Assembly (NCBI GenBank): GCA_044229845.1
Contig: JBGASG010000009.1
Location: 96,001-160,000 of the forward strand
Reading direction: 5' to 3'
From: Candidatus Obscuribacteraceae bacterium
Lineage (GTDB): Bacteria; Cyanobacteriota; Vampirovibrionia; Obscuribacterales; Obscuribacteraceae
DNA: 64,000 nucleotides
Part shown: in pieces, positions 1-64,000 of the stretch
Position numbering within the stretch: the stretch's first letter is position 1
Layout: each line of letters opens with the position of its first letter
Notes under the pieces: model-generated
Database searches by the model: none
Seen by the model: the letters and a program-made list of their open reading frames with translations, nothing else
Told to the model about the DNA's origin: nothing
Translations under genes and position numbers: made by a program

Positions 1-477
1 GCACCGGTTGTCACCCGCAAAGCGCCCTTGATGGGGTTGCACTTCAACGTGTCCATGCCGGGCATCGCGACCAAGGAGGAGGTGGCAAAGGATGATATGA
101 CCGGCTACACATCCAATGTTGACGGTGCTGTCTTCGTGGCTTATGAACAGCAGACGACCGATTATGACTTCTCCGAGGACAAAAAACTGATTGAAGGCGT
201 CTTGAACGGCGCCTGCGACGGATTTGCCAAGGGTGCCAGTGGTAAAGAAAAGAAGCGCGTAAACATTGCAAAGGAAGATTGGCCGGGCAAAGAAGTTGAA
301 GGAGCCATGCCAAAGGAGTCAGGCAGCGATTCTATTTATCGGATGCGCGTCTTTGTGGATCCGGTCAAGGGACGCACGATGTATCTGGGAGTCTTCGGAC
401 CCAAAAAGCGGCTGACTGAGAGCGATGTCGAAGAGTTTTTCCGGTCTTTCTCGCCGCCGCCGCAACTGGATAAGTAA
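1..477 (+). CDS. Hypothetical PsbP/DcrB-like exported protein, 5' end outside the window
   Basis: Frame is open from base 1. Shares motifs with 36680..37270 (FxVSMPG, W/YPGxxxEG, YRxxVD..GR, C-terminal FxxSF/L). Confidence 0.6.
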   Translation, partial: APVVTRKAPLMGLHFNVSMPGIATKEEVAKDDMTGYTSNVDGAVFVAYEQQTTDYDFSEDKKLIEGVLNGACDGFAKGASGKEKKRVNIAKEDWPGKEVEGAMPKESGSDSIYRMRVFVDPVKGRTMYLGVFGPKKRLTESDVEEFFRSFSPPPQLDK

Positions 478-480
478 ACA

Positions 481-1851
481 CTAGCGACCGGGCGTAATTT
501 CCATAGATTGCGGTCTGATGACCTTGCCGGCCTTCATGACAAATACCACGTGTTCCAGCACTTGCACGTCTTTTATAGGGTCGCCGTTCACCGCGATCAA
601 ATCGGCTAACTTGCCGGGTTTGATCGATCCAAGTTCGTCCTTTTTGTCCAGCAGGTCTGCCGCATTGATCGTGGCTGACTGGATGGCCTGCATGGGGGTC
701 AGTCCATACTTGACCATGGTGGCAAATTGCTTGGCGTTGGTGCCGTGCGGAAAGACACCGGCATCGGTGCCGAATGCCATTTTTACTCCGGCCTTCGCTG
801 CGCGTTCGAAGCTTTTGCGCTGTTCGACACCAAGTTGTGCGTCGTGCTCAATAAAGTCTTGTGGCATGCCCTTGCTGCGTTTATCGCCCTGAATGTAATC
901 GTCGTTGTAGATGTCTGCCACCAGATAGGTGCCCTTCTCCTTCATCAAGGCGATGCACTCATCGTCCAGCAGGCTGCCGTGTTCGATGGACGCCACACCG
1001 GCTCGCACTGCGTCTTTAATGCCTTTGGTAGCATGCGCGTGAGCGGCTACTTTCAGACCGAACTTGCTCGCCTCGTCAACTGCCGTTTGCAACTCTTCGA
1101 AAGTGTACTCTTGTGCGCCGGGTTTACTGCCGTGTGTGAGAATCGCACCGGTGGCAATTACTTTGATCAAGTCGACACCGCAATGTGCCAATTCGCGGAT
1201 GCGTTTGCGCACCTCCCAAGGGCCGTCAGCCTTGCCGAATTGCAAATCTGGAGGAATGGTTATGTCAGGCGCGTATCCACTCAAGCACCCGCCACCACCT
1301 GTGATCGTCACGTAAGCGCCGCAGGCGAACATGCGCGGGCCGACCACATCACCGCGGGCGATGGCATCACGAAGAGCCAGATCCACCAGGGCTCTGTATG
1401 TGCCGACATCGCGTACGGTCGTGAAGCCCGCTTCCACCGTGCGTCTCGCATAGGGAATAGATTCAAAAGCCTTCTGCGCCGCCGTGCGCTGCAACTCAGT
1501 GACCGGATCGGGATTGTTTTCGTCGGTCAAATGCGTATGACAGTCAATTAAGCCCGGCAAGACCGTATTGTCCGAGCAATCGACTACACTGGCTCCCTTC
1601 GGGATCGTGATTTCGCCTTGCCCACCAACCGCCTTGATCCGAGAGTTCTCGATGAGGATTACCTGATTGCTGGTCACGACCCCGAGTTCCGGGTCTACTA
1701 ATTTTCCCGCCTTCACGGCGATGATTTCAGCTTGGGCGCCCGCGGATGCGCAGATGGACAGAGTGGCGGCCACGCTGAGGGCTTTTCGCGCATCTTGCCA
1801 ACGTGCCAGGTTGCGGACTCGGACAGCCGTTTTCTTAATCGCAGCAAGCAT
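481..1851 (-). CDS. Secreted metal-dependent amidohydrolase (Xaa-Pro dipeptidase-like)
   Basis: PGLIDCHTH, GFTTVRDVG, AAHAH, SIEHG, FGTDAG and GKLADLIAV motifs; signal-peptide-like N-terminus. Confidence 0.92.
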   Translation of the reverse strand: MLAAIKKTAVRVRNLARWQDARKALSVAATLSICASAGAQAEIIAVKAGKLVDPELGVVTSNQVILIENSRIKAVGGQGEITIPKGASVVDCSDNTVLPGLIDCHTHLTDENNPDPVTELQRTAAQKAFESIPYARRTVEAGFTTVRDVGTYRALVDLALRDAIARGDVVGPRMFACGAYVTITGGGGCLSGYAPDITIPPDLQFGKADGPWEVRKRIRELAHCGVDLIKVIATGAILTHGSKPGAQEYTFEELQTAVDEASKFGLKVAAHAHATKGIKDAVRAGVASIEHGSLLDDECIALMKEKGTYLVADIYNDDYIQGDKRSKGMPQDFIEHDAQLGVEQRKSFERAAKAGVKMAFGTDAGVFPHGTNAKQFATMVKYGLTPMQAIQSATINAADLLDKKDELGSIKPGKLADLIAVNGDPIKDVQVLEHVVFVMKAGKVIRPQSMEITPGR

Positions 1852-1869
1852 TTGAAAACCTCACCCCTG

Positions 1870-2649
1870 CTATCGCTGAATCATTGTATGTTGCTGCGGC
1901 GACCATTTCCAGTTGGACGGAAATACCTGGCTTAGCAAGGAATAAAGCTCAGGGTCGTACGTGCGCAGCTGATCGCGTGTGTGAATTTCGTTGTGTATGC
2001 CGTTGGGTTTGGTGGTCCAGAGATTAGCGTCGAACCAGTCTTGTACTCCCTCTGCCCAGTATTCGTTGGCGTTGCTGCCGGCATAAGTGTTTTTCCACTT
2101 ACCGGCAGCGATGGCATTGCGATAAGCCTGGTCCACACGTGCCACGAAGGACGGATCGATGTACTTGATTCCCATCTCGAGCACTGTGTGCCCGAACTCG
2201 TGGATCAAGATGCACTCGCCGTGGTATCGGTCTACCGGATATTGCAGCAGGTTTTCCTCACCGCAACTTGTAACCGGACGTGCTTCGGTGGCACCGACTC
2301 CGCGTGTGCGCGTGTTCCAGTCCCATTGCTTAAAGACTGCGTTGAGGTCGGCGTGTTCCGGGATGTCCGTCGTCACTTGATCGGCTCCGATAATCGCCAC
2401 TTTGACGTTATGTGCCACCATTGCTCGGGCGATGTCCGGACGCTGCGACAACATGCAAGAAACAATGTCCTGGGCGCTGCGCAATGCGGCATCCGGAACA
2501 CTGGCTGCACAAGCGATTTTCAACCCGCATGCCGTGGTGCTTTTCTTATAGAACTGATTGGCTGAGGGCGGGCTGGCTGACGCAACGCTTGCTGCCAATC
2601 CTGAGTACAGCAGCGTGCCGCCCAATGCTATGGACAGAAACAGTTTCAT
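1870..2649 (-). CDS. Secreted zinc metallopeptidase (anthrax lethal factor-like zincin domain)
   Basis: HEFGH plus downstream YAGSNANEYWAE and YDPELY; signal peptide MKLFLSIA. Confidence 0.75.
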   Translation of the reverse strand: MKLFLSIALGGTLLYSGLAASVASASPPSANQFYKKSTTACGLKIACAASVPDAALRSAQDIVSCMLSQRPDIARAMVAHNVKVAIIGADQVTTDIPEHADLNAVFKQWDWNTRTRGVGATEARPVTSCGEENLLQYPVDRYHGECILIHEFGHTVLEMGIKYIDPSFVARVDQAYRNAIAAGKWKNTYAGSNANEYWAEGVQDWFDANLWTTKPNGIHNEIHTRDQLRTYDPELYSLLSQVFPSNWKWSPQQHTMIQR

Positions 2650-2656
2650 GGCATTC

Positions 2657-4051
2657 TCAAGGCAGGGTGGCAAACAAAAGATTGAGGCTTTCAGCCATGG
2701 TTGGATGAGTAAAAATAGTGTTGGCTACTTGCGGATAGGTTACTTTGCCGATCATGGCCATTTGAACGACCGACATCACCTCTCCTGCTGAATGACAGAG
2801 AAGTGAGCAACCAAGTATCTGTTTTGTTTGTTTGTCGACAACGGCTTTCAGCAGACCTTGCGGTTCGCCGGATGTGACGGCACGCGGGACTTTGCTTGCC
2901 GGAATCTTTGCCATCAGGATATCCAAACCCTTCTTACGTGCGTCCTGCTCAGTCAGTCCGACCCGTCCGAGTTCAGGATCGACAAACAGGGTGTAGGGCA
3001 TGATGCGGTCAGTGGTGCTGCGCCCCGCGTCGTGCAGGACGTTGTCGCGAATGATGCGATAGTCGTCCCATGACGCATGCGTAAACAGCGGGCCGCCGTT
3101 GCAATCTCCAATTGCCCAAATTGAATCGGCAGAAGTTTGCAATTTCTCGTTCACGACTATATTGCCGCGATCGTCAGTTTTTACTCCGGCTGCTTCCAGA
3201 TTGAGATCCTTAGTATTTGGATTGCGTCCGATTGCCACCATCAAGTGACTGCACGAAACTGTTTCAGCACCACTTTCGGTGTCGACCTTGAGAACAACTG
3301 CGTCAGCCGATTTTTCAACCGAGTCATAACTGGTAACTGTCTTGAAGAAAACGCCATCGTCTTCCAAAACTTGTTTTACGGCTTGTGCTATGTCTTCATC
3401 TTCGCGCGGCAGAAATCGATCGCCGCGCATGAGCACGGTGACGCGACTGCCCAGACGAGCAAACACCTGAGCGAACTCCAGAGCAATGTAACCGGCACCG
3501 ATGATCACCAGGTGACGGGGTTGCTCAGTCAGCTCCATCAAAGAAGTGCTGGTGAGAAACGGCACGTCACTCAAACCGGGGATTGATGGAACGGCAGTTC
3601 TGCTGCCTGTGTTGATATAGATGCGGTCGGCAGTCAGCGTTCTGGTGCCGCCGCCGTCAACTGCGATTTCGATTTCTCTGGGACTGACAAACTTACCGGT
3701 GCCCAGGATAAATTCCATATTGGCAGTTGTGGCGAAGAGTGTTTTGTGGGTGTCAATCATGCCTTGCACCACGCGCCGCTTACGCTCCAGTACACCGGCT
3801 AGACTGGGTGCGGCCTCTTGCAGTCGCACGCCGAAGCTATCCGCATGCTTGGCCGCATGAATTAGTTTTGCGCTCGCCACCATGGTCTTCGTCGGAATGC
3901 AGGCGACATTTATACAGGTGCCGCCGATCTGACCGCGTTCGATCAACGCCACTTTGTGTCCGGCGGGACCTAGCGCCATGGCTAGCGATTTGCCGCCCTT
4001 GCCACCACCCAAAATGATGTCATCGAAATGTTCGACTACTGCTGCTGCCAT
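2657..4051 (-). CDS. Pyridine nucleotide-disulfide oxidoreductase (RclA/mercuric reductase-like)
   Basis: GGGKGG FAD motif, GGTCINVACIPTK redox pair, GAGYIALE, C-terminal FTHPTMAE; no C-terminal CC of true MerA. Confidence 0.92.
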   Translation of the reverse strand: MAAAVVEHFDDIILGGGKGGKSLAMALGPAGHKVALIERGQIGGTCINVACIPTKTMVASAKLIHAAKHADSFGVRLQEAAPSLAGVLERKRRVVQGMIDTHKTLFATTANMEFILGTGKFVSPREIEIAVDGGGTRTLTADRIYINTGSRTAVPSIPGLSDVPFLTSTSLMELTEQPRHLVIIGAGYIALEFAQVFARLGSRVTVLMRGDRFLPREDEDIAQAVKQVLEDDGVFFKTVTSYDSVEKSADAVVLKVDTESGAETVSCSHLMVAIGRNPNTKDLNLEAAGVKTDDRGNIVVNEKLQTSADSIWAIGDCNGGPLFTHASWDDYRIIRDNVLHDAGRSTTDRIMPYTLFVDPELGRVGLTEQDARKKGLDILMAKIPASKVPRAVTSGEPQGLLKAVVDKQTKQILGCSLLCHSAGEVMSVVQMAMIGKVTYPQVANTIFTHPTMAESLNLLFATLP

Positions 4052-4156
4052 AATCTTGCCGCTCTCTTCCTGAACTTGACCCGGGGGCATAAGACGATAG
4101 CACCTGCATGTTCTGCTTTGCAACGCTTGTCGTGTCGGCGGGAATAATTGGCAAGA

Positions 4157-4942
4157 TCAGTCGCCCTTGCCGCGCGTGCACTGAATAACTGCTGTATAGC
4201 CTCGCTCTGCCCAGAGGCGACCCATCAAGTTGGCGGTGATCATGTTGCCGAGTGTTTTTGTGTATGAAATGCGGACGATGATTGTCGGACTGTGATCGAG
4301 GTGCTGTGGATGGTAAACGTCTGCTACGAGAATTACTCCATCGTCAACCGGATTCTGTACATCGCGTTCGATGCCGACAGCATATTCCGCTGGACGCAGG
4401 TGGAACGTGTATGCCATTACAGCCGGTGCCAACTGATATATTAGCCATACCAGCATGCCGGTTGCCGCCAAAGCTCGCCAAGCAATCGGTGTCCACGTTT
4501 TGTGCCGCCGTGTTTTCACAACCGAGAGCAAATGGTAAGTGCCGTAGACCATCACGAAGAGCGCCAGCACGCAATGGAAGAATATCGGCAGTGAGCCGCC
4601 TAACCAACGTTCATGCGGATAGAGAGCCATACGCATTGCATAACGCATCACCATGATCGTGAAATAGAAGGCACCAGCCTCTATAAGAAACCTGCCCAGA
4701 CGCCCACTTGGCTGAGCAAAGTAGCCGTCTCTGCGCTGTACGTCCCAGCAAATCTTGCCCATCAGAGCAATAATGCCTATTTGTAGTGCCAGCAAGACCG
4801 GATACGAAACTGCTCCCGACATCCATGCTTCCATCGGCGGTAGCCATGTCACGTGAAAGAATGCCACCAGAAACTGCCCGATTACTCGTAAGCAAAAGAG
4901 CATTGCCAGCGCCGATAAAATAGTTAGACAGATTCGTCGCAC
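4157..4942 (-). pseudogene. Membrane domain fused to the truncated N-terminus of a CocE/NonD family hydrolase
   Basis: About 5 TM segments, then DDGVILVADVYHP..PTIIVRISY..WAERGYTAVIQCTRGKGD*; stops before the GxSY nucleophile. Confidence 0.6.
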
Positions 4943-5034
4943 GTAGTGAGACCTTCCGTTTCTCAGACTATTCGATTATCGATCTGAATTAAGGTCGGGA
5001 AGGCGCAACTCGATCAGTTTGGTAAGTGTTCGTG

Positions 5035-5063
5035 AAAAAACAGCCAGCCCTGGGGGCTGGCTG
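5035..5063 (-). terminator. Intrinsic terminator
   Basis: CAGCCAGCCC/GGGCTGGCTG stem followed by T6 on the minus strand, just downstream of 5101..5418. Confidence 0.8.
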
Positions 5064-5100
5064 TCCGGTTGCACACCGTGCACGTGTTGGTTCAGCTGAA

Positions 5101-5418
5101 TCAAGGCAGCAATTCAACATGCGTCTCAGGAGCAATCAATATCGGCTGTTCAAACAGCCTGGTGTTGCCGTATCTGGTCTCAACCGTGTACGGCTCAGAC
5201 AGCGCAGTCGTTCTTTGCTCGATCACAGCGGCTTGGGTCCTGACCTGTGGAATAATCACCGGTGCAAACATCACGTCTTGTTCCGGAACAATGACTGCCG
5301 GGCTGGTCACTATTTCCCGTTTCATCAACACGGTATCAGCATGTGACGCTGAGATGCTGGCTGTGCCGGCAACGGCAAAACCCAGCAATGCCAGAGTCAC
5401 TTTACTGAGGTTCGTCAT
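5101..5418 (-). CDS. Small secreted hypothetical protein
   Basis: Signal peptide (..ASHA), GAGG RBS, terminator downstream. Confidence 0.65.
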   Translation of the reverse strand: MTNLSKVTLALLGFAVAGTASISASHADTVLMKREIVTSPAVIVPEQDVMFAPVIIPQVRTQAAVIEQRTTALSEPYTVETRYGNTRLFEQPILIAPETHVELLP

Positions 5419-5499
5419 AACATCTACCTCTCATCCCCTCACGCGAGAGGAGACGAGGGTAAGAGCACATGGTTCCTCTGGATGAGCCCGACAGCTCAA

Positions 5500-6585
5500 C
5501 TATAGCGTAGCGACGAAAACGCGATTAAACGGAGTTTCTGTAGCCCGCCTGAACGTCTTGAAACCACCTGCTTTAACAACCAATTCCAGGGCGCTGTCGG
5601 TGGCGACGGTTCCCAGTTGAGTCGGTCCGGATGCCATCGCCGCTGGTGTGCAACAAAGGACGCTGGCGCCTGTATAAACACGACCGACCAGGTTGAAGTT
5701 TTCTTCGAGCGTTCTGCCGCCCATCGGTTCGATCAGCACCATCAGTCCGTCCGGCTTCAAAATTTGCGCGACCCTGCGACAGGCTGATTGAGGATCTCCC
5801 ATATCGTGTAGACAATCGAAAAATGCCACCACATCGTAATCGTTCCCCGGCAACTCGGCTGCCGATGCGACTTCATAGGTGATGCGCTCGCTCAGTCCCG
5901 CGGCGGCGGCAACGTTGCGCGCCTGTTCTATCGAAGGCGCGTGATTGTCGAATCCGTAGAATTTCGAGGCGGGGAAAGCTTGAGCCATCTCCATGGTTGA
6001 GATTCCATGTCCGCAACCGACGTCGGCCACCTTTGCGCCTCGTTCCAGCTTCGATTGCAACTCCGGCACATCGGGAATCCACTTTTGCACGAGCACATTC
6101 TTGTATGCGGTGCGGAAAAACCTTTCGGTGCCGGAGAAAAGGTGCGGGTCGTGTTCGCCCCAGCCCAATCCTTTGCCTGTCTTGAAGCAGTCGACAAGGC
6201 GTTCGTAAGACTGCAAAAGTGCCAGGTACGTTTCGAACCCTCCGGCAGCAAAATACGGACTGTTGTCGTTGCAAAGTACTTCGGCGTGTTCTGCCGGTAA
6301 TACAAACTTTTGCGAGTCGTTTTCGTAGCGAATGTATCCGCTCGCCGCTTGATTCAGGCACCACTCACGGACATAACGCCCGTTGCAGCCGGCGCGTGTG
6401 GCAATTTGATCGGTGGTAGCCGCCCCTAGCTCATGCATCGCCTTATACAGACCGAGGCGATCGCCGAGGGCACCACAAGCGACCGCTACCAGACCTGCGA
6501 AGTCCTCGACGCACCGATGCTGGAAAGCTGCGGCTTTCTCTCTGTCGACAGTGCTGGTTGGATGGGGGCCGCCGGCAGTAGTCAT
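5500..6585 (-). CDS. Class I SAM-dependent methyltransferase with N-terminal winged helix (Rv2258c-like)
   Basis: VADVGCGHG, FDCLHDMGDP, GDRLGLY..RYVREW. Confidence 0.9.
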   Translation of the reverse strand: MTTAGGPHPTSTVDREKAAAFQHRCVEDFAGLVAVACGALGDRLGLYKAMHELGAATTDQIATRAGCNGRYVREWCLNQAASGYIRYENDSQKFVLPAEHAEVLCNDNSPYFAAGGFETYLALLQSYERLVDCFKTGKGLGWGEHDPHLFSGTERFFRTAYKNVLVQKWIPDVPELQSKLERGAKVADVGCGHGISTMEMAQAFPASKFYGFDNHAPSIEQARNVAAAAGLSERITYEVASAAELPGNDYDVVAFFDCLHDMGDPQSACRRVAQILKPDGLMVLIEPMGGRTLEENFNLVGRVYTGASVLCCTPAAMASGPTQLGTVATDSALELVVKAGGFKTFRRATETPFNRVFVATL

Positions 6586-6727
6586 GTTGTCGTCTCCCTA
6601 CAAGCTGAAGGAGAGTAACTCTATCTCATTGCATCACTGAAACGATATCGCTTTAGCTTTTCAGGTGGTGCGCACCTTTCCCACTTGGTAGGATATGCAC
6701 GCCCAGGCATCTTGAGGATCGTTTCCG

Positions 6728-7270
6728 ATGACAAGCATGAAGTTGCATGCCGCTGTAGCTGCTGTTTCAGTCGCAGCCGCATGCGTGTTTATTTTGTCGT
6801 CTTGCGGTAGCGGCCCGCCCCCGGCTGCAGTCACTCCCGCTTCGGAGCAGTCGCAAAAGCCGGACTTCATCGATAACGCCCTGGTTGGTCAGGCAGCCGC
6901 AATCCAAGAGTCGGTCGAAGCTTATGCGGTCGATCATGGAGGAAACTATCCGACACGCGTCGACGATGCGTTGAAGAGTTACTTTCCGAAAGAGGGCTTC
7001 ACCAATCCCGCCACAGGTAAAACAAACCAGATGCCGGAGCAAGGCGATATCAAAGACCTGGAGTCCGTTTTTCGCGGTGAGGTGGTGCCGGCGACCAAAG
7101 CCGGGATGGTTCAATATTCCGCTCTGGACAACGGCAAGATGTACGCCATTGTATGTGGTGGCGCAGGCGATAAGCCGATACATGATCCCGATCACGAAGA
7201 TCGCATCTTCATGTTGTCCAACGTCAAAAGATTCAGTTCCAGCGTTGACTACCTGAGAAAGTCCAAATGA
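6728..7270 (+). CDS. Putative lipoprotein with pseudopilin-like soluble region
   Basis: Lipobox LSSC; segment VEAYAVDHGGNYP..NPATG. Confidence 0.6.
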   Translation: MTSMKLHAAVAAVSVAAACVFILSSCGSGPPPAAVTPASEQSQKPDFIDNALVGQAAAIQESVEAYAVDHGGNYPTRVDDALKSYFPKEGFTNPATGKTNQMPEQGDIKDLESVFRGEVVPATKAGMVQYSALDNGKMYAIVCGGAGDKPIHDPDHEDRIFMLSNVKRFSSSVDYLRKSK

Positions 7271-8262
7271 GATCAGCCAGTTTAAGGAGAGCTGTTATGT
7301 CCGTCAGCAAACTCGCACTAGTTGCCCTATCGGTGTGCACACAGTTGGCAATGCTTGCCCCTGCTGTCGAGGCGAAACCACCGGCACGCCGAGCGGTGCC
7401 TGCGAAGGCACGGTTGCCGATCTGGAGTGAAGGCGTCAAGGTGCCCTATCGAGCCTGGCTGCCGATTGATAAACCCAGAGAAGTGTTGCTCTGCATTCAC
7501 GGACTTGGTTTCAGCAGCGAGTCTTATGCTGAGTTTGGGCGAGTGATGGCATCGCGCGGCATCGCTGTGTATGCCATGGATGTGCGCGGATTTGGAAAGT
7601 GGATGCAGGTGCGCGGTAAAGAGAAAGTCGATTTCGAAGGCTGTCTCGCCGATACGGAAGCAGCTTTGCGGGCTCTGCGAGCTGCCTTTCCAGGCACACC
7701 GATCTTCATCGTCGGCGAATCGATGGGTGGTGCTATAGCTTTGCGGGCGGTGTCAAGAAACCCTCAGCTTGTCGATGGATTGGTCTCCTCTGTGCCATCA
7801 AGCGATCGCTACGGCAAATGGCACAGCAACATCGTCGTCGGTGTTCGTTATATCGGGAACAAAGATAAACCGATGGATGTGGCTCCGGAAGTGGTTTCGA
7901 AAGCTACTTCCAACGAATATCTGCAGAAGAAATGGGAAGACAATAAAATCAACCGCATGGAGCTGACGCCCGACGAATTGAAGCAGTTCAACGACTTCAT
8001 GAAAGGCAATTACGACGCTGCGGTGTTGGTGGAAAAGGTGCCGGTCTTGATGCTGGCTGGATTTAAAGACAAGCTGGTAAAGCCGGAAGGCACCATCGAT
8101 TTGTTCAACGATCTGACGGTCCAGGAGAAACTATTGATGGTTGTCGGAGATGGCGAACATCTTCTGCTGGAAGAGAATCAGCTGACACACCAGTTGGCGA
8201 CGCTAATCATCGATTGGTTACACAGTGAGTCTCGTCGGCAGGGTGTAACGGCGCACCCCTAA
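7267..8262 (+). CDS. Secreted alpha/beta hydrolase (lysophospholipase-like); start may be 7297
   Basis: IHGLG, DVRGFG, GESMGG nucleophile elbow, D and H of the triad. Confidence 0.88.
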   Translation: MRSASLRRAVMSVSKLALVALSVCTQLAMLAPAVEAKPPARRAVPAKARLPIWSEGVKVPYRAWLPIDKPREVLLCIHGLGFSSESYAEFGRVMASRGIAVYAMDVRGFGKWMQVRGKEKVDFEGCLADTEAALRALRAAFPGTPIFIVGESMGGAIALRAVSRNPQLVDGLVSSVPSSDRYGKWHSNIVVGVRYIGNKDKPMDVAPEVVSKATSNEYLQKKWEDNKINRMELTPDELKQFNDFMKGNYDAAVLVEKVPVLMLAGFKDKLVKPEGTIDLFNDLTVQEKLLMVVGDGEHLLLEENQLTHQLATLIIDWLHSESRRQGVTAHP

Positions 8263-8280
8263 GCTGCCGCGCGGGTACGA

Positions 8281-8634
8281 CTATTTGCTGTTGCCCTGAA
8301 CCTGAACGCGCTTCTCAAGCTTCAGCTTGCTGATCGCCACGGACACTTTGTTGAGTTCTTCTTCCAGAGAAGCTATGTCTTTCGGCGATAGTTGCTTGTT
8401 GGAGCTCTTTTTGATCATACTGCGCTTCTTGCGCATGACGTCCGCCAGATCCGAACGAAGCTTGGTGCACTCTTTGACTGTCAGTTCTTTATTCTTCTGA
8501 CCGGCATTGACGTCTTGCATCAGTTGAGCCTGGCGTTCGTCGATCGTCCATGTTTTGGAGATGCCAGGCGAGGCAACTGCTACCAGGAGCGAGATTGCCA
8601 TGACGGCTGCCAATTTCTTTGAGTGAAGATGCAC
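8281..8634 (-). CDS. Secreted helical hypothetical protein (start uncertain)
   Basis: Signal peptide followed by a Lys/Glu-rich coiled-coil region. Confidence 0.6.
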   Translation of the reverse strand: MHLHSKKLAAVMAISLLVAVASPGISKTWTIDERQAQLMQDVNAGQKNKELTVKECTKLRSDLADVMRKKRSMIKKSSNKQLSPKDIASLEEELNKVSVAISKLKLEKRVQVQGNSK

Positions 8635-8695
8635 GGAACAGACCTCGTAAGGTGACAGGGCCAAATTATCATATGTCGAGATATCTGATCAATTC

Positions 8696-9565
8696 TCAGG
8701 ACTCAGAAAGAAGGATCGACTTTAGTTGGGCTGCGGCTGTGCCTTCGCGAGCGGCGCCGGACAGGTGAAACAAGTGATAATGTACTTGCGGAAGTTCGGT
8801 GAGCTTGCGTGACACCAGTCCCGCCGGCAGCGATACCATCGAGTTGACAATCGCCAGTCCCAGCCCGAGTTTTACGAAGTGGAGCATCAGCTCCCAGCCG
8901 TTTGCTTCCACCGCCACCTGCCAGTCGACCTCGGCCGATTGCAGGGCGCGTGCCAATATCTGTCGATGTGGGCGGTCCGCCGATGGAACTATCAATGACT
9001 GCCCCTGCAATGACGTCAGTCGCAAAGACTTACGTGTGGCGAGCGCATGCCCTTTCGGCATCACCAGCATCTGGTCGCAGCGAGACAGTAGTGTAGATCG
9101 ACAACCATCCGGCACTGTTTCCAGTGACGCGACCCCAATGTGAGCTTTGCCGCTCACCACCGCCTCAATGACGCCTTCACGATTGGACGTGATCAACTTG
9201 AGAGGCGTTTTTGACTGTTTGAGAAACTGCTTGATGCCGTTGCCCAGAATATATAAGTACGTCCCTTCTCCGCCGGCCAGCACGATCGGCTGTGAACTGG
9301 CGCCGCCGTGCAACTCACTCCCGAAAGCCTCCACTTGGGACAGCATCTGGCGGGCGAATCTAGCCACCTGGAGACCCTGCTCGGTGAGTTTGAGGCGGCG
9401 CCCGATCTTTATATAGAGCGGTGCGTCCAATGTGTTTGCCAGTTGCTGCACCTTCATGTGCAGGGCGGGCTGTGAGATGAAGAGTTCGTCTGCCGCATGG
9501 GTGAAGTTGAGGTGTTCGGCAAACGCCGCAAAGGCTCGCAAGGTCGAAAAATCAACATTTAGCAT
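8696..9565 (-). CDS. LysR family transcriptional regulator
   Basis: NFTHAADELFISQPAL helix-turn-helix, LTEQG, GLGLAIV. Confidence 0.93.
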   Translation of the reverse strand: MLNVDFSTLRAFAAFAEHLNFTHAADELFISQPALHMKVQQLANTLDAPLYIKIGRRLKLTEQGLQVARFARQMLSQVEAFGSELHGGASSQPIVLAGGEGTYLYILGNGIKQFLKQSKTPLKLITSNREGVIEAVVSGKAHIGVASLETVPDGCRSTLLSRCDQMLVMPKGHALATRKSLRLTSLQGQSLIVPSADRPHRQILARALQSAEVDWQVAVEANGWELMLHFVKLGLGLAIVNSMVSLPAGLVSRKLTELPQVHYHLFHLSGAAREGTAAAQLKSILLSES

Positions 9566-9681
9566 GAGCTGTTGTCCGGCGTTGAGAGATATAAGAAAAT
9601 ACGATAGTGCATCTAATTATTATAGTTCCCCATTATAGCGTCTGGCGATACCCTGGAATTGAAATAACAGGAGAATCAAAA

Positions 9682-10200
9682 ATGACAGCTAGAGAAAAAC
9701 AAGCCGTAATCGGGGTCGACATCGGTGGCGTCTTGATCGCCCACAGCGACGACCGCAGCGACACATCTTTTTTCAGCAAGCACTATTTGAAGACGCCCGC
9801 CTGTGATGGCGCCTTCGAAGCGATTAGACAACTGGTATCCGCCGGTTGCGACGTGCACCTGGTGTCGAAGTGCGGCGAGACCGTCGAAGGCAAGTCTCGC
9901 AAGTGGTTGCTTACCAACCGCTTTTATGAGATCACCGGGTTGACGCCGGAGAAAGTGCACTTTTGCCGCGAGCGAGCCGACAAAGCGGCTATCTGTACTG
10001 ACCTGGGAGCCACCCACTTTGTGGACGATCGCCTGGAGGTGCTCTCTTACTTGCATGATGTGCCGAACAAATACTTGTTCAATCCCAATCCCAAAGAGGT
10101 GAGCAAGTTTAAAGCGGCATTGGACTCGGTGCAGAAGGTCTCGACCTGGGAGCAGTTGCTGCCGCTTATTCTGGTGGCGGAGCTAGTCGCCGAACGTTAA
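9682..10200 (+). CDS. HAD-superfamily hydrolase (5'-nucleotidase-like)
   Basis: GVDIGGV motif I, VSK, K, FVDDR motif IV; AGGAGA RBS. Confidence 0.75.
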   Translation: MTAREKQAVIGVDIGGVLIAHSDDRSDTSFFSKHYLKTPACDGAFEAIRQLVSAGCDVHLVSKCGETVEGKSRKWLLTNRFYEITGLTPEKVHFCRERADKAAICTDLGATHFVDDRLEVLSYLHDVPNKYLFNPNPKEVSKFKAALDSVQKVSTWEQLLPLILVAELVAER

Positions 10201-10725
10201 ATAGTTCGGCGGGACGTGCTCCGTTAGCCAGACGCGGTTGTCGCTGACGAAAAACGCGAATCCGTCCCGGTGCATCTCGCCCGCGTCGACGCTGACCAAG
10301 ATCGGCTTTCCATGGCGTGAGCCGACTGTGCGAGCCGTGTCCCGATTGGTCGTCAGATGTACATGGTGGCGCTTGCCTTTAATCAGTCCGGATGTCTTTA
10401 TAGAGTCGATAAAGCGATCGGCGGTGCCGTGATAGAGCATTGCGGGCGGAGTTTGAGCCTGGTAACCCAGCTCGACTTCAATAGAGTGACCTTGATTGGC
10501 GCGGATGCGAGTCTGGTCTGCGTTAAGCGCAAACCGTTGCTTGTCGCTGGTTTGCACGATTAGCAGCAAATTTGCCAGGGAGAGCGGGTGTCCGTGCTGG
10601 GCACAGGCTTCCAGCAAATGCGGTACCGAAACCCAGCCGCCCGCGTCCAGGGACAAACCGACTGTTTCCGGTTTGTGCCTCAAGATGAGAGACAGGAATT
10701 TGCTCATCGCAATGAGGTCAGTCAC
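10183..10725 (-). CDS. kptA: RNA 2'-phosphotransferase (Tpt1/KptA)
   Basis: SKFLSLILRH, DKQRF, IRANQGHS, LYHGT, RHHVHL, VWLT. Confidence 0.95.
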   Translation of the reverse strand: MTDLIAMSKFLSLILRHKPETVGLSLDAGGWVSVPHLLEACAQHGHPLSLANLLLIVQTSDKQRFALNADQTRIRANQGHSIEVELGYQAQTPPAMLYHGTADRFIDSIKTSGLIKGKRHHVHLTTNRDTARTVGSRHGKPILVSVDAGEMHRDGFAFFVSDNRVWLTEHVPPNYLTFGD

Positions 10726-11315
10726 ACTACCACTTCGCTAACCTTATCGATGGCATCCTTGAGTTTGGCGATCTCTTCCATGTGCAACTGGCGCCATACC
10801 TCATTGGTGGCTCGGAGCAGACCGTAGGCCTTCACCACGGACGGTGGCGTACCGAATTCGATGAACGACTGCCGCACCAGATCCATCTTTACGACCATGC
10901 TGCGTTCTTCATCTGTCAAGGTTTTCCAGCAGCGCTCTTCTCGTTGCAGCCGCTTGAACCATTCCGCCAGTTGCTGCCGGTGCGGATGGGTGGCGCCGGC
11001 TCTGATCAGTTTCAGATCCGACTGGCAGATATCAAACCCGATGTAATCGTGCCCGCAGCTGACATAAGGAAAGAGTTGTTCGATGCGAACATACTTTACG
11101 TCTTCACCAAGCTTAATAGGGGACGCCCCGTCGCGGGTCCAATCGTCGTGTTTGTCGATTCGCCACATGTAGTCCAGTTTGCCAAACGCGTCTTTACCGT
11201 CCGGAGCGAGCATGATTATGAACGTACCGCCCGTTAACAAGGGCAGTTTAGTATGCCAGCTGTGGGCGTTCATCAGGTGGGCGAGAAAGGCAGAACGTTG
11301 GGCTTCTGTGGTCAC
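10722..11315 (-). CDS. Hypothetical protein
   Basis: 197-aa ORF whose stop overlaps the kptA start; AAGGA RBS. Confidence 0.6.
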   Translation of the reverse strand: MTTEAQRSAFLAHLMNAHSWHTKLPLLTGGTFIIMLAPDGKDAFGKLDYMWRIDKHDDWTRDGASPIKLGEDVKYVRIEQLFPYVSCGHDYIGFDICQSDLKLIRAGATHPHRQQLAEWFKRLQREERCWKTLTDEERSMVVKMDLVRQSFIEFGTPPSVVKAYGLLRATNEVWRQLHMEEIAKLKDAIDKVSEVVV

Positions 11316-11502
11316 GGACGCTGATTCCTTCGCTTCGGCAGGAACCCATTTTAACTTGAAGGGCGATTGCGCGCGCTACCCCCTTTTAGGGGGAGGTAGA
11401 CTCGTGTTTACAAGCGGCATGGATGGATGCCCGGATGGGTACATCCAGAAGAGGGAAAATGGGCTGTGGCGTGGCCGTTTGCCTGTAGACAACCAAAGAG
11501 TC

Positions 11503-13740
11503 ATGGCTGAAAAAATTGTGTTGCACAAGAAGGAGCAGCAGACCGTCTCGCGGCGGTTGCTGTTTCTGGCTCCGTTTTTCCTTGCCAATACGGTCTTCGT
11601 GATGGCTCACTGGTTCGCTCCCACCCCCACCGCGATGGTTGGTTTCTGGCAGCAGGTGGTGGGAACGCTGCTGGGGTTGCTGGGCTTGCCAGCAGTCTAT
11701 GCCATCCTCTGGAAAAACTGTCTGGACAAGCGGCTGGAAGTGACGGACGGACGGCTGGTCGGTCTGCATGGGCTGGCCAATCATCAGCTTGCGGATCTGG
11801 CTGAGATTACAGGCGATGCCGGCAGCGAGAAGGATGACTTCCGAGATTCGATTATTTTGCGTTTTGCCAACGATGACGAGATTTCGTTGTATGTTGAAGA
11901 CTATGAGGAAAAGGAGCTGCTGTCGTTTCTTGCCCATCTGAAAAAAGAACGGCCCGATGTTCCATGCACTTATTCCGACATCATTTCACTGGAATCGCGG
12001 GGCTTGCTGCGGTTTCTCGTCAGTTCGGTCGAACCTGACAATGTTGTCCTCAAGCTCAGCAAAAGTCCATTTGAAGACACTGTTATGCGCCTGCTCAAGT
12101 CCCACGAGAGCATCTTCTGGCGCATCTATTCTTGTATGTGGATGGCTGCGGTGTTTGGACTGGCGGCCTTCAGCATCTTGATTGAGAATGAACGAAGCAC
12201 CGGCGTCAGCGTCTGGGATCCATCCAGGGTCGTCCACGATTTGCAGGCGGTGGTCTCTCACTCCGGCGGTCATCCTGGATTTTGGGACAACCTCAATCTG
12301 CAAGCTTGGGTCACCTATAAAGCAGCCTTCGATTACTTCATGGCTTCCGGCGTCGATTTCATGCGCGTTGTCTGGTTGCTGATCGGTGTGTTGGTGGTGG
12401 CAATTCCGATCATTCGATTGCTATCACCGACGTTTCTTTTTGTTGACGGTAACAGCCTCGGCTCTGGAACGCGATTTGTGCCCTGGGATAGAGCGAGCGC
12501 CATCAGTCTCAACCATGGCTCTGGTAGCGTGGATTCACTGGAGGACGGTACGCTGACGATCGAGTCGACGGCACAGAGCCCGCTGGAAATCGATCTGCGC
12601 CGAGTGACCGACGAAAAACAGCGACATTTGCTCTTGCGGCTGGTCGACAATTATGCAGGCAACGCCAAGCGCAATGCCGAGTTTATGCGCACTACCAACA
12701 CTCTGGTCGACTTGCAGTTCACGGACATCTGGCTCGACCAGCTGGAGGCAAGTGGCGGCACCGATGTGCCGAAGCCGGTGCCGGATGAAACCGGTGAACG
12801 CACGCTGGCTGCCGGCAAGTATCAGGTTTTGAGGGCGCTCGGGTTTGGTGGACAGGGAACAGCGTACCTGGGGCGGTCGGTAGAACCGCTGACGGTCTCT
12901 AGTGGTGACGCTGAAGAGGCAAAAGAGCCGACTGCGGCACCCTCCCGCGATGTGGTGGTCAAAGAGCTGGTGCTGCCCAATTACGCCGATGTGCGCGTGC
13001 TGCAGGATGCGACAGCCAGGTTCGAACGCGGAGCGACCTTGCTGGAGAGTCTGCGTCATCCGCAAATCGTTCGTCTTTGGGATCACTTCGTCGAGGACGG
13101 ACGGGCCTTTCTGGTTCTCGAATATATTGAAGGCAAAAACTTGAGACAGGTTGTTCAAGAGTCCGGCGCGTTCTCTCTCAAGCAAGTGTGCGAATTCGGC
13201 ATGCAGCTCTGCGAAATTTTGAGCTACCTGCATTCTCAACAGCCTGCGGTTATACACTGCGACTTCGCTCCCGATAACTTGATTCTGACACCGGGAGGCA
13301 AACTGAAACTCGTTGACTTCGACGTGGCTCAGGTTCTGGATGCGCGAGCTTATTCGTTTGTTGCGGGCAGACCGTCATATACGCCGCCGGAGCAGTTTCG
13401 CGGACAACCTACAACGCAGAGCGATGTATTTGCTCTGGGCGGCATATTGCATTTCTTGCTCAACGGCGCCGATCCGTCCCCTCTCGGTGCCAGTGCCGAG
13501 GGACCCGATGTGCAGACCGATTTTGAGCAGCTGATCGGTGAATGTCTGGCATTCGAAGCTTCTGAGCGACCGCAGTCCGCTGAAGATGTGCGCCTGCGTT
13601 TGCAGGCAATCGCCGCCGGGAGTAATGTCGGCAGTAATACCAGTAATACCGCCAGTGATGGCATACCGGAAGAGGACGATGATGGCGTGATTATAAAACT
13701 GGCGCAGCGCGAACCAAGTGAAGTAATTGTGGAAGGTTAG
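11503..13740 (+). CDS. Membrane Ser/Thr protein kinase (non-RD variant)
   Basis: TM segments; LGFGGQG, VVVKE, IHCDFAPDN, DFD, YTPPEQ, SDVFALG. Confidence 0.88.
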   Translation: MAEKIVLHKKEQQTVSRRLLFLAPFFLANTVFVMAHWFAPTPTAMVGFWQQVVGTLLGLLGLPAVYAILWKNCLDKRLEVTDGRLVGLHGLANHQLADLAEITGDAGSEKDDFRDSIILRFANDDEISLYVEDYEEKELLSFLAHLKKERPDVPCTYSDIISLESRGLLRFLVSSVEPDNVVLKLSKSPFEDTVMRLLKSHESIFWRIYSCMWMAAVFGLAAFSILIENERSTGVSVWDPSRVVHDLQAVVSHSGGHPGFWDNLNLQAWVTYKAAFDYFMASGVDFMRVVWLLIGVLVVAIPIIRLLSPTFLFVDGNSLGSGTRFVPWDRASAISLNHGSGSVDSLEDGTLTIESTAQSPLEIDLRRVTDEKQRHLLLRLVDNYAGNAKRNAEFMRTTNTLVDLQFTDIWLDQLEASGGTDVPKPVPDETGERTLAAGKYQVLRALGFGGQGTAYLGRSVEPLTVSSGDAEEAKEPTAAPSRDVVVKELVLPNYADVRVLQDATARFERGATLLESLRHPQIVRLWDHFVEDGRAFLVLEYIEGKNLRQVVQESGAFSLKQVCEFGMQLCEILSYLHSQQPAVIHCDFAPDNLILTPGGKLKLVDFDVAQVLDARAYSFVAGRPSYTPPEQFRGQPTTQSDVFALGGILHFLLNGADPSPLGASAEGPDVQTDFEQLIGECLAFEASERPQSAEDVRLRLQAIAAGSNVGSNTSNTASDGIPEEDDDGVIIKLAQREPSEVIVEG

Positions 13741-13759
13741 TTGATACTGTAAGGAAGGT

Positions 13760-15166
13760 TTGATCTTGGCTGACAGGACGGAAAAGGCAGCGGTAATCGA
13801 ATACACCAGTCCGCTTGCCGGCTACTGCAGAATCATGGCAGTCACTGCAACCGCCGGACTGATTGTTTTCTTTCCCCTGCCCTTCATCGCCTCGGTAATG
13901 TTCGGATCGCATCCGGTGATTACTGTATTGTTGGTGACTATCGCTGTCCTTTCACTTTTGTTCTTTGCTCTGGCGATCAATGCATATCGCAGCAACCGGG
14001 CCGGGCGACTGATTATCACCGACACCGGCATCATGTGGGGAAGATCTGCCAGGAAGGGTGGTTTGCCCTGGAGCAAAGTGAAGACGATCAGTTTCTTGAA
14101 GAAACCTCTTGGTGACGCCACGGATGGTGAGTTTGTCATAAAGCGCGAGTCTGGTTCGCCGCTTTCGCTGCAGACGTCCTCCCTGTCTCAGGAAAATCTG
14201 GACAAGCTGGTTTCGGCGTGCTCGCTCTGGGCTAATGCATGGTCAAAAGATGAATCGTTTACTCAACTCCTGGAGTCGGTGACGAGAAAACGCAGCGACA
14301 CCAGCGATTCAAATTTCACCGCGCTCTGGATGCAGGAGTCGCAGCGCCGATTGAACACGACGCCATTTGTTCCGCTGGCTCCAGGCAAGAGCCTGCAAAA
14401 CGGACGCGTTAAAGTTGTTCAGCCGTTAACGGCAGGCGGCTGGTCTGCCATTTACCTGTGCCAATGGACAGAGAACACGCCGGCGATCTTGAAAGAAGCC
14501 GTGGTGCCGCCCCTGGTGGCAGCGCCGGTGAAGGAGAAGGCATACGAGCATTTCGAGCGCGAGGCAGTATTGCTGTCCGGGCTCGAACACAAGCAGATTG
14601 CCAAAGTGCTGGACTATTTCATCGAGGATGGGCGGCAGTACATGGTGCTCGAGCGTCTGACCGGCGCCAACTTGCGAACTTTCATCAAGGACAAGGGTGC
14701 CGTTTCTCACAAACAAGCATCTAAGTGGATCGGGGAACTGGTCGATATCCTCTCTTATTTGCACAGCCGCCAACCGGCGATTATTCACCGCGACCTCACC
14801 CCGGAGAATCTGGTGCTTGATATGAAAGGCTCGCTTGTGCTGATCGATTTCGGTTCTGCCAACGAGTTTGTCGCCACCTGCACAGGTACACTGGTCGGCA
14901 AGCCGTCGTACATCGCACCGGAACAGTTCTCCGGACACTCGACTTTGCAGAGCGATCTTTATTCACTGGGCGCCGTTATCTACTTCATGTACACAGGACA
15001 GGATCCCGAACCATTGACGGTGGCAAGCCCAAGGGCGGCAAATGCTGCCGTCCCTGAAGAAGTAGACAAACTGGTTGCTGATCTCATGAAGCTTGACCTC
15101 AAACAGCGCCTGAAAAATATCGATGCTGTCAAACAACGTCTTTCGGCGACTGCAGTCGAGACCTAA
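13760..15166 (+). CDS. Membrane Ser/Thr protein kinase
   Basis: Two TM segments; AILKE, IHRDLTPEN, DFG, YIAPEQ, SDLYSLG. Confidence 0.92.
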   Translation: MILADRTEKAAVIEYTSPLAGYCRIMAVTATAGLIVFFPLPFIASVMFGSHPVITVLLVTIAVLSLLFFALAINAYRSNRAGRLIITDTGIMWGRSARKGGLPWSKVKTISFLKKPLGDATDGEFVIKRESGSPLSLQTSSLSQENLDKLVSACSLWANAWSKDESFTQLLESVTRKRSDTSDSNFTALWMQESQRRLNTTPFVPLAPGKSLQNGRVKVVQPLTAGGWSAIYLCQWTENTPAILKEAVVPPLVAAPVKEKAYEHFEREAVLLSGLEHKQIAKVLDYFIEDGRQYMVLERLTGANLRTFIKDKGAVSHKQASKWIGELVDILSYLHSRQPAIIHRDLTPENLVLDMKGSLVLIDFGSANEFVATCTGTLVGKPSYIAPEQFSGHSTLQSDLYSLGAVIYFMYTGQDPEPLTVASPRAANAAVPEEVDKLVADLMKLDLKQRLKNIDAVKQRLSATAVET

Positions 15167-15642
15167 TCGCGCGAGACCATCTTTTTGAACCAGATCATTG
15201 CGCCTTCGCTGTCTCGAAGCGTGGCGTCATGCTGCCAGTTAAACCACTCAACGCGACCACCGGCGTGGATGTTCATCGATGTGATGGTGGCGCCTTTGGT
15301 GTCGAGGAAAACCAGCTCTACACCAGGACCGAATTCGATGAATGAAACTTGCTGCGCGTTCACCTTCAGGATATTTGTCAGCTGCTTCACGTCTGCCGGG
15401 CTGTTCAATTTGAAAGTAGACTTCTTCAAGTGCCAATCACTAATTGCCCAGTCATTCGGACGCACAATCACTGAGGTGGTCTTTTTCAGCACCGCATCCA
15501 GAGCTGCCTGATCTGCTTCCGGTTGGTCGGCTCGGCAAGTGGCGCCGATGCTGCGTAAGTACTTCACCACGCCGGCGGCATCTTTTCCGGAGTCGAGAGC
15601 GAGATCGAGGGGTGTTTTGAGAAATTGCGATTTCGCGTTGAC
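15163..15642 (-). pseudogene. C-terminal fragment of the ankyrin-repeat gene split by the IS605 element
   Basis: Begins VNAKSQFLKTPLDLA..YLRSIGA (end of an ankyrin repeat) exactly at the IS left end. Confidence 0.8.
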
Positions 15643-15711
15643 CAAGATGCGCGGCAAGCCTCGTCCTTCAGGGCGAGGAGGATAGCGCCGGCGGCGCAGA
15701 CGCCTTGTCGA

Positions 15712-16128
15712 TCAGTGTGGGGTGCGTTGCTGCTCAATATACTGGCGAACAATGCTGATAGGGGCGCCTCCGCAACTTCCAGCGAAGTAGCTAGGAGACC
15801 ATAGACTGTCTCCCCAGAGCTTCTTGGAGATGGCGGCACCATGTTGCTTCCGAAGCAGACGACTGGAAACACCTTTCAGGCTGTTTACTAGATGCGAAAT
15901 TGCGACTTTCGGAGGATAAGTCACCAACAAATGGACATGGTCGTCTTCGCCGTTGAATTCGAGCAATTCAGCCTCAAAGTCCTCGCAAACATCGGAGAAA
16001 ATCTCCTGAAGATCGGACAACAGGGATTTAGTGAATACAAATCGATGATATTTGGTCACAAAGACCAAATGCACATGCAAATTGAACACGCAGTGTCTAC
16101 CGCGTCTAATGTCAGTGGCAGCTTTCAT
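15712..16128 (-). CDS. tnpA: IS200/IS605 Y1 HUH transposase
   Basis: HLVFVTKY, DHVHLL (HUH), LKGVSSR, LWSPSYF, catalytic Tyr in RQYIEQQ. Confidence 0.95.
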   Translation of the reverse strand: MKAATDIRRGRHCVFNLHVHLVFVTKYHRFVFTKSLLSDLQEIFSDVCEDFEAELLEFNGEDDHVHLLVTYPPKVAISHLVNSLKGVSSRLLRKQHGAAISKKLWGDSLWSPSYFAGSCGGAPISIVRQYIEQQRTPH

Positions 16129-16151
16129 AGACCAACAGTATAATTCAATGT

Positions 16152-17363
16152 ATGAAACGACTGCAAGCATACAAATTTCAGTTGATGGCGACGCCAACGC
16201 AAGAGCGCAAAATGGCACGCTTTGCTGGTTGCCGACGCTTTGTGTATAACGAAGCGCTGGCATTGCAGAAGCGGCGTTTTGAATCTGGTGAATCAAGATT
16301 GGGATATGCTGCGCTGTGCAGAGAACTTACAAAGTGGCGGCATTTGAAAGAAAAGTCGTTTTTGGCGGAGGCACCAACACATCCACTTCAGCAAGCGCTG
16401 AAAGATCTAGAGCGAGCGTACGGCAATTTCTTTGGTGGTCGCGGCGGGTTACCGAAGTTTCACAGACGAGGGAGACAGGATGGATTTCGTTATCCAGATC
16501 CGAAACAGATCAAGCACGATGAGGTGAATGGCAGGATCTTCTTGCCTAAATTGGGATGGATGCGATACCGAAAGAGTCGGGAAATAGCAGGTGCGATCAA
16601 GCAAGTTACAGTGGTTCGAAAGTGCGGACGGTGGTACGTGAGCATCCAGACAGAGCGTGAATTGATCGGCAAAGAGCGAGTCAACGACTCGATGGTAGGG
16701 ATAGATATGGGGGTTGCGAGATTTGCCACGTTATCTGATGGCACTGTGTACGAGCCGGAAAATCACTACAGGAGGAACGAGAAACGGCTGGCGAAGGCGC
16801 AGCGGCAGATGTCGCGAAAGCGCAAGTTCGGAGCCAATTGGAGGAAGCAATTGAGGCGCGTTAAGCAGCTGCACATGCGAATCGCCGAATGTCGGAGAGA
16901 CTTTCTGCACAAGAGCACCACGACCATCTGCAAGAACCACGCGATGGTAGTGATAGAAGATCTTTGTGTGAAGGGAATGAGTGCGTCAGCTGCTGGTACG
17001 TTGGAGAGACCTGGAACAAATGTCAGAGCGAAAGCCGGATTAAACAAGGCCATATTAGATCAGGGCTGGGGAGAGTTTCGGCGCCAGCTGGAGTACAAGC
17101 AGTTGTGGCAAGGGGGCATTGTGATTGCGGTGGCGCCGCGAAACACAAGCCGAATGTGTGCTAAATGTGGACATACTGATGCCGGCAATAGAACTGCCCA
17201 GGAAAAGTTCAAGTGTGTTGCATGTGGAGAGGCTGAAAATGCTGATCTCAATGCAGCGCGCAACATACTGGCGGCGGGGCGCGCCGTTATAGCCTGTGGA
17301 GAGGTGCCGATGGGTGCCTCGGCGAAGCAGGAACCCACCGTGTCGGCAGCTTCGGCTGCTTAG
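16152..17363 (+). CDS. tnpB: RNA-guided endonuclease TnpB
   Basis: RuvC GIDMG / IEDL / ADLNAARN; zinc finger CAKC..CVAC; N-terminal [14 protein letters not shown]. Confidence 0.95.
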
Positions 17364-17400
17364 CCGGAATCCCCTTCCTTCAGGGAGGGGAGGACGTCAA

Positions 17401-18487
17401 GTTTGCATGTGACCAACAGTTTCACAACCTCCAGACTGCCGCGCTCTGCAGCCGAATGCAGCGGCGTTTTCATCTCATCCAGTGAAAGAGGTGCGTTGAT
17501 GGTGCCATGGCTGCTGAAGCGCCTGGACTCCAGATTGGCGCCATGCTTGATCAATACTTCGGCAGCTGCCGGAAGATTACAGGACGCCGCCCAGTGCAAC
17601 GGGGTGGTATCACCTTCCGACCGGGAATTGACGTTGGCCCCATGATCGATCAACAGCAGCATAATGTCCGGACGGTTGGCCCATGTAGCCATGAAGAGCG
17701 GTGTCCAATGGTTGATGCCACTGGCTTTATTGACGTCGGCACCGGCCTTGATCAGCTGTCCTATCGTTTCTTTATTCGAATGGCTGCAGGCATCGGTGAG
17801 CAAGGTTTGTCCGAAGTCCACAGTGTCGTTGGCACTGAAGCCGCTTGCGATCAAGTAACGAACAACAGAGTCGCGATTGTTGTAGGCAGCGATTGCCAGC
17901 GCCGATCTTTTCTTTTCCGCGGAGAGCTTTTTCAATTGCGCCAGTGGCGTTGCTTTCACCAGGTCGAGCCGACCGAGTCCGCAAGCGGACAGCGGCGAAA
18001 TGGTGGCACCGTGTGCAACCAGCATGTCGGCAATCTCGCTGTTGTGATTCCACAGCGCTTCTTCCAGCGGCGAGGTGCGGTCGGCGCCGGCCAGGTTGAC
18101 ATTGGCACCGTGCGCTAGAAGAATCGGCACCACATTTTTGCACCCCTGGCGAGACGCAATGTGGAGGGCGCTTTCCGGACCGGTGTCTACCGGCGCATGC
18201 AGCCGCAGGAGCACCTTTGTTATCTCAATGCGATCCCCCGAGGCAGCAAGCTGCAGCGGAGTCTCTTTAGTGCCGGCCTTGAAGTCGCTGAAAACGACGG
18301 CGTTGATCAGTTGCGGGTCTGACTTCAGAATCGCTTCAACCTGGGACGGTTTCTCATCGAAGATGGCTCGTGCCAGTTTGTCTGTCTTGGCATTTCGGTC
18401 AAAAGAGGAGCCGGCTTCGCATGGTTGGACGCCCATAACGAAAGCCGAGATTGCCACTGTGAGCAGCGAAGCCGTAAGTCGTTTCAT
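17401..18487 (-). pseudogene. Secreted ankyrin-repeat protein, N-terminal part (interrupted)
   Basis: Signal peptide; repeated TPLH/GANVN ankyrin motifs; the ORF runs into the IS right end. Confidence 0.88.
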
Positions 18488-18781
18488 GTCTGGTTTCCGC
18501 TGGGTGCTGTGATTCTACTTGTCGACTTTAGGCGTGGACACGGTATTAAGGAGAGGAGTTAGATTAAACGTGCGGTTCCGCGCGCACATAGCTGGACGAA
18601 TCGGCTAATCTTCTGAGGCAAAATCCCACTAACCCCACGGGGCGGGCATGGAAAGAAGTTCAGAGGAATTTCTTTCTGCGCCGCAAACCTTTGTCAAGGT
18701 GACGGAAGTACTGGATTCTGCCGGGTTGCCAGCCCTTCGGGCGGGCATATCGCACATACCCCCCTAGGAATTTGAGGCTTC

Positions 18782-21550
18782 ATGGCTAAACAAACGCAGA
18801 GTTTCCGTATCCCCGAGCGCACCCGCCTTGACTATGCGCGCGACCACATCGAACCGTGGAAAAAATGGGGACCATATCTGAGCGAGCGCCAATGGGGCAC
18901 AGTTCGCGAAGACTACAGCGATAACGGCGATGCCTGGAACTACTTCACCCACGACATGTCGCGCTCGCGAGCCTACCGCTGGGGCGAGGATGGGCTGGCC
19001 GGCATTAGCGACGACCACCAAGTGCTCTGCTTTGCGCTGGCGATGTGGAACGGCCGCTGCCCGATCGTCAAAGAAAGACTTTACGGATTGACCAACACTG
19101 AAGGCAATCACGGCGAAGACGTGAAGGAGTACTACTTCTACCTAGACAGCACGCCCACGCATTCGTACATGAAGTACTTGTACAAGTATCCGCAACGTCC
19201 GTTTCCCTACGCCGAATTGATCGATGGCAATCGCAATCGCGGCAAGGATCAGTTCGAGTATGAGTTGCTCGACACTGGAGTCTTCGATGACGATCGGTAC
19301 TACGACGTTTTTGTCGAGTACGCCAAAAAATCCGCTGAGGATGTGCACGTCAAAATCACCGTGATCAATCGCGGACCTGATCTGGCGACGATCGATCTAC
19401 TGCCGACCCTCTGGTTCCGCAATACCTGGTCGTGGAAAGACGGCGGATCGAAGCCGGAAATCAGAGACGACAGCACCGAGCAGTTCTCGGCTGCCTATGC
19501 CTGCAATACCGACTGCAACCTCGAGGAGTTCATCCGTCAGTATCACCTCTACTGCGATCGCAAGGTGCCGTTGCTTTTCACTGAAAACGAAACCAACAAC
19601 AAGAAACTCTACGGCACTGATAACGAGAATCAGTATTGCAAGGATGGTATCAACGAATTTATCGTGCACGGCAACCACTCCGCAATCAACCCTGAAAATT
19701 GCGGCACCAAGGTTGCTGCTCACTACAGACTGACCATTCCGCCCGGCGGAACCGAGGTTGTGCGCCTGCGCCTGCGCGCCAGTGCTCTCGAAGATCCGCT
19801 CGACGAGTTTGATGAAACCTTCGCCGATCGCATTGCCGAAGCAGACGAATTTTACGATGAACTGATGGCACCGGAAATGCGCGGGCCCGGCAAAGATAAG
19901 GAAGATCGCCGGCGCGTCTGGCGCCAGGCTCTGAGCGGTATGCTGTGGGGCAAACAGTATTTCTATTATGACGTCGATCAATGGCTGCGCGAGCATAACG
20001 TCAGCCCCTGGTCACCGAGCTCTCACCAGGCCAAAGTGCGCAATGCCAATTGGTTCCACATGCACAACGACGACATCATCTCGATGCCGGACAAGTGGGA
20101 GTATCCATGGTATGCCGCGTGGGATCTGGCGTTTCACATGTTGCCGCTCAATTTGCTTGATTCGGATTTCGCCAAATCGCAGCTCGACATGATGCTGCGC
20201 AACTCCTATCTGCATCCAAATGGGCAGATACCAGCCTACGAGTGGAACTTCAGCGACGTCAATCCGCCTGTGCATGCCTTTGCGACGTTTCATGCCTTCA
20301 TGTTCGACAGAGCTCGTCGCGACGACGGTAAGGGTGATATCGACTTTCTCAAATACGCCTTCTCCAAGCTGCTGGTTAACTTCACCTGGTGGGTCAATCG
20401 CAAAGATCCGCGTGGGCAGAATGTCTTCGATGGCGGCTTCCTCGGACTGGACAATATTGGCGTCTTTGACCGCAGCGCCGCGCTGCCCACAGGTGGTGCG
20501 CTCGAGCAAGCCGACGGTACGGCATGGATGGTTTTCTACAGCCAGCAAATGTTGAACATCGCCGTTGAGCTGGCCCAAGAAGATCCGCTCTACGAAGAGT
20601 TCGCCATGAAGTTCTTCAAACACACCTTGTGGATCGCGGCAGCCATGGACAGATTGGGTATGCACAGCGACGAACTGTGGGATGAGAAAGACGGATTTTT
20701 CTACGACGTGTTGCGTCTGCCCAACGGACAGGCCATGCGTCTGCCGGTGCGTTCTATGGTCGGACTGCTGCCGTTGTGTTCGGTGGTCATGTTTGAGGAT
20801 GAAACCTGGAATCGCATTCCCGGTTTCAAAACTCAAGCTCTCAAGTTTGTAGAGCGGCATGGTGAGCTGTGCGCCAATATCCATCTTCCCAATTTGATTG
20901 GGCACCGCGGGCGGCGTATGCTCTCAGTTTGTGATGAAACAAAACTGCGCCTGATCTTTAAACGCTTGTTCGACGAAAAAGAATTCTTGAGTGACTTTGG
21001 TATTCGCAGCCTCTCGCGAGCACACCTGGACAATCCATTTGTCTACAAATACGGTAACGAAGAGTTCCGCGTCGAGTACGTTCCAGGCGAGTCCAACACC
21101 GGTATGTTCGGAGGCAATTCCAACTGGCGCGGTCCGATCTGGTTCCCGATGAACATGCTGATCATTCGCGCGCTGCTCAACTACTACAGCTATTTCGGCA
21201 AGGACTTCACAGTCGAATATCCAACCGGCTCCGGAAATCAAATGCACTTATTCGCGATCTGTCAGGATTTGATGGACAGATTGACGCGCATCTTTTTGAG
21301 AGACGAAAACGGACGGCGCGCCGTATATGGTGGCACCGAAAAATTCCAATCCGATCCTCACTGGCGCGATCATATTCTTTTCTATGAATATTTCCATGGA
21401 GACAACGGAGCCGGTCTGGGGGCAAGCCATCAAACGGGCTGGACCGGGCTGGTCGCCCAAATACTCTGGTTAAGAGATTTACTCACTGAAGAAACCTGGT
21501 TAAACGCCGCTCCGATGAAGGAAATTGCTAAAATTGCTGCATCGCGATAA
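18782..21550 (+). CDS. MGH1-like/GH63-type glucosidase
   Basis: WGPYLSERQWGTVREDYS, SMPDKWEYPWYAAWDLAFH, NWRGPIWFP, GASHQTGWT. Confidence 0.9.
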   Translation: MAKQTQSFRIPERTRLDYARDHIEPWKKWGPYLSERQWGTVREDYSDNGDAWNYFTHDMSRSRAYRWGEDGLAGISDDHQVLCFALAMWNGRCPIVKERLYGLTNTEGNHGEDVKEYYFYLDSTPTHSYMKYLYKYPQRPFPYAELIDGNRNRGKDQFEYELLDTGVFDDDRYYDVFVEYAKKSAEDVHVKITVINRGPDLATIDLLPTLWFRNTWSWKDGGSKPEIRDDSTEQFSAAYACNTDCNLEEFIRQYHLYCDRKVPLLFTENETNNKKLYGTDNENQYCKDGINEFIVHGNHSAINPENCGTKVAAHYRLTIPPGGTEVVRLRLRASALEDPLDEFDETFADRIAEADEFYDELMAPEMRGPGKDKEDRRRVWRQALSGMLWGKQYFYYDVDQWLREHNVSPWSPSSHQAKVRNANWFHMHNDDIISMPDKWEYPWYAAWDLAFHMLPLNLLDSDFAKSQLDMMLRNSYLHPNGQIPAYEWNFSDVNPPVHAFATFHAFMFDRARRDDGKGDIDFLKYAFSKLLVNFTWWVNRKDPRGQNVFDGGFLGLDNIGVFDRSAALPTGGALEQADGTAWMVFYSQQMLNIAVELAQEDPLYEEFAMKFFKHTLWIAAAMDRLGMHSDELWDEKDGFFYDVLRLPNGQAMRLPVRSMVGLLPLCSVVMFEDETWNRIPGFKTQALKFVERHGELCANIHLPNLIGHRGRRMLSVCDETKLRLIFKRLFDEKEFLSDFGIRSLSRAHLDNPFVYKYGNEEFRVEYVPGESNTGMFGGNSNWRGPIWFPMNMLIIRALLNYYSYFGKDFTVEYPTGSGNQMHLFAICQDLMDRLTRIFLRDENGRRAVYGGTEKFQSDPHWRDHILFYEYFHGDNGAGLGASHQTGWTGLVAQILWLRDLLTEETWLNAAPMKEIAKIAASR

Positions 21551-21571
21551 CCACCCCGTGAGATTAAAACC

Positions 21572-23113
21572 ATGGATAAACACCCAGCCCTGTTTCAGGT
21601 CAACACTCGGGTCTATATCAAGGAGCTTTCGGACACTCTGAAACGACAGGCGACTCTGGACGACATTCCAGATGCTTTTCTTGACGAGCTGGCTGAAAAG
21701 GGGTTTTCCTGGGTCTACCTTCTCAGTGTGTGGAAGACAGGAGAAGCCGGGCGCAAGGTTTCGCGCACTAATGAGGGCTGGCTGAATGAATTCCGCAGCA
21801 ATCTGCCCGATCTAAAAGAAGAGGACATATGCGGCTCCGGCTTTGCGATTGCCGGCTATACGCTCGACCCTTTCTTCGGCAAGCCGGACGGGCTCGCCAA
21901 ATTGCGCGATCGCCTGCACAAGCGCGGCATGAAGCTGATGCTCGACTTTGTGCCCAACCACACTGCCATTGACCATCCTTGGGTCTCCGCTCACCCCGAA
22001 TACTATATTGAAGGAAACGAAGAGGCGCTCGCTCACGCCCCGCAAAATTTCATCAAGGTCGGAGAGAAGGGCAAGGAGAAAATTTTCGCTTACGGGCGCG
22101 ACCCGTATTTCGATGGCTGGCCGGATACGCTGCAACTGAACTACGGTGACGCCGGGCTACGCAAAGCCATGACCGCCGAACTAAACAACATTGCCGATGT
22201 CTGCGACGGAGTGCGCTGCGACATGGCTATGCTGGTTTTGCCGGAGATCTTCCAACGCACCTGGAACATCCAGACCGAACCATTCTGGTCGCAAGCCATT
22301 GCGTCTGTGCGCAAAGGGCATGCCGATTTTACATTTATGGCGGAAGTGTACTGGGACATGGAGTGGGAGTTGCAGCAACAAGGCTTCGACTTCACTTATG
22401 ACAAGCGCCTCTACGATCGTTTGCGTCAAGGTGACGCCCGCCCGGTCCGCGAGCATTTCTGGGCAGACTTCGAGTACCAGAGTCACTCGGCACGTTTCCT
22501 GGAAAATCATGATGAGCCGCGTGCGGCAGGAGTCTTTCCTGTCGATCAGCACAAAGCGGCGGCGATGATTTCGTTCTTCAGCCCCGGGTTGCGTTTCTTC
22601 CACCAGGGTCAATTCGAAGGGTTGCAGAAAAAACTCTCAGTGCACCTCAATCGTCGCGGGCCGGAAGAAGCGAATGCCGACTTGCAGCAATTCTATGATT
22701 TGTTGCTCAACTGTCTGAAGCTGCCGGTGGCACATTGTGGACACTGGAACCTGCTGGAGTGCACACCGGCATGGGATGACAATCCGACGTTCGATCGTTT
22801 CATCGCTTTCAACTGGAGCGATCATCACAAAGAATTGCAGCTGACAGTGATCGTCAACTACGCGCCTCACCAGAGCCAGTGTTATGTGAAAGTGCCTGTG
22901 GGTGCCGGTGGTGGCGCTCTCATCGAATTCAGCGATCAACTGAAGCGCGATATCTACTTGCGCGAAGCTTCCGGCGTGATGCGACGCGGACTGTATGTCG
23001 ATCTGCCTGCCTGGGGGTTCCATGCCTTCGTCGTGCAGCCGGTCGAACGCGAAATCAAGGCGCCTTCGCAGACGCCACCGCCGCGCGAGAAATCGCTCAG
23101 CGCCAAGAAATAG
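21572..23113 (+). CDS. GH13 alpha-amylase family protein
   Basis: LDFVPNH, DGVRCDMA, AEVY, FLENHDE. Confidence 0.9.
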   Translation: MDKHPALFQVNTRVYIKELSDTLKRQATLDDIPDAFLDELAEKGFSWVYLLSVWKTGEAGRKVSRTNEGWLNEFRSNLPDLKEEDICGSGFAIAGYTLDPFFGKPDGLAKLRDRLHKRGMKLMLDFVPNHTAIDHPWVSAHPEYYIEGNEEALAHAPQNFIKVGEKGKEKIFAYGRDPYFDGWPDTLQLNYGDAGLRKAMTAELNNIADVCDGVRCDMAMLVLPEIFQRTWNIQTEPFWSQAIASVRKGHADFTFMAEVYWDMEWELQQQGFDFTYDKRLYDRLRQGDARPVREHFWADFEYQSHSARFLENHDEPRAAGVFPVDQHKAAAMISFFSPGLRFFHQGQFEGLQKKLSVHLNRRGPEEANADLQQFYDLLLNCLKLPVAHCGHWNLLECTPAWDDNPTFDRFIAFNWSDHHKELQLTVIVNYAPHQSQCYVKVPVGAGGGALIEFSDQLKRDIYLREASGVMRRGLYVDLPAWGFHAFVVQPVEREIKAPSQTPPPREKSLSAKK

Positions 23114-23132
23114 CGCGAGCTGCTGCGCCTGG

Positions 23133-23164
23133 AAGAAACAAGAGACCTCTTGCGAGGTCTCTTG
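23133..23164 (-). terminator. Hairpin between convergent genes, probable terminator
   Basis: Perfect 11-bp stem CAAGAGACCTC-TTGC-GAGGTCTCTTG; T-rich tail on the minus strand. Confidence 0.65.
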
Positions 23165-23240
23165 CTGCGTTGCGTTCCATGGTTGTTGCGGGTGAGGAAA
23201 TAAGGGAACCAAAGATCGAGGGCGCGAAAAACTCGTTTTT

Positions 23241-23765
23241 TCAGCTGAACAAATTGGCGTCTCGTGAAGATGCCACCAGCCAGTTGATGCAGCCGGGAAC
23301 CGCGAGACCACCGGTGACACCACCGCAGCCCCAGATGACCTTTTTCATCGCCTGCTGCGATCCCGCCGCCATATGCATGAAGCCGAGGATCATAGTTGGT
23401 CCGCCCCATGCGATGCCCAATATCTCCATGCCGTTGGCGATGATGTTCAGTAGAGCTTCGATGTTGGCGAGGTTGTTGACGCGCACGGTGCCGGCGGTGT
23501 TGACGCCCATGATGACGACCGCGTCTTCATCTTTGGGACCGATGGTACCAAATGTGGCGCCATTCAAAGTGGGTGCTTGTTGTACACCGCCTTGAAAGTT
23601 TGTTTGTGTGAGTGTCTGGTTCCAGCTGCTGTGATCACCGCCGCCGGCACCGGTAGCGGCGCTGCCGTAGTCGTAGCTGGCAAAGGCGTCCTGGGCCTGT
23701 GCAGACGTGCTGAGTAGTAAACCAAGCCCGACGGCGAGCATGGTGGTGGTAGCAAAATTGCGCAT
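23241..23765 (-). CDS. Exported protein with C-terminal TrbC/VirB2 pilin-like hairpin
   Basis: Signal peptide, polar linker, two hydrophobic helices split by QQAMKK; GGAGG RBS. Confidence 0.55.
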   Translation of the reverse strand: MRNFATTTMLAVGLGLLLSTSAQAQDAFASYDYGSAATGAGGGDHSSWNQTLTQTNFQGGVQQAPTLNGATFGTIGPKDEDAVVIMGVNTAGTVRVNNLANIEALLNIIANGMEILGIAWGGPTMILGFMHMAAGSQQAMKKVIWGCGGVTGGLAVPGCINWLVASSRDANLFS

Positions 23766-23930
23766 CGAAGAACCTCCGCTGCGTGAAGCAGTGATGGTGG
23801 GGTGGTGGGTGGTAATCCTCCCGGATAAGAGCTACAAAGCCTGGTGCTTTGTTGCAATCAACATGCGGGGGGTGGTGGGCGACTTTTCCTTGACAATTAC
23901 CGTACCAGAACGGCATTACCAAGACGTTAC

Positions 23931-25342
23931 CAAAATGCGCGGAAAGCCCCGTCGTTTACGGCGGGGATGGACAGCGCGGGCGACGCAGTCGCCTAACCGA
24001 AGATTTTATGTAGTCCATTGAACTTTTTTGCAAGTCGCGACGTATTAGTAAGTGAAGGCTTGCCAGAGGGTTCAGCATGAGGAAACTTCGAGCATTTAAA
24101 TTCAGGCTGCTCCAAAGCCAAAACAAGAGCTACTGCTGCGCCGTTCAGCAGGATGTCGCCGATATGTGTTCAACAAGGGATTGGAGATTCAGAAGGAGCG
24201 CTACGAGAAAGGTGGAGAAAAGCTCAGTTATGCCGGTTTGTGCAAGGAGCTGACCTCCTGGAAGCACCAGAGCGACAGTGCATTTCTGGCAGCTGCGCCG
24301 TCTCAAGTTCTTCAGCAGGCACTAAAGGATCTGGAAAGGTCCTATGAAAATTTCTTCGCGGGACGGGCGGGTTTTCCGAAGTTCAAGAAGAGAGGAAAGG
24401 GAGACAGTTTTCGCTATCCCGATCCGAAGCAAATAAAACTAGACGAAATCAACAGCAGAATATTCTTGCCGAAACTAGGGTGGTTTCGATACCGGAAGAG
24501 TCGCAAGGTGATGGGTTCTGTCAGGCAAGTGACTGTGAGTTGGAACGGAAGTAATTGGTTTGTAAGTATTCAAACAGAGGAGGAAGTATCAGCGCCCAAA
24601 CATCCCTCAAGCTCGATGGTTGGAGTGGACTTGGGCGTGGTGAGCTTTGCGGTGCTGTCTGATGGGAGTAACTACTCTCCAGTCAACAGTTTCCGCAAGC
24701 GAGAAAAGCAAATAGCTCGCTGCCAGCGGCGGCTGGCTCGGAAGCAAAAATTCAGTGCGAACTGGCGGAGGCAGAAGGAAAGACTGCAAAAGATACATAC
24801 AAAGGTGGCGAATATCCGACGCGAATATCTGCATAAAACATCAACGACGATTAGCAAGAACCACGCGATAGTTGTGATTGAAGATCTACAGGTGCGCAAT
24901 ATGTGCAGTTCTGCCTCCGGAACAGTTGAAAAGCCAGGGCGCAACGTCAGGGCAAAGAGCGGATTGAACAAATCAATTCTGGATCAGGGATGGTATGAAT
25001 TTCGGCGCCAGTTGGAATATAAGCAGAACTGGAGAGGCGGTGCTGTAGTCGCTGTATCACCTCAATATACAAGCCAAAAGTGCTCATTGTGTCGATGCGT
25101 GGACGCAGAGAGTCGGTCGGTGCAATCGACGTTCTCTTGTGTGCGGTGTGGATATACTGCCAGTGCAGACTTCAATGCTGCACGAAACATACTCGCGGCG
25201 GGGCTCGCCGTGATTGCCTGTGGAGGAGACATAAGACCGGAAGCGATTCCGGCGGCTTCGTTGAAGCAGGAACCCACCGTGTCGGCGGTCTAATCAACCG
25301 CTCAGCCGGAATCCCCGTCCTTTAGGGCTGGGAGGAAGTCAA
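23931..25342. mobile_element. Non-autonomous IS200/IS605 element (IS1341 type, tnpB only)
   Basis: Inserted 3' of TTAC. Left end: AAAG plus CCCCGTCG-TTTA-CGGCGGGG. Right end: GAAT plus CCCCGTCC-TTTA-GGGCTGGG, then TCAA. Ends align with those of 15643..17400. Confidence 0.9.
24077..25293 (+). pseudogene. tnpB: TnpB with a 1-nt frameshift near codon 12
   Basis: ATG 24077 gives MRKLRAFKFRL; PKPKQELLLRRSAGCRRYVFN continues in another frame; RuvC D/E/D and zinc finger are intact. Confidence 0.82.
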
Positions 25343-25350
25343 CTGGGAAA

Positions 25351-27162
25351 TCACTGCTGTCCGCTGCCGCCCAGACGACGAATATCCAGCTGCTGGTTGA
25401 CCTTGAAGCTGCCTGTCAGCAATCCTCGTTTGACGATGCCAAACCACGGATATACCAGGCTCATTTGCTGTGGTCGCGGAAACACACCATTCTCTGCAAA
25501 GTAGCGGCTGCGTGCCATCACGCCTTCCAGCTGTGGAACCGACCAGCCGGTCTGCTCCCGCAGGTATGTTCGCCCTGCTGCGTTGTCGTAGCTGTCTAAG
25601 AAACTTCGCGCATTTTCGCGCACGGTTTGAGGTGCGACCTTTCCCTGCAGATCTTTATAGAGGAGGGTGTTCAATCCATCCCACCCTCTCAAGAAACCGG
25701 CGTCCGGCACCAGATCCCACGTGTGATTGGCTGGTTTGAGGGCGTCCTGCATGTCTATATTTTTGACGGTCTTCTGCCCGTTTGCTTTCTCAACAACTAG
25801 ATTGTTCAGGGCGTGGTTGTCCCATTCGCCGAGAATCATCCGATCGGCCATGGCGCTGGCGAAACTGTTTTGTAATTGCGTATCACTGCGAAATGCCCGC
25901 AGCATGTTTTGCGGAGTGTCGGAGCCATAGAGACTTTTAGCCTTATCACTCAAGTAAGCGCGCAGATCCACGCCTTCCATAGATTGCATGTATCCCGGCT
26001 GCAGGTTACCTTCGTTTTTGATGAAACGGGCGACCGTAGCCGGGGAGCCTTCCGGATTGATGCCCGAGATTTTGCCGAAAGCGTAGCCGGAAACTTCGGC
26101 CTGCATTCGCTGATGATATCCTGGTACGTTCACATCTGGACGAAAGAGTGTCGGTCGCGTACTACCGTCAGGCAACGTGACTTTGCCGCTGACGACCGTG
26201 TTAGTGAGATTCTCACTGACGGTTAGCGGAGTGAAGGTGCCGTCTCGCATAGCCTGCAACTCGGCATCCAAAAATGTCGGCAACTTCGGCGGCTGACCAA
26301 AGCCGGGCTGCGAAGAATAGTCGATGCGCGAATAGCGTTCGGCTTGTCTGCCGCCGAGATACCCGCTCAGTGCGCCAAACCCGCCCTCGGTGGCGGTGCG
26401 CTCGATAAGGCGAAGCGGGTCGATGTCGCCCGTGCGAATCTGCCGCATCAATTCATGGCCGCCACCACTGGCGACACCAATGGTGGCGCCGGTAAACGTG
26501 CTGGTAATCATCGGATTGAAGTAGGCCGTGCCTCGCGTGCGGCTGTATAAGCGTCCCCAGACAATATCGGCTGCGCCGAAAGAAGCCATGTCCATGACCA
26601 GCATTTCCGGGCGCAATGTGGTGCTGAGCGCGGTGCTTACGCCTCTTTTGACCGAATAGTCCCCGTTCTTGTCGAGATAGTTTTCGCGCGTCAGCAACGA
26701 GTCAGAGCCGCGATTCATGATACCCATCTCAAGACCGATAGTCGTCGGTGCTTGCTTGAAGTTTTTCGCCAGCAGGAATGTGCCTTTCAGCGCGCCGGCT
26801 TTGCCCAACCCCAGGGCACCATCAATGAGTTGGTTTTGCCACGAGTCGCCGTACTTAGCTTCGTCTGAAGCGTACAGACCACCCAACGCCAGATAGCCCT
26901 TCGGACCTTCCATAAAGAGCGGCGCTAACTTCAATGCCGCCTTTGTAAAGCCGGTCCACTCCTCAGTCCGCCTTTCGTCCAGCACCGTGCCCAGCACCGG
27001 GCGTACTGTGTTATTGAGCGCTATATCCAGATAGGAGTCTTTCCTCTGCGCCTGTTGCGGCGGCTGCCACTGAAAAACGCCGACATCAAGTTCCGCGCCC
27101 CGATGGCGATCCTGGACGTAGCGTTCCAGTCCGCGTTTGCTGCTGTGGTCGTCCATGGACAT
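25351..27162 (-). CDS. Hypothetical protein with C-terminal HipA/PI3-PI4-kinase-like domain
   Basis: AEVSGY, PATVAR, GYMQ, ADRMILGEWDNHALN, NID motifs in the expected order. Confidence 0.6.
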   Translation of the reverse strand: MSMDDHSSKRGLERYVQDRHRGAELDVGVFQWQPPQQAQRKDSYLDIALNNTVRPVLGTVLDERRTEEWTGFTKAALKLAPLFMEGPKGYLALGGLYASDEAKYGDSWQNQLIDGALGLGKAGALKGTFLLAKNFKQAPTTIGLEMGIMNRGSDSLLTRENYLDKNGDYSVKRGVSTALSTTLRPEMLVMDMASFGAADIVWGRLYSRTRGTAYFNPMITSTFTGATIGVASGGGHELMRQIRTGDIDPLRLIERTATEGGFGALSGYLGGRQAERYSRIDYSSQPGFGQPPKLPTFLDAELQAMRDGTFTPLTVSENLTNTVVSGKVTLPDGSTRPTLFRPDVNVPGYHQRMQAEVSGYAFGKISGINPEGSPATVARFIKNEGNLQPGYMQSMEGVDLRAYLSDKAKSLYGSDTPQNMLRAFRSDTQLQNSFASAMADRMILGEWDNHALNNLVVEKANGQKTVKNIDMQDALKPANHTWDLVPDAGFLRGWDGLNTLLYKDLQGKVAPQTVRENARSFLDSYDNAAGRTYLREQTGWSVPQLEGVMARSRYFAENGVFPRPQQMSLVYPWFGIVKRGLLTGSFKVNQQLDIRRLGGSGQQ

Positions 27163-27264
27163 GGGATACCGGGATGCCTGTGGCAGAATGATTGCGGGAA
27201 GCGACAAAATTGCTGTCCTACCTATATATGCCCAAAAACTGACGGGCGGAACCTATCCGGCAAA

Positions 27265-27307
27265 TTAGTTGACAAAGTCAATAAACTAATTGACAATGAC
27301 AACTAAA
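27265..27307. promoter_or_regulatory. Tandem palindromic operator (probable MarR autoregulation site)
   Basis: TTGAC-AAA-GTCAA (27269) and TTGAC-AAT-GACAA (27290), 21 bp apart, directly upstream of the MarR gene. Confidence 0.7.
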
Positions 27308-27327
27308 TCCCTGGCTTGAGAGGCCCC

Positions 27328-28290
27328 ATGCGGAGTACCCAAACCCTCGCGCAACCGCTGGCAGAGCGGGTCGAGCAGGTCCGCCGTTTTAATCGTTTCT
27401 ACACTAGGCAAATTGGCGTGCTCCGCGAGGGGTTTCTCGACTCTTCATACTCACTTGCCGAAGTCCGAGTCCTGTCGGAGCTGTTTCGTAGTGGCGAAGT
27501 CACATCCGCCGCGTTGTGCAAAGAACTGGATCTTGATCCCGGCTATTTGAGTCGAATTTTGAAAAAGTTCGAGTCTGACAAGCTGGTCTCGCGAAAGCGC
27601 AGCGACAACGATGGCAGGCAGCAAATGCTTTCACTCACCGAATTGGGACTGCGAACATTCAAGCCATTGAACGAAAAGCAACATCTACAAGTATCCGAAA
27701 CGCTGGAGCACCTGGATGAAACTGCGCAGCAGCAGTTAATTGCGGCAATGAAAGTGATTGAAACGCTGCTCCGCGACTCGGGTGAGGCAGGCAGCATCGA
27801 ACGCAATCGGTCCTTTGTAATCAGGCAACATCATCCCGGCGACATGGGATGGGTTGTTCATCGGCACGGCGCCCTCTACGCAAAAGAGTACAACTGGACC
27901 GACGAATTCGAAGCACTGGTGGCAAAGATTGTCGCCGAGTTCATCGAGAACTATGACCCGGCTTGCGAACGTTGCTGGATCGCGGAAAGGGATGGCGAGA
28001 TTCTTGGCGCCGTCTTCCTGGTGAAAAAATCCAAGTCTGTTGCGCAATTGCGACTCTTCTATGTCGAGCCCACTGAGCGTGGTCAGGGTATCGGCAAAAA
28101 ACTTGTCGGGGAGTGCATTCAGTTTGCTCGTCAATGTGGCTATCGAAGTGTCGTGCTCTGGACGCAGAGCAATCTTGATGCTGCCAGGCACATCTACAAG
28201 CGCGCCGGGTTTGTGAAAAAATCCGAAGAGCCGCACCACAGCTTTGGCAAAGATCTGGTCGCCGAAACCTGGGAACTGGCACTCGACTGA
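27328..28290 (+). CDS. MarR-GNAT bifunctional regulator/acetyltransferase
   Basis: VRRFNRFYT..LDPGYLSR..DGR winged helix; GDMGWVVHRHG..RGQGIGKKL GNAT domain. Confidence 0.93.
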   Translation: MRSTQTLAQPLAERVEQVRRFNRFYTRQIGVLREGFLDSSYSLAEVRVLSELFRSGEVTSAALCKELDLDPGYLSRILKKFESDKLVSRKRSDNDGRQQMLSLTELGLRTFKPLNEKQHLQVSETLEHLDETAQQQLIAAMKVIETLLRDSGEAGSIERNRSFVIRQHHPGDMGWVVHRHGALYAKEYNWTDEFEALVAKIVAEFIENYDPACERCWIAERDGEILGAVFLVKKSKSVAQLRLFYVEPTERGQGIGKKLVGECIQFARQCGYRSVVLWTQSNLDAARHIYKRAGFVKKSEEPHHSFGKDLVAETWELALD

Positions 28291-28299
28291 TTGCCTCGA

Positions 28300-28830
28300 C
28301 TACATGGCAACGAAACTTGCCAGAATCTTGCTGAACAGTTTTTCTTGCTTCGGAAAGTTCTCGCGGGTATCAGCGCACGTGACGATAAAGCACCGCCCGT
28401 TTGAGATTGCAAACAGTGTCATGATCTTGCGTTTTTCGCCATTTACGTTCGTGTCGGCGATCATGACGCGTGTCTGGCGTGGAGGCACACCGCTGGTGGT
28501 GTCGGACTTGACGTTCCATGATATTCCCCACTGTTTTCGCTCGCTATCGCCCAGTAACTTCAGTGTCAAGCCAGCCTCAGCTGGTCTGACGCGCACCTTA
28601 AGTGAAGGCAGTTCGTTGGCGGAATTGATGACTTCACGCGGCGCCGCGACGACCGGCAAAATTACATCGTTGCGCGTCTTCCAACTGACGGGCAGCTTGA
28701 TTGCGAAGTGCGATGCAGAGAAGTCATGACTTTTGAGAGAAACGTCAGGCGGAGGGACCGCGCATACCGGCACTGAGTTACCAATTACGGCAACTAGAAC
28801 CAGCAAACTAACCAGAATAAGGCGCTTCAT
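28300..28830 (-). CDS. Secreted PsbP-like hypothetical protein
   Basis: Signal peptide; FAIKLPVSW..FSKILASF pattern. Confidence 0.6.
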   Translation of the reverse strand: MKRLILVSLLVLVAVIGNSVPVCAVPPPDVSLKSHDFSASHFAIKLPVSWKTRNDVILPVVAAPREVINSANELPSLKVRVRPAEAGLTLKLLGDSERKQWGISWNVKSDTTSGVPPRQTRVMIADTNVNGEKRKIMTLFAISNGRCFIVTCADTRENFPKQEKLFSKILASFVAM

Positions 28831-28897
28831 CGCACGGAACTTTGCCGACCCAATCTTAGTCACTTCCACAAAGCAATCTAAAGCAATAGAGGTAGTT

Positions 28898-28987
28898 ATG
28901 GTTATTCTCTGGGGTCCGAGTCTGCTGCTCAGCATCGTTTTGTCGATTGCATTAACACTTTTGCTCAACGCTATCATTCGTCACTAA
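28898..28987 (+). CDS. Putative 29-aa single-TM small protein
   Basis: AGAGGT RBS plus ATG; MVILWGPSLLLSIVLSIALTLLLNAIIRH; lies wholly in an intergenic gap. Confidence 0.55.
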   Translation: MVILWGPSLLLSIVLSIALTLLLNAIIRH

Positions 28988-29016
28988 CTTGGCAGGCTTT
29001 CTCTCGGGGCGCCGCC

Positions 29017-30582
29017 CTATTGCGCCGGGTTCATATGCCCGCGTAACCAGGTCGTCACGCCTTCCAATAGAAGCGGTGTGAACTGACTGTTCTCGAAAAT
29101 CAAATGCTCTTTTCCGCCAAGCAAAATTAGTGTCTTGTCGGGCGTTTTGATTGCTTCGAACAGGTCCATAGTACTGCCCGGCTTGACCAGCGGATCAGCT
29201 GCGCCCTGCGTGATCAACACAGGCAGGTCGAGTTCGCTGACCACGCCCTTCGTCTTTTTCATGAACGAATCGAATTCCATCAACTCCTTGGGAGAAACGT
29301 GCTTTCGCACGCCCGGGTCGTTTTTGAATTTATCGACGGTCTCTTGATCTCGACTAGTGTGTTCGATCACATCCTCGGTGATATCGAAATCGTTTCCTGG
29401 TTTCGTCAGCAAATTAAAGGCAACTTTGAAGGCCGTTTCCTTGCCGTTGAAACGGTCCGCCGCCGGCACCGAAGAAATGACTCCATCGACGAGCGGGCAG
29501 TCGCAAGCTGATTGCAAGGCAATCGCTCCGCCCATCGATTCGCCGACGAGGAACAGTTTCACCCCTGGATTGTATGCCTTGAGAATTTTGGCAAGGTCCT
29601 TTATGTCATTGGCGCAGAAGTCAAAATCCAGCTCGTCATACTTTCGCAAAGTGCGCCAGGAGCCAAAGCCTCGCACATCCATTGCAGCAACCAGCGCACC
29701 CTTCTTGGACATCTCTTCGCCAAAGCCGGCAAAACACGACTTGTGCAAACCCATGCCATGTATGCAAAGGAGAATAACCCAGGGCTTGGTGCCCTGGGGC
29801 GGACGCCAGGTCAATACTGGTGACTTATCAACTTTTGGTTCCAGTACATCCCAGAGATCTCTGGGCAGCGCCGGACGATCATGGTGCACCAAGATTGGTG
29901 GCAGATCGATCACCCTGCGAAAAGCGATGGCAGCGCGATTCAGCGCCAAATTGGCTTCAGTTGTCTTGCCCTGTTTCTCGTAGCAGTCTTTTAAGCCCAT
30001 ATATGTCCAGCCGATCTTATCGTCGCGCTCGACCTCTTGCAACTTAGCCAGCTGTTTCAAGTACTCGGCGGCTTGCTCATAGTCTTCATCGTAGAAGTAC
30101 ACATCGCTCATTGCTTTCAGTACTGCTTCTTTGAAGTCGAGAGAATTGACCACGCCATCGGCATGACTCAACGCGTCTGTGTAATGTTTGATCGCTGCTT
30201 CGCTTTTGCCTTTGATCGCTTCGCAATCTCCGAGATGCTTGTGCAATGGTGGAGCATATTGTGCGTAGCGTGGACAGTCCGGCGTGAACCAGTCGATAGC
30301 CTGCTGCAAGTGTTTGGCTGCTTCGCCGAATTCTTCCTCTGCGAATTCACACGCGGCCAGGTTCGACGCTATGCGGGCGGCGACGCACTTGTTCGATTTT
30401 GATTCCGTCGGCAATCGTTTCTTCAGTTGCATCTTCAGGTTCTCAAGGCGAGTTTCCATGGTTTCGTTCTTCACCATGTCGCCTGGCTCTGCCATCACAG
30501 GTGGTGAGGACATGAACAGACTGGAGATGGTCATCGCTGCTGCCAACACAGCAAGAACTGTCGTTTTTCGCAGGGGCATCAT
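29017..30582 (-). CDS. Secreted TPR + alpha/beta hydrolase
   Basis: TPR-like helices, then IHGMG, DVRGFG, GESMGG. Confidence 0.88.
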   Translation of the reverse strand: MMPLRKTTVLAVLAAAMTISSLFMSSPPVMAEPGDMVKNETMETRLENLKMQLKKRLPTESKSNKCVAARIASNLAACEFAEEEFGEAAKHLQQAIDWFTPDCPRYAQYAPPLHKHLGDCEAIKGKSEAAIKHYTDALSHADGVVNSLDFKEAVLKAMSDVYFYDEDYEQAAEYLKQLAKLQEVERDDKIGWTYMGLKDCYEKQGKTTEANLALNRAAIAFRRVIDLPPILVHHDRPALPRDLWDVLEPKVDKSPVLTWRPPQGTKPWVILLCIHGMGLHKSCFAGFGEEMSKKGALVAAMDVRGFGSWRTLRKYDELDFDFCANDIKDLAKILKAYNPGVKLFLVGESMGGAIALQSACDCPLVDGVISSVPAADRFNGKETAFKVAFNLLTKPGNDFDITEDVIEHTSRDQETVDKFKNDPGVRKHVSPKELMEFDSFMKKTKGVVSELDLPVLITQGAADPLVKPGSTMDLFEAIKTPDKTLILLGGKEHLIFENSQFTPLLLEGVTTWLRGHMNPAQ

Positions 30583-30615
30583 AATGTTTCGTCCTTGATT
30601 TGAGACTTGATCCGC

Positions 30616-31452
30616 CTAACCGGCGGGCAGCACGCGGCCGGCATGGTGAAAACGCTTGTAATACCAGGATGTCTCCGTGAAGGGGCGGATCTGCACACCC
30701 GTAGGAATTGATTTGCCGTTGCAATCAACGTGTCCGGTGGCAGTGCAGTCGATGATCAATGGCACACCATTGGGAGACTTGCCGTACTTGCCCAGCCACA
30801 TCACCACATGACTGCATTCGTTCTGTTGGTCTTTGGCGCGGATGAACAGCAGATCTCCGGGAAGCAGTTTCTCGCCGAATGAGGTGTATTCGGGTCCTGT
30901 TTCTACTGGCTGCAGAGCTAGAGCTGCCTGTTTGTGCACATCGGAGGTGAACTTTATTCCCAGCCCGTAGTTATAAACCCAGGCCGTGAAATTGCTGCAA
31001 TCCAGCCCGGGCGAATTCTTGCCGAACGGAACTTCGCGCATCGGCCAATCAGCAGGCGGTCCCCACGCCGGAATATGATGATGCTGGTACTCGAGATTAA
31101 TGTACTTGCTGGCCACGGCAAGCAGGCGCTGTTGCTGCCACGCCAGGGACGCCGTTGCGTGATTGGACAACTGAGGATAGGTGCGCGCCGGCGGACCCCA
31201 GGTGCCGTATCGCCGCCGCGTGGCATCGCTGTACCACTGATTAACGGGCACAATTTCTGATTGCAGCGCAGCTTCGTTGCGCGGGGCGTGCGAATCGGGC
31301 GCCAACAATTCATCAAGCGGAATCTCGAAGTTTATCGCGTATGGAGACACATAGCGGCTATCACTTTCGGCGACAGCGCCGGACGCACCGGCAGCGAGCA
31401 ATCCGCAAATTGTCAGTGATGAAACTGCCGCCGTGGCTTTCTTCATGTCCAA
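30616..31452 (-). CDS. NlpC/P60 family cell-wall peptidase
   Basis: GLDCSNF, PGDLLF, SHVVMWLG; signal peptide. Confidence 0.85.
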   Translation of the reverse strand: MDMKKATAAVSSLTICGLLAAGASGAVAESDSRYVSPYAINFEIPLDELLAPDSHAPRNEAALQSEIVPVNQWYSDATRRRYGTWGPPARTYPQLSNHATASLAWQQQRLLAVASKYINLEYQHHHIPAWGPPADWPMREVPFGKNSPGLDCSNFTAWVYNYGLGIKFTSDVHKQAALALQPVETGPEYTSFGEKLLPGDLLFIRAKDQQNECSHVVMWLGKYGKSPNGVPLIIDCTATGHVDCNGKSIPTGVQIRPFTETSWYYKRFHHAGRVLPAG

Positions 31453-31644
31453 AATCCGCCTCGATTTTCATGGGACTCATAAGTTTAAGTGAGATGGGGC
31501 ATACGAGCAAAACCATGGGTAACCGCTAAACATCAGAGGGATCCGGTAATCTCCTTGACAGCTGCGCCGTGCTAATCTGTGCCCCATTCGATATCTATTC
31601 GGTCTGACTTTGCAACAGCCGTAAGACATAAGAGGGACATATAA

Positions 31645-32160
31645 ATGAAGAAGCAACTGGTCATGGGAATCAGTGCGACCGAAGCTGAAGCGAACGCGGT
31701 TGTTGAATCGCTTAAAACCGCCGGCTTTGCCACTGAAGACATTTCGGTTCTGATGAAAGAAGACGCCGTCAAACGCGATCTTAGCGACAGCACAATCCTC
31801 AAAGGCGCAACCAGAGGCGCTGAAGGTGGAGTGCTTGCAGGTGGAGCTATCGGCTTGTTGGCCGGTATCGGCTTGATCACCATTCCAGCGCTTGGACCGT
31901 TCATCGCTGCCGGTCCGTTGATGGCCGCCATCGCCGGTGCCGCCATGGGTGGTGCTTCGGGCGGATTGGGTGGTGCGCTTTTGGGCGTCACCATGCCAGA
32001 CCACCAGATCAAGCTCTATGAAAGCTTGCTGAAAGAAGGCAACGTTCTTTTGATTGTGCACACCGACAGCCCGGAAGAAGTAGACAAAGCCGAAGACATC
32101 ATGAAGTCCGGTGGAGTCAAAGACATCCACAAGACTACGCAAGCAGTCAAAGCCAAATAG
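31645..32160 (+). CDS. General stress membrane protein (YflT-like, glycine zipper)
   Basis: GFATEDISVL, IPALGPFIAAGPL, YESLLKEG. Confidence 0.8.
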   Translation: MKKQLVMGISATEAEANAVVESLKTAGFATEDISVLMKEDAVKRDLSDSTILKGATRGAEGGVLAGGAIGLLAGIGLITIPALGPFIAAGPLMAAIAGAAMGGASGGLGGALLGVTMPDHQIKLYESLLKEGNVLLIVHTDSPEEVDKAEDIMKSGGVKDIHKTTQAVKAK

Positions 32161-32183
32161 TTACGACAACTTTTGTGCAATAC

Positions 32184-32219
32184 GGGGAGGAGCGCGGTAT
32201 CGTCGCTCCTCTTTTCTTT
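32184..32219 (+). terminator. Intrinsic terminator
   Basis: GAGGAGCG/CGCTCCTC stem followed by a T-rich tail. Confidence 0.7.
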
Positions 32220-32384
32220 CGACCGCCGGAAGGTGCTGGTATCGCATCTGGTATCGCTCAGTTTATCTCCTGGCAAGCGTCATTAAGACAAGCTTGCGGC
32301 GGTCGTTTCTTGGCATGAAACGGTGCTAATGTCGAGGCTGGTTGCGATGCGGTGCGACCAACAATACCTGCGGGGGAAACCAAG

Positions 32385-33515
32385 ATGAATTGCCTGAGAA
32401 CTGTCTTGGCTGTTTCGACAGCGTTGGTCTGCACATTGACATGCTCGCCTGCCCGCGCTCAGATCAACAATCCGCTTGACGAGCCGACGTTGCCTTCTTT
32501 CAAATTCGCACTCGGTCAGCAAAAGCCGCGCATGTTCAACGGCGGATCGGCGCAGGAAGCAACCATCAAGAACTTTCCGGTTTCTCAGGGCATAGCCGGC
32601 GTGTTGATGAAACTCAAGCCCGGCGCTCTGCGCGAACTGCACTGGCACGCCAATGCGGCTGAGTGGGCTTACGTTATCAAAGGGCAGGTGCGCACCACTG
32701 TCATCGATCCGCAAGGGCGCAGCGAAGTGCTTGACTTTGGACCTGGGGACATCTGGTATTTCCCGCGTGGTCATGGACATTCGCTGCAAGGCATCGGCAC
32801 CGAGGAGTGCGAGTTCATGCTGGTATTCGATAACGGTGCCTTCTCTGATTTTGCCACGTTTAGTATTTCCGACTGGCTGGCGCAAACACCTCCGGAAGTG
32901 CTGGCGAAAAACTTCGGCGTCAACGCCGCCACGTTCAAGAACTTTCCGAAAAAGGAAGTGTATATCGCGCAGGGACCTGTGCCGGGACCGCTGCCGCAGT
33001 TTCCTGCCAAATTTACCGAACGTGTACCACCACTGACCCACAAATACAGACTGGGCGCGCAAAAAGGCGAAGAGCTCAACGGCTCGCATTTCCAGATGGC
33101 GTCCGCGAAGGAATTCCCGATCTCCACGACGATGACTGGTGCGGTGCAAACCTTACGTCCGCGAGCCCTGCGAGAATTGCACTGGCACCCGAACGCCAAT
33201 GAATGGCAGTACTACATCTCCGGACATGCACGCATGACGGTGTTTGGATCCGAAGGGCGTTCGAAGATGGAAGAATTCGGACCTGGCGATGTGGGTTATG
33301 TACCGCAGGGATACGGACATTACATCGAAAACACATCCGACTCGGAAGATTGTGTTTCGTTGATCATTCTAGATAGCGGCGACTATCAGGAAATCTCGCT
33401 GGCGCAGTGGATGCAGTCCAACACGCCTGAACTTCTGGAAACCAATTTTGGTATTCCGAAGAGCATCTTCGAATCGTTCCGCAAGAAGAACCCCAAAATC
33501 GTGGGCGGCGAATAA
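32385..33515 (+). CDS. Oxalate decarboxylase family bicupin
   Basis: Two RELHWH..EW cupin motifs, GHGHS and GYGHY; signal peptide. Confidence 0.9.
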   Translation: MNCLRTVLAVSTALVCTLTCSPARAQINNPLDEPTLPSFKFALGQQKPRMFNGGSAQEATIKNFPVSQGIAGVLMKLKPGALRELHWHANAAEWAYVIKGQVRTTVIDPQGRSEVLDFGPGDIWYFPRGHGHSLQGIGTEECEFMLVFDNGAFSDFATFSISDWLAQTPPEVLAKNFGVNAATFKNFPKKEVYIAQGPVPGPLPQFPAKFTERVPPLTHKYRLGAQKGEELNGSHFQMASAKEFPISTTMTGAVQTLRPRALRELHWHPNANEWQYYISGHARMTVFGSEGRSKMEEFGPGDVGYVPQGYGHYIENTSDSEDCVSLIILDSGDYQEISLAQWMQSNTPELLETNFGIPKSIFESFRKKNPKIVGGE

Positions 33516-33548
33516 CGTACGTTTTTCGCGTGTTGTTCGGTTGTGTAG

Positions 33549-34316
33549 TTAGCCCTTCTTGTCGCTGCGCTTCACGACGAAAACGATCAGCAAAATAATC
33601 GCAATCGGAACCAGCAAAAATCCGAGACCAACCACTACGACCAGCATCAGTCCCATACCGACGCCGAGGTTGTACCAGGGACCTTTGTCTTTGCCGGATG
33701 AGGACGAATCACTGTCTGAATCTGAGGCGGATGACGAGCTGTCACTGGATGATTTGCCTGATGCGGCTTTTTCTCCGGTGATTGGCGATGTCACATTGGC
33801 AGGATCTACTTCGAATGAGGAAAACAAAGATTTCCCTTCTTTCGATTGTGATGACGCATTCATCGCGATCGTGTAATAGACGCCTGAATCATCAACTTTA
33901 GCTACCAAAAGCGAGGAGTCGGGATCGTTTTCCTTGCTGTAGTCGTAAAGGTGCCCACTCCAACCGGGACCACTTACGTCTTCGCTGCGCGTGATCTGAC
34001 CACCCTTGCCCGTGATGCCGCCGCGGGCTCCGTCAGCGAATTTCTCGAATATCTCTTTGTCGTCCTGCAACTCGCAGGCGATCAAGCAGGCGTTGTGATC
34101 GTTCCCCTGTGACATGTAGTTTTGTGCGGTGCTGCCGCCCAGTTTTTGTTTCTTCACCTCGACTGGACCGGGCACCATCAATTTGAAGTCGCCATGCGGC
34201 GCACTGTACATCTGCCACTCGTCTTTAGAGAAACCCGGACAGGAGATGCTCGCAGCCAGAAAAGCTACAAGTGCAACTATCCGCAGCGCCAGCTGGCGAT
34301 GATTTTGCGCGCCCAT
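33549..34316 (-). CDS. Exported protein with Ser-rich linker and C-terminal membrane anchor
   Basis: Signal peptide; FKLMVPG..FSSF PsbP-like pattern; C-terminal hydrophobic stretch. Confidence 0.7.
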   Translation of the reverse strand: MGAQNHRQLALRIVALVAFLAASISCPGFSKDEWQMYSAPHGDFKLMVPGPVEVKKQKLGGSTAQNYMSQGNDHNACLIACELQDDKEIFEKFADGARGGITGKGGQITRSEDVSGPGWSGHLYDYSKENDPDSSLLVAKVDDSGVYYTIAMNASSQSKEGKSLFSSFEVDPANVTSPITGEKAASGKSSSDSSSSASDSDSDSSSSGKDKGPWYNLGVGMGLMLVVVVGLGFLLVPIAIILLIVFVVKRSDKKG

Positions 34317-34492
34317 GCGTCTACCTCAAAATTGTATCTATAAGGTAGCGGCCTGAACCAAGGTTGTCTAGCCAGGCGCTGGTTCGGGACCGCCTGGTCC
34401 CCGAATGGCGCGCCAGTGCCTAAAAAGGCTTGAACGAAACTTTTTGCGGCCGCCCGTGTATGGGTTTTTAGAGATTCCTGGAGGTACACTCG

Positions 34493-35041
34493 GTGCGCAC
34501 ATTATCAATACTTTGTTTGGCGGTCGCCAGCGCGGCAGTTCTAAATTCAACGGTAGCCACGTCACCATCGGAAGCCAGACGAGCATTTGCCCGCGGTGCG
34601 AATGGAACCGCCGGTGCCTGGGCCACGCAAGGACAGTACGGTTCGCGTTATGGCGCTCGTGTCTTGACGCCGACCGCCGGGGCTGGGTTTAGCAACAACA
34701 ATGTTGCCGGACCAAATGGCGGAACGTTTCAGAATCAGGGCAAGTTTGGCTATAAGCAGGGCGTCGGTGCTTTTCGCAAGAACAACTGGTCCGGAACTAC
34801 TCCAGCCGGCGGCAGCGCCAACGGCTATGTAAACAGTAAATATAACGCTCAGACGGGGCAGGGCACACGGCAAAGCGGTGCCGAGTACACCAACCCGCAG
34901 GGACAATCTTACGGATACGACGGTAACACCAGTTACACCAAAGGACAGGGTGGCACCACATCTGTCGACACCATGAATAACGGCACTTACAACGTCGATT
35001 GGCAAAAGGGGCAGAAACCGGTTGTCACCACGACGCCATAG
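34493..35041 (+). CDS. Secreted Gly/Thr/Asn/Tyr-rich hypothetical protein
   Basis: GGAGG RBS, signal peptide, terminator downstream. Confidence 0.7.
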   Translation: MRTLSILCLAVASAAVLNSTVATSPSEARRAFARGANGTAGAWATQGQYGSRYGARVLTPTAGAGFSNNNVAGPNGGTFQNQGKFGYKQGVGAFRKNNWSGTTPAGGSANGYVNSKYNAQTGQGTRQSGAEYTNPQGQSYGYDGNTSYTKGQGGTTSVDTMNNGTYNVDWQKGQKPVVTTTP

Positions 35042-35088
35042 ATAGACACACAAAGCTCATAAAGCTCACGCGGGGTGAAACGTGAGGC

Positions 35089-35124
35089 GCGGCCGCCTGG
35101 CTAAGAGGCGGCCGCATTTCTTTT
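35089..35124 (+). terminator. Intrinsic terminator
   Basis: GCGGCCGCCT/AGGCGGCCGC stem followed by ATTTCTTTT. Confidence 0.75.
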
Positions 35125-35142
35125 GTGCTTTTGCGCGGATTC

Positions 35143-35712
35143 TCAACTGGTTGCTGAAACTTGATGCAGCGGGCGCACCATGATTACGAAGTCGCGCCCC
35201 TGGTAATGGAAATCGCCGACAGTTTGCATGCCGACTTTTTCGTGGGCTTTCAGTGAACGCGGATTGCTCTTGCTGACCAGCGTGGTGATCAAATTGATGT
35301 GTGCGGGCAGAATTTTATAGACCTGCCCGTACATGAAATCAAATAATCCAGTGCCGCGTTTTTCCTTCGCTACACAAACCGGGCCGGCAATCACACATTC
35401 ATAAGTCGAGAGTGATTTGCGGTCGAATTGAATTCTTGAGAATTCTTCTATCATGGCTTTGGGCAGCGGATACGGCAGATTGAATTCCACACTGCCGATG
35501 CAAATGAAACCGACGACTTTGTCGTCGTCTACACCGACGAGAATGCCGACATCCTGATTCATTTCCGCGAACTGCTCTTCGGAAAAAGCACCGGAGAGGA
35601 AACCGTCTTTCTTTTGATCTTCGCTGAGGTTTGAAACCAGATTGAGGTCTTGCAGTGCGACCACACCGGCGAGGTCTTTAGTTGTTGCTTTGCGGCAAAT
35701 GGGTTCAGACAT
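35143..35712 (-). CDS. GNAT family acetyltransferase
   Basis: GPVCVAKEKRGTGLF, NPRSLKAHEKVG. Confidence 0.85.
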   Translation of the reverse strand: MSEPICRKATTKDLAGVVALQDLNLVSNLSEDQKKDGFLSGAFSEEQFAEMNQDVGILVGVDDDKVVGFICIGSVEFNLPYPLPKAMIEEFSRIQFDRKSLSTYECVIAGPVCVAKEKRGTGLFDFMYGQVYKILPAHINLITTLVSKSNPRSLKAHEKVGMQTVGDFHYQGRDFVIMVRPLHQVSATS

Positions 35713-35774
35713 GATTTGGTATTCTAACAACCTTTAGAAGATACGAAAGACATACGTGCAATCTGGAGGGTGCC

Positions 35775-36578
35775 ATGAAAACGGTGGCTATTATTGCGAC
35801 TTTCATGATGATGTTGCTGCTACCGGCAGCAGCCCACGCGCAAGACTGGGCGAAAGCACCACTCAACAAGTCCCCTCGGCATCTCGATTGGGTGACTGTC
35901 AAAAACGGCAAACGTGATGTCAAATGTTTCATCGCTTATCCACAAGTAAAAACCAAAGCGACGGCGGTGCTGGTGATTCATGAAATCTTCGGGCTCAGCG
36001 ATTGGGTAAGGAGCGTCACCGATCAGTTGGCTGCCGATGGCTACATCGCCATTGCCCCCGATCTCCTGTCCGGCACCGCCCCTGGTGGCGGAGGCACGGA
36101 TAAGTATGCGGACGTCGATGCTGTGCGCAAGGCGATTACATCTTTGCCTCAGAACCAAATCACTGGGGACTTGAATGCCGTCGCTGACTATGTGAGCAAA
36201 TTGCCGGCAGCGAACGGCAAACTTGTGGTGGGCGGCTTTTGCTGGGGCGGCGCCCAATCGTTTCAGTTTGCCGCCAATAACAAGAAGGTGAAGCAGGCGT
36301 TCGTCTTCTACGGCAGTCCACCCGCCGATGCGGACATGGCGCGAATCTCTGCACCGGTTTACGGTTTTTATGGCGAGAATGACGAGCGCATCAATGCGAC
36401 TATTCCAATGACTGCTACAACCATGAAGAAACTAGGCAAAGCCTACGAACCGAAGATTTATAAAGGCGCCGGCCATGGATTCATGCGGTCCGGTCAGGAT
36501 CCTGCTGGTTCGAAAGAAGACAAGAGTGCTCGCGAAGACGCCTGGAAGCGCTGGCGCGATTTGCTGAAAAAGTCCTGA
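35775..36578 (+). CDS. Dienelactone hydrolase family protein
   Basis: HEIFGL, APDL, GFCWGG, GAGHGF. Confidence 0.92.
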   Translation: MKTVAIIATFMMMLLLPAAAHAQDWAKAPLNKSPRHLDWVTVKNGKRDVKCFIAYPQVKTKATAVLVIHEIFGLSDWVRSVTDQLAADGYIAIAPDLLSGTAPGGGGTDKYADVDAVRKAITSLPQNQITGDLNAVADYVSKLPAANGKLVVGGFCWGGAQSFQFAANNKKVKQAFVFYGSPPADADMARISAPVYGFYGENDERINATIPMTATTMKKLGKAYEPKIYKGAGHGFMRSGQDPAGSKEDKSAREDAWKRWRDLLKKS

Positions 36579-36679
36579 TTCGAAGTTGCCAAGCCTTGAG
36601 GCGCTGCTGTCGATTGGGCACAAAGGAAGTAGCTCGGTCCCGGACGCTCACGCATGGCTACGCAAATTGAGGAACGGCA

Positions 36680-37270
36680 ATGACAGACAGAGGCGCTTTT
36701 GTTCGTTGGATTAACTTAGGTCTCCTGATTCCTGCTTTGCTGATTTTGACTCTCTCGGGTTGCTCCGTGCGTTCGCATGGCAGTTTGAAGGGCGTCAAGT
36801 TCGAGCCGTTCACTGTTAAAGGTGGACACTTCAAAGTGAGCATGCCTGGTAAACCGGAAGACAAAAGTACCTCCAGCCCTATGGGCACCAGCTCCAAGCG
36901 ATATTGCTGCGAAGACTCGGAAATTGCATTTATTGTCTCGGAAGACACGTTTCCGGCTCATATTGCTGCGGCTTTGAAAAACGGCACGCCCACCGTTGTG
37001 CAGAGCGGTCTTGATGGGGCATGTTCCAATTGCATGAAAGAGTTGAAGGCGAGCGAGACACAGCGGGCTGCGGTTGCTTTGGGTGGCGGCATGTATCCGG
37101 GACGGTCGATTGAAGGCACCATCTCCGAGCCGGTCAAAGGCAAGGTTCGTTATCGCTTTTATGTCGATTGCGCCAACGGGCGCATGTATACGGTCGGAGT
37201 TGCCGGCATCAAGTCTCGCACCGATCAGCCGGAAGTCGATACCTTCCTGTCCTCGCTGGTGATTTTCTAA
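36680..37270 (+). CDS. Putative lipoprotein, paralog of 1..477
   Basis: Lipobox LSGC; motifs shared with 1..477. Confidence 0.7.
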   Translation: MTDRGAFVRWINLGLLIPALLILTLSGCSVRSHGSLKGVKFEPFTVKGGHFKVSMPGKPEDKSTSSPMGTSSKRYCCEDSEIAFIVSEDTFPAHIAAALKNGTPTVVQSGLDGACSNCMKELKASETQRAAVALGGGMYPGRSIEGTISEPVKGKVRYRFYVDCANGRMYTVGVAGIKSRTDQPEVDTFLSSLVIF

Positions 37271-38566
37271 CTACTGGTTGCCACTAAAATTGGTGCCCTC
37301 CGGAGGATGCGGAGGCGGTCCTTGCATACCATCTGGTGGTGGTGGCATATTGCCACCGGGACCACTTGCACCACGGGGCGGACCACCACCGGGCGGACCA
37401 AATCCGCCACCACCGGGTGGACCAAATCCGCCACCACCGGGTGGACCAAATCCGCCACCACCGGGCGGACCGAATCCGCCACCACCGGGCGGACCGAATC
37501 CGCCACCACCGGGCGGACCGAATCCGCCACCGCCGGGCGGACCGAATCCGCCACCGCCGGGCGGACCGAATCCACCCATACCACCGGGTCCACCAGGTCG
37601 CAGGACACCGCGTCCTCGTTTCTCGAAGCTGGTGTCCGGAGTACCCTTGAAACCGCGCGGCACATAAGGATAAGCGGTGGTGATTACGTAATAGTAGGTT
37701 CCTTTCGGATACTCAGCGGTCACCCCGATTCGCCCGTTGCAATCATCGAGATCGCCCAACCCCGCCACGTACTCATAATCTTCAACAAACAATCCATTGA
37801 ACGAGCCGCCCGGGCCACCATTTCTAGTGCCCTTACGGACGCGATAGCTGGGCTTCAACTCCCTCATTTTGGAAGTCGGATCCTTGGCATTGGTGTTGCC
37901 GTAGGGCGCGTAAATCGGATAGCCGTCCGCCGCATACCCGAGCAATACGGGGCGCGGCATGCGCGCCAGATGTTTCAGCAATCCACTGGGTAAGCCATGA
38001 TAGTGGTAGGCCCCATTTGGTTGTACGTGGGCATTGTTTTCGTCCAATCCCAGTCGTGCACCAAGCGCCATTGCTTCGTATTGCCAACCTGAAAATGGAT
38101 TACCCTGCCACCACTCTGCAGCACCAGGATCAAATGGAACTCCATTCAACGCCACGCCAAACAGATTCATACGCAAAGGAGTTGTCGCCGTCGCGAATTG
38201 CGGATTAGCCGGCATGTGAAAACTGTAGTTCTGTTCGCTAATCGTGTTCGGGTTTCCTGGATTTGGAAATGCACCGGTGATGTGATTGGGTATGCCGTTG
38301 GACGTGATAATGCGCAGGTTGCCCTGCACTGACATGTGGACGTTCGGGCTGGCAGCATATGCAGGCGACATGACCCAATCGAGCATCTTGTTCAGATTGA
38401 ACGCATCGCTTTCGTTGCCTGCTTTTTTGTGTTGATGTTTGTGTTTGTGTTTCGACGGTATCGTGGTGCTGTCTTCAACATCGTAATGGGCCTGCGCCGC
38501 CGGCATACCCGCCAACGCAGCCGTCGTTAATCCTGCGACTACAACTATCAAACGGTTCCATTTCAT
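37271..38566 (-). CDS. Secreted YHYH-domain protein with Gly/Pro repeat tail
   Basis: SNGIPNH, GVALNGVPF, NAHVQPNGAYHYH, ADGYPIY, DLDDCNGR. Confidence 0.92.
   Translation of the reverse strand: MKWNRLIVVVAGLTTAALAGMPAAQAHYDVEDSTTIPSKHKHKHQHKKAGNESDAFNLNKMLDWVMSPAYAASPNVHMSVQGNLRIITSNGIPNHITGAFPNPGNPNTISEQNYSFHMPANPQFATATTPLRMNLFGVALNGVPFDPGAAEWWQGNPFSGWQYEAMALGARLGLDENNAHVQPNGAYHYHGLPSGLLKHLARMPRPVLLGYAADGYPIYAPYGNTNAKDPTSKMRELKPSYRVRKGTRNGGPGGSFNGLFVEDYEYVAGLGDLDDCNGRIGVTAEYPKGTYYYVITTAYPYVPRGFKGTPDTSFEKRGRGVLRPGGPGGMGGFGPPGGGGFGPPGGGGFGPPGGGGFGPPGGGGFGPPGGGGFGPPGGGGFGPPGGGGFGPPGGGPPRGASGPGGNMPPPPDGMQGPPPHPPEGTNFSGNQ
37383..37574. repeat. 8 x 24-bp coding tandem repeat (GGFGPPGG)
   Basis: Unit CCACC[A/G]CCGGG[C/T]GGACC[A/G]AATCCG; copies counted directly. 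Confidence 0.95.
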
Positions 38567-38602
38567 CGGTACATGATATCCGATTCTCCAGCGCAATCTT
38601 TG

Positions 38603-39328
38603 CTATTGCGGACCCTCCGTAAGCGAGAGGCGATATTTCGCGTCCAGCGGCTGGTCCGAGAAACGATGAATGTAGCCCGATCCACCCAGACGCGGCGGTC
38701 TGATGCTGGTTTTGTAGTACTTGGCTGCAGATTCCGGCCGCCCCATTGCCTCATAGGCTGCTCCCAGGTAATAGTCGGGTGCGCCGTAGTAATTGGCTGG
38801 CAGTTCTCCCGGCAATGCCGGTGCAAACACGAGCTGTTTGCAGGTCGCCAGATCGCTCAGCGCCGAAGTTGGTCGATCCATTTCCAACAGCAGCTTCCCG
38901 CGTGCCAGATGCGCGTCGCCCGAAAGCGGATTGAGCTGAATCGCGCGATCAAAATCTTGCCGCGCTTTTTCGAAGTTTTTCTGATCCATGTAGCAAATGC
39001 CTCGCTCGGTATAGGCGGCGGCGTATGACGGATCGGTTTCGATCAGTTTCGATAGATCGGCGATAGCACTTGTGGTGCAACCGATCGTGCCGTAGAGATA
39101 ACCGCGTAGATACAAGGCGCGTTTGTGATGGGGAGTGGATTTCAGAATAGCGTTAGTCGATGTGAATACGCTGATCAGCTGGTTTCCAACTTCAGTCTTT
39201 TTCGCAGTTTCTGCCCATGAATTCATGGTCGCTATGTCGGTCGCCGTCTGCTGCGCCTTTGCACCAGTCGTGACTGCAACTAATAAAGCAACGCCGCATA
39301 CTGTTGATCTAAATGTAGTGCTCCTCAT
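38603..39328 (-). CDS. Secreted TPR protein
   Basis: Signal peptide; AYTERGICY..FDRAIQLNP TPR repeats. Confidence 0.85.
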   Translation of the reverse strand: MRSTTFRSTVCGVALLVAVTTGAKAQQTATDIATMNSWAETAKKTEVGNQLISVFTSTNAILKSTPHHKRALYLRGYLYGTIGCTTSAIADLSKLIETDPSYAAAYTERGICYMDQKNFEKARQDFDRAIQLNPLSGDAHLARGKLLLEMDRPTSALSDLATCKQLVFAPALPGELPANYYGAPDYYLGAAYEAMGRPESAAKYYKTSIRPPRLGGSGYIHRFSDQPLDAKYRLSLTEGPQ

Positions 39329-39364
39329 TTCGGTTGCCCTCCTAGCACAGAGCGTCATGCCAAC

Positions 39365-39410
39365 CATCCTAGGAAATGGCTGTGTGGTCACTGTGTAAAT
39401 TGTGGAGAGA
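39365..39410 (-). promoter_or_regulatory. Putative response-regulator box plus -10 element
   Basis: TCTCCACAATT ... CCTAGGATG on the minus strand; same 34-nt offset as at 42370..42413. Confidence 0.65.
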
Positions 39411-39453
39411 AAGTGAGGATTGCCGCCAAACTTAACACCGCTAAAATAGAGCG

Positions 39454-42348
39454 ATGGCTCGTCAGGTCTTTATGAACTCTGCAATCCGACGTTTTCGTCC
39501 CACCAAACTGAGCGGGCTGTTTTTGCTGGCGATGCTGGCAGCGCCGGCTGCAGTTGCCGCTCCGCCTGGCTTCGACCAGCACATGCAAAACGCGCTCCAG
39601 GCGATTGCCAAAAAGGACGCCGCCCTGGCTGACAAAGAAGTGGAGGCTGCCGAAAAGGCGCTGGGTCCGACCAAGCCGGCAGACGAGTATTCCCAGCTCT
39701 TGCTGCAACGCGGATTAATTCGTGTAGCCTCTGGTCGACCAAAGGAAGCGGTCCCTTTCTATACGCAGTCTATAAACACCCTCATAAAGGCATTTGGACC
39801 AAAGAGCAGCAAGCTGGGAATTCCGTACGCCATGAGAGGGCTTGCCTACTGCGACAGCGACGGTTACAAGGAAGCCGCCGAAGACCTGGCCAGCTCGTTT
39901 GCCCTGATGCAGCCAGACAAGAGCAACCAGGCGCCGATATATCTGCGCGAGCTGGCAAGTCGGGTGACCCCAATCAGAATAAAACTTGGTGGCGGTCCAT
40001 TAATCATGCCGATGCTGGTCAATGGCATCGCCGCCATGGACCGCTGCGGATTGGGAACCGCCCGAGAAACTGGTTCTCTGATCACGATGCTGGGTGATAC
40101 TTACAAAGCTGAAGGGAAAATCCAGGAGGCTGAAGCGAAGTTTCGCAAAGCGATTGAAATTTTTGCCGCTGCCAAGGCAGACGACGACGAATTAAGTCTG
40201 CGACTGGCCCTTGCCGCCCTCTACGAGGATCAGGGGCGATTCGCCGATGCGGACGAACAGATCAAACCAGCGCTGGCGATTGCTGATCGTGTGTTTGGAG
40301 CTAAAAGCACTCAAGCAGCCAAGGTGCTCGAGCGCCAGGGCATTTTATATTGCAGCTGGGGCAAAGTAACCGAGGGCGAAGCGAAACTAAAGAAAGCACT
40401 GGTGGTGCTTGAAAAAGATCCTAACAACCCTGAGCAGATGTTCTGTTGGATGGGACTGAGCTCGGCCGCGCAGTCTCGCGGCGACCTGGCTGAAGCGGAA
40501 AATGCCATGAAGCAGGCGTTCGCCTTTGCAGAGAAATCGACCAACATTCTTCCTGAAGATGCAAGCACTGTCGATAACGCCATGGCCGATGTGCTGATAG
40601 CGCGCAATAAGTATGTTGAGGCCGAGGCGGTGCTCAACAAGTCGCTGCAAACGGCGCAGAAGGTAGCCGCCGAGAGCCCGCTGGTGGCAGATGCCTATGC
40701 GTCGCTCGCCAAATTGAATTTGTCGCAGGGCAAATACAAGGAAGCCGAAGACTACATCATGAAAGCCCTGATTATGCGGCGCAATCTTTTTGGCGACATC
40801 AATCGTCTGGTGGCGCGAGACTTGCGTCGCGGGGCTTTGATCTATGACGATCAGAAACTGTTTACCAAATCAGCCCCCTGTTATGACCTGTCGCTGCAGA
40901 TTCTCAACAAAGTCGCGCCCGAAAATGATTTCGATAAAATCAGACTCTTAGAATGCTGGGGGCTGAGCGAAAACGCGCAAGCCAAATATTCCGACGCCGA
41001 GAAACGCATGCTGCAAGCCGCTGCAATGGCGGAGGTCGTGTTCGGCAAAGACTCTCGCGAATCGCTTTCTTATGTAGAGCTACTGGGAAAGAACGACTTT
41101 GACGCTGGTAAGTATGAGCAGGCAGAAACTCGCCTGCTGCAAGTGCTGACGAAACTGGAAAAACTTGACGGACCTACTTCTCCGTCGCTGGGCAGCGTGC
41201 TCACTCACCTGTTGCACACCTACAACGAAATGGGCAACGCCACCATGGCGCAGGAGATACAGGCGCGCCTCGACAAGATCAAGGGCGCCCTGCCTGGTGC
41301 ACCGCCGGCGGTGGTGAAAGCCAATCCGGTCATTACTGATGTGGCCGAGATGCCAAAATCCGGCAAGCCTGTGGCAAACAAGTGGGCTGTCGTGATTGGT
41401 ATCAGCAACTTCCGCGACTCCTCAATCAACCTGAAGTATGGAGCAAAAGATGCGAAAGACTTCGCCAATTTTCTGGTCGCTGAGCAAAACTTCAAACCTG
41501 AGAACGTCAAACTGCTGATTGACGAGAATGCCAATCGCATGAACATCGCCGATGCCCTTGGCGAAGGCTTTCTGGTCCGAAACGCGCGGGAAGACGACCT
41601 GGTAGTGATTTTCGTTTCCAGCCATGGTGGCGCCGATATCACCAAGTCGTCAGGAAGAAACTTTTTGTGCTCCTATGAATCAAACGCGCAAAATCTTCTT
41701 ATGACCGGCATCACGATGGAATGGTTCTCCCAGTATCTGACCGACCGCGTTCCGGCTCAGCGCGTGGTTGTCTTCCTTGATGTCTGTCACAGCGGCGCGA
41801 TCACCGGCGACAAAGGATTGACTCGCGAGCAGCAGAGCTTCGATGTTTTGAGCAGTGCACCGGGGCGCGGACAGATCTTTATCGCCTCCAGTTTGTCCAG
41901 CCAGCTTTCGTGGGAGTCGAAGCGCTACGAAAATGGCGTGTTCACGCATTCACTAATGGATGCCCTGCGCGCCAACGGGCGGCAGACAAAGTTGAGCGAA
42001 GCTTTCGACCGGTTGCGTAAGCAAGTCGAAGACGAGGTCCTCTCCGACCGCCAACAAATGCAAACGCCGCTCATGAAGCGAACCTGGAACGGCGATGACC
42101 TACGCCTTTCCGAAGCCTCCGGTACGATGCTCGTCAACACGGGGGCGGCGTCACCATCGGCCCAGCCAGTCATCCCCACGGCCATGCCGGCGTCCAATAC
42201 CGCCGCACCTGTGCCCAATGCCAATCTAATTTTTCAACCCTCCGCGTCCTCTCAGCCAACGGCTGTCCAGGCTCCGGTGCGCCGATTGCCAGCCCGGGCG
42301 CCCGTTCTTAAGGTGCCGCCGGTGCCCGGCAGCCAGGACGATTTCTAA
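39454..42348 (+). CDS. Secreted TPR + caspase-like (peptidase C14) protein
   Basis: Many TPR repeats; KWAVVIGIS, SSHG, LDVCHSG His/Cys dyad, NGVFT, QTP. Confidence 0.88.
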   Translation: MARQVFMNSAIRRFRPTKLSGLFLLAMLAAPAAVAAPPGFDQHMQNALQAIAKKDAALADKEVEAAEKALGPTKPADEYSQLLLQRGLIRVASGRPKEAVPFYTQSINTLIKAFGPKSSKLGIPYAMRGLAYCDSDGYKEAAEDLASSFALMQPDKSNQAPIYLRELASRVTPIRIKLGGGPLIMPMLVNGIAAMDRCGLGTARETGSLITMLGDTYKAEGKIQEAEAKFRKAIEIFAAAKADDDELSLRLALAALYEDQGRFADADEQIKPALAIADRVFGAKSTQAAKVLERQGILYCSWGKVTEGEAKLKKALVVLEKDPNNPEQMFCWMGLSSAAQSRGDLAEAENAMKQAFAFAEKSTNILPEDASTVDNAMADVLIARNKYVEAEAVLNKSLQTAQKVAAESPLVADAYASLAKLNLSQGKYKEAEDYIMKALIMRRNLFGDINRLVARDLRRGALIYDDQKLFTKSAPCYDLSLQILNKVAPENDFDKIRLLECWGLSENAQAKYSDAEKRMLQAAAMAEVVFGKDSRESLSYVELLGKNDFDAGKYEQAETRLLQVLTKLEKLDGPTSPSLGSVLTHLLHTYNEMGNATMAQEIQARLDKIKGALPGAPPAVVKANPVITDVAEMPKSGKPVANKWAVVIGISNFRDSSINLKYGAKDAKDFANFLVAEQNFKPENVKLLIDENANRMNIADALGEGFLVRNAREDDLVVIFVSSHGGADITKSSGRNFLCSYESNAQNLLMTGITMEWFSQYLTDRVPAQRVVVFLDVCHSGAITGDKGLTREQQSFDVLSSAPGRGQIFIASSLSSQLSWESKRYENGVFTHSLMDALRANGRQTKLSEAFDRLRKQVEDEVLSDRQQMQTPLMKRTWNGDDLRLSEASGTMLVNTGAASPSAQPVIPTAMPASNTAAPVPNANLIFQPSASSQPTAVQAPVRRLPARAPVLKVPPVPGSQDDF

Positions 42349-42369
42349 ATTTAAAGCGTCTCCCAAGTT

Positions 42370-42413
42370 TCTCCACATTTTTCATCGTCGCTCCACCAGC
42401 TCTCCCTAGGATG
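42370..42413 (+). promoter_or_regulatory. Putative response-regulator box plus -10 element
   Basis: TCTCCACATTT ... CTCCAC ... CCTAGGATG upstream of the PqqD-like gene. Confidence 0.65.
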
Positions 42414-42453
42414 TACGGTGTGGCGGTCGAATGCCGCCTGCAGGAGAAGGGAT

Positions 42454-42726
42454 ATGCAGCAAAAAGTAAATGACGTGCTGAGCAGAATAAACGTCGGCGA
42501 GCGGCTGTCCAAGCTGGCTGTCAGTTCGACGGGCTTCGTTTTCGACCCGCAAACCGGACAGAGTTTCACACTGAACCACAGCGGTCTCACCGCCCTTGAT
42601 GCTTTGAAGCGCACCGCGTCCACCGAGTATGCGGCTCGAGCGTTAGCCGATACCTACAAGATTCCGCTGGAGATAGCCGAGACCAGTCTCGACGCGTTTC
42701 TGGTGCAACTGGGGAGATATCTTTAA
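42454..42726 (+). CDS. PqqD family / RRE-fold peptide-binding protein
   Basis: 90 aa; GFVFDPQTGQSFTLNHSG strands followed by three helices ending LDAFLVQL; AGGAG RBS. Confidence 0.85.
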   Translation: MQQKVNDVLSRINVGERLSKLAVSSTGFVFDPQTGQSFTLNHSGLTALDALKRTASTEYAARALADTYKIPLEIAETSLDAFLVQLGRYL

Positions 42727-43845
42727 ATGACGACGACAATCAATATTAATCGCACGTGGAAGCATTTCAATGTAGCCATAACCGGAGTCAATGCCAGAGC
42801 CGACAGTCCCGGTCCGGGGTGCGCAGTTGCCCGCTGTATCAGAGAGCACCGCGCGTTTCGCGGGAGAGTGATCGGTCTGGGCTATGATGTACTCGATGCC
42901 GGACTGTACGCCAGAGATCTCTGCCACGCAGGCTATCTGGTGCCTTACCCCTCCGCCGGGCAGGAAGCATTACTCGAGCGCATCAAAGACATACATGCGC
43001 GCGAGGGTCTCGATGTAATCATTCCCTGTCTGGATGCCGAAATCCAGAACTTCATCGGCATCAGACCGGAACTTACCCGCATGGGCATCCAAATGCTGAT
43101 TCCCAGCCGCGATCAATTTATGCTGCGCGCCAAGGATCATCTTGATGCCTTCTGCAAATCGATCGGAGTGCTCGCTCCCGAGAGTCGCACACTAACAGAT
43201 CCGCAATTCTTCGACACCTGTGAGAGCGATGGATGGCAATATCCCTTGATCATCAAAGGCATCTTTTATGATGCAACGGTGGCATACAGCGCCGTTGACG
43301 CCAAGGCGATCTTCCACCGCATGGTTCATTCCTGGGGCTATCCGGTGCTGGTGCAGAAGATCATTCCCGGCGATGAATTTGACCTGGCTGGCATAGGGGA
43401 TGGTAACGGTGCGCTGATCGGCGCAGTAACGATGCGCAAGCGCGCCCTTACTGAAAAAGGAAAGGCGTGGGCGGGGGTAACTGTTGTAGACGAGGCGATT
43501 GCGGAGGTGGCGGAAAAACTGGTTCGCGCTCTCAGTTGGCGCGGACCGCTGGAAGTAGAAGTGATGAAAGGAGAAGACGGAAAGATATATTTGATAGAGA
43601 TAAATCCGCGTTTTCCTGCCTGGATCTATTTAAGTCATGCTGCTGGAAGAAACCTGCCGGTGGCGCTGCTCAAAGTTCTATCCGGCGACGAAAATCTCGA
43701 ATTGGCAAAACCGAACACCGGCACATTTTTCATCCGCTACGCACAGGAAATTATTGTGCAGCTGCCGGAATTTGAATCGATGTTTGTCGATGGTTTTTCT
43801 GCGCCCGAAAATGACGCGCTGACGGCGACAACCCGATCTGCGTAA
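42727..43845 (+). CDS. ATP-grasp carboxylate-amine ligase (CPSase-like)
   Basis: IIPCLDAE, YPLIIKG, LVQKII, GPLEVE, LIEINPRF; abuts the PqqD stop codon. Confidence 0.9.
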   Translation: MTTTININRTWKHFNVAITGVNARADSPGPGCAVARCIREHRAFRGRVIGLGYDVLDAGLYARDLCHAGYLVPYPSAGQEALLERIKDIHAREGLDVIIPCLDAEIQNFIGIRPELTRMGIQMLIPSRDQFMLRAKDHLDAFCKSIGVLAPESRTLTDPQFFDTCESDGWQYPLIIKGIFYDATVAYSAVDAKAIFHRMVHSWGYPVLVQKIIPGDEFDLAGIGDGNGALIGAVTMRKRALTEKGKAWAGVTVVDEAIAEVAEKLVRALSWRGPLEVEVMKGEDGKIYLIEINPRFPAWIYLSHAAGRNLPVALLKVLSGDENLELAKPNTGTFFIRYAQEIIVQLPEFESMFVDGFSAPENDALTATTRSA

Positions 43846-43907
43846 GCGCTCGGATCGAACACGCGAAAAACATCAGCTGATCGCGTGCCTGCGTTGGGGA
43901 GGATTGT

Positions 43908-45362
43908 ATGAGTATCGAACCTGTTACCACCACTTGGGAACCGCCGTATATTCAGCCGCACCGCATCGGTGCCGCCAATAAGTTCGGCAACCGCACCGTG
44001 AGAGATGACGTGACGCACAATGTATTTGGACTGCCGATCAATGATTTGATCGAGCGTTTTGGCTCGCCGCTGTTCGTCACTTCAGAACACCAGTTGCGGG
44101 CAAATGTGCGCCGCATCACGCGAGCTTTCGAACGTCGATACAGCCCGGTTGTGCACGGCTGGTCCTACAAGACCAACTATATCAGTGCCATCTGCAACAT
44201 CCTGCATCAGGAGGGCTCGTGGGCCGAGGTGGTCTCGGCTTTCGAGTATGAAAAAGCGAGAGCTCTGGGTATGCCTGGACATCGCATTATTTTCAACGGA
44301 CCAAATAAGGGGCGAGCGATCTTAGAACGTGCCATCGCCGAAGGTGCGCACATTCACATAGATCACATGGACGAGCTAAAACTGATCGAAGCCATCGCCG
44401 AAGAGCAGGATCGCATCGTGCAGGTGGCGCTGAGGCTGAATTTCGATACCGGTTATACGGAGCCGTGGAGCCGCTTTGGCTTTAACGTCGAAAATGGACA
44501 GGCCCATCAGGCCGCTAAGATGATCGCGCTCAGTCCGCATCTGCGACTCAACGGATTGCACAGCCATATCGGCACCTTCGTCCGCGAACCGCGAGCATAC
44601 GCCGAGCAAGTGAGGGTGATGTGCGCGTTCATGCGCGAACTGGAAACCTCGCAGCACATAACTATCGAAAATATCGATATTGGCGGCGGGCTGCCCTCGC
44701 GCAATGCCTTGCAAGGAGTCTATCTTCCTCCCGAACAGGCTATCCCCGACCTCAATGAATACGCCGATGCCATTTGCGATGCACTCGTCGAACGCACCGC
44801 ATATCGCAAAGAATTGAACAAGCCATTGCCGCGTTTGATTTTTGAAAGCGGACGGGCCGTAGTTGATGATGCGCAAGTTTTGATTGCGACAGTCGCCGGC
44901 ACGAAACGACTGCCTGACGGCCGTCGCGCCGCCATACTGAATGCCGGCACCAACTTGATGTTCACCGCCTACTGGTACAACCATCAGATCAAGATAACTC
45001 GCGAACCGACAGGCAGCTACGAAGATACAGTGCTCTACGGACCGTTGTGTATGAATATCGATGTGGTGCGCCACAGCGTCTACCTGCCGCCGCTGAACGC
45101 CGGCGATCACCTGGTAATCAGTCCGGTCGGTGCCTACAACAATACGCAGTGGTTGCAATTCATCGAGTATCGACCAAATGTGGTGCTGGTCCAGGAGGGC
45201 GGTGAGTGTTCCGTCATTCGTCGCGCCGAAAATCTGGAATCGATGATGTCCCACGACGAACTGCCTGAGCGGCTGCGCGACCCATTCGCCAACCTGAGCA
45301 CCAGTGACATGCAGCAGATGCGCACGTGCTCCGACTTGCGCGGCGCCAGAGAAAGAATTTAG
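43908..45362 (+). CDS. Fold-type-III PLP enzyme (diaminopimelate decarboxylase-like)
   Basis: GSPLFV, SYKTN (PLP lysine), FNGP, LHSHIG, DIGGG, ESGR, GPLCMNID, GAY. Confidence 0.9.
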   Translation: MSIEPVTTTWEPPYIQPHRIGAANKFGNRTVRDDVTHNVFGLPINDLIERFGSPLFVTSEHQLRANVRRITRAFERRYSPVVHGWSYKTNYISAICNILHQEGSWAEVVSAFEYEKARALGMPGHRIIFNGPNKGRAILERAIAEGAHIHIDHMDELKLIEAIAEEQDRIVQVALRLNFDTGYTEPWSRFGFNVENGQAHQAAKMIALSPHLRLNGLHSHIGTFVREPRAYAEQVRVMCAFMRELETSQHITIENIDIGGGLPSRNALQGVYLPPEQAIPDLNEYADAICDALVERTAYRKELNKPLPRLIFESGRAVVDDAQVLIATVAGTKRLPDGRRAAILNAGTNLMFTAYWYNHQIKITREPTGSYEDTVLYGPLCMNIDVVRHSVYLPPLNAGDHLVISPVGAYNNTQWLQFIEYRPNVVLVQEGGECSVIRRAENLESMMSHDELPERLRDPFANLSTSDMQQMRTCSDLRGARERI

Positions 45363-45378
45363 TTGCGAGGTCGATGAT

Positions 45379-47526
45379 ATGTTAAACCGGTTACTCGAAG
45401 GGTATGGTTCGTTTTTTGCACTCAACCATCCCGCCTCAAAATTTTTGATCTTCATTGCCGCTATGCTGCAGCCGCTCTCTGGGCTATTCGGTCTGGTCGG
45501 AGGCTTGAGTGTGATACTGGCCCGCAAGCTGCTCAACTTCCAATCCGAGACAGAACGAATTGAGACTGTCAACGGCATTCTTCTGGGCATGTTGATTGGT
45601 TCACTGTACGCGCCTGACTATCGCACCGTGCTTCTCACCATGTGTGGTGGCGCCCTGGTGGTTTTGACCAGCGCCATTCTGACCGAAACCCTGGCCCGCC
45701 AGTATCGGCTGCCATTGCTAGGACTTCCCTATGGGCTCGCCGCATACATTCTCTTGCCGGTGGCCGCTAACCTGCGACTCGATCCAGCCATGCCGGCATA
45801 CACATACTCTCTGCCCATGCTGCCGATTCAGGCCTTTCTCTGGCTGTATCCCATGGGCGCTATGTATTTCAACGGCACCACAATCGGGGGACTCCTGGTG
45901 CTCACCGCATTCGCTATATCTTCTCGGTATCTTGCCATCATCGCCGTCGGCAGTTCGATTCTCTGCTGCGCGTTCCTTGAGATATTGGCCGTGCCGTCCA
46001 ATACGACACTATTTATGGTGGCACAAATGAACGGTGTCCTCAGCGCTTGCATTATCGGTGGGCTGTGTGCAACGCCCGGCAAACGCAGCCTGCTGGTAGC
46101 AGTATCAGCAGCTGCGTGCGCCTGTGTCCTTTCTTTGTGCCTGTCGCGGTTGCTCTGGGTTTTCGGGCTGCCGGTATTGGCGCTGCCGTTTGTGATTTCA
46201 ACCTACGCCTGTATGCTTTCGCTCAACCCCGGTCGTGGGAAAGCGTGGACTTATTTCTGGTTGCCCGCGCCGGCGCTGCCTGAACGCAGCATGGAGCAGA
46301 TAGAAACGGCCAAGGCTCGCGGTGTCGATGTGCGGAGCATAGCTCTGAAACCGCCGTTCGACGGTGAGTGGCAAATCTACCAGGGCTTCGGCGGCAAACA
46401 CACGCACACCGGCAACTGGCAGTATGCCCTCGATTTCTTTCAGACTCAGGAAGAACGCAGCTTCTGGACAGATGGACGCCTGCTTTGCGATTACTATGCA
46501 TTCGGCAAACCGGTACTGGCACCAGCGTATGGCACCGTCATCGATTGCCGCAACGACTTACCTGATAATCCACCAGGCGAGGTCGATGCCGTCAACAACT
46601 GGGGCAACTTCATCTTGATTCAGTTGGATTTTGGTCCATGTGTACTGCTCGCTCACCTGCAGAAAAGTTCTCTCAAAGTAGCACCGTACGCCCGCGTACA
46701 TCCCGGACAGGTAATTGCATCGGTCGGCAACTCCGGCCGGTCGCCGCAGCCCCACTTGCATGTGCATGTGCAGGAGACGGCAATTATTGGAAGCAAAACA
46801 CTGCCATTTCATCTGACGTCGGTGACGACCGTTGCCAGTGACGCACCAACCGACACGCGAAATACATTCAGTTTGCGTGCTTGCCCTAAAGAAGGCGATA
46901 CGATTGCAACGCCGCGCCGGAATCCCGCAATTAAGCGTGCTTTGCGACTGATCGTCGGAACCCAGTTTCAATTTGAAGTGGCGCAGGCAAACGCCCCGAC
47001 CGCCGTGTCGCGCCTCGAGGTCAAGCTGGACATCTATGGACAGTTCTGGCTCGAGAGCGCGACAGGCGCCAGGGTGGCTTTTGTTTGCAACGATGATTTC
47101 GTTGCCTTTTACAACCGTACTGGTCCCAAAGACATGCTTCTGGACGCATTGATCCTCAATATCGGATTGACTCCTTTTTGCGAAGGCGGTCTGGAGTGGA
47201 CCGATGTGGCATCGCGGCGCTTACTGCCCATGAATAGTTTCACCCGACTGGCACACGCCCTCTGGCATCCTTTGAAAGCCTGCGCTCTGGGCAAATTTCA
47301 ACGCACTTGGGATCCTCTGACGCAGCTCTGGCATCAAACCTGCGAATACAGTTTAGGAGGCGACAAGTGGCGCACTCATGCGAAACTATGCGAGGCGAAC
47401 GGACTCGTTTGCGTCTCGCTGTTCAAAAAGGGAGCACCGTTGCTTACAGCAAGATTGATCGGTTACGGCATTCGCGAAGACTATGGAATTCCGGAGCAGC
47501 AAACATCTCTGTTGGCAGCCGTCTGA
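45379..47526 (+). CDS. Urea-transporter-like membrane domain fused to M23 metallopeptidase
   Basis: About 10 TM segments with NG..LP..LP[YF] repeats; HTGNWQYALDF, WGNFI, LAHL, GNSGRSPQPHLH. Confidence 0.85.
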   Translation: MLNRLLEGYGSFFALNHPASKFLIFIAAMLQPLSGLFGLVGGLSVILARKLLNFQSETERIETVNGILLGMLIGSLYAPDYRTVLLTMCGGALVVLTSAILTETLARQYRLPLLGLPYGLAAYILLPVAANLRLDPAMPAYTYSLPMLPIQAFLWLYPMGAMYFNGTTIGGLLVLTAFAISSRYLAIIAVGSSILCCAFLEILAVPSNTTLFMVAQMNGVLSACIIGGLCATPGKRSLLVAVSAAACACVLSLCLSRLLWVFGLPVLALPFVISTYACMLSLNPGRGKAWTYFWLPAPALPERSMEQIETAKARGVDVRSIALKPPFDGEWQIYQGFGGKHTHTGNWQYALDFFQTQEERSFWTDGRLLCDYYAFGKPVLAPAYGTVIDCRNDLPDNPPGEVDAVNNWGNFILIQLDFGPCVLLAHLQKSSLKVAPYARVHPGQVIASVGNSGRSPQPHLHVHVQETAIIGSKTLPFHLTSVTTVASDAPTDTRNTFSLRACPKEGDTIATPRRNPAIKRALRLIVGTQFQFEVAQANAPTAVSRLEVKLDIYGQFWLESATGARVAFVCNDDFVAFYNRTGPKDMLLDALILNIGLTPFCEGGLEWTDVASRRLLPMNSFTRLAHALWHPLKACALGKFQRTWDPLTQLWHQTCEYSLGGDKWRTHAKLCEANGLVCVSLFKKGAPLLTARLIGYGIREDYGIPEQQTSLLAAV

Positions 47527-47546
47527 GGAGCAATAAAGCTCGATCG

Positions 47547-49079
47547 ATGAAGCTCAATATCGCGCACAAGTTGATGATGATTATGATGCTGACCACCGGA
47601 ATTGTGGTCGGGCTGATCTTCGGATTGACGCGCTTCAGCATCCTCAGCGGCTTCACCAACTATGTTGAGCGCGTTGAACTGTCGACTCTCAGCACCTTTG
47701 CCGGCAATCTTGCCCGCCGGTATGAGCGAGGAGGCAACAGCTGGGATTTTGCACGAAACGACGAGTCGCAAATCTGGTGGATACTGGGCGCCAGCGAGAT
47801 GAGCGATCTGCATCACAATGTTCCGCCACCGCCGGGGGAGCTACCAAACCCTCATCCCCCGCCTGGCAGCGGTCCGCCGCTCGAGGCACCGGGCGGCGGA
47901 CCACCCTTCTTGCAATTTTTGGGTGCGCCGCCGGGCACCAAACCCGGCACCATGCCACCATCGTTTCCTGAACATCGAATGGCTTTCTTTCGCCGCATTG
48001 GTCTTTTCGACCAGAGCGGCAAAATAGTCTGGGGCAACCTGGCCTCCAGAAACAGCAAACAGATGCTGGCCCTGACCGCCGGCGGCAAACAGATCGGGTA
48101 CCTGAAACTGGTGCCTAACGATTTGATGTCTAAAGATATCGAGGGACAGTTCATTGCCGAGCAGAGCCGCAACCTGTTGATCGTCAGCGCCGTGGCGTTT
48201 CTTGCCGCAGTTGGAGCTGCATTTTTGCTCTCTCACGATCTGGTGCGAGCCATAAACACTCTCGTGCAGGGTACCCGCAAACTGTCGACCGGCAATTTCG
48301 AGACCCGCATTTCACTCAATCGCGGCGACGAACTCGGTGAGCTTGCCGAAGACTTCAACAGCCTGGCCAACACGCTGCAGCAGCAGGACACTGCCAAGAA
48401 ACAGTGGATCACCGACACGTCGCATGAACTGCGCACTCCGATCGCTATATTGCGCGCGCAGGTGGAAGCGTTTCAAGATGGTGTGCAACAAGTAAATCCT
48501 CGCACCCTGGAAATATTGCACAGCGAAATCATCACGCTGGGAAAACTGGTTGATGATCTGCATGACCTGGCGCGCTCTGATCTCGGACAGCTGCGTTATG
48601 ATTTCGTGCCGGTCGATGTAGGGGTGGTTTTGCTGGATACGGTGGAAGCTTTCAATGAACGTTTCGCCAGCAAGAAGATCAAGCTGGATGCCAGTGCCGT
48701 CGCCGACTTGCATTGCATCGTGGAAGCGGATAGCACGCGGCTGACACAGGTGTTTTCCAATCTATTGGAGAACTCGCTACGATACACAAATGAAAACGGC
48801 GGTGTTAAGATCTCGTCCATGCAATTGCCGGGCGAGTTGGCTATCTATTTCGACGATTCTGAACCCGGTGTGTCGGCGCAGTCAATCTCACAGATTTTCG
48901 ATCGGTTCTATCGCAGCGAAAGTTCACGCAATCGCAAGCATGGTGGTGCCGGGTTGGGGCTGCCGATCTGCAAAGCTGTCATTGAAGCGCATCATGGTAC
49001 CCTGACCTCGACCCGCTCTCAAATGGGCGGTCTGCGCATCACTATCCGCCTGCCGTTGAAGGAGCTGTCCAAATGGTAG
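47547..49079 (+). CDS. Sensor histidine kinase (BaeS-like, HAMP domain)
   Basis: Two TM segments, DELGELA, SHELRTP, NLLENSLRYT, FDRFYR, GAGLGL. Confidence 0.93.
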   Translation: MKLNIAHKLMMIMMLTTGIVVGLIFGLTRFSILSGFTNYVERVELSTLSTFAGNLARRYERGGNSWDFARNDESQIWWILGASEMSDLHHNVPPPPGELPNPHPPPGSGPPLEAPGGGPPFLQFLGAPPGTKPGTMPPSFPEHRMAFFRRIGLFDQSGKIVWGNLASRNSKQMLALTAGGKQIGYLKLVPNDLMSKDIEGQFIAEQSRNLLIVSAVAFLAAVGAAFLLSHDLVRAINTLVQGTRKLSTGNFETRISLNRGDELGELAEDFNSLANTLQQQDTAKKQWITDTSHELRTPIAILRAQVEAFQDGVQQVNPRTLEILHSEIITLGKLVDDLHDLARSDLGQLRYDFVPVDVGVVLLDTVEAFNERFASKKIKLDASAVADLHCIVEADSTRLTQVFSNLLENSLRYTNENGGVKISSMQLPGELAIYFDDSEPGVSAQSISQIFDRFYRSESSRNRKHGGAGLGLPICKAVIEAHHGTLTSTRSQMGGLRITIRLPLKELSKW

Positions 49080-49780
49080 AAAACGGCGGCAGCAGCTATA
49101 TCTTGATTGTCGAAGACGAGCTGGTGATTGCCGGGATTCTGGCTGATTACTTGAAACAATCAGGTTTCCGCACCAAACATGTGGACAACGGCATCGATGC
49201 CGTCGATGCCGTCAAGAAAGAAGCGCCGGATCTGGTCCTATTAGATGTAATGCTGCCCGGAAAAGACGGACTGGAAGTCTGCCGTGAGATTCGTACTTTC
49301 TCGACTGTGCCTGTGATTATGGTAACCGCCAAAGTTGATGAGATCGACAAACTGCTAGGGCTGGAGCTCGGTGCCGATGATTACATCTGCAAGCCCTTCA
49401 GCCCGCGCGAAGTGGTGGCACGAGTGAAGGCTTCTTTTCGGCGCGCCAAGTACGCAGCCACCACCGACACCGGCAAGCGCCAGCTGATCGAGATAGATGA
49501 GCCGCGCGCGCGAATCACGGTAAGTGGGCACCGGCTCGACCTGACTCCCACAGAATATCGGCTTCTGAAACTGCTCGCCAGCAACCCGGGGAGAGTCTAC
49601 TCTCGCGCACAACTTCTTGATCTTTGCTACCAGCAAGAGCAACAAATATTCGATCGGGTAATCGACAGCCACGTTAAGAACGTGCGGCGCAAGCTGGCAA
49701 AGGTGCTGTCAGGACAGGACGTCATTCATGCTGTGTACGGTGTCGGCTATCGCTTCGAAATCGATAGCGGTCAGTCCTGA
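49073..49780 (+). CDS. OmpR-family response regulator (BaeR-like)
   Basis: VEDE, LDVMLPG, GADDYICKPFSPRE, RVIDSHVKNVRRK, VYGVGYRF. Confidence 0.93.
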   Translation: MVENGGSSYILIVEDELVIAGILADYLKQSGFRTKHVDNGIDAVDAVKKEAPDLVLLDVMLPGKDGLEVCREIRTFSTVPVIMVTAKVDEIDKLLGLELGADDYICKPFSPREVVARVKASFRRAKYAATTDTGKRQLIEIDEPRARITVSGHRLDLTPTEYRLLKLLASNPGRVYSRAQLLDLCYQQEQQIFDRVIDSHVKNVRRKLAKVLSGQDVIHAVYGVGYRFEIDSGQS

Positions 49781-49912
49781 AAGCAATGTTGGCGCGCTGC
49801 TAACTCGAGGCAAAGTAATTGCAAAGGCTGCGTAAGAGACGTCGATTGGGCGTTTTCGGGCTTTGCAAATTTCGCAAAGGTGACATTATGGAGGTGTCAG
49901 AGGAGCTGAGCG

Positions 49913-50821
49913 ATGAATCTCCGAAAGTCTCTACACGTTACCGCAATCATTCTCTCCTCTGTCATCTTTATAGGCGCGAGTCATGTTGCTGGTGCTGCCG
50001 GCGAGAGTTCAGTTCCCGCTGGAAAAGTAGCCGGCGGTTCCAGTAACAAAATTGCAGCTGACCTGATGCGTCTGAAAACATACAAAGATAGCGAGAAAGT
50101 GATAGCCGACCCGCAGGTCCAAAAGCTTCTGAAAGGCGTGATGGGCACTTCTCTCAATCAACTCCACAATCAGACGCAGGGCTATGAAGAGCCGCAAGTG
50201 ACCGGCAACGAAATGATTTTGCACGGTGGTGTTGCCGGTTTGTACGGACAGATGGAAGCCGTGGTTTCTCTGAATCTGGCGACGAGTGAAACATGTGTAG
50301 CCCTGCTCAACGCCGAAGATCTGACGATTTTCAGCAAAGTGTCTGATCGCACCATGCTTTCGGGTGGCGTTAAGAGTTTCATCAAAGATATGGAGGCGCA
50401 GGGCGCTCGCAAAATAACTTTCTCGAAGCCCACAACTAATCCGATTGCGCTGGAAACCGGCATTATCAAGACGGACAAAAATCTCAATGTCGCGATCGTC
50501 ACCGGCACTTTTCAGCGCCAGGGCACAGAGCGGTGGGCTGATTCGACTCTGAAACTACAGGCACTGCCCGGTGGAAAAATCAAATTCGAGCTGGAATCGG
50601 CTCAGGGAGCGAGAACCGGCGGTGTCAGCGGCACGGCTGCAATCAAGAGCGGAGTGGCAAAGTTTTATACAGATGGCGGTAGCACCATCACACTCAAAAT
50701 TAGTGGTGCCCAGGCCGATGTCTCAATTGACGATAAGGGTGATTATGGCGGCGTGGGCGTGACGCCTGAAGGGCACTATTTGAAGAAGTCGAGTGCCGTG
50801 CCCAAGTTTTCCGCACACTGA
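49913..50821 (+). CDS. Secreted hypothetical protein
   Basis: AGGAG RBS, signal peptide, 302-aa ORF. Confidence 0.7.
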   Translation: MNLRKSLHVTAIILSSVIFIGASHVAGAAGESSVPAGKVAGGSSNKIAADLMRLKTYKDSEKVIADPQVQKLLKGVMGTSLNQLHNQTQGYEEPQVTGNEMILHGGVAGLYGQMEAVVSLNLATSETCVALLNAEDLTIFSKVSDRTMLSGGVKSFIKDMEAQGARKITFSKPTTNPIALETGIIKTDKNLNVAIVTGTFQRQGTERWADSTLKLQALPGGKIKFELESAQGARTGGVSGTAAIKSGVAKFYTDGGSTITLKISGAQADVSIDDKGDYGGVGVTPEGHYLKKSSAVPKFSAH

Positions 50822-50857
50822 TCAGAGTCCGTCGGTATCTCCCCGGCGGATTTCTGT

Positions 50858-53800
50858 TTATTGCAGCTCGGCCATAGCCACGGCATAGGCGAGCGTGTTG
50901 CGATCACCGTGCTCTTTTACCCAGTCCAGTTGCGACTGCGCTTCGTCCTTCTCGCCGGTCAGCTTCGATTTGATGCCGATAAAAGTGTGCGCTTCCGTGA
51001 GGCGCGCAGCTCCCTTTGTGCTATTCAGCAGCTCTTCTGCTGAAATGTCTCCGGCTAGATACTTAGCTTCCGGCATCGGCCAGCCGGTTATTTGAATGCG
51101 ATACAGAGAATCGCGCAGCTTGAGCTTCGCTTCGCCTTCGTTCGATTCTTTCGCGCGAATCAGGTATTTCCAAATTTCTGCGTTCAGCTGATCGTTGCCG
51201 TCTTCGGCGTGCTCGACGTATTCATCCATGGCTTTCATCGCTTCGGCGGGATTGGATTCATAGAGCAGAGCTACGGCGCGCAGCAAGGGCGGATATGTCC
51301 AGTTGGGTGACGAAGCTTGAGCTTTTTCAGCCGCGCTGAGCGCTGTGCTGTAGTCGCCGTGCAGGAGACATATTTCGGCTTTCTTCGTCAGGAAATATCC
51401 TGGCTTTTTACTGTATTCAAGTCCGCGTTTGATTTGTTGCGCCGCTCTTTGATCGTCTTCCATCGCGATGTAGCACTCGGCGTTCTTCTGATAGGGTGCC
51501 GCCCAGGTCGGTAGCGCATGCTGTGCCATAACACAATATTCTTGTGCTTCTTTAGGCTTGCCTGCCTTCAGCAAAGCGTCAGCGGCTGCCAGAAGCGCCT
51601 TGGGATCGCTTTTGGTCATGCGCACATAATGCTCGTAGTCATCAGCTGCCCGTTCGTAATCCTCTTCCATCATGAACAAGTCGCCACGCAACTGGTACGC
51701 TCGCGGGAACTTAGCATCGAATGTCAGCGCAGCCGTCAAGTCTTGCATAGCATCTTCGGTGTTGCCGAGTTTTAGATAGACGTTGGCGCGAACAACATAG
51801 AAATTAGAGTTGGAAGGATCGAGTTCGATGGCATTTGAATAGTGATCGAGCGCCTCGTCGTAGTTGCCGAGCATGTGGTAACACAGACCCAGGTTTAGCT
51901 CGGCGTCGGCACTGGGTTTGTGCCGTTCTCTGATGTAAGCGTTGTAATCGGAAATCGCATTGGTCCAGCGTTTCAAGTCTGTGAGCGCGTAGGCGCGTGT
52001 GAAATATGCATTCACCAGAGTGCGGTCCAGCTCGAGCGCTCGTGTCGCATCGGCAACTGCCAGCTCTGGTTTGCCGAGCTGCGTGTAGATTTGTGCACGG
52101 TAAAGATAAGCGCGTCCATATTTCGGGTCGTGTCTGATGGCGGCATCGACGCCTTTGATCGCTTCGCCGAGTTTTTTCAATTTTCGCTTTGCGTACGCCC
52201 AGTCAGTCCAGGCTTTTGGATCGTTCAAGTCTTGTGCGCTTTCGATTACCTTGCTCGACTGTGTAAGCAGCTGGGCCGCAACGTCGTTGGTCAAGCGTTT
52301 CAGGCGCTCATCGCCTGGATGTGATTGTTCCAGATCGCCAAGGGCATCAAGCGCGTCCGCATATCGTCCTTTCTGTGCGGCAAGGCGCGCCCAATCAAGG
52401 CAGTAATCAACATCCTGAGTTCGATAACTGCGAGCCAGATCGTAGTATTTGAGGGCATTTTCAGTATCTTGCTGGCGCAGTGCGACGTCGCCGAGAATGT
52501 GATAAGCCTCGGCATTTTCTTTGTCGAGATTGATCGCCTTTTGTGCTTGCTCTTCGGCTCCGGCGTAGTCTTTTAGAATCAGCAAACAGCGCGCGTAATC
52601 AGAAAATATCTCAGGGTTGGGAGCCAGCCCAGCCGCTTGGGCGAGATGCTGTTTTGCTGCCTCGTTGTCTTTAATTTTCAGTTCAGCAAGTCCGCGCGTG
52701 TGTAAATACAACTCCCGCATCTTGTCGGAGCGAATTTCATCCTGTATTTGATCGAGCTCTTCGATCGCTTTGGACGCCTCTTGCCGCTCAACCAGGCAGC
52801 GCGCCATATATAACCTGGCTTCAACGTTTCCGGGAGCGAGTCGCTTGACGCGGTCGAAATCCTCTACCGCTTTGTCATAGGTGAGTTGCTCCATCTCGGC
52901 GCGTGCGCGCAAGAAGTATGCTTCCGAGTTGTTCGGATACTTGTCGATCACACGCGTGGATAATTCGATCGTGTCCCAATCATCCTCTTTCTTGGCGGCA
53001 TCTTTAGCTGCCAGCAAGAGGCGCTCTTCCTCGGATTTGGTTAAGCGGGTCAATCCCGTCAAGCCGGAGTTGACGTCGATCGTGGAGTGGTTCCATAACG
53101 GGATGGTCAGCGCTGCCACTCCGATCGCCACTGCCACCACCACACCGCCGACGATGGCAACGGTCTTCATAGGCGAACGTTGCGCCGGCTCATCAAGTGT
53201 CTCAGGATCTACTTGCGGGAGGTCCTGCGTATTAACAGCGGAGTTCTGCTCGGTTGGTGCCCGGTCTTCGCCTTCTTCTTCGTCATCGTCGTAGTAATCA
53301 TCCAGATAGATGCGTCTTCCCGAGCTGCGGCGTTTTGCGAAGTCGTCGTCGCTCGAGGCGGGCACCGGCAAGTTCTTTGATTCGAAAATCGGCTTCGGAC
53401 CGCTGGCTGACGGTGAATCAATGGACATGCGCGTCGAGTCTTGCGGCTCCGGCTCTGCACTGGCGCTGCCGCCCGAGACGAACGGCTTCAGCGGCCGGCC
53501 TGGCTGGCTGACGGCCCGGGTAGAGTCTTGCGGTGGTTCTTCATCGGTGGACGCCGGTAAAACTGACGGTGCTACGGATTTTCTCTGGTCGCCGGTAGAG
53601 ATTGCCGCCCGCGTGGAATCTTGCGGCGGTTCGGCGGTGGTTTCGTCCGGCACTGCCGCCGGTGCTGCGTCGTGCACTGTATCTGGTGCTAGTGGTGGAT
53701 CGACCTCCGGCAGATTGTGATTGCTGGCGCCTGGCGGCATCGCCCCTGGTGGTATAGCACCGAGCGGCACGGCACCGGGGGGCAGCCCGCCGTTTGGTAT

Positions 53801-54325
53801 CGCATCTGGTGATAACGGGGTCAACGGTATGGCACCGGGAGGCAGCTCCGGTACGATGGCACCCGGCGATAAGCCAGGTTGAATCGCTTGTGGATTTTGA
53901 CTGGGGTCACCCTGATACGGCATCAACACCCAGCCATGCGTCGGGACCCAGACTGGAATTCCGTACCCGGGAGCGATTTGACCGCCCTGACCCTGAATCG
54001 CCTGCCACTGACTGATTTGTTCTGGGACCGACGGGCCCTGCTCTGACGTGTAGGGATAGGGCGGCGGACCTAAGCCGGACGGGTATCCTTTTAAAGCTTC
54101 TTCGTCCACCGGTTGCGCGTCGGCGCTTTCCTGCGCTTCGGCGCTTTCTTTCGTGTCGGTGGCTTCCGGCGTGACGGCATCTTTGGCGGCTCCCTTCTTC
54201 TTTGAGCCTTTGCGCCCTCTTGAAGACTTTAGATCACCAGCGCCGGAGCCGGATTTGGAATCCTCGCTCCGGTTGGATTGGCTGGAATCGTTGCCAGTGC
54301 CCTGTTTTGGGTCTTCGTCATCCAT
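50858..54325 (-). CDS. Single-pass membrane protein: disordered Pro-rich N-terminus, TPR-rich C-terminus
   Basis: TM segment VAIVGGVVVAVAIGVAALTI; many TPR repeats; NlpI-like C-terminal end. Confidence 0.88.
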   Translation of the reverse strand: MDDEDPKQGTGNDSSQSNRSEDSKSGSGAGDLKSSRGRKGSKKKGAAKDAVTPEATDTKESAEAQESADAQPVDEEALKGYPSGLGPPPYPYTSEQGPSVPEQISQWQAIQGQGGQIAPGYGIPVWVPTHGWVLMPYQGDPSQNPQAIQPGLSPGAIVPELPPGAIPLTPLSPDAIPNGGLPPGAVPLGAIPPGAMPPGASNHNLPEVDPPLAPDTVHDAAPAAVPDETTAEPPQDSTRAAISTGDQRKSVAPSVLPASTDEEPPQDSTRAVSQPGRPLKPFVSGGSASAEPEPQDSTRMSIDSPSASGPKPIFESKNLPVPASSDDDFAKRRSSGRRIYLDDYYDDDEEEGEDRAPTEQNSAVNTQDLPQVDPETLDEPAQRSPMKTVAIVGGVVVAVAIGVAALTIPLWNHSTIDVNSGLTGLTRLTKSEEERLLLAAKDAAKKEDDWDTIELSTRVIDKYPNNSEAYFLRARAEMEQLTYDKAVEDFDRVKRLAPGNVEARLYMARCLVERQEASKAIEELDQIQDEIRSDKMRELYLHTRGLAELKIKDNEAAKQHLAQAAGLAPNPEIFSDYARCLLILKDYAGAEEQAQKAINLDKENAEAYHILGDVALRQQDTENALKYYDLARSYRTQDVDYCLDWARLAAQKGRYADALDALGDLEQSHPGDERLKRLTNDVAAQLLTQSSKVIESAQDLNDPKAWTDWAYAKRKLKKLGEAIKGVDAAIRHDPKYGRAYLYRAQIYTQLGKPELAVADATRALELDRTLVNAYFTRAYALTDLKRWTNAISDYNAYIRERHKPSADAELNLGLCYHMLGNYDEALDHYSNAIELDPSNSNFYVVRANVYLKLGNTEDAMQDLTAALTFDAKFPRAYQLRGDLFMMEEDYERAADDYEHYVRMTKSDPKALLAAADALLKAGKPKEAQEYCVMAQHALPTWAAPYQKNAECYIAMEDDQRAAQQIKRGLEYSKKPGYFLTKKAEICLLHGDYSTALSAAEKAQASSPNWTYPPLLRAVALLYESNPAEAMKAMDEYVEHAEDGNDQLNAEIWKYLIRAKESNEGEAKLKLRDSLYRIQITGWPMPEAKYLAGDISAEELLNSTKGAARLTEAHTFIGIKSKLTGEKDEAQSQLDWVKEHGDRNTLAYAVAMAELQ

Positions 54326-54400
54326 TGGCGACTACCGCATGGTTCGGTCTTCATTGTCTCATAAGGGTGACTGGCGTAACGACTTGGGATTTCACCCGAC

Positions 54401-55222
54401 TCATTTTGCCGGTGGTGTCGGCTCCAGCAATTTGGCATCCACCAGAATTCTTTCCGTAATGTCCCGGGCGCGACGTCCCCAGGCATTGTCTTTGCTCTTG
54501 ATATTGGTGGCAAACACATAGGGATGTCCATCGTGCACGACGTAGCCGACAAACCAGCCGAGCACTCGCTTGCCGTCTTTTGCATCGGTGCCGGTCTTGC
54601 CGGCGAACACCGTATCTGGTGTCTCCTTCAGTTTGATCAATGTCTTGACTGTGTCCTGCGACGAAGTTGAAAATGGCAGCTTGTCGAAATAGAGCTTTTT
54701 GAGAAACTCCACCTGCTCGTCCGCTGAAATCTTCAATGAAGAATCAAGCCAGAATGTGGTCAGTCCTCCCGATAAATCGCGATTGCCGTAGTCAACGTCG
54801 TCGATGTACTTTTGCATGCGCGGCATACCGACGTCACGGGCCACGTTTTGAAAATACCAGACGACCGAATCAGTGACGGCAGATTGCAATGTCTGGTCTT
54901 TGTTCCAATTGTCCATGGGGCGTCGTTTGCCGTCCCACTTCATCTTATGATCGGCGCCGGTCAGTACTCCCGAGTCCAAACCGGCCAGTGAGTTGAATAT
55001 CTTGAAAGTAGAACAGGGCGAAATCTGCTCGGCACAACGCTTCTTGTTGTAGCGAATGGTGTGTCCTGATTCCAGGTCTACAAATACAAAAGCACCGTCG
55101 TAACCGGTGAAGTATTTCGGCAGACTCTCAGTCTTTACCGATGTCTCTGTTTCTAAGTCTTTAGCATAAGATGGAGACGTCAATACAAGGGCAGCGACAA
55201 GCGGTAACAGCTGTTTCATCAT
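54401..55222 (-). CDS. Class D beta-lactamase (OXA/BlaR-like)
   Basis: PCSTFKI, SVV, YGN, FWLDSSLKIS, KTG, GWFVG. Confidence 0.92.
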   Translation of the reverse strand: MMKQLLPLVAALVLTSPSYAKDLETETSVKTESLPKYFTGYDGAFVFVDLESGHTIRYNKKRCAEQISPCSTFKIFNSLAGLDSGVLTGADHKMKWDGKRRPMDNWNKDQTLQSAVTDSVVWYFQNVARDVGMPRMQKYIDDVDYGNRDLSGGLTTFWLDSSLKISADEQVEFLKKLYFDKLPFSTSSQDTVKTLIKLKETPDTVFAGKTGTDAKDGKRVLGWFVGYVVHDGHPYVFATNIKSKDNAWGRRARDITERILVDAKLLEPTPPAK

Positions 55223-55409
55223 GGTACGTTCCTTTGCCCTGGGGAGATAGGAACAATGTACAGGGTCAGTGTTAAATGCAATGTCGAATGTGAAGGTCTA
55301 ACCAGCTTCTAACCCGCAGCCAACAAATCTCCTCCCAGAGCGCGGTGGTGCACCGGGCACCAGATATGATGCCCGGCGCTAGGGCACCGCGTTCGCTTCA
55401 GTACACGGC

Positions 55410-55464
55410 ATGTTAGCGGCAAGCTGTGAATCGGGTGTGTAGAAAGTGTGGAGTTTGTGTGGAG
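55410..55464 (-). promoter_or_regulatory. Four 11-bp-period direct repeats plus putative -10 element
   Basis: CTCCACACAAA CTCCACACTTT CTACACACCCG ATTCACA ... TAACAT on the minus strand. Confidence 0.55.
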
Positions 55465-55564
55465 TCGGGCACGTACTTTCCACCTTGTTTCGTGCTACTC
55501 GAACACTATGATCGAGTCCGAGGTAAGCGGTGCACGCAACATCTCTTTGGGAGCGTAAACCGAA

Positions 55565-56263
55565 ATGCAAATAATGATCAATCACCTGTCTCGCCTGCGA
55601 GGCAATAAGATAGCGGTGGCCGGGCTGGATCTTGCCAATCCCGGTCGCCATGTCCGACCCATGCTCAATGATTTCGATGCTCTGCTGGAGTCTAAGACCA
55701 ACGGTTCATCAGTGTTTTCGCTCGGTGCGATTGTCAATTTGACAGGCACTTCTGCGTCCAAAGCCTCTCACCACGGAGACGAGCACGTGATCACGTATGT
55801 GAGAGCAAAGAAGGTTGCTCAGTTGCATCCGATCGACTTCTGGCGCACACTGGGTGATATTGCCAGACCGACATTGCGTTCGATCTTCGGCGACGATGTG
55901 CAACTGCTCTCCCATCGTTACGTGATCGAACGGTTTCGGGCGCGCAGCGGCTTTGGCTGTTTGCGCATCATGCATACCGCAACCTTATATAAGGGATACC
56001 GGTATGCCCGCTTGCGCTGGCTCTCTGATGGACGCATCATCGATTGCCCGGTCACCGATGCACGCCTCTATGATCGTTCTGGCGCGGTGCGCGACAACTT
56101 GATCGCGCATCTCAACGAGCGCATCAAGCGCGGAGAGGCGTTGATTGTCGCTGTCGGGTTGTCGCGCGGATTTAGACGACCTGGCGGGCGCAGAGAGTTG
56201 CACTGGATTCAAATAAACAACCTCTATCTAGAGACAGACCCGCTCGGTGACGAGTGGGCGTGA
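55565..56263 (+). CDS. Dual OB-fold-like protein, paralog of 58879..59592
   Basis: INHL.R..VAG..H.RP, E-H, D.RLY, VGLSR, Q.NN.Y..DPLGD motifs. Confidence 0.65.
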   Translation: MQIMINHLSRLRGNKIAVAGLDLANPGRHVRPMLNDFDALLESKTNGSSVFSLGAIVNLTGTSASKASHHGDEHVITYVRAKKVAQLHPIDFWRTLGDIARPTLRSIFGDDVQLLSHRYVIERFRARSGFGCLRIMHTATLYKGYRYARLRWLSDGRIIDCPVTDARLYDRSGAVRDNLIAHLNERIKRGEALIVAVGLSRGFRRPGGRRELHWIQINNLYLETDPLGDEWA

Positions 56264-56345
56264 TATCAAGGATGGTCTGATCGCTCCGTGTCGCGCAGGG
56301 GCGGCACGGCTGCGAGGCCGCTTCGGGTCGAGTATACTGTCACCT

Positions 56346-57281
56346 ATGAAAAGGCTGCTTGTTTTGATTCCGGTACTGTGTGTGGTGCTGAGCGCTTGTA
56401 ACGGCGGCACCGAGACTCCTTATGAAAAGCTTTCTGCGCAGGGTGTTGCCCAGTTCAACGAGCGCAAATACGCCGAAGCAGAAGCGTCATTTCAGCAGGC
56501 GTTGAGAGAGGCTGAGAAGGAACAGAATCAGATTCTCATCAATAAAACATTGATGAATCTCTCCAACGCTTACGATCGCATGGGCAAGTCCAGCGAATCA
56601 ATCGACTATGCCGACCGAGCGATCAAGGCTGGTGAAAAGGCTTACAAGCCCGGCGATGCTGAGTTGCTCAAGCAAATGCAGTTTGTGTCGAGCTTGTACT
56701 TGAAAGACGCGCGGTACGCTGACGCACAGGCAATGCTGGAGCGCATTATTGCGCAAGGCGATAAAACGTTGACTCCAATTGGACTGGCGAGCATTCGCAG
56801 CAATCTGGCGCTTATGTATCGCTCACAGGGACGAATGAAAGACGCTGAGCGTATCAATCGGCAGGCGCTGGAAGCCTTCAAACAAGAACTGGGAGATGAA
56901 GACTTCCATACTGCCGCCGCGCTGATAAATCTGGGCGGCAACAACATAGATAATGGCAATCTTCCGGAGGCGCGACTGAACACTGAAAAAGGACTGTCCA
57001 TTCTGGAGAAAACTTTTGGCAACGAGCATCTGCATCCCTCCACGGCCCGTGCGCAGCTGGCTTTGATTCAATGGAAGTCTGGCAACAAAGCCGAAGCGGA
57101 GAAGATATATAAGGAAGCTCTTCCTGCCTTGCAGAAAGTCAACGAAAAGTACGCCAACACCAAACTGGGCACGCAGTATCCGCCGACTATGGAAGAATAT
57201 GCCAGGCAGTGGCAGGAAAAGTACGACGCCGCCGTCAAAACAGCCGGAGCATCCGCTCACTCAGCTCAGTCAGCTCACTAG
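56346..57281 (+). CDS. TPR lipoprotein (kinesin-light-chain-like repeats)
   Basis: Lipobox LSAC; NLALMYRSQGR..AE repeats. Confidence 0.85.
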   Translation: MKRLLVLIPVLCVVLSACNGGTETPYEKLSAQGVAQFNERKYAEAEASFQQALREAEKEQNQILINKTLMNLSNAYDRMGKSSESIDYADRAIKAGEKAYKPGDAELLKQMQFVSSLYLKDARYADAQAMLERIIAQGDKTLTPIGLASIRSNLALMYRSQGRMKDAERINRQALEAFKQELGDEDFHTAAALINLGGNNIDNGNLPEARLNTEKGLSILEKTFGNEHLHPSTARAQLALIQWKSGNKAEAEKIYKEALPALQKVNEKYANTKLGTQYPPTMEEYARQWQEKYDAAVKTAGASAHSAQSAH

Positions 57282-57287
57282 TTTGTC

Positions 57288-58355
57288 TTAATTTGATGGG
57301 TGCCACTGGCGAATGGCTGTTCCGCCTGCCACCATCGAATGAATTGCTCCTTCAAAGAACATATAAGGATGTGCATTCGCAGGCTTGCTGAGCGCGTTCA
57401 GGCGCTTCACCGCCTCCTCAGGCAATTGGATTTCCAGTGCCGCCAGATTGTCTTCCAGTTGTTTGATCTTGGTGGCACCGATCAAGGTCGAAGTGACGCC
57501 GGGTTGGTTGTACACCCACGACAATGCCACCTGCGCGGCCGAGCATCCCAGTTCTTTAGCTATCTTTTGCGCTTCTTCGAGGATCGCCCAGTTTTTCGGC
57601 GTGAACTTATCCCATACCGGATTGTCGCTCTCTTTAGTCATTGAGAGCCGCCCTTCGGATGCGCCATTGCCTTCCTTCTTGTATTTTCCGGAGAGGAATC
57701 CGGAGGCGAGCGGGCTCCATGGACAGATGCCGACGCCAAATTCTCGAGCGGCCGGAACGTGCTCGCGTTCGATGGTGCGCTCGACCAACGAATATTCCAG
57801 TTGCATGGCCGCCACCGGCTCTAAAAGACGCAGACTGGCAAGTGTCTGCCACTTAGCCAGGTACCAGGCGGGCACGTCAGACAAACCGACATGGCGCACT
57901 TTGCCCTCGCGCACCAGATCGTTCAGTGTCAGCAAAACCTCTTCCAGTGGTGTCACCGTATCCCAGGCGTGCAACCAGTAGAGATCTATGTAATCGGTGC
58001 CCAGGCGTTTTAGAGAGCCCTCCAGCGCACGATAGATGTTTTTGCGGCCGTTGCCGCCGGCGTTGGGATTACCTGGTTCGGCGCTGAAGGTGAATTTGGT
58101 GGCCAGCACCACTTTATCGCGCAGCTTTTCGCGATTGATGAACTTGCCGCACATCTCTTCACTGGTGCCGTTGGTATAACCGTCGGCGGTGTCGATAAAG
58201 TTACCGCCCAGCTCGATGTATTTGTCGAAGATGGCTTTGGCTGTTTCTTCTTTGCTACCCCAGCCCCATTCTTCTCCGAAGGTCATGGTTCCCAGGCACA
58301 CCGGGCTTACCTTGAGACCGGAACGTCCCAGTGTCGTGAAGTCTGTCAGTCGCAT
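57288..58355 (-). CDS. Aldo/keto reductase
   Basis: LGTMTFG, FIDTADGY, SLKRLGTDYIDLYWLH, WSPLASG. Confidence 0.94.
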   Translation of the reverse strand: MRLTDFTTLGRSGLKVSPVCLGTMTFGEEWGWGSKEETAKAIFDKYIELGGNFIDTADGYTNGTSEEMCGKFINREKLRDKVVLATKFTFSAEPGNPNAGGNGRKNIYRALEGSLKRLGTDYIDLYWLHAWDTVTPLEEVLLTLNDLVREGKVRHVGLSDVPAWYLAKWQTLASLRLLEPVAAMQLEYSLVERTIEREHVPAAREFGVGICPWSPLASGFLSGKYKKEGNGASEGRLSMTKESDNPVWDKFTPKNWAILEEAQKIAKELGCSAAQVALSWVYNQPGVTSTLIGATKIKQLEDNLAALEIQLPEEAVKRLNALSKPANAHPYMFFEGAIHSMVAGGTAIRQWHPSN

Positions 58356-58418
58356 ACGAAGTCCCCTCGCTAACCGCGGCGACAGTATATCCGCTCGACA
58401 TCGAAATGGTGCTGTCGC

Positions 58419-58853
58419 CTATACGTGGATAATTTCGACGCCTTCCCAGTGCCGGCGCAGATATTCAGCCACCAGTGAGCGGTGACAGTGCTGAGGCTCG
58501 CGTTCGCTACAAAGAATCACGGAGCGCTCGGGAAACAGGGTTTGCGGCAGGCGTTTTTCCACCTCGCGCCTGGACAGAAGGTCTAGAAACAACAACGAGT
58601 AGACCTGCCAATCTTTGTTTCTCTGATAGTCTGACAGCATCTCCGCGGTCGGCGCCAGGAGCGGCTCGTGAATGTATTCCATGCCGCAGATGCGGCGCAA
58701 AAAATAGTTCAGATCCATTTTTTTGGTGAAACCTGAAAGTTGCGATGTGTTGTTCAAGCGCACATCGATGAGTCGAGAGGCACCGGTATTATTCAGCGTC
58801 TCGAAGAAGTCTTCCGCCGACCGCTTCGTAAATCCGATTGTGTAAATCTGCAT
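58419..58853 (-). CDS. DUF488 family protein
   Basis: IYTIGF, LIDVR, LCSEREPQHCHR. Confidence 0.9.
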   Translation of the reverse strand: MQIYTIGFTKRSAEDFFETLNNTGASRLIDVRLNNTSQLSGFTKKMDLNYFLRRICGMEYIHEPLLAPTAEMLSDYQRNKDWQVYSLLFLDLLSRREVEKRLPQTLFPERSVILCSEREPQHCHRSLVAEYLRRHWEGVEIIHV

Positions 58854-58878
58854 AGTTCATTCCTGCCCTGTCGTTATT

Positions 58879-59592
58879 CTAATTAGAGAACCATGTATCG
58901 CCGAGTGGATCTGCCTGGAAATAAATGTTGTTTACCTGAGCCAGGTGATATCTGTTCTTGCCGTCCGGGGACCAGGCTCGCGACAGCCCAACCGACAGGA
59001 TGCAACGCTCTCCGTCGTTGAGCCGGTCGGCGATTGCCTCAGCCAGGTCGTAGCGAATTTTGCCGTCATCGTAGTGCAAGCGCACATCATTAACACGCAG
59101 GCAGGCGCGCGCACCGCTTTCATTCAGCCAGATTTTCACACCGCCTTCGACGGTGAGAATGGCATCGTTGCTCTTGACCCGCAACAGTCCCAGTGAAGCC
59201 AGGCCTTGATTCTCATCGATCACCCGCAGGTTGAAATTAAAGCCGGTGGCGCGCAGTTCGTTGCCGAAAATGTCGGACAGGCTGTCTTGAGCATTCTCAT
59301 CGAGCAGGTTCCAGAAATGCTCTTGATCGATACGCCCGGACTGGCTGAGTGCTTCGCTTTCAACAATGTGATCTTCGACATGCGGACGACGCGGCTGCCA
59401 CTTTGTCTGGGCAATGTTTATCACTGCACCGAGGCAGAATGGTCCGCCGCGATCTTTGATCATTTCTCTGTTGAATGAAATATCCGCGGAGGGACGGGGG
59501 CGAATGTGGGTCTGCGCATCAGGCATGAAGATGCCGGCGACCGCAACTTTTCCCGGTGCGGTGCGAAACAAGTGGTTAATGACGATTTCCAT
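58879..59592 (-). CDS. Dual OB-fold-like protein upstream of DUF488
   Basis: PHVEDH, VNDVR, VGLSRAW, QVNNIY; GAGG RBS; co-oriented with DUF488. Confidence 0.7.
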   Translation of the reverse strand: MEIVINHLFRTAPGKVAVAGIFMPDAQTHIRPRPSADISFNREMIKDRGGPFCLGAVINIAQTKWQPRRPHVEDHIVESEALSQSGRIDQEHFWNLLDENAQDSLSDIFGNELRATGFNFNLRVIDENQGLASLGLLRVKSNDAILTVEGGVKIWLNESGARACLRVNDVRLHYDDGKIRYDLAEAIADRLNDGERCILSVGLSRAWSPDGKNRYHLAQVNNIYFQADPLGDTWFSN

Positions 59593-59651
59593 GGGGCGAC
59601 CTCAATGCGGGGGAACGACATGAGGCTAGCCCCACCCGTGGTGCCAGACTA

Positions 59652-59708
59652 TCGGTAAAGTACGTGTTCCGGTGGAGAGTACGCGTCTCAGCGGAAAGTA
59701 CGCGTCTC
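59652..59708. repeat. 3 x 19-bp imperfect intergenic tandem repeat
   Basis: TCGGTAAAGTACGTGTTCC / GGTGGAGAGTACGCGTCTC / AGCGGAAAGTACGCGTCTC. Confidence 0.8.
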
Positions 59709-59719
59709 TGGTTAATTAA

Positions 59720-60811
59720 CTAGTCGATGCCGGGGACGTGAGTTTCCGACTCTCCGGCTCCGGGCGGCAGCTTGCGCATTGGGTTGCAGCGACCGCTGCG
59801 TACGTCGGCGGTTTCAAAAATGAAATCACCGTTCGGCATCGAGGTCTTATAGGTTCTGCCGGCCACTACATCCGGCAACATCTGACCCAGTAGGGAAGTC
59901 TTTGGCGGTTTCTTCGAATAGGCAACGCTGCGCAGTTCGCTCAGTGGTGTATGGGCTGTCCATGCTTGATTCTTATAAGAAGAAACGATCAACGTGTGGT
60001 TGACCTCGACGTTTTCGTTCAATTTCGGTCTGTGTCCGGTATGCGCATCGAGAGCCGGGAAGAAAAGTGTATGCGGATTGAGAGGTTCATACCACCAGAC
60101 CATTGGATCGCTTTCGGTGATCGAGTCTTTAAAACAGCAAAGTGCGAACGTCCAACCCGGATACCATTTAGCGTACGCGTCGAAAATTTCTTTGTTGATC
60201 GCCGGACGTTTGTCCAGCGGCACTCGGTTCAGCGCCTTGGGAATGTCGGTGGCATTGGGCGAGAGCACGACGGTGTACATGCCTTTGCTGAAAACCTGGA
60301 TATCGAGACCACGCGTTATCTCGCTGCTCTTCTGCTTACGAGCCGGAGGGGCGACCGCCGTTTTCATATTATTGAGGATGTCTTTGTACTCGGAAGTATC
60401 CAGAAAGTTTTCCGGCGTCATCCTGGCTCTCGCCGGAATCGGCAGCAACATGGCATTGCCGGTCGGCTTCGTCGGCGCAGCTGCTTTTGCCGGTGGGGAC
60501 TGCCCGGTGGCTGCCGCTCGGTTGGCTGCTGCCTTGGCGTCGACATCGGCGAGCGCAACATGCTTGCCCAGTGTCACCAGCGAAGGAGCAACGATCATTT
60601 TGTTGAAAGCTTGATTCTGGTAGCCGAGGACGTGAACAATTTTGCCTTTGTATACGGTCTCGCCGGCCCAGCCGACCGTGTTATTGAAATCTGCGGGAGC
60701 CAGCGAGCAGCAGGCAGATCCGGGGACGGCCGCATAACCGATAAACACCATACTGATTGCAATCAGCGCGCAGAAAATCTGCCTACTGCGGTTGTTGTTG
60801 TTGAGCAGCAT
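59720..60811 (-). CDS. Secreted conserved hypothetical protein (start uncertain)
   Basis: Signal-like N-terminus; HVLGYQN, NAMLLP, CCF, PALDAHTG, VNH motifs. Confidence 0.65.
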   Translation of the reverse strand: MLLNNNNRSRQIFCALIAISMVFIGYAAVPGSACCSLAPADFNNTVGWAGETVYKGKIVHVLGYQNQAFNKMIVAPSLVTLGKHVALADVDAKAAANRAAATGQSPPAKAAAPTKPTGNAMLLPIPARARMTPENFLDTSEYKDILNNMKTAVAPPARKQKSSEITRGLDIQVFSKGMYTVVLSPNATDIPKALNRVPLDKRPAINKEIFDAYAKWYPGWTFALCCFKDSITESDPMVWWYEPLNPHTLFFPALDAHTGHRPKLNENVEVNHTLIVSSYKNQAWTAHTPLSELRSVAYSKKPPKTSLLGQMLPDVVAGRTYKTSMPNGDFIFETADVRSGRCNPMRKLPPGAGESETHVPGID

Positions 60812-63671
60812 TTTGTTCTGTGTCGTCGAGTACGGCGAGGAATATGTCCACCAGAAGCGGGTCAAACTGCGTGCCGGCACCGTTGCGAAGCACGCGTTTT
60901 GCCTTGTCGGCCGGCATGGCGGGTCGATAAGGACGATCGCTGATCATGGCGTGATAGGCGTCGACAATGGCGATGATGCGGGCTGCTAGAGGAATTTCCT
61001 CTCCTTTCAGGCCGCGTGGATATCCGGTGCCGTCCCAGCATTCATGGTGATTTTCCAGAATGTCGCAAATGTCTTTAAGCGCGTGAATCGGTCGGAAAAG
61101 CTGCGCACCAAGAGTCGGGTGTTGCATTAAAATGCGCAGCTCGTCGGAGGTAACCTGACCTTCCTTGTTGATGATCTCTTCGGGAATCGACAGCAGTCCT
61201 ACGTCGTGCAGCAAGCCTGCGACGCGAATTTGTTCGATCTGTTTCATCGACAATCCCAGCACTTTGCCGACCATCTCAGAGAAACGTGCCGTCTCCAAAT
61301 GGTGCACTTTGTTGTACTCGGATTTCGCGTACAAAGCCCCTGCCAGCGCTTTCACCATCTCCACCACTTCCGGCAGCATGACGGTGTCTGTTTCCAGATT
61401 TTGGGTTTCGGCTTGCTGTTCATACGATGCCGCCTGTGCTGCTTGCGCTGCTTGCGCGGCGGCGGTCGCGGTTTGCACGGCTTTTTTGTGCTCGTCGTGT
61501 TCAGGTTGAGTTTCGAACTCGTTGAACATCAAGTCGGTGGCGGTGTGCACCTGGTTTCTTCCCAGACGCTTGGACAGATAGAGAGCTTTGTCCGCCAACT
61601 CCAGCAGCATGTGTTGCGAGGTGGCATCATCCGGATAGGAAGAAACACCCAGTGAAGCGGTGACGCTCAGTTGCACGTTGTCGTGGGCGATGCTTTCGCG
61701 TGAGAGCGTCTTGCGCAGACGTTCCGCCACCACCAACGCACCTTCCTGATTGATCTCAGGCAGGATGAGCATAAACTCTTCGCCGCCGTATCTGACTGCG
61801 ATGTCGACGTCGCGGCAATCGCGCTTGATCACGTGAGCCACGGATTTGAGAACGGTGTCGCCGACCGGGTGGCCGTAAGTGTCGTTAATAGATTTGAAGT
61901 GATCGACGTCGATCATGACGACGGAGAGGTGCTTGGAATAACGCTCGGCGATTCGCAGTTGTTCCGAGAGCTTTTCCTGTCCGGTACGGTGGTTGACCAG
62001 CCCTGTCAGACCATCTGACGTAGCCTGCCGTTCGACGCGCCGATAAAGCCGGGCGTTGGTGACACCGATGGCGATCTGGTCGGCAACCTGTTTGAGAAAC
62101 GTTTCGTTGTCCGGAGTCCATTGTGCTTCCGATTCGCACTTGTGTCCACCGAGAATGCCGAACAGTTTGTTCTCGTAAGTAATCGGCACATAGAATAGCG
62201 AATAGATATGCAAGCCGCTCAGGATGTCGCGCTTGAATGGCTCCACTTTTTTGTCGCGTTTGACGTCGTTGACGCGCAAGATTTCATCGTTGTGGTGGAG
62301 CGATTTGAATTTCTCCAGAATCGCCAGGTCGAGGTCTTTCTCGACTATTTTGTAACCTTCGTCGGTGAAGTACTCGCGGCGCACTGTATCTTGTTTTTCC
62401 AGTTCGTCGCCGGGCAGCGAGACGAAACAGCAATCGAGCTGCATCCAGCCAGCCAGATCCTCCAGCATCTCAGCGATGTTTGATTCGATGTTGAACGAAC
62501 TTCTGATGGTGCTGCTGATGCGATGCAGCAGTTTGTCCTGATTGCGCCTGATTTCGATTTCCAGCTTGCTCTTTTTCAGCTCGCGGTTCATCTCGTCAAG
62601 TTCGGTGTTTTGTTTGGTGAGATTCGAGCTCGCCATGCGCTCTTCTTCCGTGTAGTGTTCGAGACGCGCGGCGTAGTCTTCCAGCAGTTGCAGCTGCGCC
62701 GATAACTCACGCTCTGTTTTGCGCAATTTGAGCAGCGAGCGCACCTTTGCAATCAGTTCAGCCTCTACACAATCTGCGTCCAGGCAGTCGTCTGCGCCGG
62801 CATTCAACCCGTCGACCTTGCCGGTATGATCGCCTTCCGGAGTGATCAAAACAATCGGTAAAGCCTTCCATTGGCCGGAACCGCGAATGTAAGCGCAAAT
62901 GCCGGTGCCGTTGGGAGCTTTCATGTGCGAATCGGCGATCAGGAGATCGACCGGTTGCTTCGAGAGAATGTCGAAAGCCTTGTTGGCATCGTCGACTTCC
63001 AGGACGTTGTAGCGGGCACTGAGCGCTCGCCCGAGGCGGCGGCGCACCACGCGGTCGGCATGCGCGATCACGACGTGCTCAGGCTGAGCCGTGGCGATGG
63101 CACTGGGTGCACCGGCCGGTGTTGCCTGTCCGGTGCCGGCTTCTACTGAAGCCAGGTAAGGAACGCGCGCCGAAAAATTCTGTCCGATTAGCTTCAAGGT
63201 GGAGACGTCTGTCGAATCGATGGTGCGCGAGTCGTCCAGTGTCAGCACGCGAATCAATCCTTTAATCAACCGGCTGTCGTCGAGTCCGTCGAATATCGGG
63301 ACGATAACGTATGGATATCCGGGCGTTTCTTCCGCCGCATCGCGGTGCAGAGGATAAGCGCGTCCCACCCATGGCTGCAGGGTTTCGCGCACTCCTTTCG
63401 CCAGTTGGCTGTCTGCCACCGTAAGCGGTTGCTCGTTCATGTCGATGAACTCGGCCAGCGCGCCGGCATCGATGATGTCGTCTTGTTCGCCGCCGAAAGT
63501 AATAGCGTTGACGACCTGGTCGCCCCGGATGATGTCGATCATGCCGTAGTCGAAGCCGAGGATGTGGCAGATATGGCGACGCACCGCATCGATTTCCTGA
63601 CGCGGCAGCGTTTGTCCGGCTCCGTCGGCTCCGGATCCGCCTGGCTGGTTCGACATGTTGGAAGTGGTCAC
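60783..63671 (-). CDS. GAF-like/REC/GAF/GGDEF/HD-GYP c-di-GMP turnover protein
   Basis: GADD receiver domain, DGLTGL, DVDHFKSIND, RxxD + GGEEF, HDVG, HHECWDGTGYP. Confidence 0.93.
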   Translation of the reverse strand: MTTSNMSNQPGGSGADGAGQTLPRQEIDAVRRHICHILGFDYGMIDIIRGDQVVNAITFGGEQDDIIDAGALAEFIDMNEQPLTVADSQLAKGVRETLQPWVGRAYPLHRDAAEETPGYPYVIVPIFDGLDDSRLIKGLIRVLTLDDSRTIDSTDVSTLKLIGQNFSARVPYLASVEAGTGQATPAGAPSAIATAQPEHVVIAHADRVVRRRLGRALSARYNVLEVDDANKAFDILSKQPVDLLIADSHMKAPNGTGICAYIRGSGQWKALPIVLITPEGDHTGKVDGLNAGADDCLDADCVEAELIAKVRSLLKLRKTERELSAQLQLLEDYAARLEHYTEEERMASSNLTKQNTELDEMNRELKKSKLEIEIRRNQDKLLHRISSTIRSSFNIESNIAEMLEDLAGWMQLDCCFVSLPGDELEKQDTVRREYFTDEGYKIVEKDLDLAILEKFKSLHHNDEILRVNDVKRDKKVEPFKRDILSGLHIYSLFYVPITYENKLFGILGGHKCESEAQWTPDNETFLKQVADQIAIGVTNARLYRRVERQATSDGLTGLVNHRTGQEKLSEQLRIAERYSKHLSVVMIDVDHFKSINDTYGHPVGDTVLKSVAHVIKRDCRDVDIAVRYGGEEFMLILPEINQEGALVVAERLRKTLSRESIAHDNVQLSVTASLGVSSYPDDATSQHMLLELADKALYLSKRLGRNQVHTATDLMFNEFETQPEHDEHKKAVQTATAAAQAAQAAQAASYEQQAETQNLETDTVMLPEVVEMVKALAGALYAKSEYNKVHHLETARFSEMVGKVLGLSMKQIEQIRVAGLLHDVGLLSIPEEIINKEGQVTSDELRILMQHPTLGAQLFRPIHALKDICDILENHHECWDGTGYPRGLKGEEIPLAARIIAIVDAYHAMISDRPYRPAMPADKAKRVLRNGAGTQFDPLLVDIFLAVLDDTEQNAAQQQQPQ

Positions 63672-63775
63672 GGCACTAGTTGGTAAGTGATTGCCAAGTG
63701 AGAAAACGAGGGCGCAATTCCTCAGTTTGAGTCTAACAGAAGATAAGCCGCCTGACAGGTTTTACCCGGTTCAGC

Positions 63776-64000
63776 CTATCCCAAAAACTTCCGCCACCAC
63801 CACTGAAACATGAAGAGCGTCCACAGCTCTTTGCGACGGTCGAAACGCCCGTCGTTGTGCTCATTCAGCAGCCTGTCAATGTACGTCCACTGAAAAATGC
63901 CTTGTTTGCGGACGAAATCTTCACAAAGCAATTCGTCGACGACCGGCTTGAAGTCTTGTTTCAGCCACTTTGCCACAGGAATACCGAACCCTTTTTTCGG
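63776..64000 (-). CDS. asnB: Asparagine synthase (glutamine-hydrolysing), C-terminal part
   Basis: PKKGFGIPVAKWL..LWTLFMFQWW; runs off the window edge. Confidence 0.82.
   Translation of the reverse strand, partial: PKKGFGIPVAKWLKQDFKPVVDELLCEDFVRKQGIFQWTYIDRLLNEHNDGRFDRRKELWTLFMFQWWWRKFLG

Follow-up and report, generated by a model that had tools for sequence, protein, structure and literature searches.

BaeSR is an envelope-stress two-component system of E. coli and Salmonella, with mdtABCD-baeSR, spy, acrD and ycaC as its targets. FslC/FigC is the N-citrylornithine decarboxylase of rhizoferrin synthesis, and BtrJ, BtrK and BtrI belong to butirosin synthesis. The DNA consensus of BaeR has been given as TCTNCANAA and, in its full 18-bp form, as TTTTTCTCCATDATTGGC (both as quoted in PMC3799227). 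Pho-boxes are 11-bp direct repeats that end 10 bp before a TAnnnT −10 element and replace the −35 element (PMC1906773). In Bce-type modules, an intramembrane-sensing kinase reads its partner transporter (PMC8534201). A literature search returned nothing relevant on a BaeR footprint or start-site study or on the present clade, and found neither a publication on a PqqD/ATP-grasp/decarboxylase/urea-transporter-M23 operon nor a prior link between such an operon and a BaeSR-like pair.

Such an operon lies in the window (the whole stretch of DNA that was analysed, 64,000 nt). As in BaeSR, a kinase-regulator pair ends an operon that is apparently under its control. The operon and a nearby TPR-YHYH gene pair share a conserved four-repeat box. 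We consider it very probable that this box is the binding site of the BaeR-like regulator encoded alongside, through which both units would be activated. The features are as follows.

37271..38596, minus strand: YHYH-domain protein (start TTG 38596 or ATG 38566; PF14240, E 2.6e-68)
38603..39328, minus strand: TPR protein of 241 aa (Pfam TPR_1), its N-terminus signal-peptide-like as judged by eye
39366..39418, minus strand: TPR-YHYH box and promoter, 37 nt from −10 to ATG
39418-13 (CCTCAC), 39407-02 (CTCCAC), 39398-93 (TTACAC) and 39387-82 (CCACAC), minus strand: repeats of the TPR-YHYH box
39371-66, minus strand: TPR-YHYH −10, TAGGAT, after a 10-bp spacer behind repeat 4
39454..42348, plus strand: TPR-caspase-like gene (Peptidase_C14) separating the two promoters, with its own sigma-70-like promoter at 39420-39447
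42360..42412, plus strand: operon box and promoter upstream of the PqqD-like gene, 41 nt from −10 to ATG
42360-65 (CTCCCA), 42371-76 (CTCCAC), 42380-85 (TTTCAT) and 42391-96 (CTCCAC), plus strand: repeats of the operon box
42407-12, plus strand: operon −10, TAGGAT, after a 10-bp spacer behind repeat 4
42454..42726, plus strand: PqqD-like (RRE-type) small protein, 90 aa (PF05402)
42727..43845, plus strand: ATP-grasp ligase, 372 aa (PF15632, PF02655; in 43/104 genomes)
43908..45362, plus strand: fold-III PLP decarboxylase, specificity loop CMNID (closest solved relative 7kh2, an N-citrylornithine decarboxylase)
45379..47526, plus strand: fusion of a urea-transporter-fold membrane domain and an M23 peptidase domain
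47547..49079, plus strand: BaeS-like histidine kinase whose periplasmic loop is long and Pro-rich (NF012163, 406.5 bits; loop survey)
49073..49780, plus strand: BaeR-like OmpR-family response regulator (NF007982, 296 bits; PDB 4b09, E 1.9e-71)

The first-pass annotation had placed CTCCACA from 42371 and CCTAGGATG from 42405 upstream of the operon (plus strand), and the same two elements from 39407 and 39373 upstream of the TPR-YHYH pair (minus strand), an offset of 34 in both; these positions were recovered exactly. The ~10-bp periodicity it saw in the inner repeats was not: four hexamers lie at −11, 0, +9 and +20, with the −10 at +36. Both promoters share four CTCCAY-type repeats in 11-9-11 spacing, 10 bp and then the −10 TAGGAT. 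Judged by its sequence, this layout is pho-box geometry with a BaeR-type half-site.

The half-sites match the BaeR consensus at 9/9 and 8/9 positions and its 18-bp form at 14 and 12 of 18 (hand-counted), the TTGGC tail being missing at both boxes. Conversely, the half-site matrix of the family finds CTCCAY sites in E. coli spy, acrD and mdtA, and its picks in spy and acrD are the very stretch that fits the BaeR consensus. The full four-repeat layout is not shown by the E. coli promoters (scores 10.8, 1.0 and −1.9), and the present boxes stand apart from BaeSR sites in having four phased repeats but no TTGGC tail. With PhoB promoters, the boxes share phased direct repeats, the lack of a −35 element and the distance to the −10, which is 10 bp in 63/63 distinct family sites, a count in which alternative spacings carried a 3-bit penalty. 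They differ in the half-site and in a dimer offset of 20 bp rather than 22 bp, the 11-9-11 layout being present in 47/63 sites. Within the −10 region, TAnnAT is the conserved part of the family sites. The CCTAGG palindrome was discarded as a functional element, its CC being kept in just 13/47 family sites.

With at most two mismatches, the box motif matched twice in the window; 100 dinucleotide shuffles averaged 0.01 matches, and 0/100 of them gave at least two. The genome-wide scan proposed by the first-pass annotation found, at the same tolerance, just these two sites in the 5.16-Mb genome. Across 10.3 million positions, a matrix built from relatives only ranked the operon box first (54.3 bits) and the TPR-YHYH box second (33.3 bits), followed by a third site at 13.7, with the reservation that a regular expression from the window's sites served as the seed for both matrix and patterns, which biases them to this geometry. 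The two boxes are identical at 33/54 bases, a level that the best 54-nt window reached in 2/6000 random pairs of 150-nt upstream regions. Could such likeness be chance, or a recent local duplication without function? The sites do lie 3 kb apart in opposite orientation, with CCTAGGATG identical in both. However, 33 identities fall below the median of 35 for pairs of family sites (77% of pairs reach 33), the identity is limited to the repeat cores and the −10, the parts that relatives keep, and conservation in 13 genera contradicts either origin, leaving this explanation a negligible probability.

The regulator is 52% identical to E. coli BaeR. It misses the NF007982 cut-off for BaeR (296 vs 380 bits), yet this profile is the best of 103 families, and the score for PhoB is 223. 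Its recognition helix, DRVIDSHVKNVRRKL vs DRTIDSHIKNLRRKL in E. coli BaeR, is identical at 12/15 residues and conserved across 47 distinct family sequences; a BaeR-type helix was found in 0/22 of the other OmpR-type hits of the genome. The kinase also stays below the curated cut-offs for BaeS (406.5 vs 500 for NF012163, 375 vs 603 for NF007837), these being its best two of 80 families. The system resembles BaeSR in its near-identical recognition helix, its TCTCCAY half-site and a very small regulon. It departs from it in that both proteins fall under curated cut-offs and in what it appears to control: a biosynthetic-looking operon, a TPR gene and a YHYH gene, where BaeSR acts on efflux pumps and Spy. 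The likely candidate binder of the box is the regulator at 49073.

To place the box in a wider context, we compared 104 genomes of the family, which are related and hence not independent. The strict pattern was present in 27/104 (reversed-pattern control: 0), namely in 26/45 genomes with the BaeR-like regulator vs 1/59 without; in this sole exception, G017, the operon breaks off within the channel gene. When the strict and 11-11-11 forms were taken together, the box was found in 41/45 regulator-positive genomes, upstream of 41/43 operons and upstream of 45/46 TPR orthologues, including ones on other contigs (G020, G093, G094, G096-G100 and G017). Box conservation spans 13 genera. G027 has no box, and its operon is divergent (44% identity) and without a BaeS/BaeR match; in G023, G072 and G076, the regulator is present and a box match absent. 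The suggestion that the box is a BaeR-type, −10-phased site tracking the regulator at 49073 thereby gained comparative support across the family.

A different OmpR- or SARP-type regulator, for instance that of the phased CTCCACAC promoters, might bind the boxes and render the adjacent BaeR-like gene incidental. About ten promoters in this genome, among them one at 55410-55464, carry four 11-bp-phased CCAC repeats, 10 bp and TAnnnT, so that a second regulator of similar specificity probably exists. CCAC-type sites are also present in three genomes in which the BaeR-like regulator was not found (G091, G031 and G113). However, AC follows the first repeat in 7/7 of the best sites of this other class vs 0/63 operon, TPR or YHYH sites, and the promoters of that class precede unrelated genes. 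As 26/27 strict-pattern genomes have the BaeR-like regulator, and as the BaeR helix is confined to the 49073 regulator among OmpR-type hits of the genome, we deem binding by another regulator very unlikely.

How might binding of the BaeR-like regulator activate transcription? Neither promoter has a −35 element or an entry in the promoter listing; the −35 positions read ATCGTC and ACAGTG. We propose that the phosphorylated regulator would bind as two head-to-tail dimers, on repeats 1-2 and 3-4, and that the downstream pair would occupy the place of the missing −35 and recruit sigma-70 polymerase as PhoB does. The operon, which carries the genes of this kinase and regulator, would then be autoregulated. 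Its basal expression may come from read-through from the TPR-caspase-like gene, which is not beside the operon outside this genus and is therefore probably an insertion. Alternatively, the regulator could bind and repress by covering the −35/spacer region, given that polymerase would be positioned over repeats 3 and 4. With no −35 to block, and with a fixed 10-bp phasing that is that of PhoB activation, repression appears highly improbable. The contigs from three RNA runs (few pieces of 150-300 nt) do not extend to either box.

The TPR protein most likely starts at ATG 39328 behind AGGAGG, because the GTG of the longer ORF (39391) falls within the box. Orthologues are present in 40/104 genomes and form the first gene of the operon in 19/40; in the genomes where the operon was not found (G023, G072, G116, G117 and G120), the TPR gene was not found either. 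That the TPR protein belongs to the same system, as initially assumed, is borne out by these figures and by the box at 45/46 orthologues. On this genomic evidence, it is a core regulon member and a dedicated partner of the operon. Its single-sequence fold prediction was of low confidence (pLDDT 55).

For the YHYH protein, the same assumption stood in part. The protein has a signal-peptide-like, His-rich N-terminus and a Gly/Pro-repeat tail, and its gene, 6 bp after the TPR stop, is probably co-transcribed with TPR here. A box-controlled YHYH gene was seen in only 7/47 YHYH-bearing genomes, in this genus and one other. The full box was absent at 32 unlinked YHYH loci, 12 of them in operon-bearing genomes (8 further loci lay outside the scan). 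Many genomes without the system carry YHYH, and many operon genomes have no YHYH match. A place for YHYH among the core members is consequently not supported; it looks like a co-regulated accessory that was picked up in some lineages.

Could it nonetheless work in the pathway of the operon, for example as a zinc hydrolase or metal binder that is secreted and targets the product or the cell wall? Apart from the position of the gene behind TPR, zinc binding has been predicted for the domain (PMC7824862; 10.64898/2026.10.18.759936). In G115, G119, G121 and G122, a box is again followed by TPR and then YHYH, but the TPR is of another subfamily, a hint that recruitment took place more than once; a single clade for the TPRs of such units was rejected (AU p 0.0001). 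Furthermore, the box directly precedes YHYH in G120 and a YHYH fragment in G117, and half a box (14.7 bits) lies ~75 nt upstream of the YHYH ORF in G004. Against this, neither operon nor TPR was found in G120 and G117, and quick YHYH trees fit one and two origins of the boxed genes alike (AU p 0.51). Together with the sparse boxing and the operon genomes lacking a YHYH match, this makes a role in the pathway rather unlikely.

The enzymes of the operon recall FslC/FigC and BtrJ/BtrK/BtrI, with a fold-III PLP decarboxylase beside an amide ligase. The decarboxylase matched 7kh2 (E 6e-55) and BtrK (E 3e-21), and missed the cut-offs of both LysA TIGR01048 (219.6 vs 297.9) and FslC NF041039 (222.9 vs 500). 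At the specificity position it has CM like FslC (CMQHD), unlike DAP decarboxylase (CESSD); CMNID was found in 20/20 decarboxylases, with no acidic residue after the active-site Cys. The operon departs from these systems in that its ligase is of the ATP-grasp type rather than an NIS synthetase, its small protein resembles PqqD and not an acyl carrier, and a urea-transporter/M23 fusion is present. The M23 domain has the invariant residues H342, D351, H458 and H460 (numbered from 45382), and the ATP-grasp protein had no match in the plasmid collection.

From family resemblance only, both product chemistry and signal can be sketched. The ATP-grasp ligase would join an acid to a diamino acid, the FslC-like enzyme would decarboxylate the conjugate, the urea-transporter-fold channel would let the product pass, and the M23 domain would trim or release it. 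The signal may be envelope or metal stress, in line with BaeSR, answered by this sequence of ligation, decarboxylation, channel passage and M23 step—a tentative proposal to which we give somewhat less than even chances.

Taking this further, the BaeS-like kinase might sense via the upstream urea-transporter/M23 fusion in a Bce-like manner. Kinase, channel-peptidase, ligase, decarboxylase and secreted TPR would then make up an envelope or metal defence pathway that monitors and induces itself, of a kind not described so far, with YHYH recruited repeatedly. The kinase gene follows the channel gene in 38/45 genomes (five have the kinase without a channel gene upstream), and the periplasmic loop, 2 to 254 residues long in the family, is near-absent in 21/36 kinases (G016 and G004 have short-looped ones), which is reminiscent of Bce modules (PMC8534201). 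Unlike there, a urea-transporter-fold protein would take the place of the ABC transporter as partner, and the window's own kinase is long-looped. When two copies of the membrane part of the kinase (1-285) were modelled together with the urea-transporter domain (1-325), the score was 0.00, controls not having been folded; it speaks neither for nor against such sensing. Overall, we judge such sensing to be distinctly unlikely. Joint loss of loop and operon was dismissed, short loops also occurring in 21/36 genomes with the channel gene upstream.

The switch itself is of a known kind, which limits surprise. Through the box, a widespread enzyme-and-channel operon of unexplained purpose would be tied to both a regulator and a putatively secreted partner. 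Box and regulator together supply a reporter, and the identity of its inducer would point to the purpose of the operon; a constitutively active regulator would turn the pathway on for metabolomics. The box can also serve as a barcode for pathway members, with TPR as the core and with YHYH and an unannotated beta-rich protein family, which has no Pfam match, as accessories. The class D beta-lactamase-like gene at 54401-55222 was dropped as a conserved target, the box being absent at 5/5 relative loci. The urea-transporter/M23 fusion had 648 homologues among 8000 scored candidates, Gammaproteobacteria and Magnetococcales included.

Both promoter words, 34 nt apart, lay exactly where the first-pass annotation had placed them, ahead of the pqqD operon and the TPR-YHYH unit. 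A genome-wide scan of the 5.16-Mb genome at ≤2 mismatches returned 2 matches; both fell within the window, as opposed to a mean of 0.01 in shuffled versions of the window. The genes concerned are arranged as follows.

Minus strand, start most likely ATG 39328, with AGGAGG ahead: TPR gene
Minus strand, 6 bp past the TPR stop: YHYH gene
Plus strand, in this order: TPR-caspase-like, PqqD-like, ATP-grasp, fold-III PLP decarboxylase, urea-transporter/M23 fusion, BaeS-like kinase, BaeR-like regulator

By gene coordinates, distances from pqqD through the regulator are 0, 62, 16 and 20 bp, followed by a 7-bp overlap. Signal peptides of the TPR and YHYH proteins were called by eye. One relative retains 95–100% protein identity across the entire locus. 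The TPR-caspase gene has a sigma-70-like promoter of its own (TTGCCG-16-TAAAAT), which touches the first repeat of the opposite-strand TPR box, the two together occupying 39413-39447.

Upstream regions of relatives revealed four CTCCAY-type hexamers at −11, 0, +9 and +20, then 10 bp of spacer leading to a −10 element. A matrix of 10 sites, all from outside the window's genus but selected with a regular expression derived from the window and thus biased towards its layout, scored the operon site at 54.3 bits and the TPR-YHYH site at 33.3 bits; the best remaining of 10.3 million positions reached 13.7. All fetched loci together yielded 63 distinct sites ahead of a pqqD, TPR, YHYH or unannotated beta-rich gene. 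The spacer measured 10 bp in 63/63, with alternative spacings permitted at a 3-bit cost, while repeats were spaced 11-9-11 in 47 and 11-11-11 in 16. TAGGAT was the most frequent −10 element (28 sites); CC preceded it in only 13 of 47. Neither boxed window promoter has a −35 element, and the geometry equals that of PhoB boxes as described in PMC1906773. In the window's genus, both sites have a degenerate first repeat. Recent copying of one window site from the other was rejected because the two are less alike (33/54 identical positions) than the median family pair (35).

We surveyed 104 family genomes, finding the regulator in 45, the ligase in 43, TPR in 40 (46 genes) and YHYH in 47. The strict pattern occurred in 27 genomes and its reversed control in none; 26 of the 27 carry the regulator. 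In the exception, G017, the operon is broken, and neither kinase nor regulator was found: at its locus L022 (contig C27), a single junction truncates both the channel-M23 gene and a convergent gene with a box, the result of a deletion or a mis-assembly that leaves three boxes without a regulator. The 11-11-11 form added 17 genomes, two without a regulator match. One is G063, an assembly of 970 contigs in which the operon lies at the end of a contig and a fragment of the kinase turns up elsewhere; the other is G102, whose channel gene stops ~200 bp short of the contig end. In total, 41 of 43 operons are preceded by a box. Of the other two, one lies in G070, whose contig begins 90 bp ahead of TPR, and one is a divergent copy in G027 (L025, contig C7), with a ligase 44% identical, two different TPR genes ahead, and no BaeSR-like pair or box. 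Conversely, G070, G076 (fragmented), G023 and G072 have the regulator but no box match. Related genomes are not independent; the box is nonetheless present in 13 genera.

Both putatively secreted proteins had been proposed to belong to the operon's system, which held for TPR but not generally for YHYH. A box precedes 45 of 46 TPR genes, G070 being the sole miss; for two of the 45 (G093:C227, G098:C78) the check used coordinates alone, and two are fusions behind a beta-rich domain. TPR is the operon's first gene in 19/40 genomes and elsewhere has its own box, often on a separate contig. In five genomes (G023, G072, G116, G117, G120) the kinase and regulator genes persist without an operon upstream, the decarboxylase search covering four of them. 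Since TPR was found in none of the five, we assign it to the operon, alongside its boxes and first-gene position.

YHYH, by contrast, stands behind a box in 7/47 genomes, via TPR in six (G000, the window's genome; G001, G115, G119, G121, G122) and directly in G120; G117 additionally has a boxed fragment. In G122 the junction falls between contigs, and metagenome locus L074 spans it. No full box was present at 32 unlinked YHYH loci (~1.1–1.5 kb upstream scanned; 8 further loci left out), the closest approach, in G004, being half a box (14.7 bits). YHYH is therefore a recurrent but optional target. In quick trees, a single clade was rejected for the TPR partners of the two YHYH-boxed genera (AU p 0.0001), the corresponding YHYH test giving AU p 0.51, compatible with one origin as well as with two. 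PMC7824862 and 10.64898/2026.10.18.759936 describe the domain as predicted to bind zinc and possibly a hydrolase. The window's YHYH protein has a His-rich N-terminal stretch and a tail of tandem GGFGPPGG repeats (37271-37670, minus strand).

Several relatives carry the box ahead of a beta-rich protein family without a Pfam match (L012:8323-9477, L021:1964-3445, L022:13597-13992, L130, L132, L133). Members in G034 and G127 are joined to the TPR protein as a fusion; the window's genome gave no match to the family at E 1e-12. Extra boxes occur in single genomes (L128, L129, L134 and L131, the last on G097:C135). The G097 box precedes a 65-aa ORF ending CxxxPGIW and an in-frame 258-aa ORF; together the two may form a single read-through gene.

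The regulator at 49073, suggested earlier to co-activate both units, shares 52% identity with E. coli BaeR and differs at 3/15 recognition-helix positions. This helix is kept across 47 distinct family sequences, and no similar one occurred among 22 other OmpR-type matches in the genome. The box agrees with the BaeR consensus sequences cited in PMC3799227 in the half-site but not in the TTGGC tail. The family matrix found CTCCAY half-sites at E. coli spy, acrD and mdtA, none of which shows the four-repeat layout. Overall, this is a genuine and well-conserved regulon, probably of BaeR type, with unusual targets. Published work reports few targets for enterobacterial BaeSR (PMC2731931, PMC7657598), responses to indole, copper, zinc, iron and tungstate (PMC3160322), and the addition of a new target (PMC13059784). 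Going by geometry and homology, the kinase would phosphorylate the regulator, two dimers of which would hold the four repeats; the downstream dimer would stand in for the −35 contact, with transcription starting a few bases past TAGGAT, raising output of the operon, kinase and regulator included, and of the TPR-YHYH unit.

The operon decarboxylase most resembles N-citrylornithine decarboxylase and is without LysA's acidic specificity residue (CMNID in 20/20), which suggests a ligated compound as its substrate. The fusion protein is confidently modelled as a urea-transporter plus M23 domain (pLDDT 94.8), with invariant M23 zinc ligands. Conceivably, though with somewhat less than even chances, the operon responds to envelope or metal stress by making a small amide-linked amine, which is then moved across the membrane. 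Our literature search, covering main texts and few subscription papers, returned no paper joining at least four of ATP-grasp, urea transporter, PqqD, decarboxylase and M23 and, among the matches listed, none on such an operon with a urea transporter and none on two-component systems of this clade.

The kinase gene follows the channel gene in 38/45 genomes; 2 more lie at contig edges. Its periplasmic loop measures 2–51 residues in 21/36, is long in 11 and without clear length in 4. Short loops and gene order recall kinases sensing through a partner transporter (PMC8534201). That the kinase senses via the channel/M23 fusion, in an envelope or metal defence pathway, is nevertheless very doubtful; the kinase occurs without the channel in five genomes. 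Family-wide, loops span 2–254 residues, long forms being Pro-rich (window 47547-48200; loci L226-L258), and the G095 kinase is missing its ATP-binding domain.

About ten further promoters in the genome have four CCAC repeats in 11-bp phase.

Second-class promoters in G000
C1, minus strand: 440834, 454310, 776148, 778615
C6, plus strand: 67756, 117337
C8, plus strand: 74745
C18, minus strand: 197029
C19, plus strand: 119468
C21, minus strand: 26359
C22, plus strand: 185581

They share the 10-bp distance, here to TAnnnT (reversed control 0), and could represent an expansion of the BaeR-like regulator's regulon. This is rather unlikely given that AC follows the first repeat in 7/7 of the best second-class sites vs 0/63 operon, TPR, YHYH and beta-rich sites, that the genes behind them are unrelated (PLD-HTH, large low-complexity proteins, some stretches without a clear ORF), and that three genomes lacking a regulator match have sites of this kind too. 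We take them as a separate regulon. The window holds one:

55410-55464, minus strand: CTCCAC, CTCCAC, CTACAC, ATTCAC, 11-bp phased; 10 bp; TAACAT

A class D beta-lactamase-like gene (54401-55222; Pfam match to Transpeptidase) begins ~190 nt downstream. The box is conserved in G001; at 5 relative loci of this gene, it is absent. Another (C6:117337-117480, plus strand, locus L205) is aimed at a terminator hairpin ~70 nt away, belonging to a convergent gene that is KH-domain-like by eye, and possibly drives a small RNA.

Follow-up and report, generated by a model that had tools for sequence, protein, structure and literature searches.

We conclude that six genes in the window (the whole 64,000-nucleotide stretch of DNA analysed, part of a 5.16-Mb genome that is 88% complete) make up a genuine, switchable copy of a bacterial pathway not described before. 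Its RRE domain seems to hold the tail of the pathway's own decarboxylase and not a separate peptide, an arrangement by which a small amide block could be built, detached within the cell, and let out via a membrane pore. The operon, previously noticed in a sequence-only reading, is confirmed as real: six co-oriented open reading frames lie at 42454..49780 on the plus strand, with gaps of 0, 62, 16, and 20 nt and one 7-nt overlap. They encode a discrete RRE of the PqqD fold (42454..42726, 90 aa; PF05402 above cut-off), an ATP-grasp amide ligase resembling PRK12767/ATPgrasp_Ter (42727..43845, 372 aa; Pfam ATPgrasp_Ter/ATP-grasp_3), a PLP decarboxylase of the alanine-racemase fold with a FigC-like neutral pocket (43908..45362, 484 aa; Pfam Orn/DAP/Arg decarboxylase N and C), a UT-M23 fusion (45379..47526, 715 aa; Pfam UT and Peptidase_M23), a BaeS-like sensor histidine kinase (47547..49079, 510 aa; HAMP/HisKA/HATPase), and a BaeR-like OmpR-family response regulator (49073..49780, 235 aa; Response_reg and Trans_reg_C). 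As that reading had stated, the catalytic motifs are intact, the ligase, decarboxylase, and M23 residues being invariant across alignments of relatives. Two RNA runs contained short contigs from related strains that covered parts of the stretch, the exterior of the operon included.

Conserved synteny had been set beforehand as a test of the grouping, and a gene-neighbourhood survey bore out the four-gene core. The order RRE, ATP-grasp, PLP decarboxylase, UT-M23 was found in each of the 57 related loci whose sequence extends 3.3 kb or more 5' of the UT-M23 gene, which directly follows the decarboxylase gene in 77 of 78 loci; the association is thus more than chance. The two-component pair, which had been counted as part of the operon, is present at this locus but does not belong to the core, since a histidine kinase lies 3' of the UT-M23 gene in only 25 of 82 loci; an outer-membrane barrel lies downstream in 54 of 82. 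The sensor-type form falls into one clade lacking the usual barrel, according to a quick tree with SH-aLRT support only. A query built from the barrel alignment matched in none of 61 family genomes and was positive in genome G235, and a YaiO search matched in one of the 61. When neighbouring ORFs of at least 70 aa from 90 loci were clustered, only barrel and TPR families recurred across lineages; no family of carrier-protein size, no cell-wall gene, and no MFS exporter or siderophore receptor was recurrent. The UT-M23 family forms a 701-member Atlas cluster, with further clusters mostly in Pseudomonadota, Myxococcota, and Bacteroidota. Searches of plasmids returned one distant LysA match only, and those of viral contigs one short M23 match. 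We found no published assignment of the cluster in the literature searched. Two genes near the operon were considered as members and set aside. A TPR-caspase gene (39454-42348) is not recurrent beside the cassette and was taken as an insertion, and a YHYH gene (37271-38596) adjoins the TPR gene in 5 loci but occurs in 13 of 22 cassette genomes and in 18 of 39 others.

The absence of a small precursor ORF, also part of the sequence-only reading, held across the 90 loci. Our scan for ORFs of 20-80 aa with a [WY]xxPx-hydrophobic motif gave 127 matches, which on inspection were scattered and mostly off-frame within genes; none came back at one fixed place from lineage to lineage. The separate short leader-and-core precursor that marks an RRE-dependent RiPP cluster was thus not found in this near-locus scan. 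A leader-like stretch lies instead at the N-terminus of the decarboxylase (43935..43988, plus strand), reading W10-x-x-P13-x-I15 ... N24-K25-F26-G27, and is a candidate RRE site with a candidate carrier lysine. The motif WxxPx[ILVM]..N(K)xG is present in all 72 loci with an N-terminus, with the lysine in 71 of them at near-fixed spacing, as well as in 10 of 10 further genome loci and in a deeper Y-tail clade. FigC and most LysA matches start C-terminal to the tail. Because it carries a motif of the leader type, the tail probably explains the missing precursor.

The RRE itself points the same way. Its closest solved relatives are the lasso B1 proteins TfuB1 (E 8e-8) and TbiB1 (E 2e-6), and it is the only clear copy of its subfamily in the genome. 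W/Y/LxxP/L/I is given as the recognition class of the FusE, PqqD, and McjB RREs (PMC12710340, in part). Like lasso B1 and the PqqD/PqqA pair, the cassette has a discrete RRE and, two genes on, a product that carries a W/YxxP-hydrophobic motif; it differs in placing that motif on a 484-aa enzyme and not on a short precursor, and in having no lasso cyclase, B2 protease, or radical SAM enzyme. Structure prediction of PqqD with its partners had been suggested as a check, and for decarboxylase residues 1-460 with the RRE it weakly supports binding (0.42 against 0.00 for the best control), with no contact positions obtained. Runs agreed in at least 57% of contacts, with partner pLDDT of at least 77. 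Of 157 solved complexes, 116 reached the mark for a complex, as did 2 of 215 mismatches; at scores of 0.60 or below, however, where this pair falls, only 18 of the 157 did so, along with both mismatches. The pass may also stem from likeness to RRE-leader complexes already solved. The tail is the candidate site of contact.

The model that we favour, tentatively and at less than even confidence, is that the cassette carries out the ligate-then-decarboxylate chemistry of butirosin and closthioamide free of a carrier protein, on the decarboxylase's own tail lysine, with M23 releasing the product into the pore. In the closthioamide (CtaD/CtaF/CtaE) and butirosin (BtrJ/BtrK/BtrI) systems, as in the cassette, an ATP-grasp enzyme is encoded beside a PLP decarboxylase of the Orn/DAP/Arg family. 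These enzymes load Asp or Glu onto a carrier via the side-chain carboxyl and then decarboxylate it, repeatedly in closthioamide, where ATP-grasp and the same decarboxylase family build iterative beta-alanine chains (PMC7183216 and PMC11350588, both in part). A carrier protein is encoded in the locus of 95% of CtaD homologues (PMC7183216, in part), whereas the cassette loci have no recurrent phosphopantetheinyl carrier among the clustered neighbours and have the RRE and the leader-like enzyme tail instead. Release also differs, being by a papain-like transacylase there and, we propose, by the channel-fused M23 here. K25 suits the part of carrier as the only conserved lysine outside folded domains, where the other conserved lysines of decarboxylase and ligase all sit.

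The PLP enzyme was assigned as a decarboxylase because of its domain content and catalytic Cys, and its K88, H218, E313, R316, C381, and Y410 are invariant in 54 alignment rows. It is not the cell's housekeeping LysA, an identity that had been named beforehand as fatal to the proposal: the true LysA lies on contig C18 and scores 424 bits, over the cut-off, and the cassette enzyme scores 220 bits against the TIGR01048 cut-off of 298, with the Arg and Glu for the distal end of DAP replaced (the distal-binding RPA and CES motifs read FTA and CMN). The best sequence and PDB match is FigC of Francisella rhizoferrin synthesis (FigA/FigC, also FslA/FslC; 7kh2, E 6e-55), far closer than BtrK (E 3e-21), to which the enzyme is only distantly similar. 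T353, Y357, C381, and M382 correspond to FigC T327, Y331, C354, and M355, but W356, I384, and Q414 stand in place of FigC T330, H357, and R387, and L416 in place of N389. FigC/FslC identity was rejected at 223 bits against the NF041039 cut-off of 500, with the partner being an ATP-grasp enzyme and not an NIS synthetase, and without recurrent MFS exporter or siderophore receptor neighbours. Lacking both the LysA Arg/Glu pair and the citrate-binding H357/R387 of FigC, the pocket as read from the alignment fits a neutral, amide-linked side chain. The earlier proposal that an amine is made and then ligated is less likely than ligation followed by decarboxylation, because the pocket has no acidic residue to bind a free distal amine. 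FigA/FigC follow this ligate-then-decarboxylate order as well (PMC7857480, in part).

FigC acts on a free molecule, N-citrylornithine, and this counts against our favoured model and in favour of a second one, in which the RRE-tail contact merely joins decarboxylase and ligase. The ligase would then acylate a free amine, such as the side-chain amine of lysine or ornithine in the manner of PylC and FigA; the decarboxylase would yield an N-acyl-diamine, M23 would trim or recycle, and the pore would release the product. We regard this as rather unlikely, though a serious competitor. T353, Y357, and M382 are common to both enzymes. The ligase (K136, K177, E278, E291, N293, and R295 invariant in 54 alignment rows; AF2 model pLDDT 89.9) has as closest fold 2pn1, an uncharacterised protein (Z 30.7, rmsd 2.5, 304 aligned), followed at equal rank by PylC (Z 24.6; 3.1, 274), GAR synthetase, and an L-amino acid ligase; PylC is also a weak NCBIfam match. 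The ligase is not a demonstrated relative of BtrJ or CtaD, again to the detriment of the tail-lysine model. The cassette of L091 is intact in other respects, with the catalytic residues that were checked retained, but has a serine for the tail lysine (AGC; AAA in its close relative L085). Several distant relatives, compared by sequence alone, keep [WY]xxP with T, H, P, or no equivalent at the lysine place, and in P0250, a relative of 871 aa, ligase and decarboxylase are joined in one protein and the NKFG is degenerate. Mere tethering does not account, however, for the invariant endopeptidase site or for an NKFG that stays at nearly the same spacing from the RRE motif in 71 of 72 loci, and the missing FigC citrate-binding residues leave the FigC substrate class unmatched.

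The UT-M23 protein (AF2 model pLDDT 93.7) consists of a urea-channel-fold membrane domain (aa about 1-310), an M23 domain (about 320-482), and a C-terminal beta-sheet domain (about 520-700). From the whole-protein model, the last has middling matches only (vitellogenin/lipovitellin at Z 10-11, barrels at Z 8-9) and no clear fold match. The membrane domain superposes on the D. vulgaris UT (3k3f) over 297 residues (Z 35.6, rmsd 2.3), and the Asn and Leu/Phe pore positions of urea channels are largely retained. T130 and T294 are what we take to be the constriction threonines of urea channels, mapped by alignment; among 59 rows the first position is Ser in 36, Gly in 21, and Thr in 2, and the second Ala in 40, Ser in 15, and Thr in 2. 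A role as urea transporter is therefore not supported despite the shared fold of about 300 residues, the score being 57 bits against the TIGR03441 cut-off of 275; no urease was found in the 88%-complete genome. H343, D352, H426, H459, and H461 (the zinc ligands H, D, H and two further histidines) are retained in all 59 rows, and the K+R bias places both ends of the protein and the M23 domain inside, on the cytoplasmic side, in all 59. The simplest explanation for an invariant peptidase site on the cytoplasmic face is that the product is tethered and must be cut off. Less comfortable for the tail-lysine model are the constriction of urea channels, only 2-3 Å wide (PMC10541013), and the slowness of one product per tail per cycle.

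With M23 and the tail both cytoplasmic, the cassette might instead serve regulated proteolysis. The RRE would hand the tail to the membrane M23 for cleavage near the conserved glycines G21 and G27, as lasso B1 hands its substrate to the B2 protease, either switching the decarboxylase on or off or freeing a short, possibly ligase-modified peptide, with TetR-RRE fusions sensing uncut tail. M23 enzymes often cut at glycine, and such fusions exist in L045, L064, L081, and L082. We hold this reading improbable: most cassettes lack an RRE-fused regulator, the ligase and pore are left with no clear role, and a pore of the urea type is too narrow for a peptide of 20 residues. A polyamide synthase and exporter that primes itself appears to be a long shot as well. 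Here repeated ligase-decarboxylase cycles on the RRE-held tail lysine would give a nylon-like chain of 4-aminobutyrate or beta-alanine, which M23 would cut to length at the channel mouth and TPR proteins, together with a YaiO-like barrel in most lineages, would carry outward like exopolysaccharide. Barrel-type loci do have both the TPR protein and the barrel of synthase-dependent polymer secretion, the YaiO likeness being a lead only, but in this 88%-complete genome only the TPR protein was found, with no barrel match.

Three features go beyond the sequence-only reading: the leader-like tail of the decarboxylase, an operator 5' of the operon, and a seventh gene with a copy of that operator. 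The operator (42359..42397, plus strand) consists of four direct repeats with an 11-bp period and consensus TCTCCAYA, followed 9 nt 3' by a -10-like TAnnAT-type element, TAGGAT (42407..42412); a generic promoter/terminator scan missed it and gave nothing usable. With a 39-bp model trained without the window, it is the top site of the genome at 41.8 bits. Among the 31 two-component-type loci, 28 carry an operator of 19.8 bits or more and most have a TAnnAT-type hexamer at about the same spacing after the repeats; only 2 of 35 barrel-type upstream regions exceed 17 bits. The earlier suggestion that the pathway is inducible thus gains sequence support, and the operon's own response regulator probably binds at the operator. 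Its repeats resemble the BaeR consensus (PMC3799227). BaeS_SmeS and BaeR are the best families for kinase and regulator, both below the equivalog cut-offs (407 bits against 500 and 296 against 380), and no efflux pump adjoins. With a 22-bp model, other genome sites score equally high (e.g., C8:74744, 22.8 bits), which may mean that the regulon is larger or that similar repeats serve other OmpR-type regulators; no clue came from the genes that follow these sites.

The only other genome site above 16 bits with the 39-bp model (23.1 bits) is a second operator copy (39419-39381, minus strand) that, with its own TAGGAT (39371-39366; together 39366..39419), lies 5' of a divergent gene for a 241-aa TPR protein (38603..39328, minus strand). 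Its likely start, ATG 39328, is preceded by an RBS-like AGGAGG, and the product has an apparent signal peptide, judged by eye. Of the 22 family genomes that have the decarboxylase, 20 have this gene too, against none of the 39 that lack it; in several relatives it heads the operon, and in 9 other loci it is separately transcribed with its own operator copy. From this co-occurrence and shared operator, we suggest that it encodes a secreted seventh member of the cassette. Alignment with the barrel-type TPR family gave an HHalign value of 93% at 18% identity, a score that generic TPR likeness could give.

We also considered an agr-like circuit, in which the kinase of the operon would sense the exported product through its periplasmic domain. 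In its favour, the operator links the pair with the operon, and the sensor-type clade lacks the barrel, so that a product may stay in the periplasm. Such a circuit is nevertheless very unlikely: the kinase loop varies among relatives from about 10 to >200 aa and has shrunk to about 10-15 residues in L012/L013, L015, L017, L025, and L102, unexpected for a specific ligand-binding domain, and the barrel replaces the downstream kinase in most loci. The van-type wall remodelling with which the cassette had been compared, an amine being ligated into peptidoglycan stems and old stems trimmed, is the least credible reading. BaeSR-type pairs respond to envelope stress, and M23 is a peptidoglycan-peptidase family that could in principle meet cytoplasmic precursors. 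Yet ligase, kinase, and regulator score far below the Van cut-offs (the ligase 17-24 bits against 243-700 for Ddl/VanD), the genome has its own Ddl elsewhere, the pair is BaeSR-like and not VanSR, the PLP enzyme is of the decarboxylase type, the peptidase is an M23 enzyme that faces away from the wall and not VanX/Y, no cell-wall gene recurs nearby, and the RRE and tail are left unexplained.

In the tail-lysine model, then, the BaeSR-like pair would turn on the operon and the TPR gene via the repeated operator. The RRE would grip the WxxPxI of the decarboxylase tail, as lasso B1 grips YxxP leaders, and present K25 to the ATP-grasp enzyme for attachment of Glu or Asp by the side-chain carboxyl. 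By analogy with BtrJ/K and CtaD/F, the tethered residue would enter the PLP site and lose its alpha-carboxyl, giving a 4-aminobutyryl or beta-alanyl unit whose free amine may be extended again. M23 at the inner mouth of the channel, placed there by charge bias and fold, would cut the amide and free the carrier, and the small product would pass through the modified urea-type pore to the periplasm, to be handled by the TPR protein and elsewhere by the outer-membrane barrel.

We found no characterised urea-channel fold fused to a cytoplasmic peptidase, and we know of no earlier case in which an RRE reads a leader that is part of a self-carrier enzyme, nor of one in which a urea-channel fold exports a biosynthetic product; the polyamide reading, if true, would be the first of each. 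RRE domains are markers of peptide natural-product clusters, many of them without a known precursor, and a recognition motif on an enzyme of the same operon provides a testable rule for orphan RREs. The enzyme-tail motif could also reveal a new way of tethering intermediates without a carrier protein, in a cassette that is widespread and has no described product in the literature searched. The operator, the seventh gene, and the one-clade, barrel-less sensor form are new for this copy, and the first two ease testing, the operator as a reporter of whatever signal induces the pathway and the seventh gene by completing the set for heterologous expression. The cassette is also a rare handle on the specialised metabolism of non-photosynthetic Melainabacteria.

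The six genes at 42454-49780 (+) encode an RRE of the PqqD fold, an ATP-grasp ligase, a PLP decarboxylase, UT-M23 (a urea-channel fold joined to an M23 peptidase), a BaeS-like kinase and a BaeR-like regulator. These open reading frames, the gaps between them (0, 62, 16, 20, and -7 nt) and their domains were all as described in the sequence-only reading, and the catalytic motifs that it called intact consist of residues invariant across alignments of 54-59 relatives. The GC content of the operon is that of the window, and its closest named relatives are Candidatus Obscuribacterales/Melainabacteria records. We evaluated conservation among 90 loci, 10 from species genomes and the best 80 of at least 387 metagenome matches, a sample biased to close relatives. 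The expected synteny of the core genes (RRE, ligase, decarboxylase, UT-M23) was found, all four being in order in 57 of the 57 compared loci with room for them, and the decarboxylase gene directly preceded UT-M23 in 77 of 78 compared loci (L054 being the exception). Downstream of the core, 54 of 82 compared loci had a gene for an outer-membrane barrel, in most cases with a TPR gene after it; 25 had a histidine kinase and three had neither. A quick tree of 68 decarboxylase rows set the 19 of two-component type apart by a branch of 98% SH-aLRT, as a clade nested among barrel-type rows. The cassette is patchily distributed, being in 22 of 61 family genomes, 13 of 151 in the class, and 4 of 301 in the phylum. 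Because two loci from elsewhere in the phylum (L111 and L112, from G238 and G357) carry the four core genes without a barrel or TPR gene alongside, we take these four as the core. Each of the two also has, close by, a two-component pair that is different and divergent. Some copies (L013:11702-12397, G062:C27, L098, L019) look decayed or wrongly assembled, with a kinase cut short, a stop codon within UT-M23 or a ligase in two pieces.

Upstream of the RRE gene lies an operator of four repeats with an 11-bp period (42359-42397, +), followed by TAGGAT (42407-42412, +). A 39-bp operator model trained on 24 other loci scored this site at 41.8 bits. In leave-one-out scoring, with close kin remaining in the training set, 28 of 31 two-component-type regions reached at least 19.8 bits (L078, L091, and L092 failing), compared to 2 of 35 barrel-type regions above 17 bits and a maximum of 9.7 in shuffles; these counts leave out L068, type L105 by kinship, and use a region other than the promoter in loci with a TetR-RRE fusion. 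Of the two barrel-type regions that scored above 17 bits, one, at L039, belongs to a locus with a divergent kinase/regulator pair. The repeat is similar to the BaeR consensus given in the available portion of PMC3799227, and the best family matches of the kinase and regulator are BaeS and BaeR; this pair would induce the operon. The periplasmic loop of the kinase ranges from about 10 to more than 200 residues among relatives, which disfavors sensing of a specific exported product and counts against the product being an autoinducer, a reading we consider highly doubtful. An extra operator copy lies in a 660-nt gap between the ligase and decarboxylase genes at L016:6380. Other TCTCCACAC-type 11-bp repeats occur in the source genome (G000:C8:74744, C18:197030, C6:117336, and C1:776149), some upstream of large unannotated proteins, and are perhaps sites of other OmpR-type regulators.

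The only other site above 16 bits in the whole genome by the 39-bp model was a second operator copy at 39419-39381 (-), followed by the same TAGGAT and then a TPR gene (38603-39328, -) with an apparent signal peptide. Of the family genomes, 20 of the 22 that have the decarboxylase also have this TPR family, as against none of the 39 that lack it; these are kin and not independent, and up to 42 candidates were scored per genome. One of the two exceptions, G166, has a different cassette clade and the other TPR type. Several relatives have the TPR gene at the front of the operon; where it has moved, its own operator was kept in nine other loci. The barrel had no match in the 61 family genomes, while the same query was positive in G235. 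The TPR gene is separated from the operon by a gene at 39454-42348 (+), which encodes a 964-aa TPR and caspase-like (Peptidase_C14) protein that is not recurrent beside the cassette and looks to have been inserted, leaving an operator copy on either side. Six nucleotides after the TPR gene is a gene (37271-38596, -) for a YHYH protein whose long tail repeats GGGFGPP; it is probably co-transcribed with the TPR gene here, but was rejected as a cassette member since its distribution does not follow that of the cassette. Immediately downstream of the regulator gene, 49913-50821 (+) encodes a probably secreted 302-aa protein with no Pfam match, also not recurrent beside the cassette. Farther on, the 273-aa product of 54401-55222 (-) contains a transpeptidase-fold domain (PF00905) and is, by its motifs, presumably a class D beta-lactamase.

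As first noted, no small precursor gene lies in the gaps, and none was recurrent in the 90 loci, so a defining test of RiPP clusters failed here; instead, a leader-like motif, W10-x-x-P13-x-I15...N24-K25-F26-G27, precedes the decarboxylase fold. The motif was present in all 72 loci with an N-terminus, with the lysine in 71, and another 10 genome loci all have it too. In distant representatives, the [WY]xxP core is kept in many top matches, where NKFG is variable, and is rare among weaker matches. The pattern W/Y/LxxP/L/I is the recognition class of the FusE, PqqD, and McjB RREs according to the portion of PMC12710340 available, in whose main text the word "decarboxylase" does not appear. The closest solved relatives of the RRE are TfuB1 and TbiB1. 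The predicted RRE-decarboxylase complex scored 0.42 against 0.00 for the best control, with 57% or more of contacts shared between runs and a partner pLDDT of 77 or higher. Of 157 solved complexes, 116 pass the same mark, as do 2 of 215 mismatched pairs; 18 of the 157 and both mismatches do so at 0.60 or under. The model weakly supports such a complex, the score being for the whole pair without contact sites; like complexes have already been solved. The RRE would hold the tail, and K25 would be the carrier residue. One otherwise intact cassette (L091) has serine at this position, which counts against a fixed carrier lysine; that the tail is only a tether and the product a free N-acyl-diamine is a possible, if rather doubtful, reading. 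TetR-like DNA-binding domains are fused to the RRE at L045:4628-5446, L064:531-1322, L081:4680-5498, and L082:462-1259, and L082 also has a free RRE.

The decarboxylase is not the housekeeping LysA, which is encoded on contig C18, and its best solved relative is FigC. Mapping the FigC alignment onto the residues discussed in the available part of PMC7857480, we found T327, Y331, C354, and M355 to be shared, so the decarboxylase lacks both the acidic residue that binds a free distal amine and the arginine that binds the distal carboxylate of DAP. The citrate contacts of FigC are also replaced (H357 by I384, R387 by Q414, N389 by L416) and the T330 position is W356. The compared positions, 416 excepted, show little or no variation in 54 rows of relatives. 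These residues suggest a substrate that has a free alpha-amino acid at one end and is neutral and probably amide-linked at the other; ligation would then precede decarboxylation, reversing the order of amine synthesis and ligation proposed earlier. In P0250, a relative of 871 aa, ATP-grasp and decarboxylase share one reading frame, either because the two are truly fused or because a stop was lost; YxxP is kept and NKFG is degenerate mid-protein. A third alanine-racemase-fold decarboxylase-like gene (G000:C19:348364-349686, -), followed by a cysteine-synthase-like gene, possibly belongs to a siderophore-type cluster.

The ligase is PRK12767/ATPgrasp_Ter-like and under every equivalog cut-off; it is not Ddl, of which the genome has its own. 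In its predicted model the nearest fold is the uncharacterised 2pn1, with PylC, GAR synthetase, and an L-amino acid ligase tied next; a close relation to RimK or graspetide enzymes was rejected (Z 14-18). The best chemical precedent, by analogy, is given by closthioamide, whose ATP-grasp enzyme works with a decarboxylase of this family to build a beta-alanine polymer on a carrier protein, and by butirosin, which applies the same logic to glutamate (available portions of PMC7183216 and PMC11350588). No recurrent carrier protein was found among neighbors of the 90 loci (the 10 species loci and best 80 of at least 387 metagenome matches), so a defining test of the Btr/Cta pathways failed here.

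In the AF2 model of UT-M23 (pLDDT 93.7), residues 1-310 match the D. vulgaris UT (Z 35.6) and those from about 320 to 480 match M23 domains. The side that holds both termini has a Lys+Arg count of 8.6, against 1.6 on the opposite side, and is the higher of the two in 59 of 59 rows, which places the M23 domain in the cytoplasm, out of reach of the wall. With a ligase that is not Ddl and the defining tests of van clusters failing, the van-type wall remodelling first suggested is thus very improbable. Regulated cleavage of the tail is unlikely. In true UTs the pore is 2-3 A across (available text of PMC10541013), which favors a small or thin product. The constriction threonines of true UTs are mostly Ser/Gly and Ala in UT-M23, and no urease was found in the source genome (88% complete).

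We tentatively favor, at somewhat less than an even chance, a reading in which the RRE-held tail would be loaded at K25 with an acidic amino acid by the ligase, the PLP site would decarboxylate the loaded residue, M23 would release the product into the pore, and the BaeSR-like pair would provide induction. The data show the genes and their order, the motifs, the operator, the co-distribution and the bias in topology, while each chemical step is inferred. The defining tests of NIS siderophores, LysA, and true urea channels each failed. No published assignment of the gene combination was found, though subscription papers or supplements could hold one; the available portions of PMC7470986 and PMC8939145 do not mention it. 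By analogy, the closest match to how the cassette would work is Btr/Cta chemistry combined with recognition of the lasso type, and the operator and seventh gene are new for the two-component copy here.
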